Of a stretch of DNA of 64,000 nucleotides, positions 1 through 64,000 are shown piece after piece. The notes below the pieces were generated by a model, which saw only the letters and a program-made list of their open reading frames with translations, was not told where the DNA came from and searched no databases. Position 1 is the first letter of the stretch, and every line of letters starts with the position of its first letter. Source of the DNA: Naegleria gruberi. Its lineage: Eukaryota. The stretch lies in the NCBI GenBank assembly GCA_000004985.1, contig GG738851.1; one strand, given 5' to 3'. The translations under genes were made by a program, and so were the position numbers.

Positions 1-241
1 AGAATGCATAGGAAAAGGGTTTCTTGGTTCTCAAATTATTGACTGCCTTTTTAAAAACGTCCTTTCTTTGTTTGAGAGCTTGGAGAATGTTACATCTCTG
101 CTTCTCAACCACCAATTTGTACGCAAGTTTGACATCAGTGAGGTTATTTTCTGTCATTCATAAACTCCTTTGTACGAGAAGAATTCTTCCCCCACTTGGA
201 TTTTTGGAGTGCTTTGCGAACTCTCTCTATACTCTGAGTTA

Positions 242-1141
242 TCAGTAATGAGTGGAGAAGCTTTTGCAGGCCTGGAAAATTGTTGACAGAGAATCCGGAT
301 CCGTTAAGGAATCTTGGAATGAGCCCAACTCAAAATTGGAGATCTTAGCATTATTCGAATCAAGGGCATCATTATAACCTTTCAAGTTAAACTTAACATT
401 ATCAAATTTAGATTGAAAACAAGGAAGAGGAGCGCAATTAAATAAAGGCAACTCGACACACAACATCTTATGTTGCAGGAACATTTCAACATCCCAAAGT
501 CGGCTAGGAGCATGGAATGAGGAAATGATATGATCAGGTCTAGTAAGGTACGGACGGTCCGATCCTCTACTAAGCTTGAATGAGGGACGAGTAGGAGTGG
601 GCGTGAGATCTGATAGATTATACAGCTCCAGCCAGTCTTTGAGAATTTTGGCCTTTTTCTTAATCTTACCATACAGTGTGTTGATATTGAGGTCACCTAG
701 GATTACAATATGCTCGTTATGAAACATGCACTCATCTATCAACTCACTTAATCGGTTCAGTAACTTATTAAATGGACCACCAGTTTTATGATATCCATAC
801 CAATTAATCACATTGACTAATCCGTGATCACACTCAAGGACTGACAAACGACCTTGAATTATTTCCTCAAAAGAAATAATCTTTCTTTGAAGAGTTCCTT
901 TAACTATTGTGATAATACCAGCAGATTTGTCTTTGGGATCAGCATGGGAAGCATAAACTTTGCATGGAGAAAAAAACTTTGCGCATTTAGTGATGTTATC
1001 CTTAATCTCATCAGGTTTCCAATGAGATTCTTGGATGCAGGCAATATCAAGTCTCTCTTGCTTGATAAGGCCAAGGAGAATGGCTTGCTTGTCTATGGAG
1101 AATGAGGAGAGATTACAAGAAGCCATTTGAGTTCCTCTCAC
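242..1141 (-). mobile_element. Non-LTR retrotransposon ORF2, N-terminal APE-type (EEP) endonuclease domain. The ORF ends at the TGA at 242-244 and no intact RT follows in the last 240 bp of the window, so the element may be frameshifted or decayed distally.
   Basis: The translation has the EEP/APE endonuclease layout near the N-terminus: ...LLGLIKQERLDIACIQESHW..., then GDLN, then SDH-type motifs (..HIVILGDLNINT.., ..PTRPSF..). This resembles the R1/TRAS/L1 EN domain (DIALIQEPW-like). The true ATG at 1124-1126 (MASCNLSS) lies 13 nt downstream of the ORF1 stop on the same strand, which is typical bicistronic LINE organisation. Confidence 0.75.
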
Positions 1142-2450
1142 TATTGGTCGTCGTCAGAAAGATCAGCCTTCTTCGAGCTGCCCTTATTGGCACTCGGAGA
1201 GGTATGATCCTTCTTTGAGACCTTTTTACGCTTCAAATCATCACCTGAGTTCGGCTTATTCAAAGTACACACTTCATCAATCCTGTTTTCAACTCCCTTA
1301 ATGAAAGAGAGGTGTTTTTTGAGTTCAAGACTGTGTCTATCAATAGTCGGACAAATAACTTCATCTATGCATTTTTGTTGAGATTGATTTGTCTTCTCTA
1401 CAGCATTATTAGAGCTGTCCAATTTTGAAATTTTAGATTGGAACTCTGTGTGTTCAGTTGAGTTAGTGGAAGACATTTTCAACAATTCATCCTTGAGTGA
1501 GTCAACACTCTTTGTGAGATCATCAAAGACCTTAAAGAGTTTTGTTGTTTTGTCACTCAAATCACTGAGTTGAGCTGGTTGGCTCTTTGAGAACACTGCT
1601 TCCTTATTTAAATTAGCAGTAATAGTATTAAGGTTCTCTAATTCAGTGGATAACTTTGCCACATTGGAGGTGAGATTAGCAACATCGGTTTTAAGTGAGG
1701 AATTTTCAAGAGATAGTTCATTAATTCTCTTTTCAAAATCCTTCTTGAGGTTGTTAAAGTCATCCTTTGAGACAAGGTTATCAAGTACCTTAGGATCGAT
1801 ACTACCACCAGAAGAAGTAGGGATCATTGTGGAACATTTTTGTTGGATCAGCTCCGTAACTTTGGTCAAAAGTGTCGGCTTACCTAATCTTGGATTAAAT
1901 GATAAGTTTTGAATAGTAACTGAGTTCACATAAAGTACTTTGGAGACAGAAGCATTTACAAGGTGGTCCTTTTTAATTTCTGCTTGTATTAAATTACCAA
2001 GGCCGTTGACTTGGATATGTTCTGAAGGAACTTTCCAAGTAGTTGAAATGCTTTGTTTCAATTCCTTCCAGTCAACAGTGGCATCTGGATGCCACTTAAG
2101 TCTAAATGTTGTCACGGAAGTGTCAATTTCTGAAAGAAAATCGGGTTTATTATCAACAACTGCATCCTTAGTAGATACAGCCCAGAACCGAGTAGAAGGA
2201 GTATAATTCATACCAACAATATCAGGAATATGTTCAAGCACCTTACTTAAAGATTCACACCCAAAATCAAGCTTAATTTGGTATTTCACTGAAGCATGCA
2301 CTCTTTGCAGAAACATGTATCCAACCTTATTAGGGATGGTAGACCATGCATTAACGGCTTCTAGAGCATAGTTGTGAGTTACAAAATAAGCAAATGCAAC
2401 ATCCTTGTGATCATTAGGGATTTGAATGCCATGTACTTGATTAGCAGCAA
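1141..2450 (-). mobile_element. Retroelement ORF1, 5'-incomplete at the assembly gap. It has an N-terminal globular region, a central coiled coil and a basic C-terminus.
   Basis: A long minus-strand ORF terminates at the TAG at 1141-1143, immediately upstream of ORF2. The translation contains a heptad-like coiled coil (LKKDFEKRINELSLENSSLKTDVANLTSNVAKLSTELENLNTITANL) and a K/R-rich tail. The track extends it as (GL)n only because the frame runs into the (CCCAAA)n array; that portion is not real coding sequence. Confidence 0.5.
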
Positions 2451-2490
2451 NNNNNNNNNNNNNNNNNNNNNNNNNNNNNNNNNNNNNNNN
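2451..2490. other. Assembly gap (40 N) between the retroelement 5' end and the telomeric-type repeat
   Basis: A run of n characters. Confidence 0.95.
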
Positions 2491-2926
2491 NNNNNNNNNN
2501 CCCAAACCCAAACCCAAACCCAAACCCAAACCCAAACCCAAACCCAAACCCAAACCCAAACCCAAACCCAAACCCAAACCCAAACCCAAACCCAAACCCA
2601 AACCCAAACCCAAACCCAAACCCAAACCCAAACCCAAACCCAAACCCAAACCCAAACCCAAACCCAAACCCAAACCCAAACCCAAACCCAAACCCAAACC
2701 CAAACCCAAACCCAAACCCAAACCCAAACCCAAACCCAAACCCAAACCCAAACCCAAACCCAAACCCAAACCCAAACCCAAACCCAACCCAAACCCAAAC
2801 CCAAACCCAAACCCAAACCCAAACCCAAACCCAAACCCAAACCCAAACCCAAACCCAAACCCAAACCCAAACCCAAACCCAAACCCAAACCCAAACCCAA
2901 ACCCAAACCCAAACCCAACCCAACAA
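2491..2926. repeat. Telomere-type hexamer array (CCCAAA)n on the + strand, i.e. (TTTGGG)n on the - strand. About 70 units are nearly perfect, with one 5-nt CCCAA unit near 2786 and decay at the right end (CCCAACCCAAC).
   Basis: Read directly from the sequence. The C-rich strand runs 5'->3' on + here, as expected for a left chromosome end. Confidence 0.9.
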
Positions 2927-3124
2927 CTGACAAGAATAAGTGCTTCCGCTCCTACAAAGAATATTCAATATTACCCACTTTATATTTAATAAATTATACA
3001 ATATCTTGATAATTATAAGAACAATATATGATTTTTATTGTCGGAATCATCACTAAATCATGCTACCCATCCAGAAATATCAAAGGGTACATTTCAATAT
3101 CACTCTATTGTATGAAAGTGTATA

Positions 3125-3618
3125 AAACTCACCCAAACCCCACCAACCCAAACCCTTGTAAAAATTCCTTAATAATTTTGAAATATTCAAAGTTCAGTAA
3201 GATTGCAAACAATTTACTTTGTTGAATAGTGTATTACAGCCTCATCACATTGCTCGATCAGGAACTTTTTTGAAAAGAAGCAACGGGTTTGAGCCACTCC
3301 AAGCTCATTTGAAATAGTTTCAAGTCGTTTTTACATCGGGTTGGATGACAACCACTGTTTTAAAGATTACAGTTGTGAAAAATCGACTAATCTCAGTCAT
3401 TATTAAGATTTTGAGTATACTCCATTGGAATGTTACCATCTACATACAGTTTAGAACATTTTCCAACCACTTGTAAAACTTCCTTAATTATTGTGAAGTA
3501 AGAAAAGTTCAAAGAATGCAAAAATTTTAATTTGTTGTATAGTATAATACAGTCTCATTCAAAAGGTTGGATAAGTCTCTTTTTTGAAAAGAAGCAACGG
3601 GTTTGAGCAACTCCAAGC
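3125..3618. repeat. Telomere-associated tandem repeat of ~315 bp. Two copies are visible before the gap, preceded by a degenerate telomere-like motif (CACCCAAACCCCACCAACCCAAACCC at 3125-3162).
   Basis: Several blocks recur with a ~315 bp offset. The block 3150-3240 (..cccttgtaaaaattccttaataattttgaaatattcaaagttcagtaagattgcaaacaatttactttgttgaatagtgtattacag) recurs at 3464-3553. The block 3236-3310 (..tttttgaaaagaagcaacgggtttgagccactccaagc) recurs at 3551-3618. Confidence 0.8.
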
Positions 3619-5360
3619 NNNNNNNNNNNNNNNNNNNNNNNNNNNNNNNNNNNNNNNNNNNNNNNNNNNNNNNNNNNNNNNNNNNNNNNNNNNNNNNNNN
3701 NNNNNNNNNNNNNNNNNNNNNNNNNNNNNNNNNNNNNNNNNNNNNNNNNNNNNNNNNNNNNNNNNNNNNNNNNNNNNNNNNNNNNNNNNNNNNNNNNNNN
3801 NNNNNNNNNNNNNNNNNNNNNNNNNNNNNNNNNNNNNNNNNNNNNNNNNNNNNNNNNNNNNNNNNNNNNNNNNNNNNNNNNNNNNNNNNNNNNNNNNNNN
3901 NNNNNNNNNNNNNNNNNNNNNNNNNNNNNNNNNNNNNNNNNNNNNNNNNNNNNNNNNNNNNNNNNNNNNNNNNNNNNNNNNNNNNNNNNNNNNNNNNNNN
4001 NNNNNNNNNNNNNNNNNNNNNNNNNNNNNNNNNNNNNNNNNNNNNNNNNNNNNNNNNNNNNNNNNNNNNNNNNNNNNNNNNNNNNNNNNNNNNNNNNNNN
4101 NNNNNNNNNNNNNNNNNNNNNNNNNNNNNNNNNNNNNNNNNNNNNNNNNNNNNNNNNNNNNNNNNNNNNNNNNNNNNNNNNNNNNNNNNNNNNNNNNNNN
4201 NNNNNNNNNNNNNNNNNNNNNNNNNNNNNNNNNNNNNNNNNNNNNNNNNNNNNNNNNNNNNNNNNNNNNNNNNNNNNNNNNNNNNNNNNNNNNNNNNNNN
4301 NNNNNNNNNNNNNNNNNNNNNNNNNNNNNNNNNNNNNNNNNNNNNNNNNNNNNNNNNNNNNNNNNNNNNNNNNNNNNNNNNNNNNNNNNNNNNNNNNNNN
4401 NNNNNNNNNNNNNNNNNNNNNNNNNNNNNNNNNNNNNNNNNNNNNNNNNNNNNNNNNNNNNNNNNNNNNNNNNNNNNNNNNNNNNNNNNNNNNNNNNNNN
4501 NNNNNNNNNNNNNNNNNNNNNNNNNNNNNNNNNNNNNNNNNNNNNNNNNNNNNNNNNNNNNNNNNNNNNNNNNNNNNNNNNNNNNNNNNNNNNNNNNNNN
4601 NNNNNNNNNNNNNNNNNNNNNNNNNNNNNNNNNNNNNNNNNNNNNNNNNNNNNNNNNNNNNNNNNNNNNNNNNNNNNNNNNNNNNNNNNNNNNNNNNNNN
4701 NNNNNNNNNNNNNNNNNNNNNNNNNNNNNNNNNNNNNNNNNNNNNNNNNNNNNNNNNNNNNNNNNNNNNNNNNNNNNNNNNNNNNNNNNNNNNNNNNNNN
4801 NNNNNNNNNNNNNNNNNNNNNNNNNNNNNNNNNNNNNNNNNNNNNNNNNNNNNNNNNNNNNNNNNNNNNNNNNNNNNNNNNNNNNNNNNNNNNNNNNNNN
4901 NNNNNNNNNNNNNNNNNNNNNNNNNNNNNNNNNNNNNNNNNNNNNNNNNNNNNNNNNNNNNNNNNNNNNNNNNNNNNNNNNNNNNNNNNNNNNNNNNNNN
5001 NNNNNNNNNNNNNNNNNNNNNNNNNNNNNNNNNNNNNNNNNNNNNNNNNNNNNNNNNNNNNNNNNNNNNNNNNNNNNNNNNNNNNNNNNNNNNNNNNNNN
5101 NNNNNNNNNNNNNNNNNNNNNNNNNNNNNNNNNNNNNNNNNNNNNNNNNNNNNNNNNNNNNNNNNNNNNNNNNNNNNNNNNNNNNNNNNNNNNNNNNNNN
5201 NNNNNNNNNNNNNNNNNNNNNNNNNNNNNNNNNNNNNNNNNNNNNNNNNNNNNNNNNNNNNNNNNNNNNNNNNNNNNNNNNNNNNNNNNNNNNNNNNNNN
5301 NNNNNNNNNNNNNNNNNNNNNNNNNNNNNNNNNNNNNNNNNNNNNNNNNNNNNNNNNNNN
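3619..5360. other. Assembly gap (1742 N). True size and content are unknown.
   Basis: A run of n characters. The same repeat family is seen on both sides of the gap, so it probably holds more repeat copies. Confidence 0.95.
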
Positions 5361-5402
5361 TTTTAATATTGGCCATTAATAAAATGGTAATGGGTTTTCG
5401 CC

Positions 5403-5421
5403 ATACCCAAACCCAAACCCA
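5403..5421. repeat. Short (CCCAAA)3 remnant after the gap
   Basis: cccaaacccaaacccaaacccc is read directly from the sequence. Confidence 0.8.
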
Positions 5422-5439
5422 AACCCCGAGGTAAACTAT

Positions 5440-6480
5440 AACTTTTGAGTTTATCATCAAAACATATTGAATCCTGACATGAAAATGTTCCATTTGATGA
5501 GTATACATCGAATATCAAATTTATTTTAACTTTCATATTTACAGATTTCTTCCCTCAACCATCAAGGTCAACTAGGGATGAAAAGGAGGAAATCTGGAAA
5601 AAGGACCACCTATTGAAACTTTACCAAAATGATTTATATGATCTATAGTGATATAGATTTCAATTTCATATCATAAGAATTAGAAATGGTACCATGGGAA
5701 AGTAAATGTTGATTTTCCAAAGTTGACTGAAAGGAAAGACAAGTCAGACCAAGTCTATCAAATATATCACTTCAATCAACAAATTATATATGAAAATGCT
5801 CCATTAGATGTGTAGAGATTGAATATCAAGTTTATTTTAACTTTCATATTCAAGATTTCATCCCTTTCATACCATCTAGTCAACTGAGTAACACGGATGA
5901 AAATCTGGAAAATGACCTCTCTATGAAACACTTCCATCATGTTTAACAACTCAAATAATGTTGTAGAATTCAATTTTAGAGTTTTAAAATGTAATTTGAC
6001 AATATAGTAAGGTAAAGGTTGATTTTTTAATGTTGACTTTAAGGATGGAAAGGTGAAAATCATGATATCAAAAACATCACTCCAGTCAATAAAACACATA
6101 TGTAAATGTTGCAAATGATGAGTAGACACCGAATTTATCATTTATTCTAACTGGAAATATATCTAATATATACTTGGAAGTCAACTCTCGCTATAATGTA
6201 CAAGCTGTTCGGCCAAGTTACCTCTCTCAAATTAAATCATATAATCATGCTATAAATCTCTAATAATGTATATACTTCAGTTTTCAGACGTTATAGTGAA
6301 CATTCCATCATATAGTAAGGTAAGGAGTGATTTATCAACGTGGACTTTGAAGGATAGGGTTATATTCAATAAGAGAACTACATCCTCAATCAGAAAAATA
6401 CATATCAATCGATTGTAAATCGATAGTACATCTCGAAAATATCATTTATTTTATGATTTGAAATCTCTCCTTGACTTCTT
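5440..6480. repeat. Degenerate subtelomeric satellite with a ~300-310 bp period, at least three diverged copies
   Basis: Blocks recur with a 300-310 bp offset at roughly 70-80% identity. The block 5505-5610 (tcaaatttattttaactttcatatttacagatttcttccctc...gaaaaggaggaaatctggaaaaaggaccacctattgaaac) recurs at 5815-5925. The block 5700-5815 (aaatgttgattttccaaagttgactgaaaggaaag...atgctccattagatgtgtagagattgaatatcaag) recurs at 6010-6140, and again at 6320-6450. Confidence 0.7.
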
Positions 6481-6529
6481 TTAGTCAATTAAGACAATTA
6501 AGGATGTAACAATAGAAAAAGTTGACAAT

Positions 6530-7660
6530 CTCAAAATAAACTTTATTATCATGTAGTACATCTCAAATAAAGTGGACTTTATTCAAATTATATACTTTTA
6601 TTTCAAGAAATGCATCCAGTAGATAGTACTTGGTGATCTGTCAAAGTGGCTAGAAATCTGAAAGGTCCAGAAGCAAGTCTGTTTTCAAAGAAATTGATAT
6701 AATGACATATAATCACTCTAATTAGTCATGTGGTATCAATTTACTGAATACCTTAATGTCGACTCAACTTTTAACAAGATGGCACTCCATCTCATCCAAT
6801 TCAATATATGTATTACAAATATCATATATGAATAGAATCCTGAATCGAATACTCTTGATGCGTAGAACAATCTGAGAAAGTATCATACTCATGACTCAAT
6901 TCCTCTTGATCATTGTTGTACTTTTCATTCATGCGTAGATAAAAAATAACGTACATTCAAAAATACTCTCAAAAATTCTACGCATCAATATGAATGACAA
7001 CCAAATTGATTGAATGTAAGTCCGTCCGCAAAGTGACGCAAAGTAACGGAATATCGAAATCGTTACTACTTTCGAATAGCTTGAAAACAACACATTTACA
7101 CCACAACTCGATAACTAGATAAGAACTATATACTTTTTTTAAAACTTTACTAAAAAAACCAACAAAATACCCAAACGGCGCTTAATAACCCTATATCAGA
7201 TCATAAAGACCATGGAGCCACAGAAGAAACAAATCAAAACAACACGTTTCCAAACCCTTCAACCCAACCATCATAACTTGATATATATAAATATTTAACA
7301 ATTTCACATCAGCCGTATATTGTGCCCCATTACCATCACCATCTTTTGACATCATTTGTGATATATATTGTTAATGTATTTAAGGAGAAAAGCTTAATAA
7401 ATAGGGGTTGACATGGGATCCAAACCCTAAGGAAATATAAGGAAAGTTACCACTCTCAAAATAAATGATAATATCGTGTTCTACATCTCAAATAAGGTGG
7501 ACTTTCATCAAATTATATGTTTTCATTTCAAGAAATGTATCCAGTAGATAGTACATGGTGATTTGTCAGGGTGGATTGATGGAAATCTGAAGGGTCCAGA
7601 AACAACTCCATTTTCACTGAAATTGATATCATGATATGTAGACACTCTAATTAGCATATA
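6530..7660. repeat. Pair of ~190-bp related segments spaced ~920 bp apart (6530-6720 and 7450-7660). A further related pair sits at 6850-6900 and 8128-8180.
   Basis: The sequence ..aaataaagtggactttattcaaattatatacttttatttcaagaaatgcatccagtagatagtacttggtgatctgtcaaagtggctagaaatctgaaaggtccagaagcaagtctgttttcaaagaaattgatataatgacatataatcactctaattag has a close copy at 7490-7655. Confidence 0.7.
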
Positions 7661-9468
7661 ATATCAATTTCATGAATATTGGCTCAGTAGATATTGAGTT
7701 GTCAACTCTATCACTATACTATAAAACTTTGACATAAATTCAAAGATTATGCTCTAAATCACTTATTTTATATGAAACTAGTCTAGAATTGATAACACAA
7801 ATTCTGTACACCATTTATATACATCTATACAAGTTTAGAAACAATTCATGATACTTTCATTCAGTCAATCAGTAAATGTTCAATGTCAATAGTGATTATA
7901 TCCAATTGTACACACTGTCTCAATGAAAGTATATCCAAACATCATGTAACTTTACCAGATACATTTAGTCACACTGATATACATCTGGTATCAATTTTAG
8001 TCTGTTAGAATTGAATTCAATATGATAATAATAACAATCTGTCAAATTGTCACATTTCAACATATAGAATGAATACCATCTCAGTCAATTTACAAAATAT
8101 CATACTAGTATCAAAAATGAATACACTTCCCTTGATGAGGAGAACAATCTGAGAAAGTTTTATATTCATGGCTCAATATCTTCAAGTCAACTAAGGAACA
8201 TCTAAGGTAATCAAAAGGGAAGAATCTTAATTCCAAAATTAAATTTTACCATCATGTCAAAATCATTGAATAATGCATTAATTATACAAGAATAATATAT
8301 TCAATTGTTATATTCATGTCAGTAATCAGTGATGGTGACACTTCTTTAACCTTAGTATGCACATCTCAATATGTAGACAGTCAATTCCACTGAAACTTGA
8401 AATATTACCTGTCTAGATGATATAATGATGATTCTCCATAGTAACATGCATGTGAAATTGAATGTTGACTCTTTTCATCTGGTTATATTTATAGAGATGG
8501 TATCCAACAGAGTCAGTTCATAATATTAAATATTGAAACTCATTCTGTATGACATATTTGATGTATAGAATTGTTTTTATATTGATGGAAATCAGTTTGA
8601 AATAATACGATGAAATTGACACGGTCTAGTCGCCATTACATGACAAATAGACCATAGTTTACATTCCATCTCAGTCATTTCAGCGATTTATTGGTTAATT
8701 CCACCACCATTATATTTCTCATACATTTTAGTACAGTTTATATTTGAAGAGTGATTTCTGTGTAGATTATTATAATCGTAATACCTTGCAATACCAATAA
8801 AACTCAATAGAAGTGTTAATTCTTCTCATTTTCAAATAGATTATTCAATATAGAACACATCTAGATAGTTTCCAGATCATAAAAGTCAAGCTACTATATA
8901 TGGTCTTTGATTAAATTTAAAAATAGACTGCCGTTAATTACTGGAATCTTGATTCAAAGCTTGATGAGCAAGCTATTGATTGAAATCAAACCGATTATTG
9001 AATATTGATTATTGAATAAGTGAATAATCACTCTTGATAATGTTACTTATTCATATTGCATGCAAATCAACCTGATTCAATCTACAAAGGTTGGTAGTTG
9101 CACCACTTCGTGGCGAAACTACCATTCCACGATGAATCAACAAAGAATCACTTACATTCAACTCAATTTGACCGTTATAATCAATAAATCAATGAAATGT
9201 TCCTTTATTAGCAATACCTATTCAATCTAATGAGTAGATTCACGTCCCAAACATTTGGCTTCTCAAAGTCCATATTTCAAAAGTTGATACTGACCTGACC
9301 TTTATATATCTATCAATATAAGAAATGAAACCATCAAATTTACATCATTAATAGATGATAAGAAATATAATCAATGATATGAATCTTCACTAAGTAATCT
9401 CTTAAATAACCCAAATAAATCAACTCTGAATCCTAACCAAACCCACAAGAATAACAGAATATTGCTTC

Positions 9469-9996
9469 ATGGATTTGGAAACTGGTGAATATGTTAGCAG
9501 CTTGGTTAAACCAAGTTGTCCAATTACAATGAATGCACGTCAATTAACTGGTATTACATCTGAATTATTCTCTGATTGTTTAGAATTCAATCAGCATATC
9601 CAAAGAATTAAGGAATTTATTGGAAATGATGATGTGTTGTTAATTGCTCATAATGGAAAGAAATTTGATGAAAGAGTATTGAAATATCATTTTACAGATA
9701 ATCTGAGTCAGTTTGAAAATTGTACTTTAGTAGATAGTTTGCAAATGATTACGAAATTCAATGATGATTTACCAACTGTAACGAGATTTTCAAAAAAACA
9801 ACAAAAATTGGTTGAGAAGAAAGATAAAAAGTTAGTATCAATTTACAAACACATATTTGGGAGTGAAATTGAAGATGCACACTTCGCTTTGTCTGATGTG
9901 AAAGCATTAGCATTAATATCTGTGGTCAGGTTCTCGGCGCATTTTTGTGATGCTCCCAAAAAACATGGAATGCTCCCAAAGCTGATTTACTTGTAG
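9469..9996 (+). CDS. DEDDh-family 3'-5' exonuclease (DnaQ/TREX-like fold). The coding sequence may start slightly upstream, since the in-frame stretch YCFMDLETG precedes the ATG.
   Basis: Exo I-like D-x-E is in MDLETG. Exo II-like is LIAHNGKKFD. Exo III-like H-x4-D is in EDAHFALSDV. Confidence 0.6.
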   Translation: MDLETGEYVSSLVKPSCPITMNARQLTGITSELFSDCLEFNQHIQRIKEFIGNDDVLLIAHNGKKFDERVLKYHFTDNLSQFENCTLVDSLQMITKFNDDLPTVTRFSKKQQKLVEKKDKKLVSIYKHIFGSEIEDAHFALSDVKALALISVVRFSAHFCDAPKKHGMLPKLIYL

Positions 9997-11239
9997 GGGT
10001 AATTGGATGCGCTAATAACACCGATTTATTACTTAAGCAAATTCACTCAACTTCAACAAAGCATATCTCTATAACAACACTGGATGTTAGAGAAACATAC
10101 CGTATGGTCATTATTAATTATGTTAACAATCATAATATCAAGTTTGTTACGGATTTGGCTCTTTACTTATCGAGAAAAGTGATTTCAAAATTTTCATATG
10201 TGGTAGTAAGACGAGCATGTTTTCTTGGTTAATACAAATAACTGATATTCAATAAAACAGAATCTTGTAGAAAACATCAATTAGAACAAGAATAATAAAT
10301 AATATTTTTATTTCACTAAGTATTAAATTTAATATTTCCTTTTTTGTAAGGAGCATTGCAAAAATACGGGAAAAACATTTCCACAGATATTGAGAAGATA
10401 AATGTGGCTGTCTTACCAATAAATGTAGCTGTACAAAGAATAATAGTAGTTGTTCAGAACTTTGTGTAAATTGTAAAGGAAGATGCATTCGTATTAAACT
10501 TTGAGTAGACTGACTTGTAATTTTTTTAAAAAATTTGGGGCCTGAAGGAGACTTGTAAAAAAATCGCTGGAGTCGGCCACCCGTGTTAAATTTGGGTTAT
10601 CGATTGAGAAATGGTAGCTATTTTGATTTGGTTGAATGGCTTCAAGCTATTGAAAATTGCTGACTTGAATTGTATTGCCATTAAATTGGTACCATGGCAC
10701 TGTCCTAAATATCTGTTAAATTAATGGAGATAGAAGGTATTTCATCAGCTCATATCAAAATAGCTGGGGTTGTGCAAGCTTGAACAAGTTCATGGAATTC
10801 TCCTCTACAATGACATATTAATCTTGTTTTGATTTGAACCACCAAATATGGAAGAACTATATAAGAATTCAGTCGAATTTATTCTACAAAACTCTAAACC
10901 ACAAACAAGCAGTGAAGAACAAAGTAAAACAAACACAAGTGATGATCTTCGTGGAAGAAGGTGGTTGATGCTGTTGATGCTGCAGAGAAATCTGTGGGAC
11001 TGCAACATGAACCACACCAACTTTGGTTGTATATGTTAGAAGACATATACAACCAAAGTTTTTGTATAGTGTAATAATGGGAGGATAAATTTTGGTAAGT
11101 TATGATAAGGCTAGGTAAATCGTTGTGTCTAAAGATCCTTCTCAATTTCATCTTTCAACCTCTTTTTATGAAAATATTTTCATCCAAATAAACTTTATTG
11201 TAAAGCCAGTATGGATAGGGTAGAGATGAAGAAATACTC

Positions 11240-12636
11240 TCAATAATCAGAACCTCTACTCAATACTTCCTTACAGGTTGGTCTCAAGAAGATGGTATGT
11301 TCAAATTGAGCAGTATAACATCCTTTAACATCTACAAATGGTGGATATTCATTGACTATTCCATTGTTAACCAAATCACGAAGAGCAGTGAGATATTTTT
11401 TTTGACCAGTTCTGTCCAAGTATCTACGACAAAATGGAATGGATCCAAAATGGTCATTGATGACTTTAAGTAGCTCTCTAGATTCCTTATTTTTCAATTC
11501 AGAACCGTCACCATTGTAGGTAAATTTTCTTCCATAATGTGAGCATACACCTTCTTCAATGACATATCCTTTTCCAGTGGAACCAAAAGTTTCAATTGCA
11601 AAGAATTCATTTTCTTCCATTTTGGTGTTATTAGAAGAAGCAACAATTGGAACTGATTTACCTGCATGAACATGATATCTTTCAATAGAATGTCCACACA
11701 AGTTTTGAATGCTTTTAACTCTGTGAGTTTTTCCATTAATAATCTATTAGTGGTAGTTCAATAAACAATTAACATTGTAAATAAATCAATTAATTCAAAA
11801 TAAATACGTACAACTTCATAAGATTCCATTACTTCTTGAATAGCAGCTCCAACATCTCCTAATCTAACATCAATGCCAGCTGTTCTGACACCCATGTTTG
11901 TTGCTTCCTTGACAGCATCCAACAATGGCTGATATTGATCATTCCAACACATGGTAAATGCAGAATCAATAATGGTTCCATTTACATGAGTTCCCAAATC
12001 AAACTTGATCACATCATCCTTTCCAATAAGAGTTTCATCTCCACCATTTGGTGAATAATGAGCAGCAACATGATTGATGGAACAACCCAATGGAAATGCG
12101 AGTCCACTCTTCTTCTTGTCAGCTTCCAACAATTCTCTAACCTTTGCTTCATACATTTCAGCTGCATCAATAACCTTCATTCCAGGTTTAACAACTGAAT
12201 CCTTGAACCATTTTCTGGCAGTTCTATGAACCTCAGCTGCTTGTCTTGCTTCCATGAGCTGTTCTTGTAACTTTTCCTCTCTTTCTTCAGTATTAGGTTT
12301 CAATTCGGAAGGATGAAATCTCTTGGTCTTGTAATCATATTGTCCCAATTCACAGATTTCTCCCTCTGGAAACTTTCCGTCCTTATACAAATGCTTGATT
12401 GGTACAGTTGGTTCAGGTTGAGTTTGTTCAGTTGGCCATACTTTTTGTTTGTTTGAATGATTGTTAACTGATGGAATTGGCTTTGAGCTTTCCTTTTCAT
12501 TCTTCTTGCTCATTTCCATCAAAAACTTCATCTCATCATCAAAATGGGTGTTTACATTCTTCTTCTTGGAAGTAGTTGAGCCGCCGCCTCTGGTAGATAG
12601 AGTTTGTGCTGATAAAGTGCTCTTCTTGATGGACAT
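11240..12636 (-). CDS. METAP2: Methionine aminopeptidase 2 (MetAP2, M24A peptidase). It has two exons, 12636..11812 and 11744..11240, separated by a 67-bp GTACGT..AG intron at 11745..11811.
   Basis: The N-terminus is poly-Lys/Ser. The pita-bread catalytic core carries [28 protein letters not shown], ..[47 protein letters not shown] and the C-terminal [27 protein letters not shown]. The splice restores the conserved ...SYEV|IINGK junction. Confidence 0.85.
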
Positions 12637-13376
12637 TATTTTACTATTGTTTTAAATATATTTAATATTTATATTGTTGTCGCTGTGATCCGTGTGATCC
12701 GAGGGTTGTTGTTATTACTATTGTTTTGACTTGTGGTTAAAACAAATATTTTGAATTAAAGGTGAAAGATAAGTAGAAGCTTTTTTTTCTTTCAAGTTTT
12801 AAATATTAAAAATTGTAAAGTTAGAATTATTATAAAAAATATTCAATAACAATGGACAATGGATTAAAAGAGGACTTACTGATTGGTGGAGTGGTTTTGA
12901 GTGATGAAACGCTAAGAATTTCCGAGTATCACCACGACATTATCTAAATGGTAGAAATTGCAATTTTAATAATTATTGAATTGTCATCATCATACTATTA
13001 ATTAATTTTCATCACAACCCGATAATTCTCCAACACCATCACCATTTCTTTTCCATCATTACTAATATTTCCAAAAAATTTTATCATCTCGGAATAAAAT
13101 TTAATTTACCGTGAACACTTTCATGAAATGCACTACACAACATCTCCATAATCATTTGGTATAATAATCAGAGATATTTTCGAAATCAATCACCATCCTC
13201 GATCAAAAACTTCACCCTGTCATGCATCAACTCAAATTGCACAAGTATTGTGAAACCATTCCAAATTCAATCTAAGGCGAAACTGTCACCGGTTAAAATC
13301 AACACATTATTTAGGAACCATTTTACATTTTCATTGGACCATTGTATTCAAAACTTTCTAATAAGAACAACAAAAA

Positions 13377-15277
13377 ATGTCTCTACATCAAACACCACGA
13401 AAACAATCAACAGTTTCTTCATCCTCCTCCAACAACATTCACGTGGTGTTGCCATTCAATATCTTGATCAATCCATCAATAATCTATGACAATTCAAATG
13501 TCAATCGGTCAAACACACCAACCACAAATCACAGTACTGGCAATAGTAGTTTTCATAACCATAAATTCAACGCCTCTCCTTCATCCTCACCATCAATACA
13601 AAGTGTGAATAGTGATAATTCCAGTATTGATAGCTCATCAAATTTTACTCAAAGTTCAACACGTAAAATGACAACTGGCATTTCGACAATGGGAGAAAAA
13701 CAAATTGAAATGCAATTACAATGGCTTCATATTATGAAAGAAGAGTTTCTGAAATATATTGAAAAGAAGTCAAAACTTTCGAATGAAATGGAATTGAAAA
13801 TGCTTTTTCTCGAACATTTCTATGATCCAATAAGTGATAAAGTTCATGTAAAGAGTTTTAGGTCAATTGAGGATGTTTTACAGAGATTAGACTTGTTTTG
13901 TTCGAAAGTTCTGAAATGGTTAATGCCTGAAGATTGGATAGAAGTTGAAAAGATAAGAAATGAGCAGAAAGAACATTCAATTGTGTTTTATTTGAGACAA
14001 TTGGCGGGAAAACTGAAAACTATCAAGTTATTTCAACATGAATATTTGAGAGAATTTATTGACGAACAAGCTAGATATGAAATTGCAAAGGAAACCGATG
14101 GAAACAAGACGAATATTTCGAGTGTTGCATCAGAAGAGGAAATTACTGTTGTAATTAATGTTTCTCCAAAAAATTCTACAACAGATGCGCCTTCAGATCA
14201 GGAAACTAATAAGGAAATTACTGAAGATCCATTCAAATTTTTACTGGAACAGATCAAATTGATTTGTTCCATGTTTTCAATAGAATTGGGAGATTGGTTC
14301 AATTTTTTCGAATTTAAAAAGAGAAAAAAGTTTAAGAAATGGTTTGAAACTGGATTAAAGGATCAATGCATTCCAAAATATGTTTTGGAAATTTACAAAA
14401 GAAAAAAGGAATCTGCAGAAAAGGCAAACAAGGAATTCATGTTCAAGAATGAAGATTTAAATCAAAAGTACATTATTGAATCGGATTGGTATTATACTCA
14501 TTGGATTTCCAAGCAACATACAGATGATTGGTATGTTACCTATTCAGACATGCCAAATGTAGTGCAATGGAATTCAGACATTGATCGTTCAGTAGAAAAA
14601 CTAGGATTGAAAAATACCAAAATCATTGGCTATGCAAATTATCCAGTTTCTCAAGTTGTGAAATCAAACTCTAACGATGAGCATTTGAGATATCTATTTG
14701 GAGATGTCAACTGGTACAGTTTCACACCAATTAATATGGCACATTCCATACAGAAATATCCACACGCTTTAATGGTTACCACTTTCAAGTTTGGTCCATT
14801 GTTTGCAGCACGCGAAATTCAAAATGTCTTTTCTGCAAAGTCATCATTTTTGGGTAGTAGAATGACTGAGAGTTCAATTATATTCAAATCAAGCGATTAT
14901 TTCAATGTAAGTACACAATTGGTAATTTTTGTAAATTAATCACAAACTCTTAGAATAAGGAAACGAAAGATTTAATTAAGGTTCCATTCATTGGTGGCAG
15001 AATTTTCAATATGGTCGACAAGAATCGAACCAGATATATTGAAATCAGAACACTCAACATTGGTGGATTGTTGGGAACAAAGATTCTCTATTCGAATCCA
15101 CTCACCTCCAAGAAATTATGCCTGCAGAATTATCATGGCATTCTGAAGGCAGTGAAGGATAATGAGGCAAGGGGACATAAACTCCCATCTCCAGACGAAA
15201 ATTATTTGGCCAGATTGTTTAATAATTATTGTACCGTTTATTGTAAATTTGATTTGAGTAAGGACGCAATTTTGTAA
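13377..15277 (+). CDS. Hypothetical protein, ~600 aa. It is a paralogue of the gene at 55500-57536. It has two exons, 13377..14906 and 14981..15277, separated by a 74-bp GTAAGT..AAG intron.
   Basis: The ATG is at 13377. The N-terminus is Ser/Asn-rich. The C-terminal half aligns with the 55500-57536 product. DWYVTYSDMPNVVQWNSDIDRSVEKLGLKNTKIIG aligns with DWYLTYKKQSGELIQWCTKSDFSVDKLGAKTMKMIG. The second-exon start VPFIGGRIFNMVDKNRTRYIEIRTLN aligns with VPLVGSRFLQKLDNNRTRYIELKMLN. Confidence 0.7.
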
Positions 15278-15550
15278 ATAAATTTAACTCATCCTAAGAC
15301 ATCTAACTATTTAGATGAGCAATTCTTCATCACATTTGTGCCGGTTTCTTGAAATGCTGATTAAAACTCAGTTTTATTAAGTGGTGTTGATCTGTCCCGT
15401 TATTATTACAATCCTCTCTATTCCAATTGAAAAGTCTTGTGAAGATGTTGTTGTAATGTGGTTGGATTCTAATTTGAAATAGAGTGGCGCTGTTGACTAA
15501 AGTCGGGATACACAATAAACAACAAATAATATAAAGTATCTAAACATAGT

Positions 15551-17023
15551 TTGCTAACCAACTTTAACTTACAAAAAAACAACAACAATATGAAGTACAT
15601 CACTCTACTACTGTTAATCCTTTCTATTACCATTGTTGTTGACAATCGTCCAATTCAAACTCATACAAGTACAAGACACCAAGAAGAAATTGGAAACTTA
15701 TTTGATTTATTTAGACCTGGTTTTCAATACACTGGCAATCATTCCATCAATAATGTTAAAATCAATACTAAAAGTAATATCCAATATTCACCAATCATAC
15801 TAGTTGGTGGATTGGGTGGTTCTGCACTCATGTCACAGAGAAATCAATCGACCAGTGAACCTCATTGGTGGTGTGAAAAAACTACTGATCCATTTCAAAT
15901 CTGGTTATCTGTTAAAGAGATGGTTCCCTTCTTTACAGAAGATTGCTTTGTCAATGACATGTCGCTTATATTGAAGGATGGATTAGTTCGCCAAAAAGAT
16001 TCACGTGTGAAGATTTTCGGAAAGGATGTTGGGGGATTGGATGGATTGAATTCAATTCTCTCTGAATTTCAAAGCAAGTTTTACTACATGAAGCCAATAG
16101 CAGATTTCCTCGTTGCAAATGGAAATTATCAAGTTGGAAAGAGTTTGAGAGGTTTCACATACGATTGGAGATTGAGTGTGAGAGAGTGGGCAAATAATAC
16201 CAATTCTGTTGGTGGAGATTTCTTCATTTTGAAAAAACTGATTGAGGATACTTATACCATTAATGGAAATGTGAAGGTTTCACTATTGGGACATTCAATG
16301 GGAGCACCTTTCTTACAATATTTCCTTGCCAACTTTGTAAATCAAGCATGGAAAGATCAGTATATTTATAATTACATTCCAGTGGCTGGTCCTTTCGATG
16401 GAAGTCCATTTTCATTGGTAAGTATAATTGTTTAAAATGATTGTAAACGTGTAAAGATACTATTCGCACTTGGAACTAATTGGCAAATTCCAACATTCGA
16501 ATTTGAAAAGGCAAGAAAAATTGTCAGAGAATTTCCTTCAGTATTATTCATGTCTCCAAACAAATTTCCTTACAATTATCCATTTTTCACCTATGGAACT
16601 CAAAATTATCATGTTGAGCTTTCGGATATTGAAAATTTCTTTTCAAATGCTCAAGTTCCAAATGGATACAAACTCTACCAACATGAATACAGCCAATACA
16701 AGAATAATCGATATAATGCACCTAATGTAACCACCCATTGCATCTATGGTTATGGAATTCCAACAGTAACTCACATTGAATATTCAGGCAGCAAGGAATT
16801 GAAAGACTTGACCTATAAAGACGTCCTCAACAATATGAATACAGTGAATAGAGAAGATGGTGATGGAACTGTGCCATTATATTCAATGCAAATTTGTGAT
16901 GAGTTTGCCAAATATCAACAACAGCAAGTTCATGTCCATCGATTTTTCAATTCCACTCACGGAAGTATCATGAATGAAGAGAGGGTCTTCCGAACCATTC
17001 TGAATATTCTCCAATTTAATTAA
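15551..17023 (+). CDS. LCAT / group XV phospholipase A2-like acyltransferase (PF02450 family), secreted. It has two exons, 15551..16417 and 16457..17023, separated by a 39-bp GTAAGT..AAG intron.
   Basis: There is a signal-peptide-like N-terminus. The translation shows PIILVGGLGGSAL, WWCEKTTDPFQIW, the lipase nucleophile motif LLGHSMGAPF, and a second exon with GDGTVP (catalytic Asp) and a conserved His region. The splice is in frame (FSL|ILFALGTNWQIP). Confidence 0.75.
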
Positions 17024-17341
17024 TAATAATTAATTTAATATCAAATTCTTCTTGTAACAATAATCCACCACATTTAATAATACCTTTCCAACTCCAATTT
17101 TTAATCAATTCAATACATCTAGTCTTTAGAAGGCTTTGAAAACTTCATCTAATTCGTCATCACCACCCGAAGCCAATTTTTTTTAATTAAAAAAAAAATA
17201 AAAAATATTTGTGATGATGCAAACGCCAAGTCATCAAAAAGATTACAAAAACAACAAATATTATTTTTCCCAAGTTCATCCCTGTTCTAGAGAGATTGAC
17301 ACAAGATATTAATAATTTAAATATTTCGTCATCATAAAAAA

Positions 17342-18796
17342 ATGCTCTCACTTTCAAACTCGGAAAATCAAACACGATCTTTGGAAAAAATTCTTGATCA
17401 GGTTGATGATATTGATGACGATAAGAATAATGATCGCGGAATAATAGAAGGCTATACACCATTTATTATTGATTGTTCTAAATTTTCATCACTTCCTGAT
17501 GAGTTGTTGATTGAAATTTTTCAATATGTTGGAGTGAATCCGTTCGAGATGATGTCACTCTCGCATACTTGTAGACAATGGAAGGAATTGATTAATTCGC
17601 AATTTAGAGTTTGGCAATATGTTCCATTGACTATTTCTAGATCAAAAATTGTTCGTGGAACAAAGGATGAAGTTGGACACTTGTTGTTGAAATATTTTGA
17701 TCGTTTTAGTCCTGTATATTACAAAAATCCAAAATATGCAAAAGTTTACAAGCAATTTGATGTACAATATGAGAAATATATTAGAGATAAGGTTTATGAA
17801 AATAAGATTAAGGAGAGTGAAGTTCCAGCTCTTTTGAAAGCATTCAAAAAGCCAATTATTGTTTCTACTGATCAATTTATTGACTTTCTCAAACATGTAA
17901 AGAAGGAAAAACTTTCAGCTGAACGTTTGAGAAAAACTAGAGATTATTTCGATTCAATTTCTTCAAATGTGTCAAAATGGACAGTTAGAGGCTACTTGCT
18001 CCTTTTAATGGCATTGCTTATCAATATTTGTGTGAGTATGGGACTTTTTGGAGAAACACCAGAGGCAGACAGATCACTAGATAAGGGACTATGGTGGTTA
18101 CCATGGTCTTTTGTTCCAATGCATGCCATTATCATTTATTCATACATTGTTGTTGCTGGTCTCGCAGTTAATGAGTCCTTTAAATTCAAGAGTAGATCAG
18201 AAATTGGAGTGATGGCCATTTTCTTTTTGGTATTATCAGTCTTGACCTGGATCTTTACCAGCTTCAAGTATGACATGTATGAGAAAGCAGGTGTAGAGCT
18301 TTCATATTGGCAAAATAGATTATTTCCCCAAGTCCACCTTCTATACCTCTTACCTTTCATTATCATATCAGGTATTGGTACCATAATTCCTGCCTCTGAA
18401 ACATTCTTCCAACATTTTTATAGGACCAACAAGTTCCCATTCTTCTCAGCCAACATTCCTTGGGCATCATTGGATAGAGACAAACTTACTGTATTTGCTA
18501 CCTTCTTGTTATGTGAATTTTCACTCCTTGGCTTTTCATTCTTTGGTGAGAAATTGGGATCTAAATATTCATTTATTCCAATGATTCTTGGAGGTATTTT
18601 AGGAGGAATTCAAGCCATAAAATACAACTATAATAGAAGTGACACGACCAGTCAAATGTTTAGTGTGCTACCAATTTTTGGTTCGATTGCTGTTGGATGT
18701 TTGGCTTACCAATCATTCAATTATTGGTCATTTATTCCATTAACACTTGGAGTTGGAGCCATTATTGGATATGGATTAATTAAGAAGGATTTGTAA
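17342..18796 (+). CDS. F-box domain protein with a C-terminal multi-pass (about 6 TM) membrane domain
   Basis: The F-box is LPDELLIEIFQYVGVNPFEMMSLSHTCRQWKELI. Several hydrophobic helices follow. Confidence 0.65.
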   Translation: MLSLSNSENQTRSLEKILDQVDDIDDDKNNDRGIIEGYTPFIIDCSKFSSLPDELLIEIFQYVGVNPFEMMSLSHTCRQWKELINSQFRVWQYVPLTISRSKIVRGTKDEVGHLLLKYFDRFSPVYYKNPKYAKVYKQFDVQYEKYIRDKVYENKIKESEVPALLKAFKKPIIVSTDQFIDFLKHVKKEKLSAERLRKTRDYFDSISSNVSKWTVRGYLLLLMALLINICVSMGLFGETPEADRSLDKGLWWLPWSFVPMHAIIIYSYIVVAGLAVNESFKFKSRSEIGVMAIFFLVLSVLTWIFTSFKYDMYEKAGVELSYWQNRLFPQVHLLYLLPFIIISGIGTIIPASETFFQHFYRTNKFPFFSANIPWASLDRDKLTVFATFLLCEFSLLGFSFFGEKLGSKYSFIPMILGGILGGIQAIKYNYNRSDTTSQMFSVLPIFGSIAVGCLAYQSFNYWSFIPLTLGVGAIIGYGLIKKDL

Positions 18797-18853
18797 ATGA
18801 GAATGATTATAAATTTATAATCAAATTAATTATTAATATTGCTTATTAGTAGA

Positions 18854-20116
18854 TTAGACATTTTTCAATTCTTCATCCTTTTTCTTGGAAGATCCTTTTG
18901 TTTCAACTTGTTCATCATCTCCTTCATCTGGTTTCTCATCGAAACAACTCTTCATTGATCCGCAACAAGATAGGAAGTTACCAATTTTCATCAATAATTT
19001 ACCAAAACAACCTGGTTCCTTCTCATGATTAATATCATCTCCCAACTTGTCTTCCATTTGTTCTAGTGGTTTGTAAATATATTTCAATGCTGCTGTAAAA
19101 CCAAAAATTACAGCTCTCTGAACTGTATAAGCAGCAATGAAGAGGAATGAGTCCACAAAAATGGAAACTGAGGCTAGAATTAACATGATCACAATGAGTT
19201 GAGCCAACACTGTTTGAACCACAATGACAACAGGAATATACTTGGCAGCTGTCTTTCTTTTCTTTGTAATTTTTCCATAATGTGAATTGAGCAATTCATT
19301 TCTCAATCTATTTGACAAGATCAAGTTGACTATTCCAGTAATGAATGAAAGAATTAATGTGACTCCAGCCACAGCAATGGATGCATAGAAAATACCATAC
19401 GAGGCTTGATAAGCTCTCTCAGCATCAACTGAGGAAGAGAATGGAACACTCAAACAAATGATAATTGCTGGAACCAGCAAACACATCATGAAAATTTCAC
19501 ATCCAGTTGCGAACCATGTATAATACTTGACCAATTTGGATTGCGTAGCCTTTTGCTCACCTTCCTTTCCTTGCATCCAGTATCTCTTTGGATTGTAGTA
19601 TAATTCGTGCAATTTAATCGAAATGACACATTGAGAGAGGAAGAATAAACTTGCACTCAGAACAATACATTCATAGTTGAGCATTTGGAGTGTCTTTCCA
19701 ACTGCCTGATTCTTTTGTGCTAAATTAGATGTTGCAGATGCAATACCAGTTGTTGAACCGAATAGTTGAAGAGCTGCTAATCCAATAGCAACAGCTTGGA
19801 ACAATCTTTTGTTTTTCACATTCTTTACCCACTGAACCAAATAGCTGATAATCTTGAATGCCAAGAGAATGGAGAAGGTAGGAAGAGAAACACCATCCAC
19901 GATCAGTGTCATTACATTTTGTCCCGTAGAATAGGTGGCAAGAGATGTGTTATTGTTCGGAAAGACATAATTTGAGTCTATTGTTCCATTTGAATTTGAT
20001 GAAGAAGAATTTGATTGCAAAGTGTTAGCAGTTTCCAACAGTGAGTAAACAATATCAATCAATGGAAAGGTTGCAATGGACTGCATGTTTTTTTGAAAGA
20101 TTCTGCAACATGTCAA
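18854..20116 (-). CDS. Multi-pass integral membrane protein (about 7-8 TM), acidic/Lys-rich C-terminus, function unknown
   Basis: A 420-aa ORF has repeated hydrophobic segments such as VMTLIVDGVSLPTFSILLAFKII and LIVIMLILASVSIFV. Confidence 0.55.
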   Translation of the reverse strand: MTCCRIFQKNMQSIATFPLIDIVYSLLETANTLQSNSSSSNSNGTIDSNYVFPNNNTSLATYSTGQNVMTLIVDGVSLPTFSILLAFKIISYLVQWVKNVKNKRLFQAVAIGLAALQLFGSTTGIASATSNLAQKNQAVGKTLQMLNYECIVLSASLFFLSQCVISIKLHELYYNPKRYWMQGKEGEQKATQSKLVKYYTWFATGCEIFMMCLLVPAIIICLSVPFSSSVDAERAYQASYGIFYASIAVAGVTLILSFITGIVNLILSNRLRNELLNSHYGKITKKRKTAAKYIPVVIVVQTVLAQLIVIMLILASVSIFVDSFLFIAAYTVQRAVIFGFTAALKYIYKPLEQMEDKLGDDINHEKEPGCFGKLLMKIGNFLSCCGSMKSCFDEKPDEGDDEQVETKGSSKKKDEELKNV

Positions 20117-20319
20117 ACAAGAAGACGCAAAGTGACAGCAGGGAGTTTACACTTCGATATTTGGAGAGGTGTAGCAGTCAGGATCTCCTTCATCCCATAT
20201 TTGGGTCGGTTGAACTTTTTGAAATTTGGCATGTTTTCCAAAAGTGAATCTGGTTATGTGTTTATTATACAGTAAAATTGTGTAAAGAACAAGGACTCTG
20301 AAAATATATAAGCAGCTCT

Positions 20320-21630
20320 CTAGTTTTGAACCTCCTTTTCATACACAAAAGAGAACAGAGTTATTGGGTCCTTATCCTTTGATTCATAGACGATGGATAC
20401 TATCTTTACAATATTGGTTGAAAATAGGGGCATTGAAATATCAACTCCTTTAGAAACAACTCTCTTGACAAACTTGGCCCTCTTGATGACCAGCTGACCA
20501 GAATAACACAACGGCCACCAACCATAAATTAAGGCTTTCAAGAAGGTGATGAACTGCTCTCTAAAGTGTTTGAAAATTGGAGCTGGAAGAGGTTGCACTC
20601 TCGTCTTTCTGTAGTCTCCCTCTTGCTCAAAAGCATTACTCAATTGTCTGTTAATTTCCTTAATAAACTCGCCATTTGCCACTCCTGCTCTTCCACTTGC
20701 ACTATATCTCAATGATTTTATCAAATCACCTAGTATTCCCTTTATGGAGAATAATTTTGTTGCACTCGAAACGAATGAAGTTGAATCAGTGTGATTCGAT
20801 TGTAAAACTTCATACAAAATTGGATCCTTCTCCAATCTAACTTCTGCTTGATTTGCCTTATATTCATTCTTTCTCAATTTACTCTCGTACATGTCAATAA
20901 TTTGCTCAAACGAAACCTTGAAGGCATGGAAGGATTTATATTTACAGCTGCCCTCTGTGTGTTGATCTACAAAACCAATTAATACTCTATCTGGAACCAT
21001 AGATGGTTCATTTCTCTTGTGTTTGTTTCTTCTCTTCAGTCTTCCATTAATGATTCGAGGACGATCGTGGGCTGGTGTTGAGAAACTAGTCATTATACTA
21101 CTGCTACTAGAAGAATTACTTAATGGACTCGGTGATGGACACGAACTCAATGGAACACCATATGAAAATAATGACCTCGTATAGAAAATAGAATCGTGTG
21201 GATTGGAAAAGTATGTCCACAACCATTGTTGTGCCCACCACTGAGCTTGTCTACTTCCCACAAAATTTGTAACCATTGATTTGAGTTGAAAACATGATTT
21301 GGCCACTCGATTACTCAAATCCATTAATGGGACATACTCGAAAATAGTATCCTTAAGTAAATCAATCACTTCAAACCATTTGTTTGGATTACTCAATTTG
21401 ATTGGTTTGAGATCATGAGTTGATTTTGAATATCGGATGGAATGAGAACTCTTTCGATTCTCTGAATGTAAATCCAAGTCTTCAAGCCCTAAATGTTGAC
21501 CAATCACAATATCATCATCAATACGATGGATGGTTTTGGACATGAGCGAGTAAGATGAACCTCCTTCAGGAAGAGAAGTAAAATTATCACTCCTTTGCTT
21601 CTTATTGGTAAGGAAAAATCCTAAAACCAT
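20320..21630 (-). CDS. Hypothetical protein (436 aa), no domain recognised
   Basis: A long ORF whose codon usage is similar to neighbouring genes. Confidence 0.45.
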   Translation of the reverse strand: MVLGFFLTNKKQRSDNFTSLPEGGSSYSLMSKTIHRIDDDIVIGQHLGLEDLDLHSENRKSSHSIRYSKSTHDLKPIKLSNPNKWFEVIDLLKDTIFEYVPLMDLSNRVAKSCFQLKSMVTNFVGSRQAQWWAQQWLWTYFSNPHDSIFYTRSLFSYGVPLSSCPSPSPLSNSSSSSSIMTSFSTPAHDRPRIINGRLKRRNKHKRNEPSMVPDRVLIGFVDQHTEGSCKYKSFHAFKVSFEQIIDMYESKLRKNEYKANQAEVRLEKDPILYEVLQSNHTDSTSFVSSATKLFSIKGILGDLIKSLRYSASGRAGVANGEFIKEINRQLSNAFEQEGDYRKTRVQPLPAPIFKHFREQFITFLKALIYGWWPLCYSGQLVIKRAKFVKRVVSKGVDISMPLFSTNIVKIVSIVYESKDKDPITLFSFVYEKEVQN

Positions 21631-22409
21631 TGTTATATATTGTTGTTATATGAATTCGCTTCAGAGAATATGTTGGGTATATTCTTCCCCGAGAAGAGTC
21701 AACAAGGTTGTACCAATAAAAAGTTTGGTCCACTCACTAGTCAGCTTAATGAGAAAGTTGCGTGTGGGGTGTTGTGTGTTTTTTTTGAGGTTTGTTGGTT
21801 ATTGATGGGAGGTGATATGGGGTTATCTAATAACCGAAGATTACTGTTTTGAATTACGGTACTGTAATCGTCTTTATTAGTCAAAACCAGACATTTATGG
21901 TGGTGGATCAATACGTATTTGAATGTCCTTAATAGATTGAGAATGCGAACCAGGGCTTAATAAATCTCATCAGCACAGAAATGAACGATGTTTACCATTT
22001 ACTACCAACAAGCTTTGTTTCTTAACAGAAAACAGAAAACGCCAACAACTGATACATGATGAACTTGTTGTACACCAAAACACATGCCACGTATTTTGTT
22101 GAAAAACTCTTTACTACAAAGCGAGATGATTCGCAAAGTTATTGGATAGTAGCTAAGCATGTGCTACCTCATTTGCCCTCTTGAAGATTACTGCTCGTAT
22201 CCATTACAATTGTGATTGCCCGCTTATTACCAAGCAACCAATAGGAATTTTTGAAGGAGTTTTGCAATGATTACCAAATAAAACCATAAAATTCAGAAAA
22301 AGCCAACAAGATGTTTCAAGTACATAATAATTTATACAATGATGTAATGTATTAATATTATCTGTGTGTAGTTAAGTACTAAGAGATTGAAGAATAGCAA
22401 CTAGAAAAA

Positions 22410-22952
22410 ATGTTTGAAAATCTCCCACCAGAGATCCAGATGGAAATTTTCAGTTTTTTATCATTGAAACATCTGGGAAGTATTCAATTATTGAATAAGA
22501 AGATTTCTCAGCAAATAATTGATTCGAAACAATTCTGGATTGCATTGTTGCATAATTACTCAAGAATTGTAAAACCCGATCATCAGAAAATTAAGAATAA
22601 TCAAAATAATAAGGAGGAAATTAATCATTCAGAAATTATTGAAACTTTGAAAGAATTAATTAGAGAACAATGCGAAAAAACAACCAAAATTCGATATGAA
22701 ATTGAACATACTAAAACAATGATCATTTCATTTAAATGTGCTAAAGAACAGAAAATGAATTACGTAAATTATTTAAACAAACAATCATCAAAAGCTGATT
22801 TGAAAATGGAGGGAATTGAGAATGAAGAAATGAAGGAGAAAGTTGTTTCAGAACTGCTAGCTAGATGTGAACTGTTTGAAGAACATAAGAATGACCTTGA
22901 GGAACAAACTCAAGCATTGCAAATCGAATTGGAAACTAACCTTGTCGATTGA
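22410..22952 (+). CDS. F-box protein with a C-terminal coiled coil
   Basis: The N-terminus is MFENLPPEIQMEIFSFLSLKHLGSIQLL. The C-terminal half is charged and heptad-like. Confidence 0.6.
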   Translation: MFENLPPEIQMEIFSFLSLKHLGSIQLLNKKISQQIIDSKQFWIALLHNYSRIVKPDHQKIKNNQNNKEEINHSEIIETLKELIREQCEKTTKIRYEIEHTKTMIISFKCAKEQKMNYVNYLNKQSSKADLKMEGIENEEMKEKVVSELLARCELFEEHKNDLEEQTQALQIELETNLVD

Positions 22953-23088
22953 CCTTTCAACTTTGACAATAAATATTAAAACAAATCAGAACTGAAAAGA
23001 AGCAAATATGGTAATTCAAAATGTTTGGAAATATTGTCCACAAGTCTTCAAAAAAACCTTAACTGACTTTAAAGGAGAACAAAATGGT

Positions 23089-33699: not shown

Positions 33700-33905
33700 T
33701 TGAGCTTGCTTGAAATGTGTTAGAATAATAGAACCGATACGAAGCTACCACTTTATTTGTTACATTATTCGAAAGTACAACAGAAACAGATGAAGGAATT
33801 GATGATCAACCTGTTTCACATATTCCAATTGTAATCATTGAAAAACAAGGGAGAAATTTAATTAGCCAATTTGAATAAACAATTTCTTTAATAAAATTTA
33901 AAAAA

Positions 33906-34778
33906 ATGGCTAAAAGCAAATCAACAACACCACAAAAATCCGGTGGCAACAAGAAGTCGACACCATCATCAAAAAAGACATCATCCTCTCCGGTACCACC
34001 ACAACCAGAATTTAACTGGAAACGATTTTTAATTTTATTCGCAATTTTTCTATTAATTTTAGGCTTGATGAAAACAATCGAGTTTTTCAGTCCAGCCTTG
34101 GAGAAGACCGAAGGAACACTTGATATGAGATCACAGGGTTACTTTAGTGAGCCTCCAGAAATTGAAGTTTTTGAATTGTTGGAAAAGTTGGGATCGGATG
34201 GAAGATTTTCTCACTTGATTATTCAATTTATTGATGCTTTTATGTTTGTTCCTATTTATTGTATGGTCTATTCATATTTGTGGCTGTTGCTTGGTGAAGG
34301 AAGTTGGAAACCATTGATGATTATTCTTGTTGGTTTGAATGCTTTGGTGGACACTGCTGAAAATTTGAGTGTCATTACCTTGTTGTTGTGTTATCCATTC
34401 TTTAGTGGTGTGATGAATGTCAAGACACTTGCAGAGTCAACTGAACCAATTATGAGTTTATTGAGTAAGAAAATTAGTAGTGGAGATTGGCAAAGCATTG
34501 GACAAGTTATTGTGAAAGGTTTGGCCAGAAGTTTACATTCATTGACACCAACCAAGTTTATGCTTGTTGGCTTATTCTTTACAGTCTTGATGGTAATGAC
34601 AATTTTATCACATTTAACTCATCAAGCAAAGGAGGAAGAAGAAGAGGAGGCAAAACAAGCCAAGGAAGAGGCTGAAGCAGCCAATAAGGAACTTCCTCCT
34701 ATTAAAATTAGGTTGGCAAAGGGAAGTACAAGATTCGAGGAAGTCATAGATGAGGATAGCTCTAAAAAGAATGATTAG
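33906..34778 (+). CDS. Multi-pass membrane protein with a K/S-rich N-terminus and a poly-Glu C-terminus, function unknown
   Basis: Hydrophobic segments include RFLILFAIFLLILGL, FMFVPIYCMVYSYLWLLLG, LMIILVGLNALV and FMLVGLFFTVLMVMTIL. Confidence 0.5.
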   Translation: MAKSKSTTPQKSGGNKKSTPSSKKTSSSPVPPQPEFNWKRFLILFAIFLLILGLMKTIEFFSPALEKTEGTLDMRSQGYFSEPPEIEVFELLEKLGSDGRFSHLIIQFIDAFMFVPIYCMVYSYLWLLLGEGSWKPLMIILVGLNALVDTAENLSVITLLLCYPFFSGVMNVKTLAESTEPIMSLLSKKISSGDWQSIGQVIVKGLARSLHSLTPTKFMLVGLFFTVLMVMTILSHLTHQAKEEEEEEAKQAKEEAEAANKELPPIKIRLAKGSTRFEEVIDEDSSKKND

Positions 34779-35187
34779 AAATTGATGTTGTTGTTGGAGA
34801 AGTACTACCCAAAGAGGAGGATGATTGATCTAGCTCTGAATTATTATTCATAATGAAGCTCAATGACATTGGATAAACTTTGTCAAATATTGGTAAATGC
34901 CTAATTTCAAAAAAGTATTGTGGCCATTTGACTAGACCAAATTCGTCTTTCAATTCATAGAATCGTCTCTTGAGAGTGGATAGACTACAATTGAGTGCTT
35001 TACAGGCCTGTTGTTGAGATAAATGCAATACTTGGAGCATTTGCTTTTCAGATATTGTCTTTCTAAAGACAAATTCCTTCTCACCCGAAGTTGTTGGCAA
35101 TGGTTTACAATATTCTCCCTTCCATATCATAGTGACATACTTATTACTCTTCTTGGTTCTTCTATCTACACCTTGAGATTCTCTCAT
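34762..35187 (-). CDS. RWP-RK domain protein (141 aa), a putative transcription factor
   Basis: KQMLQVLHLSQQQACKALNCSLSTLKRRFYELKDEFGLVKWPQY fits the RWP-RK consensus (..L...F.l...AAk.L.v..T.LKr.cR..Gi.RWP). Its 3' end overlaps the convergent gene at 33906-34778 by 17 bp. Confidence 0.55.
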   Translation of the reverse strand: MRESQGVDRRTKKSNKYVTMIWKGEYCKPLPTTSGEKEFVFRKTISEKQMLQVLHLSQQQACKALNCSLSTLKRRFYELKDEFGLVKWPQYFFEIRHLPIFDKVYPMSLSFIMNNNSELDQSSSSLGSTSPTTTSISNHSF

Positions 35188-35753
35188 TATTAGTTTGAAA
35201 TGGTTTTTTTGTATTATTTTATATCAAAATACATCCAGAAATTTGGCAGATTTTAAACAAAGTTTGAGATTGTCACAATGTTTAAAATCGAATATTTCTA
35301 GAATTACTTTCTTAAAATGTTCATAGTAATGCCTTAATCGGTGCGTATCTAGCAATGCTCGATTTCGATTATCTCCTTGACATACTTTTGTTTTCAACGC
35401 GTGTAAATGGAATAGAAAAAGAGATAGAGAACTTTCTGGGCATGATGTGTTTCATTACAAATTAATCTAAGGAGATTGATATTTAAAGGAATGATGTCAC
35501 ATCATGTCCCATTCGAATACATTTAGACAAACTTATGTACATTTTTGGTTTCGTATTGAGATTTGAATGAGGTTCGAAACACGAATTCAGACCCAACCTA
35601 ATTTGTCCATCGTTTCACGATATTTATCAACAACTTTCCAATACTTAATCTCAACTGCCTTATTTCTTAATTTTCAATAATTGCAATCGATAATAATTCT
35701 ATTTTTAAACCAATTATTCCATTTCAATACAAGACAAATCAATCTTAAAAAAA

Positions 35754-37496
35754 ATGGGAAAAAACTTTCGTAACAAAACATTGCCATCGGCCAATACCAG
35801 TCATTCGATGGCCTCGCCATTGCAAATCCCCTTTTCAGCTCGTACTTCAAATCAAAAGTCGCCAAAACATTATCTCCTTCCTAAACATTATCAAGAGATT
35901 GTCAAGTATTTTGTATCGAAGGAGAATACAAGTGATTTGGCTTTGATCTTGTTGAAAAGGTTATTCTCTCCTTCCGATTGGAAAATGTATTATTTTGATT
36001 ATAAAGAGTGGAATGAAAATGTTACAGAGTGTAGGAAAGATCTGAGAAAGATGATTCAAATGGGAACATTGCAATCACTCTTGAGAGGAAAGTATTTTGT
36101 GGAGGATTTGACTATAGTTCCTGTTGAACAGGTTGAGGAGGAGACACAAATTCCTATTCATGAGAGAGTGTTCGTGAGAAAGCCATACGTTCCGAGGAAG
36201 AAGGAAGAAGAAATAGTTGAGGAGGAACCAGAAACTAAAAAGAAAAAGAAGAGGAAGAATAAGAAGGTTGATCCAGAGGCTGAATTTGAATTGACTGCTG
36301 AGGAATTGGCGCATGATGGAACATTTGAAGGATTTGAAATTATGGGAGAGGAAGACAGACCACCTTTGGATGAAATTATCATGTTGAACGAAAGAAATTT
36401 GAAAAAGGATCCTAAAAAGGATAAAAAGGATAAAAAGAAGGTCACCAAACCAACATCTAAAAAACCTGAGGAAGAGGAGGAAGAAGTTTTCTTCTTTGAT
36501 GATGGAATTCCAGAAAAAGAAATTCCAGTCACTACAATTCATTTGGATTTTAATGCCATCAAGAAGATTTCAAGCTCTACCGAGCTCATTGATTGTGCAG
36601 AATTGGAATCTGTTGTACAAATATCTAAAAAGATGAATACAAAGGAAAATCAAACAACCAAAACAATATTCCAAGTAGTTGAAGGAGATATTTTGGAAGC
36701 AGCATTGGCCTTGAAGAAAAACTCAAAGGTCAATCCACTCGTGCTTGTCAGTGCAAGCCAAAATATCCCAGGTGGTTTATATGATAAGGGAGGAAATACA
36801 CAGGAAGAGGATATGTGCCGAAGAACTTCTCTAGCACTTTGCTCTGCTGATCCATATAGAATATCAGGTCGTACGTGGTTTTATCCATTGCCAGAGTTTG
36901 GAGGAATCTATGTAAACAATTGTCTCGTGATTAGAAAATCAAAATATGAAGGATATGCATTCTTGGAAAAGCCTACCAACATGTCAATGTTCTTATTGAG
37001 TCCTATAATTAATCCTCCAACAGAGAAGAAGAAATTAGTGGCAACAGAAAATTCTGGAGATGCAACTTCTGAGCCAGAATATGAATATTTCCTTCCTGCT
37101 AAACTCACAACCACAATGAAAAAGAAGATTGCCTCCTATTTGGAAGTTGCACTCAGTAAGGGACATGATGCTTTGGTACTGTCTGATTTTGGTTGTGTGA
37201 ATTCACATTCTAATCCTTCCTATCACATTGCCTCACTCTTTAAGGAAGTTCTAATGAGCGACTTGTTTAGAGACAAATTCAAGCATGTCTTATTTGCCAT
37301 TACTCTAGACACTGAACCAGACAGCAGATTGACCAGTATTATTGAAGATGTCGATGAAAGCTCAACAGTCGTCAGACAGGAAAGTTATGAAATTCAAAAG
37401 AAGAACAATCTCACCATCTTTTCTAAAATATTCAACAATAGTGAATCTGCACCAACTGTAGATGAACATTTCAAAAAGATCAAAGAATCATTGTAA
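35754..37496 (+). CDS. Protein with a microbial-type poly(ADP-ribose) glycohydrolase macrodomain (DUF2263/PARG-like). The N-terminal ~300 aa include a K/E-rich disordered stretch.
   Basis: The PARG signature GGG-X6-8-QEE and flanking residues are present: LVLVSASQNIPGGLYDKGGNTQEEDMCRRTSLALCSADPY. Compare the bacterial PARG ..NPGGGf..G..AQEEsL.RsS.L. Confidence 0.6.
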   Translation: MGKNFRNKTLPSANTSHSMASPLQIPFSARTSNQKSPKHYLLPKHYQEIVKYFVSKENTSDLALILLKRLFSPSDWKMYYFDYKEWNENVTECRKDLRKMIQMGTLQSLLRGKYFVEDLTIVPVEQVEEETQIPIHERVFVRKPYVPRKKEEEIVEEEPETKKKKKRKNKKVDPEAEFELTAEELAHDGTFEGFEIMGEEDRPPLDEIIMLNERNLKKDPKKDKKDKKKVTKPTSKKPEEEEEEVFFFDDGIPEKEIPVTTIHLDFNAIKKISSSTELIDCAELESVVQISKKMNTKENQTTKTIFQVVEGDILEAALALKKNSKVNPLVLVSASQNIPGGLYDKGGNTQEEDMCRRTSLALCSADPYRISGRTWFYPLPEFGGIYVNNCLVIRKSKYEGYAFLEKPTNMSMFLLSPIINPPTEKKKLVATENSGDATSEPEYEYFLPAKLTTTMKKKIASYLEVALSKGHDALVLSDFGCVNSHSNPSYHIASLFKEVLMSDLFRDKFKHVLFAITLDTEPDSRLTSIIEDVDESSTVVRQESYEIQKKNNLTIFSKIFNNSESAPTVDEHFKKIKESL

Positions 37497-37558
37497 AATA
37501 ATATCATCCATCATAGTAATTGATGACACACATGTAAAGAATCCTCACACATAAAAAA

Positions 37559-39868
37559 ATGTCTCACTATCTCAGGTCAACACCATTATTGTTGCCCTCT
37601 CTCAACAGCAAACCATCAACACTATTAAAACAATTGGTAGCCAAGGAGGATTCTGCAACATTATATCTTCATCCTCCGAATATTATTACCACAACAACAA
37701 CAGAGAGTGATGCATCCGAAACCCTTCTCGATGTTTACAAAATTAAACAAAAATTGGGTGAAGGATCTTTCGGTCAGGTTTATCTTGCAAAGATAAAATC
37801 GACAAAGGAAAGATTAGCACTCAAGAGAATTGTGACGAATTTGAGTGGAGATGAAACTGAGGATGAGACCGAAAAGATTATTTATGAAAATTTGCAGGAG
37901 TATTATACATTGCGTGATTTGAAAGATCATCCAGCCATTGTGAAGGTAAAGGACGTCTTTCTAATGAAGGACAAAGCATCACAACAGATTGGTCATGTGA
38001 GCTATTCTATGAAATTATATGAACATGGAAGTTTATTCGAATGGATTACTAAAAGAAAGGGAAGTAACAAGAAGATGGATTTTAGAATTTTAAAATCAAT
38101 CATGATTCAATTGTGTCTAGTATTGAAATTTATCCATCAAAAGGGTTTACTTCACAGGTGAGTATTAAAATTATAGAAAAATGGATGTTAATTTACTGTG
38201 TACAGAGATATTAAACCAGCCAATATCTTTATTGATTACTTGAAGACGGAAAAGACCTTCCTTCCAGAGGAATATTTCAAAGAGGAAGAATCTTCAATAG
38301 TTGTAATTTTGGGAGATTTTGGAACTGTTAGAAAGTACAATGAAGGATCTATGGTTCAAACTACAGTTGGATCCCAAATGTACATGTCACCTGAGATTTT
38401 ATATGGTGAAAATTATCAAGTGGATGCAGATGTTTGGTCTCTGGGAGCTTCTCTATTTGAACTTGCTACTTACAAGCCAAAACCAATAGCAATGATGCTC
38501 TACAAGAGAGAAGGTCCCACAATTAAAAAGAATTTGGAGGATGCTCTGCTCTTGAATAATGAATATATCAAGACAGAACAAGATTCTAATGATTGTTTGG
38601 AATTTATCAATTTAATAATGGACATGTTCACTCTGGAAGTTTCTAAAAGACCAACCATTGAAACCTTGCTCTCCTCTCCATGTTTAAAACCTCAATTAGA
38701 TAGAGTACTACTAATCACTTCCCAATACACCTCCCAAATGATTCAGGAAGAGAATGAGCTATTAGTGAAATTGGTAGAAGATTTGAAATACAATGTCACA
38801 TCAACTTCCTCTCAAGGATTGAAAACATTTATGAAAAAGAACCTTCTGGCAACCACAAAGGATAATGATGGCAAAAAGAATAATCTCTTACTTGTGGCAA
38901 GTTGGTGGAGTTCTAACTTGAGAATATTCCCGGTAGCTCCACAAAATGAAAATTCGCCTTTGGAAATATCTAATGTTCCCTACATATTGGAATTGAAATC
39001 AGATATAACCTGTGAACAAATGATGCCAGTAAGTGAGAGTGAGGTCATTCTTGGATTGCAATCTGGAGAAATTGTTAAAATTAGAAGAGAGGGCTCTCAT
39101 TCATTCAAGGAAATTTCCAGATTGAATGCACACAAGCATCGATTGAAATGCTTTAGACAACTCAATGATCAATATTTTGCTTCTGGTGCCTATAACAAAT
39201 CGGTAAAAATTTGGGATCTCACAAACTTGGAATGTGTTCAAACATTTAAACACGAAAGTGGACACGTCTTTGCGTTGGCTAGTACTAACTCATCAAGGAG
39301 TATACAAGAAACGTCCTTGTTCAGTGTTGGAGCAGATATGAGTATTTATGAATGGGATTTTGAAAAGTGTTTACAAAAGAGAGAAAAAGCTCACTCTGAT
39401 GAAATTTACTCCTGTCTCTACAATTCAAACAGTTCAATCCTCTTGACAGGATCTTTCAAGGAACTAAAAGGATGGGACAAGAGACAACATCAACCAATTA
39501 TCAACTTTTCACCTCATTCAAACTATATTAACAAAATTGTTGAAATTGAAAAGAGCTATGACGGACAGGAATTTAGAGATGGAAATCATTTCATTACATG
39601 CTCTAATGATGGATTTATCAAATTGTGGGATGTTAGAAAGTTACCAAGCAATAGCTCCACTTCATCTACCGACCAAGAATGCAAGTCGTTCAAAGTCAAC
39701 CTGGATGCTATCAAGACACTCCATGTTTATTCCAATACTATTTTCTATGGAACTAAGAGAGGTAGGATGGGAACACTTGATTTGAAAACTTTCACATCTA
39801 TCAAAACCTACAATGCCATTAAGGGAGTCGTTGGTGTAGTAGATGTTTCATCCATACAAATGTTGTGA
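37559..39868 (+). CDS. Ser/Thr protein kinase (NEK-like) fused to a C-terminal WD40 beta-propeller. It has two exons, 37559..38157 and 38206..39868, separated by a 48-bp GTGAGT..CAG intron.
   Basis: The kinase motifs are LGEGSFGQVYLAK, ALKRI, the splice-restored HR|DIKPANIFI, ILGDFGT and GSQMYMSPE...DVWSLG. WD repeats follow, with ..SVKIWDL.. and ..FIKLWDV... Confidence 0.8.
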
Positions 39869-39869
39869 A

Positions 39870-40877
39870 TTAACCACCAAAAGTCACAGTACTGAGAAGG
39901 AAAACCATCACTACAACTGAAATGGCAACGTAGAGGAGATTTCTTTTCATTATTCTAACAAAATCATGGTAATCCTTTGACATTTCAACAGGTTTTTTGA
40001 AAATCTTGAAAATTCTCAAATAATATATACACATCAATACATAGGGAACATCAGAAAATACCAATGCAACATCACGCAGAAATAACAAACGACCTAAATG
40101 ATCCAAACCTTGATCATGAATAACTTGCACAATATGAGTCAAACTAAAACTCAAAACAATCCAAAGCAAGTAATTCATTGCCTTAACCTTGCACTGCATT
40201 AAGGATCCATCCTGTTGAACAATCTCTGAAATGCTATTATTGAAAACTGATCGATTCCACTGTTTATCCAACAACATGCATGTAGTGAACAACATGACAC
40301 ATTCAGAAATGGTGAAATAGAACTGGTGCCAACTCAAACTATGAAAATCGTCATTGAAATAATTAAAGTGAGCTCCATATCCATAATAGACTCCAAACCA
40401 TCCGAGAATATAAATTGGAATGAGGGAGTAATTACAATTTCCACTCCAAATTAATTGAATTAAATTATTCAAACTCTGGTAAAATGAAATGACCATAAGA
40501 ATCGACACAAATACCAACCAAAGAGTCGTTCCTTCCACTTGATAATAGATATATTTGAAATTTCCTCTTGGATAAGGACCCTTAGCTCTTCCATCCCAAC
40601 AGTTACAAGAACATGTATTTCGCCATGTTGGATCATAGAAATCACTCTCCGATTCCAAAAGAGCATCATTGCATGCTGTACATGAGCCACCCTTAGTAAA
40701 TGGCTTAAACCACCCAAGACAATAGGGAACAATAAAATAAATAACATAAATACAGAGCATAATGATGCTAATTACTAGTAAGGTTCTCATCATGGCTATT
40801 AAGGAGGATTTTAAATTACTTGGCTGCTTATCGTGATGATGAGCAATTATCTCGTGTGAAGAATTTTCTGCTAGCAT
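39870..40877 (-). CDS. Multi-pass membrane protein with a Cys-rich extracellular loop, function unknown
   Basis: A 335-aa ORF with hydrophobic helices and a GGSCTACNDALL...CSCNCWDG loop. Its stop codon is 1 bp from the stop of the convergent kinase gene. Confidence 0.5.
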   Translation of the reverse strand: MLAENSSHEIIAHHHDKQPSNLKSSLIAMMRTLLVISIIMLCIYVIYFIVPYCLGWFKPFTKGGSCTACNDALLESESDFYDPTWRNTCSCNCWDGRAKGPYPRGNFKYIYYQVEGTTLWLVFVSILMVISFYQSLNNLIQLIWSGNCNYSLIPIYILGWFGVYYGYGAHFNYFNDDFHSLSWHQFYFTISECVMLFTTCMLLDKQWNRSVFNNSISEIVQQDGSLMQCKVKAMNYLLWIVLSFSLTHIVQVIHDQGLDHLGRLLFLRDVALVFSDVPYVLMCIYYLRIFKIFKKPVEMSKDYHDFVRIMKRNLLYVAISVVVMVFLLSTVTFGG

Positions 40878-40930
40878 TTGGAGGTAATTTTTTTATAGGT
40901 CATTATGCAATAATCAAGAACCAAGTTTAT

Positions 40931-42304
40931 TTAAAAGTTAATAGAGGCAGAACATCCCTTAGTAAGTAAGACAATGATTGGATAAACTGGCAATTGGAGT
41001 CCTTGTAAGGAAAATCTTTGTTGTGCTCCTTGCCTTATGGTGAGGGTTTTTGTGTTGCAATCAACTTCACAAAATATTTCATTAGAGTCAACAAAGTCCA
41101 ATCCTCGCAGAGTATTATTGAGAGTCTTGTCAGAACAAGAAAAGACATATCTATTACTTGTGAGAACGTCATAGTTGTGGTTGTTGAATGGAGATTTAAA
41201 ACATGTAAAATCCTTATTATCAAATACAGACTTTTGACAAACACCAATACCAATCCATTTACAAATATTTTTCAAGTCAACTCTCCACTCTACAACTCCT
41301 TCACTAATCTTCATTGAACTAATTACTACAGAATGTCCAGAATATGAGGTTTTGGTAAATAAATTTGCTTCTTTTGTAACATTATCTCTGTCATAGTAAA
41401 ATTCATCAGGAATAATATCTTGGATTGGATCTAAATGGCGATTGAGAAGGTAAGTAGTTGATGGAATATTAGCATTCACTCTTCCCAAATTTTCAATTGA
41501 ATCCAAAATTACTTTAAGCTTGTGTTTGTCACTTTCCAAACAAAAGTTGTTCAATTGTTCTGCACTACTAAATCTCAAATTGTTTTCCATCTTGTCATAG
41601 GTGCTATAAATTTTCTTTTGTAACAATATCTTGTTTCTAATCAGATCAATCTTTGACATTTCTTCAATTTTATCAATATTAATAAGAGCTTCCTTTTCAA
41701 TTACTTGCTTCATTTCTAAAATCTCTGTAATCAAGTTAATTCTTTCCACGGCCATGTCATTTAATGACTTTTTCAAGTATTCTCTTCTACTATTGGTCTT
41801 GTTAATTACTTCATCGAAGAGTTCATCAATTAAATCCATCTCAGCAATTTTTCGAATTTCAATTTGATGTAGTGTTTCATCCAATTTTGCACTCCCACCA
41901 ATCAAGTTATCAAATTGCAAAACTCTCTTTTGCAAGGTTTCCAAATCGACTCGGAATTTAATTTTCTCTTCATTGTAAATTTGATCAATCAAGAAACAAT
42001 CATGCAATTTATGCATCTCCAAACCACAAGCAGAACAAATAACTTGTTGACAATTTTTACAATAAGTATTGATCGGACAAGCATGAACATGACAAATTTC
42101 ATGATGATTCAAAATTAAATTATTAATTGGTAATGATGATGAATTATTATGCATCAATTCTTCCACAACGTGATCGGGATGTTTCTTTGCATGTCTCTTT
42201 CCATCACCAGAACAATAAAACAATCCACAATCATTGCAACGATATTTAGCCTCCACATGTTCACTCAAATCATCCAAACAAACCGAACAACTTTCTACTC
42301 GCAT
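40931..42304 (-). CDS. B-box zinc-finger / coiled-coil (TRIM-like) protein, 457 aa
   Basis: The N-terminal Cys/His clusters are CSVCLDD...CNDCGLFYCSGDGKRHAKKHPDH and HHEICHVHACPINTYCKNCQQVICSACGLEMHKLHDC. A long coiled coil follows. Confidence 0.55.
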   Translation of the reverse strand: MRVESCSVCLDDLSEHVEAKYRCNDCGLFYCSGDGKRHAKKHPDHVVEELMHNNSSSLPINNLILNHHEICHVHACPINTYCKNCQQVICSACGLEMHKLHDCFLIDQIYNEEKIKFRVDLETLQKRVLQFDNLIGGSAKLDETLHQIEIRKIAEMDLIDELFDEVINKTNSRREYLKKSLNDMAVERINLITEILEMKQVIEKEALINIDKIEEMSKIDLIRNKILLQKKIYSTYDKMENNLRFSSAEQLNNFCLESDKHKLKVILDSIENLGRVNANIPSTTYLLNRHLDPIQDIIPDEFYYDRDNVTKEANLFTKTSYSGHSVVISSMKISEGVVEWRVDLKNICKWIGIGVCQKSVFDNKDFTCFKSPFNNHNYDVLTSNRYVFSCSDKTLNNTLRGLDFVDSNEIFCEVDCNTKTLTIRQGAQQRFSLQGLQLPVYPIIVLLTKGCSASINF

Positions 42305-42509
42305 TTTTTACTATTAGAAACGTTCTAACTTCTTCTTGCGCTTTCATCTTTACACCAAGTTCTTCTTAATCTTCTTTTTCAAATTGCAAGTTTCATTTAA
42401 AAGCCTTAAATCATCTGTTGCACATGTTGAATTTATTTTTTTTTGAAAATCGTAAATAACAAAATGGCGGGAAGTTGCAACGTCAAGTTCATCTCAAAGA
42501 TTAAAAAAA

Positions 42510-44219
42510 ATGTTTGACAAGCCAAGTAATCTCTGCTCTCAGTCTTTTGATATTGAAAAACAAGTTTGCTTTTCCAACTCCTCTGATACTGATGTGGTCG
42601 ATTTGTTTTGGATTGATTATTCGGGTGCTGAGGTTTTTATTAGTACCATTGCTCCAAAGCAACAAGTTGGACAGAAAACCTTTGCTACTCATCCCTTCCT
42701 GATGAGAAGTTTATTGAGCAGAAAGATTGTGGGCTTGTTTGTGATTGATGAGCAATTGCCCGATCGATCAACATTGAAATATGGTGAAAATAATTATAAT
42801 ACAAGTGGCAACAGTAAAAGTAGTGGTGGAATGATTCCTACACCTGGTGATGCTCCACCTCGTTTGTTTGAAAAGATTACTTATAGAAATAGTATTGTAG
42901 GAAGTCAAGATCAATATTATGGTTTGAAATCAGCAACTGGAACTTGGCCTGCAGAGCTACATGTAAAGAATAGAACTGGACATAATTTGGAGTCTTATTG
43001 GATTGATTTTGAAGGTAATTTGAGAAGTTATGGAATTTTGGATTCTGGAAAGAATTTTGATAGTATGAGTGGACATGGTCATATCTTTCTTTTCAAAACT
43101 CCTGATGGTTCCTATCAGAAGATAATTACTGCCTCATCTGAAAAACCTTCTCAATTCCTCGATCCTGATGAAATTGAAATTACTGCCTCAGTGATAGATT
43201 CACCTTCAGAAACTAGTTGTCACTCTATTCTTGAGAAGCATATTCAAGGAAGGTGTGGACGTGCACTCAAGTTTTTCACTGAACCTCACATTGATCGGAT
43301 CATTTCAGAAATTGAAACCAAACTCAAACAAGAAGGAAAACGATTCATTGATGAAGACTTTTTCCCAGGAGATAATTGGAAGAGAGCTAGTGATTATTTC
43401 AAAAATCAAGCCAGTATTTTCAAAGGTGATATTTCTCCAAAAGCACCAATACAAGGAGGAGCAGGTGATTGTTGGTTAATCCAATCAATGAGTGGAGCAG
43501 CCACCTTACCAGACAAGATTAAGGAAGTATTTTGCAAGTGTGAACATATTGATCCATCATTGGGATTGTTTGTCTTGTCTTTCCATTCAACAGATGGTTC
43601 AAAAATATTCATTCTCTTGGATGATTACTTTCAATTTACATCAACCAATTTTAAATGTTCAAGGAGTAGTACAGTTGGAGAATTGTGGGTTCCGTTAATT
43701 GAGAAGGCATTTGCAAAACTGTGTGGAAGCTTTGAATCCCTTCATCCAGTTGTTGGAAATCATGGTATTAATCCTGCTGAAGTGTTGTTGTACTTATTAA
43801 GCGGCAAAAATGGTAAAAACATTCAATGGTACTCTGCTGAGGGGAAAACTATAATCTCTCAGGGAAAATTCTATCCACTCGTGGAGAGTTTATTGGACAG
43901 TAAAAAGAGCGTACCAGTCTGTACCAGTAATGCTAATACCAAGGAGGGCTATGTTGATGAGTATGGAATTGTTCACTATCATGGATATTCCATGTTGGGT
44001 TATAGAAAATATCCTCAACACGGCATCAATCTTCTCCACATAAGAAATACATGGTCCAAACAGGAATGGAATGGTTTGTGGTCTGATAATTGTGTACAAT
44101 GGGCCAAATATCCTGATATTGCCAGTGAACTGAGAAGTGTTTCAGAAGATGGATGCTTTTGGATATCATATGATGATTTTGTAAATCACTTTTGTGTACT
44201 TTGGTGGAATGAATTTTAA
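42510..44219 (+). CDS. Calpain-type cysteine protease (catalytic core only, no penta-EF-hand), 569 aa
   Basis: The catalytic Cys motif is QGGAGDCWLIQSMSGAA. The His region is VHYHGYSMLGY. The Asn/Trp region is IRNTWSKQEWNGLWSD. Confidence 0.7.
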   Translation: MFDKPSNLCSQSFDIEKQVCFSNSSDTDVVDLFWIDYSGAEVFISTIAPKQQVGQKTFATHPFLMRSLLSRKIVGLFVIDEQLPDRSTLKYGENNYNTSGNSKSSGGMIPTPGDAPPRLFEKITYRNSIVGSQDQYYGLKSATGTWPAELHVKNRTGHNLESYWIDFEGNLRSYGILDSGKNFDSMSGHGHIFLFKTPDGSYQKIITASSEKPSQFLDPDEIEITASVIDSPSETSCHSILEKHIQGRCGRALKFFTEPHIDRIISEIETKLKQEGKRFIDEDFFPGDNWKRASDYFKNQASIFKGDISPKAPIQGGAGDCWLIQSMSGAATLPDKIKEVFCKCEHIDPSLGLFVLSFHSTDGSKIFILLDDYFQFTSTNFKCSRSSTVGELWVPLIEKAFAKLCGSFESLHPVVGNHGINPAEVLLYLLSGKNGKNIQWYSAEGKTIISQGKFYPLVESLLDSKKSVPVCTSNANTKEGYVDEYGIVHYHGYSMLGYRKYPQHGINLLHIRNTWSKQEWNGLWSDNCVQWAKYPDIASELRSVSEDGCFWISYDDFVNHFCVLWWNEF

Positions 44220-44704
44220 ATGGATTGTTATGGTGTAACCGTACCAATCACAAGCCTGTCTCCAACCTTTGAAATGCTATCATTGAAACTCAGATCGCGA
44301 TCCAACAAAATTATCAATGAGTTGTATACAATGACTATAATTGACATAATTGCACTCTCCTTCTGGAGAAACTCTCTCTTGTCTTATTATCAGCAAAGAC
44401 TCCTCTACTTTAATCTCCACCACTCAATTATAGGATAGAATTTGATGGTCAACCCATAATGGAATTCTGAATCCAAATCCATTGTTAAATCATCAAACTT
44501 TTGAAGAATATTTTGCAAAGTTTAACAACAGTTTACATTTTAGAAAAGAGAAGTGTACCTCCAAATATTTGGCGTAGTGAAGATTTCCAAAAGAACAACA
44601 CTCAAACGCTGAACCGAAACTTATTGTTGGTTGTAGACCTCGTCTCTCAGGTCTTTACGATACAAGAGACGTTAATAAATATTACAATTTATATGTTAAA
44701 CTAG

Positions 44705-46534
44705 TTAAATGGATTGTTGATCCCATCCTTGCCCCTCTACATCATCCCAATCTTGTCCCATATATGCAGCAACTTTGTTATGATCATCCATCACTTTATC
44801 GTATTTTTCTTCAAACTCTTTTCCAAATAATTCCTTAATAACTGTTTTATGCGTTTCCGGTAAATATGAAAAGGAAGTCAGACTATCAACATTGAAAGAA
44901 TCCAATATTTCTTGCTTTCCAAATAATTCAATTAATAATTGATACCATTTTCTTGAATCAAAACTCTCTCTATAAACTCCACCACCTTAGAGAACAAATT
45001 TGTTTGTTCGCTAATCAAAATATTTTAAATACTTACCTTCCATTATTTCAGTGCCAATATTGGTTTCATAGCCATTAAGCTTAAAATCAATTGTCAGATA
45101 TAGGGTTCGAAGAAAATTAATGATTGTATCTGATGGTTCATCAATGCATATAACGCAATACATAAGAAACGAGTTGTGCATACTAATTGCTTCTCTGATT
45201 CGTTCCATCGCCACAGGAGTGAGATATCGTTCTAAAAGTTCATTACTTTCCAATTTCACAATATAATGATAAATAGATGTATCAGAGAAAATACATTTGA
45301 GTGTTGTGAAATACTCTTCGTGTAACTTCATGCAACGATCTAGAATTGCAACAACCCTTTCAAATTTTTCTTCTCCTATTACATCCTCTCTTCTGGGGAT
45401 GCAATATTGGCGATATTTTACGCATTGACTCAATGTGATTATAATACTGTCAATTAAATTAATGTTGGCTTTCGGCTCACCACGAATAGCTTTCTTCTTG
45501 TACATGAACAAGTTCTTTTCTTGGTATTCTTTGAAAATCTTACTCCCTAATCTTGGTATAATTTCTAATATTTTCTCGATAATGTCTAATAAATCATCAA
45601 TAGGTATATTTGATCCCTTTCCATAAATTCTCTCTGGTGCTTTGAGAATTAATAATCGGGATCCTAGCTTATCTCTATAAAATTTCAATTCGTCCAACAA
45701 AAATTCACGATATTGGTATTTCCATAGTATTTTCCATTGAACATTATTTCTTTCTTTGAGTTTCTTCTCCCGTATTTCAATAGATTTCTCCCTTCTGTCC
45801 AAATCCCAAATCTTTGGTTTGTTTGGTTTTCTATTCAATAAATAAAAATTTTCCTTGATAATTTCACTAATTACTTGTCCATTTGAAAGCTTATCGATAT
45901 GAGTACATGCCTTGATAGATTTCTTCAATGCCCCATCAATTTCAATCTTAAATTCCTCATATAAGTGTGGAAAATAGTTTAAACTAAACTCTATCAATCG
46001 TTTCAGTTTCTTTCTGAGCTTGGCCATTGACTGTCCACACGGTTCTGCATTCACTCTCGAATAAGAATGTACCTTTCTTGGACCGGTTTCCATGTCCATA
46101 TCTGTAGCCGTAGGATATGCATACGCAGTACCATTATTATTATTGCCCTTTCTACTATACAATTCGTAATCATGATTATTCCTCGCTTCATCAAAATCAC
46201 CCACCGAATACATAAAGAATCGTCTTGCCATTATTCTCTCGATTGTCTTTCCAATAAATTCCCTCGCCAAACATTGACACAGAATTTTGTAGAATAAACC
46301 TCCTGTTCCATCCCCATCATATTTGTTCGTTCTATGATTATGATTATTGTCGTGTTGTAGAATTTGGTGATCAGCAAATTCTTCATCGACTACAAAGTCG
46401 TGATGATCAAGAAAATAACGAAGGAAAGGCTTGGAGAGGAGAAAAAGTTGTGAATTTACCAAATCATCAATTGGAATAAATGATGAAATTTCAAACCAAA
46501 TTTCGGTAGGAAGTTGCATCAATTGGTGGACCAT
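44705..46534 (-). CDS. F-box-like protein, ~570 aa. It has two exons, 46534..45037 and 44986..44705, separated by a 50-bp GTAAGT..AAG intron that replaces the apparent stop at 45011.
   Basis: The N-terminus is MVHQLMQLPTEIWFEISSFIPIDDLVNSQLFLLSKPF. The donor ATGGAAG|GTAAGT joins in phase 1 to ..CTAAG|GTGGTGGA, reading ..IMEGGGVYRESFDSRKWYQLLIELFGKQEILDSFNVDSL... This makes the 66-aa ORF at 44705-44905 the terminal exon. Confidence 0.55.
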
Positions 46535-46625
46535 TTTTTTTTTACAAAATATTTAAATATTTAATATTAATTTAATAGTAAGAAACCTAACATAATCACT
46601 TTTTTTGATTTAATTGAATTAATTT

Positions 46626-47519
46626 TTATTGTACATTGTTGGAGGTGTAGTATTTTGAATCGTATTCTGCAAAATATTTCGGAAGAGGCTTCTTACTTGT
46701 TGGAATATTCAGAAAGTTACTGTATGCCTTTAACAAAGGGTCTTTGTTCTTAACTGCTGCTGATTCACGTCTACTTTGGAAGTATTTGTTATATATGACT
46801 AATTGATCAATAATTGATGTTTTGAATTCTGGTTTTCGTATCTCACTATTAGAATTGATATTCATCTTTAGTAATTCAAAAAATACAAATGCAAATACTT
46901 GTCCAGAATCTTTCTGACCAAGTTTTTCCCTTTGTTGAGGAGTTAAGGTAAATGTTTTACCATTTAATTCAATGGAAAAGCTTTCTTCATTGTTGAGTGC
47001 TTTTGAATGAAATTCTTCTGGAATGCGATCATTTCCAACCAATTGACAAGTTTCCATAATAGCATATTCTGGTTTTACATATTTGGAGGAGTGGGAAACA
47101 ATATCGTTAAATATTTGACTGAGATATTTGGACTTTTGATTTGATTCTACAGTTTTAAAGTCAAGTTTCATTTTCAAGTCTTCTATTTCCTTGCTTTTCT
47201 TGGCTGATTCGGAAGCAAAATAGTTTTGCATACGATTGGATTCTGCTAATTTCTGCTGGAGTTCTGCAATTTCTTTCTTCAAAAGATCAACATTCTCTTT
47301 AGATGATGTTGAATAATTGTCATCAATAGGAGAAATTTCGGAATCATGGATTTGTCTTTTTCTTTTGTTATTGGTATGAGTGGTTGAAGTAGAATCAGGC
47401 ATTTGAAAGGTTGGTGATTGGTTCCCATTACTTACAAATTTTAAACCAGAAATCCTTTCAAAATCTGTTGCAAATTTTGCAAAAGCGTGTTTGACCATTT
47501 TTTTGGTTTGGAAAATCAA
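46626..47519 (-). CDS. Hypothetical protein with a central coiled coil (297 aa)
   Basis: An ORF containing KEIAELQQKLAESNRMQNYFASESAKKSKEIEDLKMKLD. Confidence 0.45.
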   Translation of the reverse strand: MIFQTKKMVKHAFAKFATDFERISGLKFVSNGNQSPTFQMPDSTSTTHTNNKRKRQIHDSEISPIDDNYSTSSKENVDLLKKEIAELQQKLAESNRMQNYFASESAKKSKEIEDLKMKLDFKTVESNQKSKYLSQIFNDIVSHSSKYVKPEYAIMETCQLVGNDRIPEEFHSKALNNEESFSIELNGKTFTLTPQQREKLGQKDSGQVFAFVFFELLKMNINSNSEIRKPEFKTSIIDQLVIYNKYFQSRRESAAVKNKDPLLKAYSNFLNIPTSKKPLPKYFAEYDSKYYTSNNVQ

Positions 47520-47685
47520 ATGTTTTACAACAATCTATAAAAAGATCATATGTGTTTTAAATAAATTGAACAACAATTTTCTATTTTTCAACATGGAAAA
47601 TAGCAATGTAACTTGAATCAAAGTCAAGCAACAGTTCTTCTGAAGAAGAAAGATAAGCATGATAGTTAAGAATTTGTAAAAAAAA

Positions 47686-48063
47686 ATGGCAACAATAGAA
47701 GCTTCATCATCTTCAACATCCGAACAACAACAAAAATTTGATCTCCAATCAGATATAATTCTCTTCGATTGCATGTCCTCAGTCGTTCCAATCTCCCACT
47801 ACAAAGCCTTCTCCATGTTGAATATGCATGTCGTTTTGAAACAAGAGGCTAATGTTACTCTTCCAATTGATGATATCGAAAGACGTGTTGGTACATTCTA
47901 TGATTTGAAGGTTTTGGGAGAGGCTAAGGATGTTCCTCCCATCATACAAAGTAGAAAGATTGAATACTTTAAATTACCAGCAGATATTATTGGACAGTTT
48001 GAAGCAAAGGAGGAAGGAACAAGTGGAAAGGCTGAAAAACAAAAGAAGAAGAAGAAAAAGTAG
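47686..48063 (+). CDS. Small hypothetical protein (125 aa) with a poly-Lys C-terminus
   Basis: An ORF with an ATG start in a gene-dense context. Confidence 0.35.
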   Translation: MATIEASSSSTSEQQQKFDLQSDIILFDCMSSVVPISHYKAFSMLNMHVVLKQEANVTLPIDDIERRVGTFYDLKVLGEAKDVPPIIQSRKIEYFKLPADIIGQFEAKEEGTSGKAEKQKKKKKK

Positions 48064-49049
48064 AATTTCTTCTTGAAGAATTATTTGGTGATGGTTTTTA
48101 GGCTTTGATGATGAGCAAAATTTAATATTTAATTAATTTGATCATGATGGTGATTATATTGTAATAGTATTAATATTAATATATGATGGAGGAGAAAATT
48201 TTGATATTTTGGTGCTAGGAATAATATTTAGTTTTTATTTACATATCCATAGGATAGAATGTAAATAAATTATCATGATATTTACCGAATTGATGATGAA
48301 AATTGTTTTCGATTTATTTGGCCCGAAAACTTAAGCGCGGATGACTGTGGAAACAATAATTGGATGAGTGGAATCATTAATCTTCATCTCTTTCAAATCT
48401 TCTGGATAATCCAACAATATATCTATATACTCTGGAATTCTTCTTCAACCAAAAATAGAGCACTAGGTGATTAATTGGAATTAGTAAAAAGACAAGACTA
48501 ATAACTCCAAATTGTGTATAAGTAAAAGGTAATACTGAATCAAAAGCGGTGAGACCATTGGTAAGCATGCCCTTAATGCATTCATTTGACAATTCGGAAG
48601 AAAGTACTAGTGTGAACGAAAGTGAAATTATTCCAGAAACTATTCTACACAAGGTCAAGCCACTAGAAATGATAAATAACAAATAGTAATCCTCTTCCAA
48701 TCTGGTCCACAAAGATCTTTCCTTGATTTTGTAATTTGAAGTTGGTAGTTGTCGTTGGTGAAGAGACATTTTTTGAAGATTGTTATTAGAATGTATTAGA
48801 TTCGATTTCTTTGATATGCAAATAGTGCATTTGTGTTGATGTTTCGGTATGTACAAATTGTTTAATTATTACTTTCAAAAGTACTTTGTAGGTTGGTGTG
48901 AGTTCCAGAATTCACTAGAAAACAAATGTTTCTGTTCTGCCTATTCTAACAAGTGCGCTAGTTTTGTTTGCAAGCTTTTTTCAGCAACAAAAAAAACGCG
49001 ATAGAACACTTCCAGTTAACAAGAACAAGAACAACATAACCCTAACGTA

Positions 49050-49514
49050 ATGCCACCATCATCAAAACAATCATCATCATCGCCATCAGTAGGAAAGAAA
49101 ATCAAGTATTTTCCTCGTGTTGAAAAGGCAGAGCAATTAATCACCAAAGGACATATGGCCCAATTCGGTGCCCTCGTTGGAATGAAAATGAGAGAAGAAT
49201 TAAGAGAACAAATCCGTGAGTACGAATTCGATGTAATTCGAAGACTAATGAAAAAGTCCATTTTGCTGGTAGCCGTAGATGAGGTTGGAAAATCAACAAC
49301 TTCTAATGGCATTTGGAACGTCGATGGCAATACTATGAGAATGTCATTTAGATCAGAATTGTCATACAAGTTGATGGGTGTGTCAAGTAATGACCAAGAG
49401 GATGAAGATTATCACGATGAAGAGGAAGAAGAATCTGAAGTAATAATAGTGAGTGATGATGAAGATTTTGAAAATTATGTTGATGAAGAAGAAATTGAAG
49501 AGGAGGATGAATAA
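49050..49514 (+). CDS. Small acidic protein (154 aa) with a poly-Glu/Asp C-terminus
   Basis: An ORF with an ATG start. Confidence 0.4.
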   Translation: MPPSSKQSSSSPSVGKKIKYFPRVEKAEQLITKGHMAQFGALVGMKMREELREQIREYEFDVIRRLMKKSILLVAVDEVGKSTTSNGIWNVDGNTMRMSFRSELSYKLMGVSSNDQEDEDYHDEEEEESEVIIVSDDEDFENYVDEEEIEEEDE

Positions 49515-49862
49515 TTTTCTTCTTCTTATCAACATTTTAATCTTAATACTCTTGTAAATATTAATAAATTTATTGTATTATATATATTAAATATGGTAAT
49601 TTGCCTACAATATCAAGTTGACTATTCGCTTACAAAATATGGCTATTGAACACCTTTTTTATGCTAACAGCCAGCTTCACTGTGTTGTTTCATGTTCATC
49701 CGTTGATGAACTTACGTTAAAAAAGTTTCCCGCCAACAAACTACAAGTTCTAAAAACAACAAACTTTAAAAAAACAAACACAACCCTTACCGTAGTTGTT
49801 TTTTCTTTTGAAACATTTTCAGCCGTTTAAATTGAATATTTATTTATACAAATAGTATCATC

Positions 49863-50323
49863 ATGAGATCTGCCGGAGTTGTATGTACTGTTTAATTAGT
49901 TGTAATTCCGTTATTAATTATCATCATCCTTAATATTTTCATCATTGTGGTCATGATACAATTATACAATGAATTTTATCATAAAAAAACCATATCAACA
50001 ACCAATAGGCCTATCTTTTATGGTTATTATGCTGTGTTGGCTTTTGTGGTATTCATAGATTTTATCTGGATTCACTCATTCTCGGAATTGTTAGTTTCTT
50101 AACGTGTGGTATCTTTGGTATTTTGCAGCTAATTGATTTGATTTTGATTCCTGGCATGGTTGATGTATGCAATGCCAAATTTATGCAAAAGACAACAACT
50201 GTTGTTGTTCAACCAGTGCAAACACAAGCAGGTGTAGTTGTTGTACAAAATGCTCAACAACAACAATTCCATTCATCTACTCAACAAGTTGTTACAACAA
50301 CCACAACCACTACCACCAACTAA
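49863..50323 (+). CDS. TM2-domain membrane protein. It has two exons, 49863..49880 and 50009..50323, separated by a 128-bp GTATGT..TAG intron. It is not in the ORF track because exon 1 is only 6 codons.
   Basis: The spliced product is MRSAGV|AYLLWLLCCVGFCGIHRFYLDSLILGIVSFLTCGIFGILQLIDLILIPGMVD..., matching the TM2 consensus (fLG.hRFYLG....G...l.T.GG.giw.liD.i). The C-terminus is T/Q/V-rich. Confidence 0.55.
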
Positions 50324-50560
50324 TTTTTGTACAAATCAAGATTCCAATCCAAAATAAAAAAGAATTATTTCAGAAATTGGACATTTTAGATTTCCCATTA
50401 AAGAGATTCTACATTTTAAGGATTTGAGTCAGACCAATTTAAACGAATCAAAGTGAAACTATACCGAATCAAAAACAATCAAAAACAAATTGATATCATT
50501 CAATCAGCTACCTTTCCAATCAAACTAACCAACTAACTGTCAAATAACCTGTTCGAAACC

Positions 50561-50911
50561 ATGAAAAAGATACTCTTCATTGTTCTGGTTTGCATTCTGG
50601 CTGCCCTATTCTTCAATGCTGATAAAGCTGATGGACAATTAGTGTACAGCTACCGTTATGCATATAGTTACCCTTACTCCTATGGTTACTCGTATCCATA
50701 CTCATATGGCTATTCCTACCCATATAGTTACGGATACTCATATCCATACAGCTATGGTTACTCATATCCATATAGCTATGCTTATTCCTATAGTTATCCT
50801 TACTCATACGGTGGTTATGGTTATCCTTACTCATATGGTGGTTATGGCTACCCTTACTCCTATGGTTACAGTTATCCTTATTCTTATGCTTATTCATACC
50901 GTTATTGGTAA
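50561..50911 (+). CDS. Secreted tyrosine-rich tandem-repeat protein: a signal peptide followed by about 11 repeats of (G/A)YSYPYSY
   Basis: The translation is MKKILFIVLVCILAALFFNADKADG + YSYRYAYSYPYSYGYSYPYSYGYSYPYSYG.... The underlying 24-nt DNA repeats differ at synonymous positions. Confidence 0.7.
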   Translation: MKKILFIVLVCILAALFFNADKADGQLVYSYRYAYSYPYSYGYSYPYSYGYSYPYSYGYSYPYSYGYSYPYSYAYSYSYPYSYGGYGYPYSYGGYGYPYSYGYSYPYSYAYSYRYW

Positions 50912-51540
50912 AGAAACCAATCAATGTAATTTTTTCGAAACTCTTAGTGAGACCTTGTGAGACCATCATATACCAATAAAAAAAATTAATTTGTGTGAAA
51001 CAACAATCGCTTCATTTTCAATTATTGGACTAAACATGGACCGTCCAATATGAAGTCGACATTCTGTCAAAATTATGCAAAGATAAAAGTGGACCAAATT
51101 GTGATATCAAGGCATTTTCCATATATCAATCGAAACCGATCATTTTCTATTCTGTTACGTTGTGATTACAGTAAAATGCAAAGCTCTATTTTAGATAGGA
51201 TAAACCTTTCAAATTTCCTATGGTGGTCTTGTCTTTCTTGTGAATGGAACAACAAAATTCATCGTTGCATTCAGGGGTTTATTCACAACAACGTTGAACA
51301 CTAGTTTTGGCAAAATGAAAATTTGTGGATTAGGAAGGAAATATTTCCAACTTTTGAATTGGAAAAGATAACCAACTAGATTGAGAATTTTGTAAAGATA
51401 ACACTTCCAATTCAATAACTCCCTTCATGGAAAATGAATTCAATAATTCAATTCCCCAACCTGATCATTTTCCATTTTTAGAAAATATTCAAATAGATTT
51501 TTCCAAAAACGAAACTTAACATTATTCGAAAAAAAATCAA

Positions 51541-52692
51541 ATGAAACAAAAACTACCTTCCAACATTAAAGTACTCATACTTTCTCTCCTTCTGGTCCTA
51601 CTACTCTACTGTAATCTTTCACATTCGGCCAGTTTACGTGGAGAATCTAGTACGAATCCAACCGATTCAAATCCGAAATCACCATTAGCTCCAGTTCAAG
51701 GTGGCGCCTACATTATCAGTAGCCAACAACCATCCACAGCCACACAGCAACAACCTACTCAAGGATCTGTCACTCAACAAACTCAAATCGATCCAAATTC
51801 TCAAAACCAAGTCGTGTCCACAACCTCGTATCCAGCATCTGCAAATCCAACTTCGATTACGGTTATTTATCCGAGTGGAGCTACTCCTAGTAGTCAAAAT
51901 CCAGTAATTCCTAGTCAACCTACTCAGACACAACCTACACAACCTACTCAGACGCAACCAACACAACCAAGTCAACCATTGCCACAGCCACAGCCACAAC
52001 CAATTCCAAATCAAAATCAACAACAATCATATCCACAATATTCACAACAAAGTACCTATAGTCAATATACAACTGGTCAACCACAACAACAGCAACAACA
52101 ACCTTATTATGGAAATAATCAACAACAACAACCTGTCTATTCACAACAACCAGTTTATAGTCAACCACAACAACAACAACAACCTTATTATGGAAATACT
52201 CAATATGCTCCACAACAATCTTATCCTCAAAATCAATATGTCCAACAGCAACCAGTGTATAGCCAACCAGTCCAACAACAACAACAACCTTATTATACTT
52301 CATCACCTCAATATGCTCCTGTCCAGAGTGGTCAACCAGCTTATTATCCACAAACACAACAGCCATACTATGGAAACACTCAATATGTCCAACAACAGCC
52401 TCAATATGTTCCACAAACTCAATATGTCCAACAACCTTACAATGGTGGTGCTCAATATTATTATCCACAACAATCTTATCCTCAAACTCAATATGTCCAA
52501 CAACCATACTATGGAACAACTGGTTATGCTGCACAACCATATGTATCGGGTGGATATCCTGCAACCACAGCTGTTGCGCCTGGCTATGGCTATGCTGCTC
52601 CTGCTGCAACTGCTGGATATGGTTATGCAGCTCCTGCAGTTGCCTATCAACCACAAGCTGTTTATTCTTCCTATCCTGCTTATTACTATTAG
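51541..52692 (+). CDS. Secreted Gln/Pro/Thr/Tyr-rich low-complexity protein (383 aa) with QQPYYGNTQYVQQQP-type repeats and a C-terminal GYGYAAPA repeat
   Basis: The signal peptide is MKQKLPSNIKVLILSLLLVLLLYCNLSHSA. The repeats are PTQ(T/P)QPTQPTQ, Q-rich and Y-rich. Overlapping ORFs on both strands are repeat artefacts. Confidence 0.65.
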   Translation: MKQKLPSNIKVLILSLLLVLLLYCNLSHSASLRGESSTNPTDSNPKSPLAPVQGGAYIISSQQPSTATQQQPTQGSVTQQTQIDPNSQNQVVSTTSYPASANPTSITVIYPSGATPSSQNPVIPSQPTQTQPTQPTQTQPTQPSQPLPQPQPQPIPNQNQQQSYPQYSQQSTYSQYTTGQPQQQQQQPYYGNNQQQQPVYSQQPVYSQPQQQQQPYYGNTQYAPQQSYPQNQYVQQQPVYSQPVQQQQQPYYTSSPQYAPVQSGQPAYYPQTQQPYYGNTQYVQQQPQYVPQTQYVQQPYNGGAQYYYPQQSYPQTQYVQQPYYGTTGYAAQPYVSGGYPATTAVAPGYGYAAPAATAGYGYAAPAVAYQPQAVYSSYPAYYY

Positions 52693-52795
52693 ACAATGAT
52701 TTGAAAAAATGTAAATTAGATTTGAAATTGTAAAATTGTACAGAGAGAAGTGAAATTCAATGGATTTTGTGTGAGAAATAAAAAGAGTTTGTTTT

Positions 52796-54712
52796 TTATT
52801 CCTTCAATTCAATTTCATTCCTATGTTCCTCTTCAAGGATTGGTGTTTCATTGTGATGAATGGTTGTTGGTTCGGCTGCTGCATCAAAGTGAAGTTCATG
52901 AGCTGGTTCAATTTGATCATGAATTGGAACTGGTTGACCATTTCCTGTATCCTGAGCACGAGACAATCTAACACAGAAAATCATGAATGAAGATAGTACT
53001 TGGAGTGATGCACCAAGAGCGTACAATAACAGGTAGCCCATTCCAACAACATCTGGTGCAATAGCATCACCAATTAAAATGATCAATCCTCCCAAAGGTA
53101 CACCCAATAATTCAGGAACTGTACCAGAAATATTCCACAAGGCCAAATCCTTTCCAGAATCATCTTTGGTAATCAGAACTGAATTTACAAGTGACAAGTC
53201 CACACTAATAAATGATCCAATACCCAAACCATAGAGAATGGAGCAACACAGAATCATTACACTGTAAGATCTGAAAATGATTAAAATAATACTGGCAATA
53301 CCACAGCCCAAGGCACCAGCACTGTACACATATCTTCTTCCAATAAGCCCGGCTATTTTTTGTGCAAATAATGCACTAACAAATGTAAAAGCGAAAACAA
53401 TTCCAAGGAATAAACTCAAAGCTTCCTCATTATTGGTTGGGAATTTGTTGGTCAAGATGAAATTATATGGAGTCAAAACTTCTTGAATAAAATAGAAAAA
53501 GTAATTTCTGGCAGCAGCATTTGTCAATTGAATAGTGAAACGAGTAATAAAAACCCAAGTAAAATTCCTATTCTTGAATGGAACCAAAAATGCAAGAGCA
53601 TAATTGAGGGCTCTCTTGTAGAATCGTGGTTTTGGTGCTTCTTGTGCAGGTTCTGTAGTGAGTGGAACGTCTTCAAATTCTCCTGGTTTCTTGGCAGCTT
53701 CCTTTTCAATTTGTTTGACCTTTGTCTTTCTAAGCTCTCTATGGAAGAGCATGAGAGGTACACAAACAATTGAACACAGAGCTGCATATCCCAAACATAC
53801 CCAAATCAAATCAACATGACCAATTATCACACCTCCCAAAACAACTCCCAACATGACTCCAATCAAAGTAAAAACACCAACAAGTGCTGAAACCAAATTG
53901 ATTTGTTCTTGTGGGAACAAATCTGTTACCATTGCAGTCACAATAGCTTGTGAAGTGACATATCCACATTTTCCGATACACAGCACAGCTCCATACATGA
54001 CAAATATGAAAACATAATACTGTGGAAACTGTGTATGCATCATTGAACAAATAGATTGCAGAATAATCATCAATGCCCACACCAGAGTAGTAACCACAAC
54101 AATTGGAATACGTGATTTCCTACCAATCCTATCAGAAATATTACCAACTATGGGACTAACAATCACTCCGATAACTGTTGCAATAGAAACAACAATACTC
54201 AAGTAGAGTTCCTTATTTTCTGATCCCAACATTTGAACGACAAGTTTTGGCAATAACAATCCAAGTACAAACGAACTTGTTGAACCACTTCCTATATAAT
54301 ATATAGAATATCCAATTGTTTTGTAGAGTGGTTGTCTTTGTAATCCATCATGATGAAGATTTTGTGGAACTTTCTCATGATGTTGACTATCAATTGTGTT
54401 GTTATCATCATTGTGAGGAGTTGATGGTGTATCTAATCTTGCCAATTCCTCTCCCATTACATCTAACATGGGTTTTGCAATGGTTCTCTCTGGATGTTTA
54501 ATGTCTATTGGTTCCAAGTGAAACGAGGAGGTCATTGGATTGTATTCGGTCAGAATGCCAATGCCTTCATTAGAATGATGGCTATGAGAAGAAACGTGGG
54601 AGGAGAAGGAAGCAGTATGGGCTGATGTAGGTGTTTTCTGTTGTTGTTGTTGTTGTATTGGATGAGAGGCGATATCTTCATTGTGAGGATTCCCTGATGA
54701 TGATAGATTCAT
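52796..54712 (-). CDS. Major facilitator superfamily transporter with a ~170-aa disordered His/Gln/Ser-rich N-terminal extension
   Basis: There are 12 predicted TM helices. The MFS loop 2-3 signature is GNISDRIGRKSRIPIVVVT. A large central loop is present. Confidence 0.7.
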   Translation of the reverse strand: MNLSSSGNPHNEDIASHPIQQQQQQKTPTSAHTASFSSHVSSHSHHSNEGIGILTEYNPMTSSFHLEPIDIKHPERTIAKPMLDVMGEELARLDTPSTPHNDDNNTIDSQHHEKVPQNLHHDGLQRQPLYKTIGYSIYYIGSGSTSSFVLGLLLPKLVVQMLGSENKELYLSIVVSIATVIGVIVSPIVGNISDRIGRKSRIPIVVVTTLVWALMIILQSICSMMHTQFPQYYVFIFVMYGAVLCIGKCGYVTSQAIVTAMVTDLFPQEQINLVSALVGVFTLIGVMLGVVLGGVIIGHVDLIWVCLGYAALCSIVCVPLMLFHRELRKTKVKQIEKEAAKKPGEFEDVPLTTEPAQEAPKPRFYKRALNYALAFLVPFKNRNFTWVFITRFTIQLTNAAARNYFFYFIQEVLTPYNFILTNKFPTNNEEALSLFLGIVFAFTFVSALFAQKIAGLIGRRYVYSAGALGCGIASIILIIFRSYSVMILCCSILYGLGIGSFISVDLSLVNSVLITKDDSGKDLALWNISGTVPELLGVPLGGLIILIGDAIAPDVVGMGYLLLYALGASLQVLSSFMIFCVRLSRAQDTGNGQPVPIHDQIEPAHELHFDAAAEPTTIHHNETPILEEEHRNEIELKE

Positions 54713-55499
54713 TGTATTTGTATTTGTATTATATATAATAGATGATGAAACTTTTTGTATTTACACTGAGAAAATAATTTGAAATTCAATTATCCAATAT
54801 ATAAATCGGTACTATCAGTACTAGTAGTAGTTAAATAAAATCGCAATATAGTCTAATTCTTATTAAATATATAATAATTATATATAATTAATTGTTCTAG
54901 ATGAAAAGATGGTCGGGATCAATGATGATGGTTCCTCCTTTTTTTAAAGCTTTGTCTAGAGAATTAATTCTTCCGTGATGAACCAACAAAATAATGAACA
55001 GCAAGGATCTTGTTGACTTCCAACTGTTATTCAATATTGAATCTTTTTGCTAATTCTTTCGAGAAGATGATTTGAACTCAATATTCTCTCCAACAAGAAT
55101 CCAATTCGATAATTTCTTTTTTACCTCAAAAAATGAAGGAATTAATATCCGCTATGAATCCGCTTTGAACCTCGAAGTGCAAAGTAAGCCTTGGATGAAA
55201 GAGTTTGATGAAGAAGAATAAAATCCAAGCTGCTCAAGGTTGTGTTTTGGTTGGTGTCGCTTCCTCGTAGTGAGCAAAGATCAGAGAGGTGTTATTACTT
55301 ATGTTTGGAGGAAGGAGTAATAGAGAGGGTTACACTGTGATGGTTTGTAACGGAATTTGGAAAGATGTTGGAAGATGAATCAAGACCAAATGAACGAATA
55401 GTTTAATGTCAATCATGTGTAAATGAATATTGTAAAATTTAGTTAAAGATCATCTAATTTAATTAAGGCAGAATTATTCAGATTTTTAATTATTATTAT

Positions 55500-57536
55500 T
55501 TACATTGTCTTTTTGAAGAGAACTTCCGAAACATCAATTCCTAACTGTTGTTTACAATTATCGTAGAGTGTTCTCATGGTTTGATTTTTAGAGAGTGGAG
55601 GCATCTGATAGTCAGTCAATTCAGCCCTTTTCAGTGCTGCTAATAATCCATTATGATTGAGGACGGCCAACTTTTTACAAGCTACATTCCATACTAATTG
55701 AGTATTCAGAATTCCAACCATATTTAACATTTTCAGTTCAATGTATCTCGTCCTGTTATTGTCCAACTTTTGAAGGAAACGAGAACCAACGAGAGGAACA
55801 CGAACTCTTTCTCTTTCTGCTAAGTCACCTGCCAAAACATTATCACATGATTTCATTAGACACATACAGTCCATCATTTCTCCACCCACGAATGAGGCTT
55901 GACTGGAGAGAACCATTTCGAGAGCTCTCTTTGGCATGAATGAAGTTGGTTCAAAATCTGATGACATATTTGCAAGGGCATATTTGGATTTTGAACTGGA
56001 CGTGTCAATCTTTCCATATTCATGATAAACGATATTCTTCAAGATGAATTGCAAGTGGTCATCATAGTGAAGCGCATTCACACTATTCTCCAAAGATATT
56101 TCAATTTTACCAATCATTTTCATTGTCTTGGCTCCCAACTTGTCCACAGAGAAATCAGATTTGGTGCACCACTGAATGAGCTCACCACTTTGCTTTTTGT
56201 ATGTCAAGTACCAATCTGGCATGAATTCTTTGGTTAAAAAGTTGACAAATTTCCAATCTCTATCAATAACATATTTCAATGCCAAATCTTCTGATGAAAG
56301 TTTCAATTCCTTTTCAGCTTGTCTGAATAATTCTCTCTTTTTCAGAATGATATCAATGGCCATTTTTGGAATCTTACTGGAAGAACTGTCAACGGATTGA
56401 GCCAACCACTTTTCAACAAACTTGTGAGAATGATCCTGGAAGAGAAGGAACCAATCTTCCAATTCATACAAGAACATTTGTGAAATAACTTGCAATTCGT
56501 CAATAATTCCCATTCCCAAACTCTTATTTTCCAAATCAGTGAACAAGTGAGGTGTTAAATTCTTTTCAATATTTTCATGTTGTCTTGTGAGAAATTGTCC
56601 CAACCTCTCATGAACAAAGAGTTTCTTCAAAGTACTCTTCTTTTCATTACTGACCTGGATGTGTTTCACAATCTTGACAAGGAATGGAACACTGTCCAAT
56701 CCATTTTTCTGTAAAGTGCTAATACTCAATTCTGCAGATTGTTTCTTTGTATCAGTTAAATCACATTCAATTGCCAAATCATGACAAAACTCTTCAATGA
56801 CTCTATTAATCAATTCTTGATGTCTTTCAAAGGCAGATTTCACTTTCATTGTTGAAGGATTCAAAAACTTTCCCAAAAACATTATTTTCACTCTCATTTC
56901 ATGACTTGTGGCAGAATCTTGGTGTTTCTCCAAATAAGCCAAAAATCTTTCTCTCAATTCGTCTAAGAGAGGCGAATTTGAATTTCTCAACTTTCCCAAA
57001 TTGATTGCCATTTGTTGCTGTTGCTGATATGCTTGTAATGTAGATTCAGATAGAGAATTAGTGGAAGAACTGCCACTGCTATAGTTGGAACTGCTAGTGA
57101 GAGCATCATCTTCATCGTCTTCTATTTCGTTTCCATTATTTGTGGAGCCATCGTCTTCTTGAAGTTGTGGTTTGTCAAGGGAAACTTTATCAAGAGGTTT
57201 TGGAGAGGACATATTCGAAAGTGAGTTACTAGAGGAAGATGAAGAAAGATTTGATTTGCTTGGTGAAAGTGGATATGGTACAGGAGATGATGACATTGGA
57301 GAGCTTGGTGAAGTGATGCTCACCTTTCGAATAAGTGCTGGAGAGGAAGGAGAAAGTGGGTTAGTGCTAATTGAAGAAGAAACTGAATGAGCAAAGCTTG
57401 CCATTATATTCCTGCTCGTTGGAATCTCAACTGCAAGAATAGCCACCGGCAGAATAGTGTGTTTAGACATGATTCGAATATAAATACAAGTAGTGGTGTT
57501 GAAAGAATGTTTTTTTTCTAATGATTCTCCAACCAA
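55500..57536 (-). CDS. Hypothetical protein (678 aa), an intronless paralogue of the gene at 13377-15277
   Basis: The N-terminal third is Ser/Pro-rich. The C-terminal two thirds align with the 13377-15277 product (see that entry). Confidence 0.65.
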   Translation of the reverse strand: MVGESLEKKHSFNTTTCIYIRIMSKHTILPVAILAVEIPTSRNIMASFAHSVSSSISTNPLSPSSPALIRKVSITSPSSPMSSSPVPYPLSPSKSNLSSSSSSNSLSNMSSPKPLDKVSLDKPQLQEDDGSTNNGNEIEDDEDDALTSSSNYSSGSSSTNSLSESTLQAYQQQQQMAINLGKLRNSNSPLLDELRERFLAYLEKHQDSATSHEMRVKIMFLGKFLNPSTMKVKSAFERHQELINRVIEEFCHDLAIECDLTDTKKQSAELSISTLQKNGLDSVPFLVKIVKHIQVSNEKKSTLKKLFVHERLGQFLTRQHENIEKNLTPHLFTDLENKSLGMGIIDELQVISQMFLYELEDWFLLFQDHSHKFVEKWLAQSVDSSSSKIPKMAIDIILKKRELFRQAEKELKLSSEDLALKYVIDRDWKFVNFLTKEFMPDWYLTYKKQSGELIQWCTKSDFSVDKLGAKTMKMIGKIEISLENSVNALHYDDHLQFILKNIVYHEYGKIDTSSSKSKYALANMSSDFEPTSFMPKRALEMVLSSQASFVGGEMMDCMCLMKSCDNVLAGDLAERERVRVPLVGSRFLQKLDNNRTRYIELKMLNMVGILNTQLVWNVACKKLAVLNHNGLLAALKRAELTDYQMPPLSKNQTMRTLYDNCKQQLGIDVSEVLFKKTM

Positions 57537-58410
57537 TACAAGTGTGGTTTTACGAAGAGTGATGACTTCTCAATAATTTTTCATTTTCATGCAACCTGAT
57601 TTTGTGAGCACTTTCCTACCATGTCAATGCTAGCCAAAATAGTTTTGCTTTTTCCATTGATGCATGATAGTTGACGGATTTTTTTTTGTTAAATTTCATT
57701 CTCGGCAAGTGTAACACCAGCATAGTTTGAGCGATACAGTGAAGAGTTCTGAAATTGTTGTCGATTGCCGAGTGTGAAGATTTAGAGTTCATGAAATTTT
57801 CACAAAATTTCTCTTTAAATTGTGTAAAATGACAAGAATGAGAATTGTTATCTTGGTTGTGAATGGATTTTTGGTGTAATGAAGAGGAAGATGAAATGGT
57901 TTTGAAAAGTTGATGTTCTGGTTCACCAAGTGGGAAGAAAAATACGCCACTTTTCAAGAGATGTCATGTTGATGAGAATCTTTTTGAATTTGGAAAGAGA
58001 ATACGTTATGTATTAAGGTTTAATAACCACGTGGAATCTGAATAAAGATTCGTTTAAAGTGTTCGACATTCACATTTAGGGTTTTTGAGTACAGATTTGA
58101 ACGATTGTAAACATCTACGGATGGAAATAGATTATCCCAAACTTCAATTTTAAGGCTCTTTCCCAGTCGAAACGAAACTTCACATTTTGAATTGATTGCT
58201 GTTCGTTTGACATTTTGGAAAATACAACACCATTAAGTAGTCTTTCTTCTACCCTTTTAATTCTGCTAAAACTTCACAACTTTTATTTTACAGCAGTTTT
58301 GATTTGAACTTAATCAAATCAATATTTACTGCATTTTCGTATATTGATGAGGAGTGTTTTCTCTTCTTCCTTTCTAATATTTTCATTGTTTTCTTCACAT
58401 TGGTAAAATC

Positions 58411-59061
58411 TCAATTAATACTGTTGCTGCTGCTCATGCTTAGAAAATCATCAAACGAATGATCATATTCCTTGCAATGTCTCTTTTTGATATTTGAGAT
58501 TAGTTTAGTTTTCTTTTCCTTGGAAGGAAATTTAAACTGGTCGAGCTGAAATTTCAGAATTTGAGTTTTCAATTCATCTTCAACCTCTTTCAATCCCAAA
58601 GAAGCATTCTCACTTTCTGGTTTTGGATTTCTGGCATGGATTCTAGTTTTCTGCTCAATTGGCTTTTTTGGAATTGATTTTTTCTTTTTTGGAAATTCGT
58701 ATCTGGTGGAAAGATAATACTGAGCCACACATTGTTTCCATTGTTGATCTTCTACAGATGATACTTGAGAAATGGGTATTGGGTTCATTGGAATGGCTGG
58801 TTTTTGGTTTCGTCTTGGAATGACTTTTAATTGATCATGCAAATCGAATAGAACTGTATTTTGAGTTGGTTTCTGGTCATTTCTACTTTCGATTTGAATT
58901 GAATCGATGGTGAAATCATTGAAGTAGCGTTTCGTCTTGGTTGGTTGCTTATTTCCCATTGTTGTGTTTTTTTCGACTTGTTTCGAATAGCCAATCGATT
59001 TACAGTTTGGTGCTTTGTTGTCATCGGTCAGTGATGTGTTCGTTGAGTATGTATTATGCAT
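58411..59061 (-). CDS. Hypothetical basic protein (216 aa)
   Basis: An ORF only; no domain recognised. Confidence 0.3.
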   Translation of the reverse strand: MHNTYSTNTSLTDDNKAPNCKSIGYSKQVEKNTTMGNKQPTKTKRYFNDFTIDSIQIESRNDQKPTQNTVLFDLHDQLKVIPRRNQKPAIPMNPIPISQVSSVEDQQWKQCVAQYYLSTRYEFPKKKKSIPKKPIEQKTRIHARNPKPESENASLGLKEVEDELKTQILKFQLDQFKFPSKEKKTKLISNIKKRHCKEYDHSFDDFLSMSSSNSIN

Positions 59062-59382
59062 ATGAAGATGGAGCTATTGATTTTGGAGTAAACCATTACT
59101 TGGATATCTCTTACCAATGTTTATCAAGTCCATTTTAGGAAGTTTGAGGCTGAGTTTGGAATTTTTTATGATAGTCATGCACATTTGTATGGTCAACTCA
59201 CGAATAAGAGAAAAAATTAAGTAGTGGTTTGTATTGTAAAACACACATGTCACTTGTAGTGTTAATCTTATTTCCTTCAGTGTTGACAATTCTCATTTCA
59301 TCATCCTCACAGATTTGTCAATTTTAAAGCAATGTAATCCTTTTTAAATTGTTTTCTGATTATGCAACTTCATCAAGCAAAA

Positions 59383-60006
59383 TCATTTAAGTTTCTTCCA
59401 GTAAAGAATATTTGAATTAAGCAAATAGTTTCCATAAATTTCCTCTTCTTTCAATGATTTCTTCATTTCAAAATCGATAAAAATTGAAGAACAGTGTGGA
59501 CATTTGAATGGATTAAAGAATGAGAAATCTTCCCAACCAGTGGCTCTAAGCTTTTCATCAATTTCCTCAGGTGTTTTCCCCAATTTTCCATGAGAAGCAA
59601 CCAAAGTTCTATTTCCACTTGCATAAAAGTAATCAATGTGTGGTTGTGAGCTATTGAAATGTTTCAATGTAAAGCTCTTTCTACATTGATCACAGGAACA
59701 AATACTATTAATATTGGTTGGAGTTGGAAAACCCTTCGAATAAATTCCTCTCTTAATTAATCCCTTTCCGATAAATTCCAAATTCCTTGCATTCTGTCCT
59801 GGCAAGAAGAAGGGTTGAAATTTCAATCCTTGACATTGAGAGTCTTGATATGGTTTTCCGTGATGAGTTTCAGAATCAGACAATATACCCTCCATCAATA
59901 CCAATTCATTAGGAAGAGTCTTGACAGTCAAGTGTAAATATTTTGGTGTGGAAGAAATTCCTTGATGAAACTCTACATCATGTTCAATATTAAAAGTTCG
60001 GAGCAA
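59383..60006 (-). CDS. Hypothetical protein with two zinc-finger-like Cys pairs (CSCDQCRKSF.., ..CPHCSSIF), 207 aa. It may have further 5' exons.
   Basis: An ORF; the CxxC...H / CxxC spacing is suggestive only. Confidence 0.35.
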   Translation of the reverse strand: MLRTFNIEHDVEFHQGISSTPKYLHLTVKTLPNELVLMEGILSDSETHHGKPYQDSQCQGLKFQPFFLPGQNARNLEFIGKGLIKRGIYSKGFPTPTNINSICSCDQCRKSFTLKHFNSSQPHIDYFYASGNRTLVASHGKLGKTPEEIDEKLRATGWEDFSFFNPFKCPHCSSIFIDFEMKKSLKEEEIYGNYLLNSNILYWKKLK

Positions 60007-60374
60007 TTGATCATTTTCATAAACAGAAAATGTAGATTCCCCAAGATTATTTAATGGTAAAATTATGTCCTTTTCTATTGTTGTTGTATTATTGATGATG
60101 TTAGAATCGGAATGATTTTCAATTCTTATTAAATTATTATTTTCAAAATTAATATTAAACTAGATTAGTATGAATGGGATTGGATATATAATGATTGTGT
60201 CATACCTTTGCATGGTGATAACATCGGTGATGATAAAGTGTTTGGAAAGATTTGAAAGGTTTTGAGTTGAGTTTTTGCATTTTTTATTTTTATTTTTAAA
60301 TACAGTGGAAAATCCGATGTTAAGAGAAGGTCATTTATTTTTAATGGGGACGTCATTTTTAATGTGAACAAGAA

Positions 60375-60447
60375 GCCCGTCTAGCTCAGTCGGTAGAGCG
60401 CAAGGCTCTTAACCTTGTGGTCGTGGGTTCGACCCCCACGGTGGGCG
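60375..60447 (+). tRNA. tRNA-Lys (anticodon CUU)
   Basis: GCCCGTCTAGCTCAGTCGGTAGAGCGCAAGGCTCTTAACCTTGTGGTCGTGGGTTCGACCCCCACGGTGGGCG. It has a 7-bp acceptor stem, a CTCTTAA anticodon loop and a GTGGG/TTCGACC/CCCAC T-arm. It is close to canonical eukaryotic tRNA-Lys(CUU). Confidence 0.9.
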
Positions 60448-60788
60448 ATTCAATTTTATTTTTCAACTTATCATTCATAAGGCAATTATTATATCTTGAT
60501 CCTATTGTGGATGTGAAACGTCTATTGGTTTAGTGGTGGGATCAATTAGCAACCATGTAAAAGGTTTGTTTACAATTAAACCACAAAACATCCATGAACT
60601 TGCATGAACCAACAATTTCCGCGCCAAAACCCTAATCTACAACAAACAAACATAAAAAAATAGGTAAAGAATCCCTTCCTTATTATTATATTGGTTGCTA
60701 GATTCAAGTTTTTTGTATTTACGCGCAGAATTTGAGAATATTAAGCCTTCGCTGTCATCACAAGATATAATTATTAAGAAATCTAACA

Positions 60789-63700
60789 ATGACCACCAAG
60801 GTACAATTAGTAAGGGATGCTTCTCTGGCTTTTCAACAAAAAAAGTACGATGAATGTTTGAAAATAATTTCGCACGATGAACATCATGAATCATCATTGC
60901 CTTGCTCGGAAGAGTTGGGGATGGACATCAAGTTAGGAACCATTGTGGGAATGTGTCATTATAACAATGCTGTTATTCAAAAAGAAATGGCAAAGGAATT
61001 GTTTGATAAGGCTTTGATTCAATTTGATAAGGTCATTTCTCAATATAGGGAATATGAAAATACTGTACATCAAGATCAAGGAAATGTCAAATCAATTGTT
61101 GAAAATAACATTGGATTGGAGGTTTTTATATCTACAACAAAGGTTAATTATTTGGCAGGTCTTTGTCATTTATATAGTAACAGGTACAAGGATGCTATAC
61201 CTTATTTTAGTAGTGCTGCTCTTATGGCCTCAACCTTACAGAGTAATATTGGATATGTGGCCAATAAGGATCATGCCAAATCTTTCCTTAAAGAGTCACC
61301 AAAGTACTATTTAAATCGAGGAATCTGCTACAATGAGTGTAAAAATAATGAGTTGGCAGAGAGGGATCTTGTCAAATATGTGGCACTAATTGAAACATCT
61401 GATTTGAGTCCAGACACTCAAGCACCTCTCTTATTTGTTGCGTTTACTAGTTTAGCAAGCACAAAATTAAACAAGAATCAACAAGAGGATGCAATCAAGT
61501 ATTTCAATAAGGCCATCGATTCTTTCAACGTAATGGAACCGGATGCCCAACAGGTACATTTTGAAAACTGTGTTAAGGCTAAACTCAAAAGAGCCACAAC
61601 ACTTCAAAAGTATATTAGTTACCATGTGTATAACTGTAAGGAAGATGCAAACCTTATGAAAGTAATTGAAAGTTATAGAAAAATGGCCTCTGATGATTTG
61701 GAAACCGCAAGAAAATACAAGAGACTCGAGTTTTATTACTTGTACCAATATGTAAAAATGATAGTGATGTTCTGCAAACATGTGGAAGGACTCATTGAAA
61801 AAGATGAATTGGTACCTCTCTATCAAGATGCTGCAGACAAGTTGCAAGAATGCATTTCAATTCAACCAAAGAATGCAAAATTGTACGGGGACTTGGCATT
61901 GTGTAAGAGCAAGATTGGGAAAGAAAAATTGGAAGAAATTTTAGATTTGTACAATAAGAGTTTTGAATTAACCAATGGGGAACCTACGGATAAGGTATCT
62001 AAGCAAAAGTTGGCCAGGATTTATTTCGAAAGATCTGTCATTTATTTCAAATTATCCAATACTGATAAGGCCAAACAAGATTTGGATAGAGCTATTCGTT
62101 TGAATCCATACTTTTCAGATGCTTACTACAATAGAGGTTTTTTATTGAAGGATTCCGAAGATGATATTGAACAAACTTTGGACGATTTGGGAGCAACCTG
62201 TGAAATGAACCTTGAGGACACTGAGTGTGCATTTCTTACGTAAGTTGATTGGTATTGTTCAGTTTGATTGTAATTATATATAGTGCCATTATTTTAGCAA
62301 AACAAGAAAACAAGGAAGGTAGTCGTTCCATTGTCGAAGAATTCATCAAGTTTAACCCTAATGATTCCAATTTGAAAGATCTTTTATTAGCTCTTAATAA
62401 CGAGGGCAGTTTGGATGCATTTGAATCCTTACCTAAATTCAGAGAATCCCACAAGAAGAACAAACTCTGGACACCTAATAGAAAAACAAAACCAAGTCTA
62501 GACAGAGCATCAATTAGAAATAGAGTTACAAGTGCCAAACTCGACGAACAAGACACTGATGATGGCTATTATTGTGATCCAACCTTCCCAGCAGTGTCAA
62601 AATCAATCTACGGAACAGAGGATAGTGATTTACCATCTGAATTGACTTGGTACAGAACTTGGGACTTGTGTTTCCTCAGAGAAGAGTCCCAACTTTTTGT
62701 TGATGGTACAAGCAATACTGATATCATGCAAGGTGGTATAGGTGATTGTTGGTTACTTTCTGCATTTTCAATTGTTGCTGACTATCCAGATATCATGAGT
62801 AAGATTATATTGGAGTCAAAATCAGATCCAGATAACGGAAAGTATGTCTTTTCCATTTTCGGAAAAGAAGGCCCCACAGAAGTAGTTATTGACAATAGAT
62901 TGCCATGTTTTTCTGATTCGGGAAGTCTTGCATTCTCCAGGAGTGGAACCTCAAACGAAATGTGGATTTCCTTATTAGAGAAGGCATATGCTGCGTATTA
63001 TGGAAGCTACCAAGCACTTCAAAGTGGTTACATGAGGGATGCCCTTGTTAGTTTAACAGGTGGAGTTCCTTTCACTCTTGATATCAGTGTAGAAAACAAG
63101 GAGGAGGTATGGGAAATCTTAAAGACTATTAAAAAGAAGAGCACTGATCCCTCATCATACTGCTTAATGGGATGTAGATCTGACAAGGCACCAGCCAGAA
63201 CTGGTATTCAAACTCACCATGCCTATGCAATTCTGGATTGTTTCGACTGTCCTCTTGAAATGACCAATGGAAAGAGAACTCGTCTTGTCAAACTTAAGAA
63301 TCCATGGGGTTATGGTGGTGAATTAGAATCTGGAGATTACTCTGATGATAGTAAGTGGTGGACTAAGGAGCTCAGGAAATATGTTGGACATGAATCAAAA
63401 ATTGATGGCATTTTCTTCTTGACTTTGGGGGCACTTGTTAAATATTATACGCAAATTCAAGGAGTAAGGATTTTTGATGAGGAGCATTGGAGTATAGCAC
63501 GTTTTGTGGATGAATTCAAGCAAAAACCTGGACATGACTTGGATGACTGGGGCCTAGATATTTGTTCTTTCTCGTCTCATTATGTTATTCACAACACCCA
63601 CGAAGACAACAAGCTAGTAATTGAACTTTCTCAAAAAGACACCAGATTTACAAGAGATCAAAAAGAAGAGTTCAAATGTGTTGCCATTTATGTATTTAAA

Positions 63701-63946
63701 TATCCTGAAAGTCAATTCAATGGCGAAGAAAGCACCAGGTTAGCAACAATTGGTGAAGAGAATGAAACTGTCGTTCAGGGTATCTACGACGGTTGTTACA
63801 GTGAAACAAGCATTGAGACAACACTACCTGTTGGCCATTATGTTGCAATTCCAGCTGAGCTTTACTCTAAGACACCAACAGAGAAACTTTCACTCAAAAT
63901 TATTTCAAGAAAACCTGTCACTATTGTTAGATTGCCTGTTCAATAA
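60789..63946 (+). CDS. TPR-repeat / calpain-type cysteine protease fusion protein, ~1036 aa. Exon 1 (60789..62239) encodes the TPR region. A 44-bp GTAAGT..TAG intron at 62240..62283 removes the apparent TAA stop. Exon 2 (62284..63946) encodes the calpain core.
   Basis: TPR-like helices include ..YYNRGFLLKDSEDDIEQTLDDL.. and DLDRAIRLNPYFSDAYY. The splice AC|GTAAGT...ATATATAG|T is in phase and joins ..CAFLT to AIILAKQENKEG.. The calpain motifs are MQGGIGDCWLLSAFS (Cys), IQTHHAYAILD (His) and KLKNPWGYGGE (Asn/Trp). Confidence 0.65.
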
Positions 63947-64000
63947 ATATTGTCTACATCATTGATGTATAAATGAATTAAAATCCATTACTGGTTGTCA

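Follow-up and report, generated by a model that had tools for sequence, protein, structure and literature searches.

The left end of a Naegleria gruberi NEG-M scaffold of 693,645 bp carries, outermost, part of a LINE and, next to it, an array of telomere-type repeats, which raises the question of whether this LINE is a dedicated telomere element or an ordinary retrotransposon that landed, or was assembled, at a chromosome end. The preliminary description of the 64,000 nucleotides analysed here (the window, which is the left end of the scaffold) had the element abutting the array and took it for a candidate telomere-associated non-LTR retrotransposon. The features on which the argument depends are, in window coordinates:

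1..406, minus strand: ORF2 linker between endonuclease and reverse transcriptase (RT), cut by the window edge (three-frame comparison with intact ORF2 P0079)
407..1126, minus strand: ORF2 APE-type endonuclease (EN) domain, aa 1-240, ATG at 1126 (motifs, profile, fold)
1127..1140, minus strand: inter-ORF spacer of 14 nt (TGAGAGGAACTCAA), read from the sequence
1141..2450, minus strand: partial ORF1, codons 90-524 of 524 and TAG stop (comparison with intact ORF1 P0073)
2451..2500, no strand: scaffold gap of 50 N separating LINE contig from telomere contig (N-run scan)
2501..2923, C-rich strand on plus: telomeric array of 68 CCCAAA and 3 CCCAA units in left-chromosome-end orientation
2924..6500, no strand: subtelomere without genes, degenerate tandem repeats of ~310 bp (repeat search and sequence reading)
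44219..44432, plus strand: decayed relic of the same LINE family, ~215 bp, ORF2 C-terminal region (...SFWRNSLLSYYQQRLLYFNLHHSII) (tblastn)

A real telomeric repeat array with left-end polarity, (CCCAAA)71, occupies 2501-2923. TRF assigns it 70.8 copies at 99% match, and a pattern count returned 70 matches against 0.41 expected by chance; the roughly 70 units first described are there, if not all perfect, as the three CCCAA units show. TTTGGG has been reported as the candidate telomere repeat of N. gruberi (PMC3622300). In the adjoining subtelomere the repeat search found families D3, D4, D7 and D8 at a spacing of 304-314, and two short telomere-like blocks are embedded in it (3131-3155 and 5406-5424); a gap of 1742 N (3619-5360) interrupts it. 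The polarity of the C-rich strand, the tandem repeats of ~310 bp and the lack of genes to the right of the array until ~9.4 kb together lead us to read this as a left chromosome end, and the orientation originally given, with the 3' end of the element pointing outward, holds. TTTGGG together with TAA/TAG stops could suggest a ciliate (Paramecium-like) genetic code, which is ruled out by long standard-code ORFs throughout the window; the identity of five window ORFs with N. gruberi NEG-M proteins also counts against it.

The element and the array do not abut in any sequenced molecule of the assembly. They lie on separate contigs linked by 50 N, where 40 N had been counted before, and the junction sequence is absent from the assembly. 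The nominal gap is too short for what it would have to hold, at least ~220 nt of ORF1 and the 5' UTR in addition: in intact ORF1, 89 codons starting with MAKHKN... precede the contig edge, and these missing codons alone exceed 50 nt. The ORF1 reading frame that had been followed across the gap into the repeats is an artefact, as the true start does not consist of Gly-Leu repeats; the frame is meaningless because the length of the gap, a placeholder, does not divide by 3 and (TTTGGG)n lacks stops in all three frames. The contig on the other side of the gap (2501-3618) holds telomere repeats and the degenerate repeat and nothing else, and this degenerate repeat is probably common to several chromosome ends. 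Among the window genes, JGI model EFC48404.1 (P0012) corresponds to the LINE, and from the accession series EFC48404, EFC48407, EFC48414 and EFC48418 we infer an order that fits EFC48404 as the first minus-strand gene of the scaffold.

That a minus-strand bicistronic non-LTR element occupies 1-2450 is borne out by near-identical intact ORF1 and ORF2 copies that other public assemblies contain and that share ~99% identity with the window element. Judged from sequence, these bases are the 5' part of one genuine bicistronic LINE copy. Intact ORF1 (P0073) has 524 aa and intact ORF2 (P0079) 1133 aa, with a Pfam RVT_1 match at 1.4e-33; a further intact ORF2, P0046, is encoded together with P0073 on one ENA contig of 5552 bp, while P0079 comes from a Logan contig of 5015 bp and P0074 from an NCBI contig of 1245 bp. 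The order within intact ORF2 is APE endonuclease, conserved linker, RT with YADD, and a Cx2Cx7Hx4C (CCHC) knuckle. A search downstream of the EN for FRPI, QxGF, DxxxAYxxV, GxPQG and YADD identified the RT in P0046 and P0079, and an RT is also present in relatives L006 and L008; in the window copy it lies off the left edge, outside the visible sequence. The family profile is colinear with human L1 ORF2p across EN and RT (E 5e-36) and matches the R2 RT at 4e-53. The element is ~5.1-5.5 kb long, and its relatives have a 5' UTR of ~15 nt and no poly(A) tail. The LINE family is confined to heterolobosean amoebae (Naegleria, Willaertia). Scans of viral and prokaryote genomes returned zero relatives, and the JGI metagenome scan returned distant animal LINEs alone, with the ILGDLNIN motif in common. 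In metagenome relative L001 the spacer at the equivalent position is 11 nt long, and the window spacer measures 14 nt and not the 13 nt first stated; a transposase-like tail considered for L001 has no support from Pfam. The 90% cluster of P0012 has one member, so that the window copy is the sole assembled NEG-M copy of its subfamily that is visible, and exact look-ups of the window ORFs, P0012, P0010 and P0016 yielded no leftward extension or other N. gruberi copies.

ORF1 of the window copy has no stop between the contig edge (2448) and 1144, ends with TAG at 1141-1143 and is 98.6% identical to P0073 (6 of 435 aa differ); for this ORF the earlier impression of intactness is correct. The coiled coil ascribed to it also stands: a heptad-periodic segment lies at ~1411-1764, and 45 windows score at least 0.6, whereas 200 shuffles average 0.3 such windows and never exceed 15. 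The protein begins with a basic N-terminus and an N-terminal domain, followed by the coiled coil and a charged basic/acidic tail, and it can be aligned with the ORF1s of the Willaertia magna and N. fowleri copies. Pfam matches are weak and confined to coiled-coil families, inspection of the intact P0073 sequence revealed no CCHC motif, and the AF2 model (pLDDT 37) is unusable, so that an "RRM-like" N-terminal domain is a tentative idea.

ORF2, by contrast with ORF1, is not intact. Compared with P0079 it carries three frameshifting indels (~+7 nt at 292-298, -8 nt near 221 and +4 nt at 154-161), as the frameshift suspected earlier would require. The indels produce TGA TAA, TAG and TGA within 160-244. 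The frame does stop at 242-244, as had been noted, but this is not the end of ORF2: the stops at 160-244 are due to the three indels, which sum to +3, and downstream the original frame resumes and exits the window. An intron as the source of these stops is ruled out, since the coding sequence for the intact protein is spread over three frames, as happens with indels. Low-quality base calls at the contig end were also considered; the changes are of 4-8 nt rather than single bases, and it is more likely that they are genuine. An in-frame deletion of 6 nt (KL lost) near 836-838 further distinguishes the window EN from the intact copies. The window copy is young, its ORF1 being 98.6% identical to intact copies, and its ORF2 is disabled by three frameshifts. 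The linker motif NILQALKQRKDVFKKAVNNLRTKKPFSYAF is conserved in W. magna, N. fowleri and metagenome copies.

The classification of the EN as APE-type is sound; its proposed R1/TRAS-like character is not supported. N5, E33 (IQESHW), Y110, D145/N147 (GDLN), D198 (PDHI) and H219 align with L1 N14, E43, Y115, D145/N147, D205 and H230; the Asp of the 'SDH' motif is Gln in the window copy and Q/S/A across the family. The Pfam Exo_endo_phos match (1e-4) is below the curated cutoff. A four-sequence EN profile gave zero matches against PDB, and PDB matches came from a deeper 9-sequence ORF2 profile, which finds L1 EN at E 1e-9; the top 11 PDB neighbours of the AF2 model (pLDDT 77) are all human L1 EN (E 5e-12, TM ~0.68). 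Neither the PDB sequence hits at E <= 10 nor the top 50 fold hits include the EN of TRAS1 or R1Bm, whose presence in the libraries is unconfirmed. We take both structures to be deposited in PDB.

To place the window copy among elements with known surroundings, we analyzed five relatives with genomic context, three from N. fowleri and two from W. magna, all from other species or subfamilies, with ENs ~35-60% identical to that of the window. Their coordinates are, for N. fowleri, 68-89 kb in 564 kb, 101-122 kb in 562 kb and 215-236 kb in 584 kb and, for W. magna, 84-106 kb in 183 kb and 55-76 kb in 377 kb. Each of the five is interstitial with housekeeping genes on both sides, and within 10 kb none has a run of at least two TTTGGG/CCCAAA units. 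Telomere specificity is contradicted for the wider family by these relatives. None of the five has telomeric flanks on two sides in a fixed position and orientation, and the window copy has the repeat on one side alone, beyond the 50-N scaffold gap. Four relatives have target site duplications (TSDs) of 17-19 bp, each starting with a T-run (TTTTTTTTAAAATATT, TTTTTTCCTTGTTTAGAG, TTTTTTTTTCGCAATTT, TTTTTTGCTTTTGTTTT). Over 4.5 kb, identity among the three N. fowleri copies is 96-99%, and one of them has a 5' inversion. These TSDs and the 5' inversion mark the relatives as products of target-primed reverse transcription (TPRT), whose hallmarks are absence of LTRs, variable TSDs and 5' truncation or inversion; the window copy has neither of its ends. 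Targeting of tRNA genes, as by Dictyostelium TRE, was considered and rejected, as only one of the five adjoins tRNA genes. Within the window itself, tblastn with P0079 across its whole length located the relic at E 9e-9 (50% identity over 66 aa), and the sub-region matches P0075 at 1.6e-13; it sits between genes, 41 kb away from the telomere.

Taken together, we consider the window element to be probably an ordinary LINE of dispersed type rather than a dedicated telomere element. It moves by TPRT, as the TSDs of the relatives show, with the EN putatively cutting the primer strand just after an A-run; such a nick would produce the TSDs of 17-19 bp that begin with a sense-strand T-run. The copy lies on its own terminal contig, which the JGI scaffolder put outside the left telomere. 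It may have landed opportunistically in or beside the terminal (TTTGGG)n tract, or clone mates falling in repeated terminal sequence may have tied its contig to this end. An ...AAA-3' nick site would be available every 6 bp on the telomeric C-strand, and insertion at such sites is predicted to give the orientation seen, in which the sense strand runs on into the G-strand and the 5' end is proximal. Since scaffolders normally require several clone links, some physical closeness of the window copy to terminal repeats is likely. This closeness and three further observations speak against the dispersed reading: the relatives of known context come from different species or subfamilies, which leaves room for a telomere-specific sublineage in N. 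gruberi; the sole visible assembled NEG-M subfamily copy is the telomere-linked one; and its orientation is SART1-like, as expected for insertion into a repeat tract.

SART1 and TRAS1 of Bombyx mori are R1-clade LINEs specific for telomeric repeats, and a dedicated element of this kind would nick the CCCAAA strand, so that its copies gather in the arrays with their sense on the G-strand. The scaffolding of the only visible NEG-M copy beside a 71-unit array at a nominal distance of 50 nt, the youth of the copy and an orientation that matches C-strand priming under standard TPRT geometry would all fit. Against such targeting stand the junction that has no sequence, the interstitial position of all five relatives with T-run TSDs away from telomeric repeats, the family relic at 44.2 kb, an EN that by profile and fold is nearest that of L1 with no match to TRAS1 or R1Bm, and an ORF1 lacking the CCHC knuckles of R1-clade elements; we regard it as quite unlikely. 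Similarly doubtful is the variant in which an L1-like rather than R1-like EN nicks after C-strand AAA and the subfamily inserts orientation-specifically into (TTTGGG)n at N. gruberi ends. That the join is instead a scaffolding artefact, the 2.45-kb contig coming from another chromosome end or an internal site and having been misjoined through mates in repeated ends or chimeric clones, we hold to be unlikely, though several points favour it: contig 2501-3618 consists of repeats probably common to chromosome ends, the second gap of 1742 N separates it from unique sequence, beyond a genuine telomere repeats alone are expected, and the assembly is a 2010 Sanger draft of 1977 contigs in 784 scaffolds (PMC6831594). 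Private indels mark the window LINE contig as a seemingly distinct copy, which makes random mis-linking less likely, and even a join to the wrong end would still place the copy within clone length of terminal-type repeats.

An extension of the chromosome end itself by terminal addition or healing (HeT-A/TART or Penelope type), with RNA reverse-transcribed from the 3' G-overhang, would explain why the element is drawn distal to the array. Priming from the G-strand would, however, put the sense on the C-strand and the 3' end beside the proximal repeats, whereas by its sequence and standard TPRT geometry the window element has its sense on the G-strand side and its 5' end proximal; N. gruberi has moreover kept telomerase-type repeats, and this route seems extremely improbable.

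If the link to the telomere were real and recurrent, it would represent an independent origin of LINE telomere-repeat targeting in a deep-branching protist (Discoba), remote from TRAS/SART of arthropods and from the Drosophila elements. Such a system would be tractable as well, N. gruberi being culturable and having close relatives with dispersed copies for comparison, and would open the question of how an endonuclease that nicks at A/T-runs gains repeat specificity. Independently of this, the analysis documents a heterolobosean LINE family of which we found no description in the searchable literature; nothing specific emerged from searches on Naegleria LINEs, on telomere elements and on supplementary tables of telomeres, and for N. 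fowleri LINEs are recorded as a RepeatMasker class alone, at 1.85% of the genome (PMC6831594). Its unusual traits are the missing poly(A) tail, the T-run TSDs, the 5' UTR of ~15 nt and the altered SDH motif. In N. fowleri, a pathogen, the copies seem to have been active recently. Exposed as well are a mis-modelled gene, XP_002681148.1, which is an ORF1-ORF2 fusion, and a join at this scaffold end of the reference assembly that is open to doubt.

Among known systems, the HeT-A, TART and TAHRE elements of Drosophila belong to the Jockey clade; attached by 3' ends that point toward the centromere, they make up the chromosome end instead of telomerase repeats. The window LINE resembles them in occupying, on the drawn scaffold, the very end of the chromosome. 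In the window, the features of their terminal arrays are absent: the orientation is opposite, with the 5' end facing array and centromere and the 3' end outward, and a simple telomerase-type array of 71 units is retained in place of a head-to-tail LINE array. With SART1 and TRAS1 the window element has in common that an APE-type LINE adjoins telomerase-type repeats and, with SART1, that in the scaffold the sense strand is continuous with the G-rich strand. It differs in having neither a sequenced repeat junction nor a set of copies in fixed register, in an EN close neither by sequence nor by fold, and in its dispersed relatives. R1-clade ORF1s are gag-like with CCHC zinc knuckles, and the PDB sequence and fold searches together with ORF1 P0073 revealed neither an R1-clade EN match nor a CCHC ORF1.

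With human and mammalian L1, the model of a dispersed APE-LINE, the window family shares the bicistronic layout with a short spacer, the CCHC knuckle after the RT, a coiled coil in ORF1, the nearest solved EN structure, the colinearity of EN and RT, and TSDs of 15-19 bp at a homopolymer run. L1 ORF1 has the order coiled coil, RRM, CTD, and the L1 3' end is poly(A). In contrast, the coiled coil of the window family follows the N-terminal domain instead of preceding it, the relatives lack poly(A) and have TSDs starting with a T-run, not an A-run, the 5' UTR measures only ~15 nt, the 'SDH' Asp is replaced, and the RT scores better on R2 proteins than on L1 (4e-53 versus 5e-36). Also close are unannotated LINE copies of Naegleria and Willaertia themselves: XP_044557025.1, XP_044558479.1 and XP_044565330.1 of N. 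fowleri (with RVT_1 models adjacent), KAL9641820.1 and KAL9655518.1 of W. magna, and XP_002669590.1 of a second N. gruberi subfamily. Like the window element they combine an ORF1-like domain, APE EN, linker (...RK..F...VNNL..K.P.S..F), RT and CCHC knuckle, with EN profile E-values of 1e-54 to 1e-26. They differ from it as members of other subfamilies; in the N. fowleri and P0016 type, ORF1 is apparently fused to ORF2 and has no long coiled coil. All of these relatives, unlike the window copy with its scaffolded place next to a telomere, occupy interstitial sites with T-run TSDs.

Pfam alone is weak for the endonuclease (EN) of the window copy (Exo_endo_phos at 1e-4, below cutoff) and the window stops before any reverse transcriptase (RT), so the question of whether this is a LINE was settled by its homologues instead. 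A whole-library profile search returned 32 relatives, of which nearly all are of Naegleria, Willaertia or metagenome origin, and the loci L005, L009 and L010 (N. fowleri), L006 and L007 (Willaertia magna) and L008 (a metagenome contig) share the layout ORF1, EN, linker, RT, knuckle. The relatives carry the linker motif ...RK..F...VNNL..K.P.S..F, also found at window 2-90, and the RT motifs FRPIVVLP / QRGF / LDIKNAYGSV / GVPQGDP / YADD, then a Cx2Cx7Hx4C knuckle. The ORF1 search recovered an intact ORF1 of 524 aa (P0073, from an ENA contig of 5552 bp) that shows 98.6% identity over the 435 residues visible in the window. The RT search gave an intact ORF2 (P0046, 982 aa), whose contig is equally long, and its cluster mate P0079 (1133 aa; RVT_1 1.4e-33), both with an EN essentially equal to that of the window. 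Judged by these sequences the element is a bona fide non-LTR retrotransposon of ~5.1-5.5 kb with intact copies extant, and window 1-2450 is almost certainly a real LINE copy of Heterolobosea, young and with its ORF2 disabled. Exact-protein look-ups of N. gruberi models gave nothing, and metagenome, viral and prokaryote scans for the LINE had no success. The metagenome copy L001 departs abruptly from its sister contig L008 after ...NNPLGDKP; the unrelated sequence at 1640-2035, with a long open frame and no Pfam match, could stem from an insertion or from chimerism in the assembly.

Features of the window
2448 (contig edge) down to TAG 1141-1143, minus: open ORF1 of the window copy
14 nt between the ORF1 TAG and the ORF2 ATG, minus: inter-ORF spacer
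ATG at 1126, minus: ORF2 of the window copy, starting with the APE-type endonuclease
2501-2923: telomeric array, 68 CCCAAA and 3 CCCAA units
2924-6500: degenerate tandem repeats right of the array, unit ~310 bp
3131-3155 and 5406-5424: short telomere-like CCCAAA blocks within the ~310-bp repeat zone
3619-5360: 1742-N gap inside the same zone
9096-9203, plus: weaker, borderline second relic candidate, just upstream of the chromosome arm's first gene
44219-44432, plus: decayed relic of ~215 bp from the ORF2 C-terminal region of the family (…SFWRNSLLSYYQQRLLYFNLHHSII; E 9e-9)

The bicistronic minus-strand layout of the preliminary description, with a coiled-coil ORF1 and an APE endonuclease, is confirmed by the reading of the ORFs and by heptad periodicity in ORF1 at ~1411-1764 (45 windows pass the threshold, where 200 shuffles average 0.3), with the spacer corrected from 13 to 14 nt and the assembly gap from 40 to 50 N. 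The suspected frameshift was likewise found: comparison with the intact peptide SLTD-LCQQFSRPAKASPLITDNSEYRE-LERVRKALQKSKWGKNSSRTKEF-MTENN, which is spread over frames 0, 1, 2, 0 in the window copy, reveals three frameshifting indels in the ORF2 linker (~+7 at 292-298, -8 near 221 and +4 at 154-161; net +3), which account for the four clustered stops at 160-244 and the regained original frame. The EN has a 6-nt in-frame deletion, and the missing RT is an effect of the window edge. The first 89 codons of ORF1 are absent, lying beyond the contig edge. The structure model of ORF1 reaches a pLDDT of only 37. That the ORF1 frame seems to continue into the repeats is artefactual, as (TTTGGG)n is stop-free in every frame and the gap length is a placeholder; the true N-terminus, seen in the intact copy, is unrelated to the repeats.

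Exact identity to N. gruberi NEG-M proteins places five intronless window ORFs (e.g. XP_002680995.1, XP_002681162.1) on one 693,645-bp scaffold. The JGI model of the LINE, XP_002681148.1 / EFC48404.1 (P0012, 640 aa; window 242-2330), labelled only 'predicted protein', is a mis-modelled ORF1-ORF2 fusion that begins ORF1 at an internal Met and in which a spurious intron deletes the ORF1 C-terminal tail, the ORF1 stop, the spacer and ORF2 codons 1-11. Since the accessions of minus-strand genes farther right ascend in order (EFC48407, EFC48414, EFC48418), EFC48404 is very probably the scaffold's first minus-strand gene. The first base of the window very probably coincides with the scaffold start or lies close to it, and if it does, leftward extension is impossible within this assembly.

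From the ends of scaffolds, TTTGGG has been put forward as the telomere repeat of N. gruberi (PMC3622300). The array is polarised like a left chromosome end, as had been described: it lies in C-strand orientation, with subtelomeric repeats to its right and genes from ~9.4 kb only. The described size of ~70 units holds (71, three of them CCCAA). Array, ~310-bp repeats and the absence of genes right of the array up to ~9.4 kb constitute genuine subtelomere anatomy. A second repeat pair, ~925 bp apart, lies beyond the ~310-bp zone (6518-6725 / 7443-7654).

Flanks of 10 kb were obtained for five relatives (3 N. fowleri, 2 W. magna).

Positions of the relatives and their elements
N. fowleri copies: 68-89 kb of 564 kb; 101-122 kb of 562 kb; 215-236 kb of 584 kb
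W. magna copies: 84-106 kb of 183 kb; 55-76 kb of 377 kb
N. fowleri elements: L005 9720-14360; L009 9843-14513; L010 9722-14375
W. magna elements: L006 8806-13640; L007 8580-13436

All five are interstitial, with housekeeping genes on both sides, and no two consecutive TTTGGG/CCCAAA units occur within their 10-kb flanks. Their target-site duplications (TSDs) measure 17-19 bp, with a T-run at the beginning. The 3' ends read ...AATAAA..CC..TTA without poly(A) and the 5' ends start with GGG, the ORF1 ATG following only ~15 nt on, which suggests that the 3' end is recognised, and the promoter arranged, in an unusual way. Identity among the three N. fowleri copies is 96-99%, so the family was recently active in that species, where LINEs make up 1.85% of the genome (PMC6831594). 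One of them carries its first ~100 bp a second time in inverted form (100% identical, opposite strand; L010 9722-9828 vs L005 9841-9943), which looks like a twin-priming 5' inversion; at the same locus the last ~30 bp of another copy lie directly upstream of the TSD. The W. magna copy L007 ends 65 bp upstream of a tRNA-His / tRNA-Ser / tRNA-Ala cluster (13501-14015), L006 has a tRNA-Leu ~1 kb off and the N. fowleri copies have no tRNA nearby; tRNA targeting was rejected on this inconsistency. The window relic at 44219-44432 is intergenic, with a calpain-like gene on one side and the following gene on the other. Interstitial relatives, T-run TSDs and this relic together establish dispersed insertion at A/T runs as the habit of the family.

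For the proposed telomere-associated element, then, the array is real and the orientation fits, but the junction is unsequenced and the relatives lie elsewhere. LINE and array are on different contigs with 0 junction bases sequenced, and the nominal 50-nt gap is too small for the absent 267 nt of ORF1 plus 5' UTR; the copy is therefore 5'-truncated or the gap mis-sized. Most likely, and in our view probably, a dispersed-type element either made an opportunistic insertion into terminal repeats or was placed there by the scaffolding. By the family's nicking rule the primer strand would end in A's, and the telomeric C-strand offers ...AAA-3' every 6 bp; an element inserting within the repeats is thereby expected to take the observed orientation (sense strand continuous with the G-strand, 5' end proximal), a fit with an a priori chance of one half.

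Several points speak, like the orientation, for a real telomere link: the 90% cluster of P0012 has 1 member, so that in the NEG-M assembly no second copy covered by a gene model was seen; the private indels make the contig probably copy-specific; and scaffolders need several mate links. A pure mis-join of the contigs is unlikely, and a dedicated telomere-targeting subfamily somewhat less likely still. No description of Naegleria LINEs at telomeres was found in the literature searched. Terminal addition is highly improbable, as HeT-A/TART-like extension from the G-overhang would need the opposite orientation.

An R1/TRAS-like motif had also been described in the EN; its IQESHW is an instance of QE(T/S)H, which all APE-type nucleases share, and the affinity is therefore unsupported. 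ORF1 has no CCHC knuckles. Family-wide, the SDH motif has Q/S/A in place of its Asp, with the His kept (LQHKM in the window, 466-480, ORF2 aa 217-221), and the near-identical N. fowleri copies with their clean TSDs show that an enzyme so altered still works. TRAS1 and R1Bm endonuclease structures are both in the PDB; neither appears in the profile and fold match lists, their presence in the searched library being unconfirmed. Outside Heterolobosea the best RT matches are only 23-28% identical, a mix of arthropod elements and plant L1-type elements, and a 9-sequence ORF2 profile matches the RT of R2 proteins at 4e-53. A shallow EN profile had no match in the PDB. The nearest EN by both profile and fold is that of human L1: L1 ORF2p gives a colinear profile match over EN and RT (5e-36; EN alone ~1e-9), and when the window EN is modelled with AF2 (pLDDT 77, pTM 0.78), its 11 best PDB neighbours are human L1 EN (E 5e-12, TM ~0.68), then APE1 and ExoIII.

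What the first reader, a model, noticed from the sequence alone, without database searches (positions are those of the whole stretch)
2491..5425. TTTGGG hexamer as the telomeric repeat, with C-strand polarity indicating a left chromosome end
- The array is a clean hexamer, (CCCAAA)n, not the common TTAGGG/TTTAGGG/TTAGG types.
- To my knowledge TTTGGG is best known mixed with TTGGGG in Paramecium, but this genome uses the standard code and ~40-70 bp introns, so it is not Paramecium-like.
- A second short block, (CCCAAA)3 at 5403-5421, and a degenerate CACCCAAACCCCACCAACCC at 3125-3162 lie internal to the main array.
- This interspersion of telomeric hexamers with a ~315-bp repeat is typical of telomere-associated sequence mosaics.
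Basis: partly seen in the sequence, partly recalled or inferred. Interest (0 to 1): 0.5.

Follow-up and report, generated by a model that had tools for sequence, protein, structure and literature searches.

The report
Naegleria gruberi TTTGGG telomere tract
This is the TTTGGG telomere repeat and the repeat-rich subtelomere at one end of a Naegleria gruberi genome scaffold; the repeat was already published as this amoeba's candidate telomere in 2013, so the finding is real but ordinary.

Summary
The array is real. There are 68 perfect CCCAAA units plus 3 CCCAA variants at 2501-2923, against 0.41 matches expected by chance. The only other blocks of two or more units in 64 kb are at 5406-5423, on the same strand.

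The window is Naegleria gruberi NEG-M, on a 693,645-bp scaffold. GenBank protein numbering indicates it is the start of that scaffold.

TTTGGG was already reported as the candidate N. gruberi telomere repeat (Fulneckova et al. 2013, PMC3622300). I found no later experimental confirmation in the held literature.

The polarity, the degenerate inner edge, two tandem satellites, short same-strand telomere-like islands and a gene-free 6.5 kb all fit a left chromosome end.

- The array starts at a 50-N assembly gap.
- 1,752 of the 2,935 flagged bases are N.
- A 2,450-bp fragment of a non-LTR retrotransposon (LINE) lies distal to the array.

The telomere contig (1,118 bp) and the LINE contig are both small and joined only across gaps, presumably by mate pairs. 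Mis-ordering is therefore plausible, and physical terminality is not proven.

Verdict: correct, already known, low interest.

The parts
1..2450 (-). Fragment of an APE-type non-LTR retrotransposon (LINE). ORF1 (coiled-coil, no Pfam family) runs 2450->1141. The start of ORF2, with a weak Exo_endo_phos match, runs 1141->242. It is cut by the window start and by the gap.
   Evidence: 98.2% identical over 2,463 bp to positions 387-2838 of the full-length element on ENA metagenome contig L001. L001 ORF2 has RVT_1 and aligns to human L1 ORF2p and R2 proteins in PDB. Weak APE endonuclease hits in the window copy. Annotated as EFC48404.
2451..2500 (.). Assembly gap, 50 N. This is the only link between the LINE contig and the telomere contig.
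2501..2923 (+). Telomeric tract, C-strand as written: (CCCAAA)47 CCCAA (CCCAAA)21 CCCAA CCCAA. The G-strand (TTTGGG)n runs 5'->3' towards the left.
2924..3130 (.). Unique AT-rich spacer between the tract and the first internal telomere-like island.
   Evidence: no self-match.
3131..3156 (+). Degenerate telomere-like island, CACCCAAACCCCACCAACCCAAACCC. It caps the distally truncated first unit of satellite A.
   Evidence: Homology between the two satellite units starts only at about 3148; the second unit has just CCAACCAC at this position.
3148..3618 (.). Satellite A: 1.5 tandem units of 314-315 bp, 81-83% identical, running into the gap.
   Evidence: (families D7, D10).
3619..5360 (.). Assembly gap, 1,742 N.
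5406..5423 (+). (CCCAAA)3 island, same strand as the main tract, at the start of the main contig.
5479..6453 (.). Satellite B: about three tandem units of ~310 bp, 70-89% identical. Not detectably related to satellite A.
   Evidence: (D2, D6).
6518..8177 (.). Further degenerate direct repeats (spacings 925-929 and 1,277 bp) in the gene-free zone.
   Evidence: (D1, D5, D8). The longest stop-free stretch in 5361-9400 is 121 aa.
9469..9996 (+). First annotated gene proximal to the telomere: an RNase_T-family 3'-5' exonuclease (EFC48246). It marks the end of the subtelomere.

Best explanation
The tract at 2501-2923 is the C-rich strand of the TTTGGG telomere at, or within a few kb of, the left end of a Naegleria gruberi chromosome.

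Inferred mechanism, from the general biology of telomeres: telomerase extends the G-strand 3' end by copying a CCCAAA-containing template in its RNA. This produces a homogeneous distal tract. The inner edge is no longer renewed and decays (CCCAA variants).

Proximal to the tract is a typical subtelomere. It holds two tandem ~310-315-bp satellites and short telomere-like islands on the same strand. One island caps a truncated satellite unit, as a healed break would. There is no gene for about 6.5 kb.

The LINE fragment drawn to the left is attached only through an assembly gap. The last 5.4 kb of the scaffold consists of two small contigs (2,450 and 1,118 bp), presumably ordered by mate pairs. 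The most likely reading is that the LINE contig is mis-ordered or mis-joined; it would roughly fit the 1,742-N gap. The telomere contig is then the true terminus.
For: Shown here:
- Array size, purity and excess over chance.
- All telomere-like blocks share one strand and lie within the first 5.4 kb; there are none in the remaining 58 kb.
- Single CCCAAA hexamers are enriched and TTTGGG hexamers absent in the subtelomere: 7 vs 0, against 20 vs 12 in the genic part.
- The satellites and the capped truncated unit.
- The gene-free zone.
- The organism is N. gruberi.

Scaffold position: the LINE gene model EFC48404 appears to be the first minus-strand gene of the scaffold (inferred from the numbering). 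The counts of ORFs between numbered genes match the accession gaps exactly. The 158 plus-strand accession numbers fit 693 kb. The window is therefore at the scaffold start (inference).

Literature: TTTGGG was chosen as the N. gruberi candidate telomere after inspection of scaffold 5' and 3' ends, position and orientation (PMC3622300).

Side support: in an unrelated metagenome assembly (JAESGV01), 13 of 13 contigs carrying (CCCAAA)n have the array at the contig end in the telomeric orientation, in a standard-code eukaryote.
Against: - In the assembly as given the array is internal, with 2,450 bp of LINE distal to it.
- I could not see the reads or mate pairs, so mis-ordering is an inference.
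- No experimental evidence (Bal31, TRAP, FISH) was found for Naegleria in the held literature.
- No telomerase RNA or TERT gene was examined. Rfam finds only two tRNAs in the window.
- I could not fetch other N. gruberi scaffold ends, because its genes are not on record in the locus index.
Confidence: 0.8

Rival explanations
1. The scaffold order is correct. The LINE really lies distal to a block of TTTGGG repeats, because it inserted into, or was appended to, the terminal tract (a telomere-associated retrotransposon). The true chromosome end is then further left, and the array is a near-terminal internal block.
For: - The assembly places the LINE there.
- The family seems low-copy in the annotated proteome, with only EFC48404 and EFC43434. 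This makes a join caused by repeat confusion less automatic.
- The element's sense strand is continuous with the G-strand. From memory, this is the orientation of Bombyx SART1 in (TTAGG)n.
- Retroelements next to telomeres are common; for example, an LTR element starts 140 bp from the tract in metagenome contig L085.
Against: - No telomere repeat occurs at either end of the two other copies I could read. The L001 5' UTR and 3' region have none, and upstream of ORF1 in the 71%-identical relative L002 there is none.
- The join is only a 50-N gap, yet at least 386 bp of the element's 5' end are missing.
- Both end contigs are smaller than typical clone inserts, so their order is weakly determined.
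- There is no sign of the R1-clade or sequence-specific features of known telomere-targeting LINEs. The best PDB hits are generic R2 and L1.
Confidence: 0.15
2. The array is an ordinary interstitial microsatellite unrelated to chromosome ends, and N. gruberi telomeres are something else.
For: - Short (CCCAAA)6-10 arrays occur internally in many, mostly GC-rich, metagenome contigs, so the hexamer can be a plain microsatellite.
- The published assignment is in silico only.
Against: - 70 near-perfect units, strict strand polarity, and a position at the inferred scaffold start beside satellites and a gene desert.
- The published survey found the repeat convincing by terminal position and orientation across the assembly.
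Confidence: 0.04
3. A contaminant or artefact: the 1,118-bp telomere contig comes from another organism (for example a ciliate) and was scaffolded in by error.
For: The contig is small and flanked by gaps on both sides.
Against: - The main N. gruberi contig itself begins with (CCCAAA)3 on the same strand (5406-5423).
- The composition of 2924-3618 (32% GC) matches the neighbouring subtelomere at 30%.
- Paramecium telomeres mix TTGGGG with TTTGGG (from memory), whereas this tract has no CCCCAA unit.
Confidence: 0.01

Closest known systems
Candidate TTTGGG telomere of Naegleria gruberi (Fulneckova et al. 2013, Genome Biol Evol 5:468; PMC3622300)
   Same: Same organism, same assembly, same repeat unit. 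The assignment there also rested on position and orientation at scaffold ends.
   Different: Nothing essential. The paper does not describe this particular end in the text I could read: its subtelomeric satellites, internal islands or the LINE contig. The supplement is not held.
Ciliate telomeres: Tetrahymena TTGGGG and Paramecium TTGGG(G/T)
   Same: T(2-3)G(3-4) hexamers without the A of TTAGGG. Paramecium telomerase makes TTTGGG units among TTGGGG (from memory).
   Different: Here the tract is pure TTTGGG, with no CCCCAA unit. The organism is a heterolobosean with the standard genetic code and ordinary chromosomes, not a ciliate macronucleus.
Subtelomeric mosaics with internal telomere-repeat islands (yeast X/Y' with internal TG1-3, Plasmodium TAREs, human subtelomeres)
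   Same: Tandem satellites next to the terminal tract, short degenerate telomere-like islands on the same strand, and a gene-poor zone.
   Different: The satellites here are short runs (2-3 units seen, partly hidden by a gap). They have no detectable relatives in the data I could search.
Telomere-associated non-LTR retrotransposons (Bombyx TRAS/SART, Drosophila HeT-A/TART, Giardia GilM/GilT, Chlorella Zepp)
   Same: An APE-type LINE drawn next to a telomeric tract, with its sense strand continuous with the G-strand.
   Different: Adjacency exists only across an assembly gap. The two other copies readable here are not flanked by telomere repeats. No target specificity is shown.

Membership tests
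Telomerase-type terminal telomeric repeat | Short tandem unit with a G-cluster on one strand, T(n)G(n) or T(n)A(m)G(o) | tested here: met
   TTTGGG/CCCAAA, 68 perfect plus 3 variant units.
Telomerase-type terminal telomeric repeat | Polarity: the G-strand runs 5'->3' towards the chromosome end | tested here: met
   The C-strand reads 5'->3' into unique and gene-bearing DNA. The window is at the inferred scaffold start.
Telomerase-type terminal telomeric repeat | The array is at the physical terminus of the molecule | tested here: inconclusive
   In the assembly a 2,450-bp LINE contig lies distal across a 50-N gap. Order and orientation of the two small end contigs cannot be checked without reads.
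Telomerase-type terminal telomeric repeat | The same repeat caps many or all chromosome ends of the genome | not testable with these tools
   N. gruberi scaffolds could not be fetched. I rely on the published in silico survey (PMC3622300).
Telomerase-type terminal telomeric repeat | Homogeneous distal repeats with degenerate variants at the proximal edge | tested here: met
   Variants occur at 2783 and at 2914-2923 only, followed by a degenerate island at 3131-3156.
Telomerase-type terminal telomeric repeat | Bal31 sensitivity, or telomerase activity that makes the repeat; a telomerase RNA with a matching template | not testable with these tools
   These are wet-lab assays. No telomerase RNA family matched in the window. 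No experimental report was found.
Interstitial telomeric sequence (ITS) | Telomere-type repeats flanked on both sides by contiguous non-telomeric chromosomal DNA | tested here: inconclusive
   The right flank is contiguous. The left flank is joined only by Ns.
Telomere-repeat-specific LINE (TRAS/SART type) | Copies are flanked on both sides by telomeric repeats at a fixed target position | tested here: not met
   L001, L123 and L002 carry no repeat of two or more units at either end. These are short-read contigs that may break at repeats, so the test is weak.
Telomere-repeat-specific LINE (TRAS/SART type) | APE endonuclease plus RT, non-LTR architecture | tested here: met
   ORF1, then ORF2 with an APE-like N-terminus and RVT_1; aligns to L1 ORF2p residues 23-870.

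The most novel reading that the evidence does not exclude
The LINE distal to the tract is genuinely there. It would represent a heterolobosean non-LTR retrotransposon that lives in or on TTTGGG telomeric tracts, a lineage of telomere-associated retroelements independent of those in insects, Giardia and Chlorella.
Probability: 0.1. Interest if true: 0.5.

Novelty: already known. Interest (0 to 1): 0.12.

Why it matters
It confirms that this scaffold starts at a chromosome end, and that the unusual A-less hexamer TTTGGG marks Naegleria telomeres. That assignment is useful for judging assembly completeness and for finding the Naegleria telomerase RNA template. The repeat was published for this genome in 2013, so nothing new is learned about telomere diversity. 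The only open point is whether the LINE fragment truly sits beyond the tract.

Tried and rejected
- **Other N. gruberi loci.** Fetching them failed: the species' genes are not in the position index. I could not count arrays at other scaffold ends.
- **Identity of the JAESGV01 eukaryote.** I tried to identify this metagenomic organism with TTTGGG-capped contigs through one of its DYW-type PPR proteins. The only matches were 20-25% identical, mostly plant PPR proteins, so the organism stays unidentified and cannot be called a Naegleria relative.
- **LINE ends through a protein cluster.** The 46-aa 'members' were spurious and their contigs (L124-L129) are unrelated to the LINE.
- **Satellites A and B as one family.** They are not similar; only the telomere-like motif matches.
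- **Rfam scan of the window.** Two tRNAs and no telomerase RNA.
- **Bacterial promoter/terminator scan.** Uninformative, as expected for a eukaryote.
- **Literature.** Searches for later or experimental work on Naegleria telomeres or TERT found nothing beyond the 2013 survey. The 2010 genome paper is not held.

Full report
**Observation**

Tandem Repeats Finder reports CCCAAA, 70.8 copies, 99% matches, at 2501-2923. A direct parse gives 47 perfect units (2501-2782), one CCCAA (2783), 21 perfect units (2788-2913), then CCCAA CCCAA and unique sequence. The 12-mer CCCAAACCCAAA (up to 1 mismatch) occurs 70 times, against 0.41 +/- 0.65 in dinucleotide shuffles.

The only other blocks of two or more units in the 64 kb are (CCCAAA)3 at 5406-5423, on the same strand. 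A degenerate CACCCAAACCCCACCAACCCAAACCC lies at about 3131-3156.

- The array begins immediately after a 50-N assembly gap (2451-2500).
- 3619-5360 is a 1,742-N gap, so 60% of the flagged interval is unknown sequence.
- 2,450 bases of other sequence lie to the left of the array.

**Organism**

Five window ORFs are identical to RefSeq or GenBank proteins of Naegleria gruberi strain NEG-M, all on one 693,645-bp scaffold. The genome is about 33% GC and gene-dense, with long standard-code ORFs.

**Prior knowledge**

A full-text search for TTTGGG plus telomere led to Fulneckova et al. 2013 (PMC3622300). That paper searched 143 genome assemblies. Where standard motifs failed, the authors inspected scaffold 5' and 3' ends by eye. 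[quoted passage not shown]

Further searches found no later or experimental work on Naegleria telomeres, telomerase or TERT in the held library. The central claim is therefore already published, at the level of an in silico candidate.

**Is this a chromosome end?**

Polarity is right. The C-strand reads 5'->3' into unique DNA, so the G-strand runs 3'-outward to the left.

Proximal to the tract the sequence looks like a subtelomere:
- A 207-bp spacer.
- A degenerate telomere-like island that caps a distally truncated unit of a 314-315-bp tandem repeat (satellite A, 3148-3618, 81-83% identity).
- Beyond the large gap, (CCCAAA)3 followed by a different ~310-bp tandem repeat (satellite B, 5479-6453, 70-89% identity) and more degenerate repeats up to about 8.2 kb.

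Satellites A and B share no detectable similarity apart from the telomere-like motif. The 'interspersion with a ~315-bp repeat' is therefore only partly accurate.

No stop-free stretch longer than 121 aa exists in 5361-9400. The first gene is an RNase_T-family exonuclease at 9469. Single CCCAAA hexamers number 7, against 0 TTTGGG, in the subtelomere. In the genic 54.6 kb the counts are 20 and 12.

**Position in the scaffold (inference)**

GenBank protein numbers on this scaffold run first through the plus-strand genes and then through the minus-strand genes, each in coordinate order.
- Plus strand: EFC48246 (9469), 48249 (17342), 48250 (22410), 48251 (30383).
- Minus strand: EFC48404 (the LINE model, 242-), 48407 (20320), 48414 (40931), 48418 (52796).

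The number of ORFs between each pair matches the gaps in numbering exactly. The LINE model therefore appears to be the first minus-strand gene of the scaffold. The 158 plus-strand numbers (48246-48403) fit the roughly 160 plus-strand genes expected for 693 kb at the window's density. No reverse-transcriptase-bearing gene model of this element exists on the scaffold. The window is thus at or very near the scaffold start, and the tract lies 2.5 kb from the scaffold end.

**The sequence to the left**

Bases 1-2450 (minus strand) are 98.2% identical to positions 387-2838 of a 5.5-kb ENA metagenome contig, L001. L001 carries a complete element: ORF1 of 524 aa, and ORF2 of 982 aa with an APE-like N-terminus and RVT_1. 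Its best solved relatives are R2 proteins and human LINE-1 ORF2p.

The window copy has indels and a premature stop, and lacks at least 386 bp of the 5' end, which would lie in the '50-N' gap. The family is rare in the databases. Only two N. gruberi gene models exist (EFC48404 here, and EFC43434 on a 461,873-bp scaffold), plus a few metagenome copies.

None of the readable copies (L001, L123, and the 71%-identical L002) has telomere repeats at either end.

The telomere contig is only 1,118 bp and the LINE contig 2,450 bp. Both are joined only across gaps, presumably by mate pairs. Swapping their order, so that the LINE contig roughly fills the 1,742-N gap, would make the tract terminal. I consider this or a false join the most likely situation. 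I cannot test it without the reads.

**Side evidence from metagenomes**

Many are GC-rich with short internal arrays, which are plain microsatellites.

Among arrays within 60 nt of a contig end, 27 have the telomeric orientation and 9 the opposite. All 13 contigs of one assembly (JAESGV01) carry the array at the end in the telomeric orientation. They are AT-rich with long standard-code ORFs, including DYW-type PPR proteins. One (L085) has a Ty3-like LTR element 140 bp from the tract and a second short island.

Its PPR protein has only 20-25%-identical matches, mostly to plant PPR proteins, so the organism is unidentified. This shows that pure TTTGGG telomeres exist in at least one other non-ciliate eukaryote. 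It says nothing direct about Naegleria.

**Mechanism**

Shown: sequence anatomy, polarity and near-terminal position.

Inferred from general telomere biology:
- The G-strand is synthesised by telomerase from an RNA template containing CCCAAA.
- The inner repeats decay.
- The internal islands originate as remnants of earlier healed ends or subtelomeric recombination.

TERT and the telomerase RNA of Naegleria were not examined. Rfam finds only tRNA-Met and tRNA-Lys in the window.

**Verdict**

The finding is real and its interpretation is essentially correct, but it is already known. Physical terminality at this locus remains unproven because of the gap-joined LINE contig. The only mildly novel possibility is a telomere-associated LINE in a heterolobosean. 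My evidence does not favour it.

Noticed in passing
window 1-2450 (minus strand); L001, L123, L002: A low-copy APE-type LINE of N. gruberi. A 98%-identical full-length copy (ORF1 524 aa, ORF2 982-1,133 aa) occurs in a metagenome run (ERR1078381, PRJEB11402). A 71%-identical relative is in NCBI assembly GCA_050043615.1. The window copy has indels and a premature stop in ORF2 and is annotated as a fused gene model, EFC48404.
   Followed up: partly
L008, L030, L032, L043, L055, L078, L079, L083, L084, L085, L103, L116, L121 (JAESGV01 contigs): An unidentified AT-rich, standard-code eukaryote in a metagenome assembly. All 13 hit contigs end in TTTGGG arrays in the telomeric orientation. L085 has two DYW-type PPR genes and a Ty3-like LTR element 140 bp from the telomere. 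The best protein matches are only 20-25% identical, mostly plant PPRs.
   Followed up: partly
L026 877-1021; L083 2213-2289; L010 3' end: Mixed arrays at contig ends. TTTGGG repeats run directly into TTAGGC repeats (L026). G-rich variants such as TTTGGGGGGTGGGG and TTGGGGT are embedded in TTTGGG tracts (L083, L010).
   Followed up: no
L065 (LUMJ01000369.1) 5-64; L096 1-108: Contigs with prokaryote-looking gene content (cobalamin-pathway methyltransferase-like ORFs, a tRNA synthetase-like ORF, an integrase-like ORF) that nevertheless begin with (CCCAAA)10-18. These may be chimeric assemblies or linear elements. I judged the gene content by eye only.
   Followed up: no
window 3131-3156 and 3148-3462: The first unit of satellite A is truncated on its distal side exactly where the degenerate telomere-like island begins, as if an older chromosome break had been healed there and later moved inward.
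   Followed up: partly
window 51541-52692 (+) and 50657-50905: A 383-aa secreted-looking protein made almost entirely of Q/P/Y-rich short repeats. It is preceded by 24-27-bp tandem repeats. Antisense ORFs across it are artefacts of the low complexity.
   Followed up: no
window 42510-44219 (+) and 62249-63946 (+): Two long ORFs contain a calpain-like GDCWL(I/L)(Q/S) cysteine-protease motif. Seen in the translations only; not run against Pfam.
   Followed up: no
window 23089-23160 (-) and 60375-60447 (+): tRNA-Met(CAT) and tRNA-Lys(CTT) genes. These are the only Rfam matches in the window.
   Followed up: yes

Follow-up and report, generated by a model that had tools for sequence, protein, structure and literature searches.

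A probable, apparently unannotated Naegleria gruberi gene for a predicted secreted protein with tyrosine at every second position of its repeat

Positions 50561-50911 of the 64,000-nucleotide stretch of Naegleria gruberi DNA analyzed here (contig GG738851.1; hereafter the window) hold an open reading frame of 116 codons, most of which belong to a tyrosine-rich tandem repeat. The locus raises the question of whether such a repeat is a gene at all and, if it is, what has kept its peptide constant, whether it has relatives and what the product might do. Three features make it stand out, namely its extreme composition, its apparent absence from the reference annotation and its seemingly convergent look-alikes in bacteria. 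The evidence presented below makes it very probable that the ORF is a genuine, single-exon N. gruberi gene for a secreted Tyr-repeat protein.

The ORF lies on the plus strand and runs from an ATG at 50561 to a TAA at 50909-50911, in agreement with the coordinates of an earlier sequence-only reading. An in-frame TAA on the same strand (50534-50536) precedes the ATG by 27 nt and no alternative start codon occurs between the two, so the ATG at 50561 is the first possible start. The ATG has an A at -3. On the 3' side, a putative polyadenylation signal, AATAAA (50975-50980, plus strand), was found 64 nt past the stop, and a near-identical copy of the motif that contains it, AATAAAAAAGAATTATTT, occurs 30 nt past the stop of the upstream TM2-domain gene (repeat family D8, with copies at 50353 and 50975). 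Rfam and tRNA scans gave no matches at the locus.

The flanking ORFs match N. gruberi NEG-M proteins exactly and lie on a 693,645-bp scaffold. The exact matches include D2V3U1 (42510-44219), D2V3U6 (NAEGRDRAFT_63493; 49050-49514) and, on the minus strand, the MFS transporter D2V3U8 (52796-54712). The window also contains a methionine aminopeptidase 2 gene with one intron (11240-12636), whose product is 100% identical to the N. gruberi protein and for which the next best match is in N. lovaniensis (72%). Between D2V3U6 and D2V3U8 there is room in the UniProt numbering for one entry (D2V3U7) and there are three ORFs in the DNA: the TM2-domain gene, the Tyr-repeat ORF and an ORF of 383 codons. 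Neither the 116-aa product nor the 383-aa protein encoded by the following ORF was present in a collection of 15 billion protein sequences, and when a database that includes the N. gruberi proteome was searched for homologues, the matches to the Tyr-repeat product contained no Naegleria protein. Because the product is missing from the collections and three ORFs share one UniProt number, the Tyr-repeat ORF appears to have been missed by the reference annotation.

The predicted product begins with what looks by inspection like a canonical signal peptide, as the sequence-only reading had proposed. Residues 1-25 (50561-50635, plus strand) consist of MKK, a 15-residue h-region, ILFIVLVCILAALFF, with a mean Kyte-Doolittle value of 3.44, and the segment NADKADG, in which the small residues A and G occupy the -3 and -1 positions (A-D-G) ahead of a Q. 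Cleavage would probably occur after G25 or, alternatively, after A23. AlphaFold2 modeled an N-terminal helix over residues 2-33 (pLDDT 75-94) and no other structure. In full, the product consists of MKKILFIVLVCILAALFFNADKADG, then QLV and then 88 Tyr-alternating residues that end in ...YSYRYW. If cleavage after G25 is assumed, the mature chain (50636-50908, plus strand) has 91 aa, a mass of 11.2 kDa and a pI of 8.4. Its composition is 47% Tyr, 21% Ser, 12% Gly and 10% Pro; Lys, Asp, Glu and Cys are absent and there are only two Arg residues (R32 and R114).

Nearly all of the mature chain is an alternating (Tyr-X)n array that extends from Y29 to Y115 (50645-50905, plus strand; TRF periods of 24 and 27). 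Tyrosine occupies every second position between these two residues, 43 tyrosines in all, and the X positions are filled in turn by Ser, Pro, Ser and Gly and occasionally by Ala or Arg. Only two GG insertions (codons 85-86 and 94-95) shift this register. At 50669-50788 (plus strand) lie five canonical 24-nt units for YPYSYG(A)YS, which are 95% identical as protein and 73% identical as DNA, and TRF assigned a period of 24 to 50675-50791 with a 76% match. The remainder of the array consists of five variant octads and short extras, so the earlier description of about 11 octapeptide repeats rich in Tyr, Ser and Pro was a fair one. Part of the remainder (50789-50880, plus strand) is a younger-looking sub-array of 27-nt units encoding YS/GYPYSYGG (TRF period 27, 82% match), in which two units (repeat family D2) are 93% identical in DNA. 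When modeled by AlphaFold2 from the single sequence or from a pseudo-alignment of look-alikes, the repeat had a pLDDT below 50 and residues 36-116 were without secondary structure. Regular beta-sheet packing is disfavored by the Pro in every fourth X position and our best guess, based on these models, is that the repeat chain is extended and either disordered or PPII-like. We infer that the protein is secreted and is disordered in vivo.

The differences among the repeat units are those of a translated frame. Among the five canonical units, the pairwise mismatch was 0.075, 0.125 and 0.60 at codon positions 1, 2 and 3, respectively, and 48 of the 52 codon differences were synonymous and four were non-synonymous. 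When the same DNA differences were read in the other five frames, 0-25 were synonymous and 28-54 were non-synonymous, and the frame with 25 synonymous differences was full of stops. The 48:4 ratio, confined to the frame of the ORF and accompanied by mismatches concentrated at third positions, supports the conclusion that the ORF is a real coding frame whose peptide repeat is under purifying selection, as had been suggested from the sequence. The codons for Ser switch between the AGY and TCN families, and this switch points to a long-standing constraint on the peptide since it needs two substitutions by way of a non-Ser intermediate. The codon diversity described in the sequence-only reading holds for Tyr (18 TAC, 25 TAT), Pro (5 CCT, 4 CCA) and Ser, for which all six codons are used; the CCC codon listed there never occurs in frame and arose from an out-of-frame reading of TAC-CCA. 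The ORF has a GC3 of 0.34 and a codon usage within the range of the neighboring Naegleria genes and, with its GC3 and its share of Tyr codons both inside that range, it looks native.

A further claim had been that selection acts against perfect nucleotide repeats, and this claim was not supported by a permutation test in which the gene's own synonymous codons were shuffled among sites for the same amino acid (5000 permutations). The longest exact repeat was 21 nt, compared with 16.7±3.3 nt in the permuted sequences (P of a value at least as large as that observed = 0.11), and there were 19 repeated 12-mers, compared with 10.8±6.7 after permutation. Identical codons one octad apart numbered 20 versus 22.3±3.3, and a runs test on TAC and TAT gave 26 runs versus 21.9±3.2 (P = 0.13). 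The arrangement of codons was thus indistinguishable from random and, if anything, slightly less dispersed. The power of the test is illustrated by a bacterial look-alike ORF, which had an exact repeat of 53 nt versus an expected 17.4±2.9 nt. These results are most simply read as an old array in which synonymous sites became saturated under purifying selection on the peptide, together with the slightly younger sub-array of 27-nt units; the array can be explained without selection for codon diversity, and such selection is not shown. The gene cleanly exemplifies how purifying selection can preserve a peptide repeat whose synonymous sites are fully randomized, and it illustrates that randomized codons in a peptide repeat do not by themselves demonstrate selection against DNA repeats.

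Searches for relatives of the Tyr-repeat protein detected neither an orthologue nor a paralogue. Pfam contained no family that matched, and a PDB search gave one chance match (E 0.38). A word-indexed search of 5.8 billion clusters returned nine matches with E values of 2e-7 to 1e-3, and an exhaustive HMMER search of 1.84 billion representatives returned 40 matches at E ≤ 1e-3, none of them below 1e-30. The matches in both protein searches were heterogeneous, periodic, low-complexity look-alikes. When 185,579 prokaryotic species genomes were scanned with the Naegleria protein, no relatives were confirmed, and metagenome and prokaryotic-genome scans turned up bacterial analogues only. Orthologues of the MFS transporter were located in N. 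lovaniensis, Willaertia magna and a Naegleria-like SRA assembly, and the surrounding DNA (±10 kb in the first two and the whole 6-kb contig in the third) contained no Tyr-repeat ORF at any of the three loci. The N. lovaniensis locus shares no other gene with the window, which indicates that local synteny is broken; broken synteny fits a position approximately 48 kb from a telomere-like (CCCAAA)n array. Homology was detected to none of the named families that we considered. The Tyr-repeat protein is an orphan that, judged by its sequence features, is best filed under secreted, tyrosine-rich, repetitive structural proteins.

Several known systems resemble the Tyr-repeat protein in part. Extensins and other HRGPs are secreted, extended, Pro/Ser/Tyr-rich wall proteins that peroxidases insolubilize through Tyr cross-links at Y-X-Y motifs. 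The Y-X-Y motif is continuous over residues 29-115 of the Naegleria protein, but the Ser-Pro(3-5) blocks that define extensins are missing, there being no adjacent pair of Pro residues anywhere in the chain, and tyrosine is the majority residue rather than an occasional cross-link site. The [G/S]Y[G/S] domains of the FUS family are, like the Naegleria repeat, uncharged and rich in Tyr, Ser and Gly, and they are disordered and self-associating, as that repeat may be. However, FUS-family domains are intracellular, Gln-rich and without a signal peptide, and they have a Tyr every ~5-8 residues, whereas the Naegleria protein has one at every second residue. The mollusc shell proteins prisilkin-39, KRMP-3, prismalin-14 and the shematrins are secreted, as is predicted for the Naegleria protein, and share with it a repetitive low complexity of Gly, Tyr and Ser; the chitin-binding Gly/Tyr region of KRMP-3 is proposed to undergo quinone tanning (PMC4498902). 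In contrast to the Naegleria protein, which lacks Lys and a second domain and in which Gly accounts for only 12%, the shell proteins are dominated by Gly (GGY-type), have additional basic or acidic domains and serve metazoan biomineralization. The one database match with such a name, an insect (aphid-relative) protein automatically called 'prisilkin-39-like' (P0140; E 4.9e-9), was compositional only.

A parallel in protists is offered by the apicomplexan oocyst-wall precursors GAM56 and GAM82 of Eimeria and related Tyr-rich wall proteins, which, like the Naegleria protein, combine a signal peptide with a Tyr-rich stretch. The Tyr-rich regions of GAM56 and GAM82 are processed and thought to be cross-linked by dityrosine into the oocyst wall (PMC2726925). 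These precursors end up in the wall of a resistant stage and are believed to harden through dityrosine or DOPA cross-links (PMC2726925). The Tyr-rich region of the GAM proteins covers 55-77 aa inside a processed glycoprotein of ~56-82 kDa with conserved, non-repetitive domains. The entire mature chain of the Naegleria protein, on the other hand, is repeat, with no non-repetitive domain and with processing neither needed nor evident, and no homology to GAM56, GAM82 or any other known wall protein was detected in the protein searches or in Pfam.

From its composition and by analogy with these systems, we tentatively propose, at a confidence that stays below even, that the Tyr-repeat protein is a disordered, secreted matrix protein that would work by stacking of its tyrosines and by their oxidative cross-linking, with the cyst wall as the most likely location. 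An uncharged, disordered Tyr-X polymer of ~11 kDa would be exported after cleavage of its signal peptide, and in an extended chain the strict alternation would set ~40 phenol rings on one face. This face could form stacks with itself, with partner proteins or with wall polysaccharide, and at the dense Y-X-Y sites an oxidase or peroxidase outside the cell could generate dityrosine, isodityrosine or DOPA/quinone links. A soluble secreted chain would in this way become an insoluble, protease-resistant matrix. N. gruberi forms cysts, and the cyst wall would be the most likely site of the matrix; the 383-aa neighbor, which is rich in Gln, Pro and Tyr, may take part. A DyP-type peroxidase has been noted in N. 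gruberi (PMC4420034). Within the 64-kb window, there were no oxidase, peroxidase or wall-polysaccharide genes linked to the Tyr-repeat ORF, and literature searches yielded nothing relevant on the repeat motif, on the protein composition or proteome of the Naegleria cyst wall, on dityrosine in Naegleria or on cyst transcriptomes.

Proteins with the same repeat core occur in soil bacteria. Seven of them (P0001-P0007) have a signal peptide and match the Naegleria protein with E values of 2e-7 to 9e-5. The genomic context of P0002 is bacterial, and one look-alike family is found in Sphingomicrobium and Sphingomonas MAGs (Sphingomonadaceae). A soil metagenome contig (L001) contains two adjacent Tyr-repeat ORFs, one of which ends in ...YYYYYRRW, compared with ...YSYRYW in Naegleria. 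The Naegleria protein and the bacterial look-alikes have in common a length of ~100-120 aa, a signal peptide, PYSYGYS-type repeats and a basic/aromatic tail, and some 8-9-mers (e.g., YSYPYSYGG) are identical. In alignments, identity was limited to the Tyr core and to generic signal-peptide positions, the signal peptides of the look-alikes being of bacterial type and otherwise unrelated, and the bacterial proteins have tails that are absent from the Naegleria protein: one that is rich in Asp, Arg and His in one family and a Cys-containing RNGVxYYTRVC in another. Two Ser, one Pro and one Gly per unit allow just three cyclic orders, so the common S-P-S-G order is weak evidence of relationship. 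From these comparisons, the likeness is best read as convergence.

The database matches with the full architecture of a signal peptide, a YSYPYSYG core and a basic Tyr/Arg/Trp tail were only bacterial-type ORFs, as would be expected if the gene were a homologue of the soil-bacterial proteins that had been transferred horizontally into a bacterivorous amoeba. Such a transfer is very unlikely, because the likeness is limited to the low-complexity core, each bacterial family keeps its own conserved tail and the matching S-P-S-G order is one of only three that are possible; in addition, GC3 and codon choice are those of a native Naegleria gene and no relative was confirmed across the 185,579 prokaryotic species genomes. 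Still less credit can be given to a chance ORF in a non-coding minisatellite or to a real gene in another frame, either the antisense ORF of 118 aa (50613-50969) or the +1-frame ORF of 100 aa (50658-50960). The tandem repeat does keep three overlapping ORFs of 100-118 aa open and the ORF at 50561-50911 is apparently unannotated, but the variation among units falls at third codon positions in the frame of that ORF only. The antisense and shifted frames have 0-6 synonymous versus 47-54 non-synonymous differences, and a signal peptide belongs to the 50561-50911 frame alone, the ATG of which has an A at -3.

Other readings accept the gene and differ on what its product does. In one of them, the secreted protein would coat the feeding amoeba or serve it as a non-covalent adhesive, a promiscuous, sticky binder for substrate adhesion, prey capture or the surface coat that would be neither cross-linked nor cyst-specific. 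This reading draws on the same sequence evidence as the matrix reading. Protein-ligand contacts use Tyr, Ser and Gly more than any other residues, which favors such a binder. The gene is not tied to encystment by any of the present results and the Gly/Tyr region of KRMP-3 binds chitin without a cross-linking step (PMC4498902). We consider an adhesive unlikely nonetheless: no present result ties the gene to trophozoites either, and a chain of 47% Tyr with Y-X-Y all along it goes beyond what known non-covalent adhesins show. The gene is also absent from the N. gruberi annotation, which was built largely on amoeba and flagellate transcripts. If the hydrophobic N-terminus were left uncleaved, the protein could be membrane-anchored or intracellular and form condensates as FUS does; low-complexity domains of the [G/S]Y[G/S] type drive intracellular phase separation, the signal peptide was judged by inspection and AlphaFold2 shows only one long N-terminal helix. 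This arrangement is improbable, given that the 15-residue h-region is too short for a typical membrane anchor and that the hydrophobic segment sits at the very start, behind a classic MKK n-region and ahead of a polar c-region with A and G at -3 and -1. A signal peptide followed by short tandem units is also the layout of repeat-type precursors, e.g., those of the fungal ustiloxin type, and the chain might be cut into many small, Tyr-containing peptides (pheromone-like or RiPP-like). The units are not separated by dibasic or other recognizable processing sites, the only basic residues being R32 and R114, and no modifying-enzyme gene is adjacent, all of which leaves a peptide precursor scarcely credible.

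Under the matrix reading, the half-tyrosine secreted chain is a concrete candidate for the proteinaceous component of the wall of Naegleria cysts. The cyst is the disinfection-resistant stage of the pathogenic relative N. fowleri. A bolder form of this reading, which we regard as doubtful, would make the Tyr-repeat protein, perhaps together with its Gln/Pro/Tyr-rich neighbor, a major tyrosine-cross-linked scaffold of the cyst wall and would have (YSYPYSYG)n arise independently in soil bacteria. If this were true, a minimal 'tyrosine-ladder' material would have been reached by convergence and be used across domains of life. The mature chain has no Lys and only two Arg residues, so trypsin would cut it there alone, into QLVYSYR, an 82-residue peptide and YW, and standard proteomics would miss the protein. 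A scaffold of this kind could have been overlooked because gene finders skipped its gene and because it is nearly invisible to tryptic proteomics. Genes of such extreme low complexity fall through annotation and trypsin-based proteomics alike.

Codon choice was also compared with that expected of a highly expressed gene. A high-expression bias looked suggestive from GGT (8 of 12 Gly codons, or 8 of 11 in the mature chain), CGT (2 of 2 Arg codons) and a TAC share of 42%. This candidate was dropped, as the TAC share and GC3 are those of ordinary neighbors and TAC differed from the background at P = 0.06. A codon usage without clear high-expression bias counts against the matrix or cyst-wall reading.

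Upstream motifs common to the two secreted genes, TAACCAACTA and TTCCAATCNAA, were short and unconvincing. The adjacent gene (51541-52692, plus strand) encodes the predicted secreted, low-complexity protein of 383 aa, in which no Pfam family was detected and which, from its composition, may be a functional partner of the Tyr-repeat protein. It is 25% Gln, 15% Pro and 14% Tyr, is almost uncharged and ends in ...SSYPAYYY.

The gene for the YSYPYSYG-repeat protein lies next to two genes on the same strand. Immediately upstream is a small TM2-domain gene with short introns (49864-50323, +; Pfam PF05154, 43.8 bits), whose product carries the TM2 domain (GIHRFYLD...LIDLILIPG) followed by a tail rich in Thr, Gln and Val. 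Downstream, a 383-aa ORF (51541-52692, +) encodes a signal peptide and an almost uncharged, low-complexity chain rich in Gln, Pro, Tyr, Ser and Thr, with QQQPYYGN-type repeats reminiscent of glutenin-like repeats and the C-terminal end ...SSYPAYYY. The Pfam search assigned this ORF to no family, its exact sequence was absent from the protein collection, and its GC3 of 0.17 was the lowest among the ORFs of the window. For the three ORFs here, those of the TM2-domain gene, the repeat protein and the 383-aa chain, UniProt has the single entry D2V3U7.

In the left part of the window (2451-2923), roughly 70 units of (CCCAAA)n form an almost perfect, telomere-like array at 2501-2923 (TRF, 99% matches). 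The array is bordered on its left by a 50-N gap, and short or degenerate copies occur inward of it, at 3133-3155 and 5406-5426. The C-rich strand reads 5' to 3' with gene-rich DNA on the right, the orientation expected of a left chromosome end. The array looks like a Naegleria telomere that was attached to additional sequence through scaffolding, in which case the repeat-protein gene would be subtelomeric, about 48 kb in. An assembly gap of 1.7 kb (N run, 3620-5360) separates the subtelomeric sequence from the first genes. The stretches immediately preceding the gaps, at 3270-3300 and 3585-3620, share a repeated sequence (…GAAAAGAAGCAACGGGTTTGAGC…), which suggests a subtelomeric repeat family.

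Directly past the telomere-like array is a non-LTR-retrotransposon-like element (242-2450, -). One of its ORFs (1141-2450, -) encodes a coiled-coil protein resembling ORF1; the other (242-1141, -) weakly matches the endonuclease/exonuclease/phosphatase family (E 1e-4, under the Pfam cut-off). The element may be a telomere-associated retroelement.

A soil metagenome contig (L001, Ga0126369_10021185) carries two small, adjacent bacterial-type ORFs (2-337 and 422-781), both with YSYPYSYGG-type repeats. The first contains an exact DNA repeat of 53 nt, which indicates that it duplicated recently. In the second the codons are fully randomised, and its product has a Sec-type signal peptide, with RFDRDDFRF repeats ahead of the Tyr core. 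Sphingomonadaceae, including Sphingomicrobium and Sphingomonas MAGs (L007 and L008), have a conserved family of secreted proteins of about 100-120 aa; the database matches P0003, P0006 and P0007 belong to it. Its members carry (PYSYGYS)n repeats, and their C-terminal part has the conserved motif C-x-R-x-HHRNGVxYYTRVC, which contains Cys.

The only Rfam matches within the window were genes for tRNA-Met (CAT; 23089-23160, -) and tRNA-Lys (CTT; 60375-60447, +). The region that holds the repeat-protein gene also includes another extreme low-complexity gene, a 1070-aa ORF (26787-29999, -) whose C-terminal half is a very long, acidic, low-complexity sequence rich in Glu, Thr, Ser and Pro, with a poly-Lys/Asn tail at the terminus.

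Follow-up and report, generated by a model that had tools for sequence, protein, structure and literature searches.

Our analysis suggests that a reading frame of 383 codons from Naegleria gruberi NEG-M, the source strain of the 64-kb window (the whole stretch of DNA analysed here), encodes a secreted protein rich in Gln, Pro and Tyr that may serve as building material outside the cell. Taken as a whole, this reading, a genuine unannotated secreted gene product that forms a building block of extracellular material, is the best explanation we can offer, with a probability of roughly 40%. The ORF lies at 51541..52692 on the + strand, as the sequence-only reading had described it, and runs from an ATG start to a TAG stop. 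Judged by codon usage and by its variation between two alleles, it is a genuine single-exon N. gruberi protein-coding gene.

The coding evidence is specific to this frame. Its codon log-odds amount to 0.297 bits per codon, compared with 0.21–0.34 for ten reference genes of the window, while the two remaining + strand frames score −0.30 and −0.44. Repeats are absent from the first ~125 codons, yet there too the coding score is confined to the chosen frame, with log-odds for codons 1–125 (signal peptide included) of +0.218 against −0.33, −0.52 and −0.50 in other frames. A second allele, L001, found on the ENA metagenome contig ERZ929261, is 98% identical to the ORF and stays open over 385 aa. 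All four indels that separate the two coding sequences are multiples of three (6, 6, 3 and 9 nt), whereas those in the flanking intergenic DNA measure 5, 3, 1 and 4 nt. In the mature region, eight synonymous and two non-synonymous differences were counted (pN/pS about 0.07; binomial P = 1.7e-4); by this measure the frame is under purifying selection between the two strains. Together, the codon log-odds, the open L001 allele and the substitution pattern identify the frame that had been proposed as the true one.

The sequence-only reading had also listed four spurious ORFs overlapping the gene. Their spurious status is borne out by the substitution pattern, but their number is not, as five ORFs of at least 60 aa overlap it. 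Those on the − strand are found at 51685-52026 (113 aa; 1/1 synonymous/non-synonymous substitutions relative to L001), 51944-52696 (250 aa; 0/8) and 52303-52656 (117 aa; 0/4), and those on the + strand at 51701-51907 (68 aa; zero substitutions) and 52109-52699 (196 aa; 1/5; codon log-odds −0.25). Because the L001 substitutions in these frames are almost all non-synonymous, against 8/2 in the mature part of the chosen frame, the five ORFs (span 51685..52699) are, on this comparison, by-products of the repeats and not genes. The codon log-odds of the 250-aa antisense ORF, +0.238, fall inside the range of genes.

The gene appears to have escaped annotation. In the protein collection, the MFS neighbour is an exact match to XP_002681162.1 (N. 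gruberi NEG-M), and exact N. gruberi entries exist for five of the eight further neighbouring ORFs tested. The exact Q/P/Y-rich protein is absent from this same collection; the gene therefore seems unannotated and is apparently missing from the published N. gruberi gene set. No relatives emerged from the searches that we performed. With the full protein as query against 5.8 billion sequences, no match was found among the best 8000 candidates, which were dominated by Q-rich words, and the non-repetitive N-terminal 126 aa yielded 18 candidates and zero matches. Exhaustive phmmer against 1.84 billion representatives returned 0 matches at E ≤0.001, Pfam returned 0 families at E ≤1, a sequence search of the PDB gave a chance match only (E = 0.23), and metagenome scans with this protein and with the MFS neighbour detected no related loci. 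Within the window, uncorrected tblastn pointed to a microsatellite, (CAGACA)n/(CCAAAA)n, by an assembly gap at 2.4–3.0 kb, to weak composition-level matches at ~26.8–28.0 kb and 57.1–57.4 kb (E 7.5e-5 to 0.09) and to a neighbouring Tyr-repeat gene (30% identity); all were rejected as paralogues because every tblastn match disappears with composition correction. Since the protein collection also lacks the 385-aa product of L001, unannotated orthologues in other Naegleria genomes would be missed, and the orphan status suggested by these searches is provisional. No paper found in the literature search names PRJEB11402.

A signal peptide is predicted at residues 1–30 (51541..51630, + strand, start codon included; MKQKLPSNIKVLILSLLLVLLLYCNLSHSA). 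The N-terminus, MKQKLPSNIK-VLILSLLLVLLLYC-NLSHSA, combines a basic start (K2, K4 and K10), a 14-residue hydrophobic core (V11–C24) and a polar end that carries small residues at −3 and −1 (S-H-S or S-A-S at residues 27–31). We based the call on inspection, the hydropathy profile and an AF2 helix, and cleavage near residues 28–31 was judged by eye. Hydropathy reaches its maximum of 2.06 across residues 11–29, and the helix spans residues 7–29, in agreement with the signal peptide proposed earlier. All four amino-acid changes within it in L001 (Q3R, P6S, N8S and I13V) preserve its pattern of charge and hydrophobicity. After residue 30, mean hydropathy never exceeds 0.6 in any 19-residue window, giving no further transmembrane segment; the C-terminus (...SSYPAYYY) has neither a hydrophobic GPI-type end nor K/HDEL, and the mature protein contains neither a dibasic cluster nor an N-glycosylation sequon. 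By these features, the product looks like a soluble, secreted protein that enters the secretory pathway.

Overall, the protein consists of 23.8% Q, 14.4% P, 12.8% Y, 9.9% S and 8.4% T. Its mature part of ~353 residues is nearly uncharged (2 D, 1 E, 1 K and 1 R) and devoid of Cys, Phe, Trp, Met and His, the sole Cys (C24) lying inside the signal peptide. Q-rich tracts are frequent in the N. gruberi genome, with one in the MFS neighbour too, and composition alone is therefore weak evidence for function. Four regions, all on the + strand, follow one another in the mature protein. A non-repetitive Ser/Thr/Pro/Gln-rich N-terminal region (residues 31–122; 51631..51906; S 18%, Q 14%, T 13%, P 13%), which shows no difference from L001, leads into a linker of PTQ(T/P)Q and PQ repeats (residues 123–160; 51907..52020; IPSQPTQTQPTQPTQTQPTQPSQPLPQPQPQPIPNQNQ; Q 34%, P 32%, T 16%), inside which TRF detects a period-24 array at 51916-51968. 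Next comes a Gln/Tyr/Pro-rich region of degenerate repeats (residues 161–330; 52021..52530; Q 36%, Y 19%, P 14%), where Q, N, S, Y and G make up 71% of residues and poly-Q run lengths differ between the alleles by +6, +6 and +3 nt. The Ala/Tyr/Gly/Pro-rich tail (residues 331–383 and the TAG stop; 52531..52692; A 28%, Y 23%, P 13%, G 11%) carries the 9-nt change, an in-frame deletion in L001.

The repeat motifs named in the sequence-only reading could all be located: PTQ at residues 72, 127, 132, 135 and 140, together with the PQ repeats; QPYYGN at residues 187, 214 and 274; TQYVQQ at residues 280, 293 and 316; and the two C-terminal copies of GYGYAAPA at residues 348 and 359. PVYSQ is present three times as well. 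The Tyr-rich C-terminal half holds 45 Tyr in 220 residues, spaced 1–13 residues apart, with Y-x-Y at residues 306, 349, 360 and 381 and YY at ten positions, so that an extensin-type cross-link motif is present, which is not family-defining alone. A Pro occurs every 2–16 residues throughout the mature protein, whose Pro-free stretches reach 15 aa at most. AF2, run on the single sequence, gave pLDDT <50 nearly everywhere outside the N-terminal helix, and the mature protein is predicted to be disordered throughout. With two tryptic sites, it would release one usable tryptic peptide, GESSTNPTDSNPK, followed by a 337-residue fragment.

Upstream on the same strand lies the Tyr-repeat gene (50561..50911, +), which encodes 116 aa with a signal peptide and YSYPYSYG repeats and is a possible functional partner. 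The intergenic distance, previously put at 630 bp, is 629 nt (50912-51540). At 37%, the Tyr content of its product is the highest of the 95 ORFs in the window, and, whether ranked by Tyr content or by the hydrophobicity of the N-terminus, the two ORFs take the top two places among these 95. The exact Tyr-repeat protein is not in the protein collection, its sole matches being weak, compositional ones to small secreted Tyr-repeat metagenome proteins, and exact look-ups for contigs encoding either product found none. An 84-aa ORF between the two genes (51050-51304) was rejected as a gene, since indels break its frame in L001. The 266 nt directly upstream of the Q/P/Y-rich gene (51275..51540, +), a likely promoter and 5′ UTR, are 99.6% (265/266) identical to L001, compared with 81% identity and many indels over the ~125 bp upstream of 51275, and we infer a regulatory role for them. 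Two copies of TTCCAATTCAA fall within them, one at 51405 and one, in reverse complement, at 51354. All four matches of the pattern TTCCAATYMAA in the window lie upstream of the Tyr-repeat and Q/P/Y-rich genes; as the pattern was derived from these same copies, and the window contains 50 occurrences of its core, TTCCAAT, we keep it as a weak lead to a promoter motif common to both genes. Adjacency, the ranks for Tyr and hydrophobicity and this weak, post-hoc motif make a functional pairing of the two ORFs possible, and the co-regulation suggested by the sequence-only reading would be a further possibility. The other neighbours in the window encode Eaf7, TM2, MFS, calpains, a kinase-WD40 protein, PARG, and KH and TPR proteins, and no oxidase, peroxidase or polysaccharide synthase was found within its 64 kb.

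Based on its sequence, the protein would most plausibly be material of the cyst wall or pore plug, otherwise of a surface or adhesive coat. In such a material, the Ser/Thr/Pro/Gln-rich N-terminal half could act as an extended spacer, possibly O-glycosylated, and the Gln/Tyr/Pro-rich C-terminal half with its 45 Tyr could hold the material together by stacking and hydrogen bonding of its Tyr and Gln. A peroxidase, laccase or tyrosinase whose gene lies elsewhere may also act on the C-terminal half and cross-link it oxidatively, through Tyr-Tyr or quinone links, and the adjacent secreted Tyr-repeat protein is a possible co-substrate. No Naegleria cyst-wall protein is described in the literature that we searched. 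The most specific version of this proposal, that the two adjacent, unannotated orphan genes encode a protein matrix, cross-linked by oxidation, for the cyst wall or pore plugs of Naegleria and that this wall chemistry arose independently of the coccidian dityrosine wall, is in our estimate rather unlikely.

Several of the same features could also belong to a non-covalent, mucin-like glycoprotein at the cell surface, used for attachment to substrate or prey or for lubrication, with neither enzymatic cross-linking nor a link to encystment. A signal peptide followed by a 130-residue stretch rich in Ser, Thr, Pro and Gln and a PTQ linker is typical of O-glycosylated stalks; predicted disorder fits such a protein, as does a window that encodes no cross-linking enzyme. 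It has, however, no membrane anchor or GPI-type C-terminus with which to attach to the cell, and 45 clustered Tyr next to a secreted protein of 37% Tyr exceed what a mucin needs; we consider this reading fairly unlikely. The sequence-only reading had pointed to a cross-linked or amyloid-like extracellular material, and a secreted functional amyloid or prion-like protein, whose Q/N/Y/S/G-rich C-terminal half assembles into extracellular cross-β fibrils, would accord with the 71% of these residues in the degenerate-repeat region, with only five charges in the mature protein and with repeats that recall PQGGYQQYN of yeast Sup35. Yet the dense spacing of Pro leaves no stretch longer than 15 aa without one, AF2 predicts no β structure (weak evidence, as a single sequence was used), and Pfam holds no matching amyloid family. 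The amyloid-like nature is thus unsupported, and we regard fibrils of this kind as improbable.

Similarly improbable is a young, lineage-restricted ORF that arose from CAA/CCA-rich repeats and has little or no specific function and weak or no expression. It would account for the failure to find a homologue in any search, for the absence from the annotation and for the low-complexity repeats that fill about two thirds of the ORF and open ORFs in other frames as well; but purifying selection with indels that are all in frame, native codon usage that extends to the 125 non-repetitive N-terminal codons, a well-formed signal peptide unlikely to arise by chance and a conserved proximal promoter region argue against it. 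Storage of nitrogen in the ER or in vesicles, mobilised at excystment as in a prolamin-like protein comparable to cereal glutenins, is suggested by the signal peptide, by 38% Q+P with hardly any charged residues and by the likeness of PYYTSSPQY to the GYYPTSPQQ repeat of HMW glutenin. We consider it quite improbable, since no glutenin, gliadin or prolamin family matches in Pfam at E ≤1, the mature protein has no Cys for disulphide polymers and an ER-retention signal is absent; we know of no amoeba precedent for such a storage protein. Finally, protists commonly have Q-rich activation domains and the signal peptide was called by eye alone, which would leave room for an intracellular Q-rich regulator or for a protein anchored in the membrane by an uncleaved N-terminal hydrophobic stretch. 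A core of ~14 hydrophobic residues falls short of the usual length of a membrane span, though, and the nuclear alternative, raised together with the original claim, is contradicted by the lack of any DNA-binding or other Pfam domain, of a basic cluster and of more than five charged residues in 353, so that the chance of either is very remote.

If the extracellular building material that we favour is indeed wall material, the gene pair would be a first molecular handle on the Naegleria cyst wall and would show Tyr-based hardening to have evolved convergently. In Naegleria, a genus that includes the pathogen N. fowleri, the cyst is the resistant stage and the one that disperses. The chemistry of the wall would then have escaped both annotation, through low complexity, and shotgun proteomics, through the scarcity of tryptic sites in the mature protein. 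It is more certain that the N. gruberi gene set can lack secreted genes of low complexity, whose products would be nearly invisible to trypsin-based proteomics. Orphan disordered proteins like this one are common in protist genomes, and in kind it is ordinary.

Among known systems, insect pro-resilin has a signal peptide, disorder and Pro-punctuated repeats with regular Tyr, which form di- and tri-tyrosine networks. The Q/P/Y-rich protein shares the signal peptide, the disorder and the Pro-punctuated, Tyr-bearing repeats; unlike resilin, however, with its Gly-rich, charged sequence and its R&R chitin-binding domain, our protein is Gln-rich and matches no such domain in Pfam. Wheat HMW glutenin subunits and other prolamins likewise combine a signal peptide, very high Gln+Pro, short Tyr repeats and few charges, all of which have counterparts here, including the PYYTSSPQY stretch. 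Prolamins serve for storage in plants rather than outside the cell, and polymerise via Cys in non-repetitive end domains, in contrast to a protein with no mature Cys and no glutenin or gliadin match. The N prion domain of yeast Sup35 resembles the protein in its Q/N/Y/G-rich composition and in its oligopeptide repeats with Pro and Tyr, but it resides in the cytosol, lacks a signal peptide and is joined to a folded, functional domain. The Ser-Pro(3-5) motifs of extensins are missing from the Q/P/Y-rich protein, which contains neither SPP nor PPP.

The sole amoeba cyst-wall proteome found, that of Acanthamoeba, is made up of folded lectins rather than proteins of low complexity, and the wall also contains abundant laccase, indicating oxidative chemistry in an amoeba wall (PMC6541295). 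The Acanthamoeba lectins Luke, Leo and Jonah are secreted cyst-wall proteins with Ser/Pro- or Thr/Lys/His-rich spacers that resemble the PTQ linker, but they have folded, Cys-rich carbohydrate-binding domains, whereas the Q/P/Y-rich protein has no recognisable domain, and Acanthamoeba (Amoebozoa) and Naegleria (Heterolobosea) are unrelated lineages. In coccidian oocyst and sporocyst walls, Tyr-rich secreted precursors are hardened via peroxidase-driven dityrosine cross-links (PMC2726925, PMC4776368). These precursors belong to Apicomplexa, in another supergroup than Heterolobosea, are not Gln-dominated, are proteolytically processed into small Tyr-rich peptides and have zero detectable sequence similarity to the Q/P/Y-rich protein in phmmer and word-index searches. 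Like it, however, Eimeria GAM56/GAM82 and EtSWP1 and Toxoplasma TrOWP are secreted, low-complexity and Tyr-rich, and by this analogy we propose the Tyr-rich coccidian resting-stage wall as a working model for the Naegleria protein.

The ORF at 51541-52692(+) begins with an ATG and encodes a 383-aa, Gln/Pro/Tyr-rich product (QPY), as the sequence-only reading had described it, and it lies on the same strand as an upstream Tyr-repeat ORF (50561-50911(+), 116 aa, signal peptide followed by YSYPYSYG repeats) at a spacing of 629 nt. ORFs in other frames do overlap it, although the original count of four needs correcting, as we found five of at least 60 aa. With codon preferences tabulated from ten long ORFs of the window as the reference, the QPY ORF reached 0.297 bits per codon, compared with 0.21-0.34 for the ten reference genes and with -0.30 and -0.44 for its other two sense frames. 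The first 125 codons, which are non-repetitive, scored +0.218 (alternative frames -0.33, -0.52 and -0.50). The sole overlapping ORF comparable to the QPY frame, a 250-aa antisense ORF (0.238), scores high because CAA reads on the opposite strand as TTG, a common Leu codon.

A second allele of the locus is carried by an ENA metagenome contig (L001; ERZ929261, 3751 bp), which contains the same neighbouring MFS transporter gene and a 385-aa version of the QPY ORF with 98% DNA identity. All four indels within the coding sequence are multiples of three (6, 6, 3 and 9 nt), whereas those in the flanking intergenic DNA measure 5, 3, 1 and 4 nt. Substitutions in the mature region comprise eight synonymous and two non-synonymous changes (pN/pS 0.07; binomial P = 1.7e-4 against neutrality), while the same substitutions read in the overlapping ORFs give synonymous/non-synonymous counts of 0/8, 1/5 and 0/4. 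The signal segment differs by four amino-acid changes (Q3R, P6S, N8S, I13V) that retain charge and hydrophobicity. The coding frame is thus conserved and under selection, and the possibility that one of the overlapping frames is the true ORF is contradicted by both codon usage and allele differences. Three independent lines agree that the QPY ORF is a gene in this frame.

Residues 1-30 of the product (MKQKLPSNIK-VLILSLLLVLLLYC-NLSHSA) have the three-part layout of a cleavable signal peptide, and a sequence scan after residue 30 detected no hydrophobic segment, GPI-like tail, K/HDEL, dibasic cluster or N-glycosylation sequon. The protein is rich in Q (23.8%), P (14.4%), Y (12.8%), S (9.9%) and T (8.4%), has no Phe or Trp, and contains Met only as the initiator; its mature part (5 of 353 residues charged) also lacks Cys and His. 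By composition, a non-repetitive S/T/P/Q-rich region (residues 31-122) is followed by a PTQ/PQ linker (123-160), degenerate repeats with 36% Q, 19% Y and 14% P (161-330) and an A/Y/G/P tail (331-383). The motifs listed previously are all present, namely PTQ(T/P)Q repeats at residues 127-143, three copies each of QPYYGN and TQYVQQ and two of GYGYAAPA, along with three of PVYSQ. Tyrosines are concentrated in residues 164-383 (45 of 49), 1-13 residues apart. An AF2 model contains a single helix (residues 7-29) with pLDDT <50 for 328 of 383 residues, weak evidence of disorder since it was built from a single sequence. QPY combines secretory features with a disordered, low-charge composition. The mature protein (51631-52689) has tryptic sites at R33 and K46 only; digestion would give GESSTNPTDSNPK as the single usable peptide, together with a fragment of 337 residues, so routine shotgun proteomics with trypsin is almost certain to overlook it.

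The MFS gene, convergent with QPY (638 aa, 52796-54712(-)), is identical to XP_002681162.1, identifying the source as Naegleria gruberi NEG-M, and five more ORFs neighbouring the locus have exact N. gruberi entries. The QPY and Tyr-repeat products have no exact entry in the same 15-billion-sequence collection, and the first 126 residues of QPY, which are free of repeats, likewise matched nothing when used as a query, implying that no annotated model exists in this frame. UniProt accessions follow map order from D2V3U6 (49050-49511) to D2V3U8 (the MFS gene), and therefore leave space for one annotated gene where we recognise three. That one, D2V3U7, is probably the TM2-domain gene at about 49863-50325(+) (Pfam PF05154, E = 2.9e-11 on 50009-50320), with an apparent 6-codon first exon (ATG 49863) and a GTATGT...TAG intron to 50008. 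QPY is a real gene, apparently missing from the annotation. The stop codons of QPY and the MFS gene are only 103 bp apart (52693-52795), which leaves room for no more than very short or overlapping 3' UTRs.

With a G+C content of about 30-38%, the window is rich in AT, and it is densely packed with genes. Assembly gaps in the form of N runs (2451-2500 and 3619-5360) and long (ACACAG)n-type and (CCAAAA)n-type microsatellites flanking the first (about 2500-2930) account for extreme composition values and spurious long ORFs there. Two calpain-family genes are present, at 62249-63946(+) and 42510-44219(+), the latter with an unusual pairing of an N-terminal VHL beta domain (E = 2.4e-9) and a calpain protease domain.

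Upstream of the QPY ATG, 266 bp are 99.6% identical between alleles, while identity drops to 81% in the preceding ~125 bp, where indels are numerous, an abrupt shift at about 51275 within 51150-51540. A conserved promoter of compact size would be consistent with this pattern; a haplotype breakpoint or contig-end artefact could also produce such a step. Given the divergence and indels of the upstream stretch, an 84-aa ORF at 51050-51304 can be discounted as a gene. The window has four matches to TTCCAATYMAA (50342, 50514, 51354(-) and 51405), each 5' of QPY or the Tyr-repeat gene, with the last two copies, separated by 40 nt, forming a perfect inverted repeat of 11 nt. Having been defined post hoc from these copies, with a common core (50 window matches), it is only a lead towards an element common to both upstream regions.

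Among 95 ATG-ORFs of at least 60 aa in the window, the Tyr-repeat and QPY ORFs rank first and second in Tyr content (37% and 12.8%) and take the top two ranks for N-terminal hydrophobic peak. Together with their adjacency and co-orientation, these rankings suggest that the two genes are linked in function or evolution; their sequences show no similarity beyond composition, and none of the other genes in the 64-kb window is wall-related. The Tyr-repeat protein has only weak database matches, none better than E = 2e-7; these are numerous small, secreted metagenome proteins of 80-180 aa (including P0003-P0022) with YSYGY / YSYGYSYP-type repeats. Since their signal peptides look bacterial, we take the likeness as convergence, and small secreted Tyr-repeat proteins apparently form a recurrent convergent class.

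For QPY, searches found no Pfam family at E of 1 or better, no match among 5.8 billion proteins (word-indexed) or 1.84 billion representatives (exhaustive phmmer), no meaningful match in PDB sequences and none in JGI metagenome contigs; the protein collection lacks even the near-identical L001 allele, and orthologues left unannotated in other Naegleria genomes would likewise escape. We regard QPY as an ordinary lineage-restricted, low-complexity secreted protein, and put the probability that it is real and secreted at about 0.8. The proposed role in structural extracellular material is plausible: the exported protein would become part of such material, the N-terminal half serving as an extended, possibly O-glycosylated spacer and the Tyr/Gln-rich C-terminal half as a cohesive or cross-linkable part. 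We hold this structural role only tentatively, and consider a place in the cyst wall specifically to be unlikely.

A nuclear Q-rich regulator is very unlikely because QPY has no domain or basic cluster, yet a good signal peptide. Amyloid assembly, also raised by the sequence-only reading, is not favoured, given prolines at intervals of 2-16 residues and no Pro-free stretch longer than 15 aa. QPY does not qualify as a prolamin, extensin or resilin, with no Pfam match, no Cys in the mature part and no SPPP. With only one Lys in its mature chain, QPY is unlikely to be cross-linked internally by transglutaminase.

Among known systems, the Tyr-rich wall precursors of coccidians may be the best functional analogues of QPY, and resilin is also comparable. 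Coccidian oocyst and sporocyst walls are made from such precursors and hardened through dityrosine bonds (PMC2726925, PMC4776368). Oxidative enzymes are also found in an amoeba wall, with laccase abundant in the cyst walls of Acanthamoeba (PMC6541295).

Follow-up and report, generated by a model that had tools for sequence, protein, structure and literature searches.

A two-exon Naegleria gruberi gene that very likely encodes a TPR-calpain, with an apparent internal stop codon in the intron donor

Positions 60789-63946 (+ strand) of the window, which is the whole stretch of 64,000 nucleotides analysed, very likely constitute one two-exon gene of Naegleria gruberi, or of a near-identical strain, encoding a TPR-calpain. 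In the proposed model, the spliceosome would remove a 44-nt U2-type GT-AG intron (62240-62283, phase 2), and the resulting mRNA would encode a non-classical calpain of 1037 aa, comprising in order a TPR superhelix of ~525 aa, a flexible linker of ~50 aa, the CysPc core and a weak C2-like domain III. Comparison with public records revealed that the spliced product was identical at 1037/1037 residues to RefSeq XP_002681002.1 (EFC48258.1; UniProt D2V3V2), which carries the annotation name "calpain family cysteine protease-containing protein" in Naegleria gruberi; to this record the locus contributes only the genomic view of its single intron. The protein is also listed in two published surveys, as "TRP-CysPc-C2L, 1037 aa, C,H,N" under XP_002681002.1 in Table S1 of Zhao et al. 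2012 (PMC3563603), and as "TPR 8 ~ TPR 11 ~ pC2" under D2V3V2_NAEGR in Rawlings 2015 (PMC4631099). An earlier note on this DNA had described the architecture as unfamiliar from classical calpains; it is indeed non-classical and not of the MIT type, but both surveys had already recorded it. The gene model and the unusual domain layout are already annotated and published, and are not new. The main value of the analysis is quality control: the gene model recovered by a sequence-only reading agrees exactly with the public annotation. The features of the locus are as follows.

60789-62239, + strand: coding part of exon 1, from the ATG to base 2 of codon 484; TPR-like helical solenoid, residues 1-483 (ORF listing, Pfam, AF2, identity to XP_002681002.1)
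62240-62283, + strand: predicted GT-AG intron of the spliceosomal type (phase 2, 44 bp, 25% GC), with donor GTAAGT, acceptor TATATAG and an in-frame TAA at 62241-62243
62284-62422, + strand: start of exon 2, base 3 of codon 484 plus residues 485-530; three last helices of the TPR solenoid (AF2, Pfam of relatives, alignment)
62423-62569, + strand: linker, residues ~531-579, Lys/Arg-rich; AF2 pLDDT <30, without secondary structure; alignment gappy and variable
62570-63460, + strand: calpain protease core (Peptidase_C2 / CysPc), residues 580-876 (Pfam PF00648, PDB calpain cores, triad)
63596-63868, + strand: C2-like / calpain domain III-like beta region, residues ~922-1012 (weak PF01067 match)
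63944-63946, + strand: TAA stop codon of the spliced gene (sequence)

Gene structure and the splice junction

The upstream open reading frame (ORF1), which starts at ATG 60789, has ACG at 62238-62240 as its last sense codon, followed by TAA at 62241-62243. This TAA had been proposed to belong to a GTAAGT donor, and the coordinates hold: the donor occupies 62240-62245, and the stop codon corresponds to its bases 2-4 read in phase 2. On the acceptor side (...TTATATATAG/TGCC), the AG lies at 62282-62283 and exon 2 begins at 62284. Removal of the 44 bp keeps the frame, so that the suggested in-phase acceptor at 62283/62284 does join ORF1 to the calpain ORF (ORF2). The joined CDS of 3114 nt stays in frame and yields a 1037-aa product, with the last base of the stop codon at 63946; the size given previously was ~1036 aa. 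The residues predicted across the 62239/62284 splice junction are ...ECAFLTAIILAK..., and the junction-spanning peptide of the spliced TPR-calpain would read ...MNLEDTECAFLTAIILAK. The earlier note had presented the locus as a fusion created by an intron that removes an apparent stop codon. The intron is borne out, but the removed stop is no special feature, because a GTAA donor in phase 2 always gives NNG TAA when the intron is left unspliced. A non-standard code in which TAA is a sense codon was rejected, since long ORFs across the window use all three stops; it is also countered by a TGA at most 8 codons further in the ORF1 frame.

We compared the 44-bp intron (GTAAGT...TATAG) with introns in the window that had been validated through LCAT and kinase-domain continuity. 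Its size falls within the validated local range of 39-68 bp, and the local introns at 16418-16456 (39 bp, GTAAGT) and 38158-38205 (48 bp, GTGAGT) match it in size and donor. Introns of two environmental relatives, L002 (41 bp) and L003 (61 bp), sit at the same alignment column (609) and in the identical phase; their donors are GTAAGT or GTATGT, and they are unrelated in length and sequence, in contrast to the conserved protein sequence on either side. The fused architecture itself recurs in Willaertia magna, where the search for relatives recovered TPR + Peptidase_C2 + Calpain_III in a protein of 1150 aa encoded by one ORF, in agreement with the earlier reading. That gene (KAL9645185.1) is a single uninterrupted ORF of 3453 nt with the intron absent at this site, and its protein aligns to the spliced product with no indel at the junction. 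The family alignment is likewise gap-free at the junction, and the few gaps within ±60 columns sit ~55 columns downstream. As a modest addition, this analysis shows that at least three members of the family share the intron position and that the Willaertia homologue lacks the intron. We infer the junction 62239/62284 from this comparative and structural consistency, together with the existing computational gene model.

The same data bear on the choice of acceptor. An intron that is real but ends at 62262 (23 bp) or at 62322 (83 bp) would also be in phase and would leave the frame open; either version is highly unlikely. An intron of 23 nt would be shorter than every validated local intron and would add seven residues (LIVIIYS) relative to the intron-less Willaertia magna sequence, whereas one of 83 nt would remove 13 conserved residues from the TPR region. 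With an intron of 44 bp, in contrast, the alignment is gap-free at the junction and the gene equals the annotated model.

The 44 bp might instead be a spurious insertion that breaks one ORF, produced by faulty assembly or sequencing or belonging to a pseudogene; this would fit the draft state of the scaffold, which has N gaps in other places. We consider the chance of this negligible. The identical 44 bp, bar one SNP and with GT and AG intact, occur in L001, a metagenome contig of independent origin that is ~0.4% divergent; the splice signals are canonical, relatives have introns at the same site, and neither the catalytic triad nor either ORF is disrupted. This contig was also considered as a possible transcript and rejected, since it is genomic DNA with the intron present; as such it excludes an assembly artefact and does not prove splicing.

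A further alternative treats the locus as two genes: one for a TPR protein of 484 aa that truly ends at TAA 62241-62243, and downstream of it an independent calpain gene with a start of its own. This is how an ORF caller of the prokaryotic kind divides the locus, and metagenome contigs likewise list separate ORFs, yet we regard this reading as very improbable. The calpain ORF had been described as lacking its own start ATG, and this was confirmed: its listed start is TTG 62249 and its earliest in-frame ATG is at 62726. This ATG is post-junction residue 148, whereas Peptidase_C2 begins at post-junction residue 96, so that it lies 52 residues inside the domain and an ATG-initiated calpain would miss the ~52 initial residues of the core. 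Upstream of the ATG, 159 codons are free of stops (P ~6e-6 at local base composition), a run length that none of the 87,242 open runs obtained by shuffling the sequence attained, and these 159 codons are conserved in homologues. The spacing between ORF1 and ORF2 is only 5 nt, which leaves no space for a promoter or UTR; a bacterial promoter/terminator scan of the junction was disregarded as not meaningful for a eukaryote. The continuous Willaertia magna ORF also argues against two genes, and the split would halve a TPR helix in the AF2 model.

Domain content of the predicted product

The TPR identity of the N-terminal half was assessed by Pfam, AF2 and Foldseek. ORF1 exceeded the Pfam cut-offs for TPR_2 (54.8 bits vs 27), TPR_1 (54.5 vs 27.8), TPR_17 (51.4 vs 24.4), TPR_8 (42.2 vs 25.7) and TPR_12 (38.9 vs 30.1). 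The AF2 model contained ~25 consecutive helices over residues 3-530, with pLDDT mostly 75-90, and Foldseek of the TPR half returned TPR superhelices as all of its top matches, the closest being SPY/OGT and APC/C. A predicted helix at residues 478-490 (pLDDT ~75-85) crosses junction residue 484, and is followed in exon 2 by helices at 494-507 and 512-522 (pLDDT ~81-85). Consistently, Pfam TPR_9, TPR_19 and TPR_14 matches in the paralogue (P0142) and the Willaertia homologue (P0143) cross the junction-equivalent residues 543 and 544, and a TPR-type "...L(D/N)P(N/D)N" motif lies downstream of the junction in the family alignment. The results support the proposed TPR-like helices N-terminal to a calpain core, but put the length of the region at ~525-530 aa and not ~480 aa, because the solenoid runs three further helices (~45 residues) into exon 2.

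For the C-terminal half, ORF2 matched Peptidase_C2 (PF00648) with E 8.3e-66 and 222.5 bits (cut-off 23.8) over profile positions 1-294 of 297, and the PDB cores of calpain-5, -3, -1 and -9 matched the protease core at E ~1e-33. The predicted triad consists of Cys639 (TGT 62747-62749), His796 (CAT 63218-63220) and Asn823 (AAT 63299-63301), and its motifs GDC639W, H796AYA and N823PWG are conserved in all five of the family members compared (5/5). By its full-length profile match and triad motifs, the predicted product is a member of the calpain family (MEROPS C2, PF00648). Domain III (PF01067) gave a weak match just under the cut-off (20.4 bits vs 21), while the Willaertia magna homologue scored 31.8 bits, above the cut-off; AF2 placed beta-strands in this region with low confidence. 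Built on a 3-sequence alignment, AF2 gave a usable model for the TPR half but a very poor one for the calpain half (pLDDT ~25, pTM 0.41). Among the Pfam matches of the product there were no EF-hand families, even at E<=1, and MIT reached 10.5 bits (E 0.67) against a cut-off of 30; the Pfam profile search detected no transmembrane or C2 module.

The calpain half alone was used as the homology query, as the full-length query drew mostly generic bacterial TPR proteins. Eight further long calpain homologues were all without N-terminal TPRs (0/8); their modules were EF-hand, cofilin/ADF or zinc-ribbon, with one sub-threshold C-terminal TPR_12. In an exhaustive HMMER search, the paralogue D2VVS6 aligned to query residues 49-1014 in one stretch, and among the best 150 matches of the exhaustive search, those to the TPR half were limited to this small heterolobosean clade. 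TPR-CysPc is a lineage-restricted calpain variant of Heterolobosea that has already been catalogued (Zhao 2012; Rawlings 2015).

Proposed function and the question of intron retention

The predicted D2V3V2 product is a non-classical calpain, and its triad is intact. By analogy, its TPR superhelix probably serves as a protein-protein interaction arm: it would recruit partners or substrates and offer them to the protease at the C-terminus, or it would localise the enzyme. The TPR arms of OGT and SPINDLY serve their catalytic domains in this way, and MIT domains do so for calpain-7/PalB. Control would then be exerted by partner binding to the TPR arm instead of by a PEF or small-subunit module.

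Splicing plus regulated retention, giving a functional 484-aa TPR-only isoform, is compatible with the two-exon gene; we rate it as unlikely. Intron retention is reported to predominate among the types of alternative splicing in eukaryotes and has been detected in N. gruberi (PMC6142364), for which RNA-seq exists as ENA PRJEB23822; retention would produce an immediate stop in both the D2V3V2 gene and L002. This stop, however, is an automatic by-product of phase 2 and a GTAA donor; the donor of L003 is GTATGT, without an immediate stop, and in the AF2 model the truncated protein would stop mid-helix. A stronger version, in which the mid-helix phase-2 intron, its position conserved across divergent paralogues, is a regulated retention switch that yields a TPR-only decoy and makes partner binding the main control, is a distant prospect. 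If it were true, the unspliced mRNA would give a TPR-only protein ending at or near the donor that acts as a dominant-negative rival of the full-length calpain for its partners, and the protease would be controlled mainly via partners on the TPR arm and not via Ca2+/PEF.

Comparison with known systems

The preferred reading, a single TPR-calpain, was set against known proteins. The classical calpains CAPN1/2 (PDB 1TL9, 1KFU, 3BOW) have a homologous core (E ~1e-33 to 1e-28) with the same Cys/His/Asn triad, whereas in D2V3V2 a large N-terminal TPR arm replaces the short anchor helix. D2V3V2 is also without an EF-hand/PEF domain IV, so that it presumably forms no heterodimer with a small subunit. 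Calpain-7, PalB and Rim13 (MIT-CysPc-C2L-C2L) are likewise non-classical, with a helical N-terminal interaction module and without PEF; in contrast to this type, D2V3V2 has ~525 aa of TPR instead of one or two MIT domains of ~70 aa, and a single weak C2L domain.

Structurally, the TPR half matched OGT and SPINDLY best (Foldseek E ~1e-10, identity ~14%), with TM-scores typical of generic TPR matches. The logic shared with D2V3V2 is that an extended TPR superhelix at the N-terminus feeds the enzyme domain at the C-terminus; the likeness is an analogy only, as the catalytic domains are unrelated (glycosyltransferase vs cysteine protease).

The closest counterparts are D2VVS6 (XP_002671835.1, 1113 aa) and Willaertia KAL9645185.1 (1150 aa), which have the same order of TPR, CysPc and domain III. 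Both align end to end with D2V3V2 at 31-33% identity with the triad conserved, and their N-termini are 50-100 aa longer. D2V3V2 is the divergent member, since the other two are closer to each other (39-50% identity). Outside this group, the Ectocarpus TPR-C2-TML-CysPc calpain also has N-terminal TPRs (Zhao et al. 2012); it is a membrane-anchored TML (Dek1-like) protein, whereas D2V3V2 is without a detected transmembrane or C2 module, and the gain of TPRs in the two proteins probably represents independent domain acquisition.

Gene structure and the spliced reading frame

The window is gene-dense eukaryotic DNA with a GC content of ~33% and the standard genetic code. The analysis of a TPR reading frame (ORF1) and the calpain reading frame downstream of it on the same strand (ORF2) showed that the two belong to one gene, with two exons, for a non-classical calpain. 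An earlier note had proposed that an intron fuses the two frames, and the sequence features were confirmed as described there: the TAA ending ORF1 sits within a GTAAGT donor, an in-phase acceptor joins ORF1 to ORF2 at 62283/62284, and ORF2 lacks its own ATG, its listed start being a TTG.

60789 to 62241-62243, + strand: ORF1, from ATG to TAA in the ORF listing
62240-62245, + strand: donor GTAAGT, directly after the last exon bases ...TTAC (final base 62239)
62283, + strand: last base of the acceptor ...TTATATATAG, after which T at 62284 completes codon 484

The phase-2 intron (44 bp, GC 25%) splits codon 484 as AC|T (Thr), and its removal leaves an open CDS of 3114 nt for 1037 aa and a stop codon, beyond which 54 bp of the window remain. 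ORF2 is open from 62249, and its first in-frame ATG lies at 62726. A run like the 159 stop-free codons preceding this ATG would arise by chance with a probability of ~6e-6 given this base composition, and none of 87,242 open runs in shuffled sequence was as long. Searching with the calpain half retrieved a near-identical metagenome-contig ORF (P0121; 99% in the HMMER search), whose 90%-identity cluster also includes P0141, the 1037-aa Naegleria gruberi protein XP_002681002.1 / EFC48258.1 / UniProt D2V3V2, recorded as 'calpain family cysteine protease-containing protein'. The spliced translation was identical to P0141 at 1037 of 1037 positions, so the model proposed earlier is exactly the public gene model.

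The 44-bp intron is typical for the N. gruberi genome, as comparison with the 39-bp and 48-bp introns among the following local examples illustrates.

16418-16456, + strand: 39-bp intron, GTAAGT donor, within an LCAT-like domain; validated
38158-38205, + strand: 48-bp intron, GTGAGT donor, interrupting a kinase catalytic loop that reads HRDIKPAN once spliced; validated
14907-14953, + strand: short intron joining neighbouring long ORFs
37493-37539, + strand: short intron joining neighbouring long ORFs
11744-11811, - strand: short intron joining neighbouring long ORFs

These local introns span 39-68 bp, with a GC content of 21-28% and GTAAGT, GTGAGT or GTACGT donors, and several carry a possible branch site, a TGTAAT/GTTAAT-like motif 10-20 nt 5' of the acceptor.

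Elsewhere in the window, a (CCCAAA)x71 array at 2501-2923 (99% matches; TTTGGG on the opposite strand) lies directly 3' of a 50-N gap (2451-2500), and another gap, of 1742 N (3619-5360), follows after ~700 bp. Such an array within a scaffold may represent either a chromosome end that scaffolding placed internally or an interstitial tract of telomere-like repeats. At 51520-52803, several frames are open on both strands in C/A-rich sequence with CAA/CCA-type repeats, a pattern resembling Gln/Pro-rich coding sequence of low complexity.

Comparative evidence for the splice

Orthologues with the same fused architecture, a check suggested in the earlier note, were sought by running HMMER exhaustively against 1.84 billion representatives. 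Two were found, the N. gruberi paralogue D2VVS6 (P0142) and Willaertia magna KAL9645185.1 (P0143), both with TPR, Peptidase_C2 and Calpain_III in Pfam. The paralogue aligned in one stretch over query residues 49-1014, straight through residue 484. The W. magna gene is a single uninterrupted 3453-nt ORF whose translation is exactly P0143, and the fusion is therefore present intron-free in a related genus. Two other proteins, P0156 and P0148, gave TPR-only matches ending at the junction position. Directly downstream of the W. magna TPR-calpain, a protein kinase gene with a faint C2 match occupies 5145-6453 of contig JBEGDK010000140.1.

P0156 and P0148 are encoded on two contigs from environmental, heterolobosean-like eukaryotes with TPR-calpain genes, L002 (JGI 3300002220 contig MLSBCLC_10298240) and L003 (Logan SRR29240419_25). 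On both, a calpain ORF lies directly downstream of the TPR ORF on the same strand, and the homologous codon carries a donor, which reads GTAAGT in L002 and GTATGT in L003. Excising 41 bp (L002) or 61 bp (L003) yields continuous proteins of >1000 aa. The introns of these genes and of the N. gruberi gene share one alignment column (609) and are all phase 2; the three are unrelated in sequence, and the neighbouring protein sequence is conserved. The L002 and L003 proteins are 44-50% identical to D2VVS6, and L002 has a Sec1-family gene upstream.

A five-protein alignment has zero gap at the junction, which excludes alternative in-phase acceptors giving a 23-bp or 83-bp intron. A separately started calpain is also strongly disfavoured, as ATG initiation would fall 52 residues inside the protease domain. 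An assembly artefact was dismissed since an independent genomic contig, L001 (~0.4% divergent), carries the same 44 bp with GT and AG intact and one internal SNP. Splicing of ORF1 to ORF2 at 62239|62284 is a predicted event supported by sequence comparison and modelling. L001 is a 2.6-kb metagenome contig (ENA ERZ929261, run ERR1078381, project PRJEB11402) that aligned to 61778-64000 at ~99.6% identity with a handful of SNPs and has a 26-bp deletion directly after the stop codon, which points to another allele, or to a Naegleria strain closely related to this one, in that sample.

Phase 2 leaves the final codon of the exon one base short, and without splicing the G of GT fills it, so a GTAAGT donor then necessarily reads NNG TAA. 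The same immediate stop would arise in unspliced L002; in L003 there is no immediate stop, and the unspliced frame continues to a stop at the acceptor. The apparent stop codon simply follows from the donor consensus and is not a designed feature. The sole remaining speculative angle is a TPR-only isoform made by regulated retention of the intron, which we regard as highly improbable.

Protein architecture and proposed function

ORF1 matched several TPR families above Pfam cut-offs. ORF2 matched full-length Peptidase_C2 (Pfam E 8e-66), solved calpain cores (E ~1e-33) and, at a borderline level, Calpain_III.

Residues 1 to ~530: TPR solenoid
~50 aa: linker, low confidence in the model
Residues 580-876: CysPc core, with Cys639, His796 and Asn823
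C2-like domain: weak match

The order proposed earlier, TPR-like helices and then the calpain core, held, and the TPR extent was revised from ~480 aa to residues 1 to ~530. Pfam TPR_9, TPR_19 and TPR_14 matches in P0142 and P0143 cover the junction-equivalent residues 543 and 544. In the AlphaFold2 model, helix 478-490 crosses residue 484 (pLDDT ~75-85), and exon 2 encodes two more helices beyond it. These matches and the model show that the TPR array continues across the junction. The catalytic half was poorly modelled (pLDDT ~25, pTM 0.41) and uninformative on docking or autoinhibition. The best structural matches of the TPR half were SPINDLY/OGT and APC/C subunits, and we infer that it forms a long TPR superhelix of generic type. 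On the analogy of OGT/SPY, and of calpain-7/PalB with its MIT domains, this superhelix would most likely serve the protease as an arm that binds partners or substrates, or as one that localises it.

Relation to known calpains

Judged by its profile match and its Cys-His-Asn triad, which is conserved in all 5 family members, the predicted protein belongs to the calpain family. A Pfam search of the TPR-calpain detected no EF-hand/PEF or MIT domains. It is thus not a classical calpain, a class that has PEF, nor of the calpain-7 type, which has MIT. The earlier view of the architecture as foreign to classical calpains and unlike calpain-7 was borne out in this respect, but the architecture had already been published for D2V3V2. 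Zhao et al. 2012 (PMC3563603) counted TPR among 24 domains combined with CysPc and listed XP_002681002 (D2V3V2, Naegleria gruberi) in Table S1 as 'TRP-CysPc-C2L 1037 C,H,N'. Rawlings 2015 (PMC4631099) stated TPR domains for the Naegleria homologues, giving D2V3V2_NAEGR as 'TPR 8 ~ TPR 11 ~ pC2' and D2VVS6_NAEGR as 'TPR 1 ~ TPR 11 ~ pC2 ~ Calpain III'. Both the gene model and the TPR-calpain architecture are therefore already known. Among the best 150 representatives in the HMMER search, TPR-half matches were confined to the Naegleria/Willaertia group and the two environmental contigs, and the 8 other long calpains checked carried EF-hand, cofilin/ADF or zinc-ribbon modules in place of TPR.
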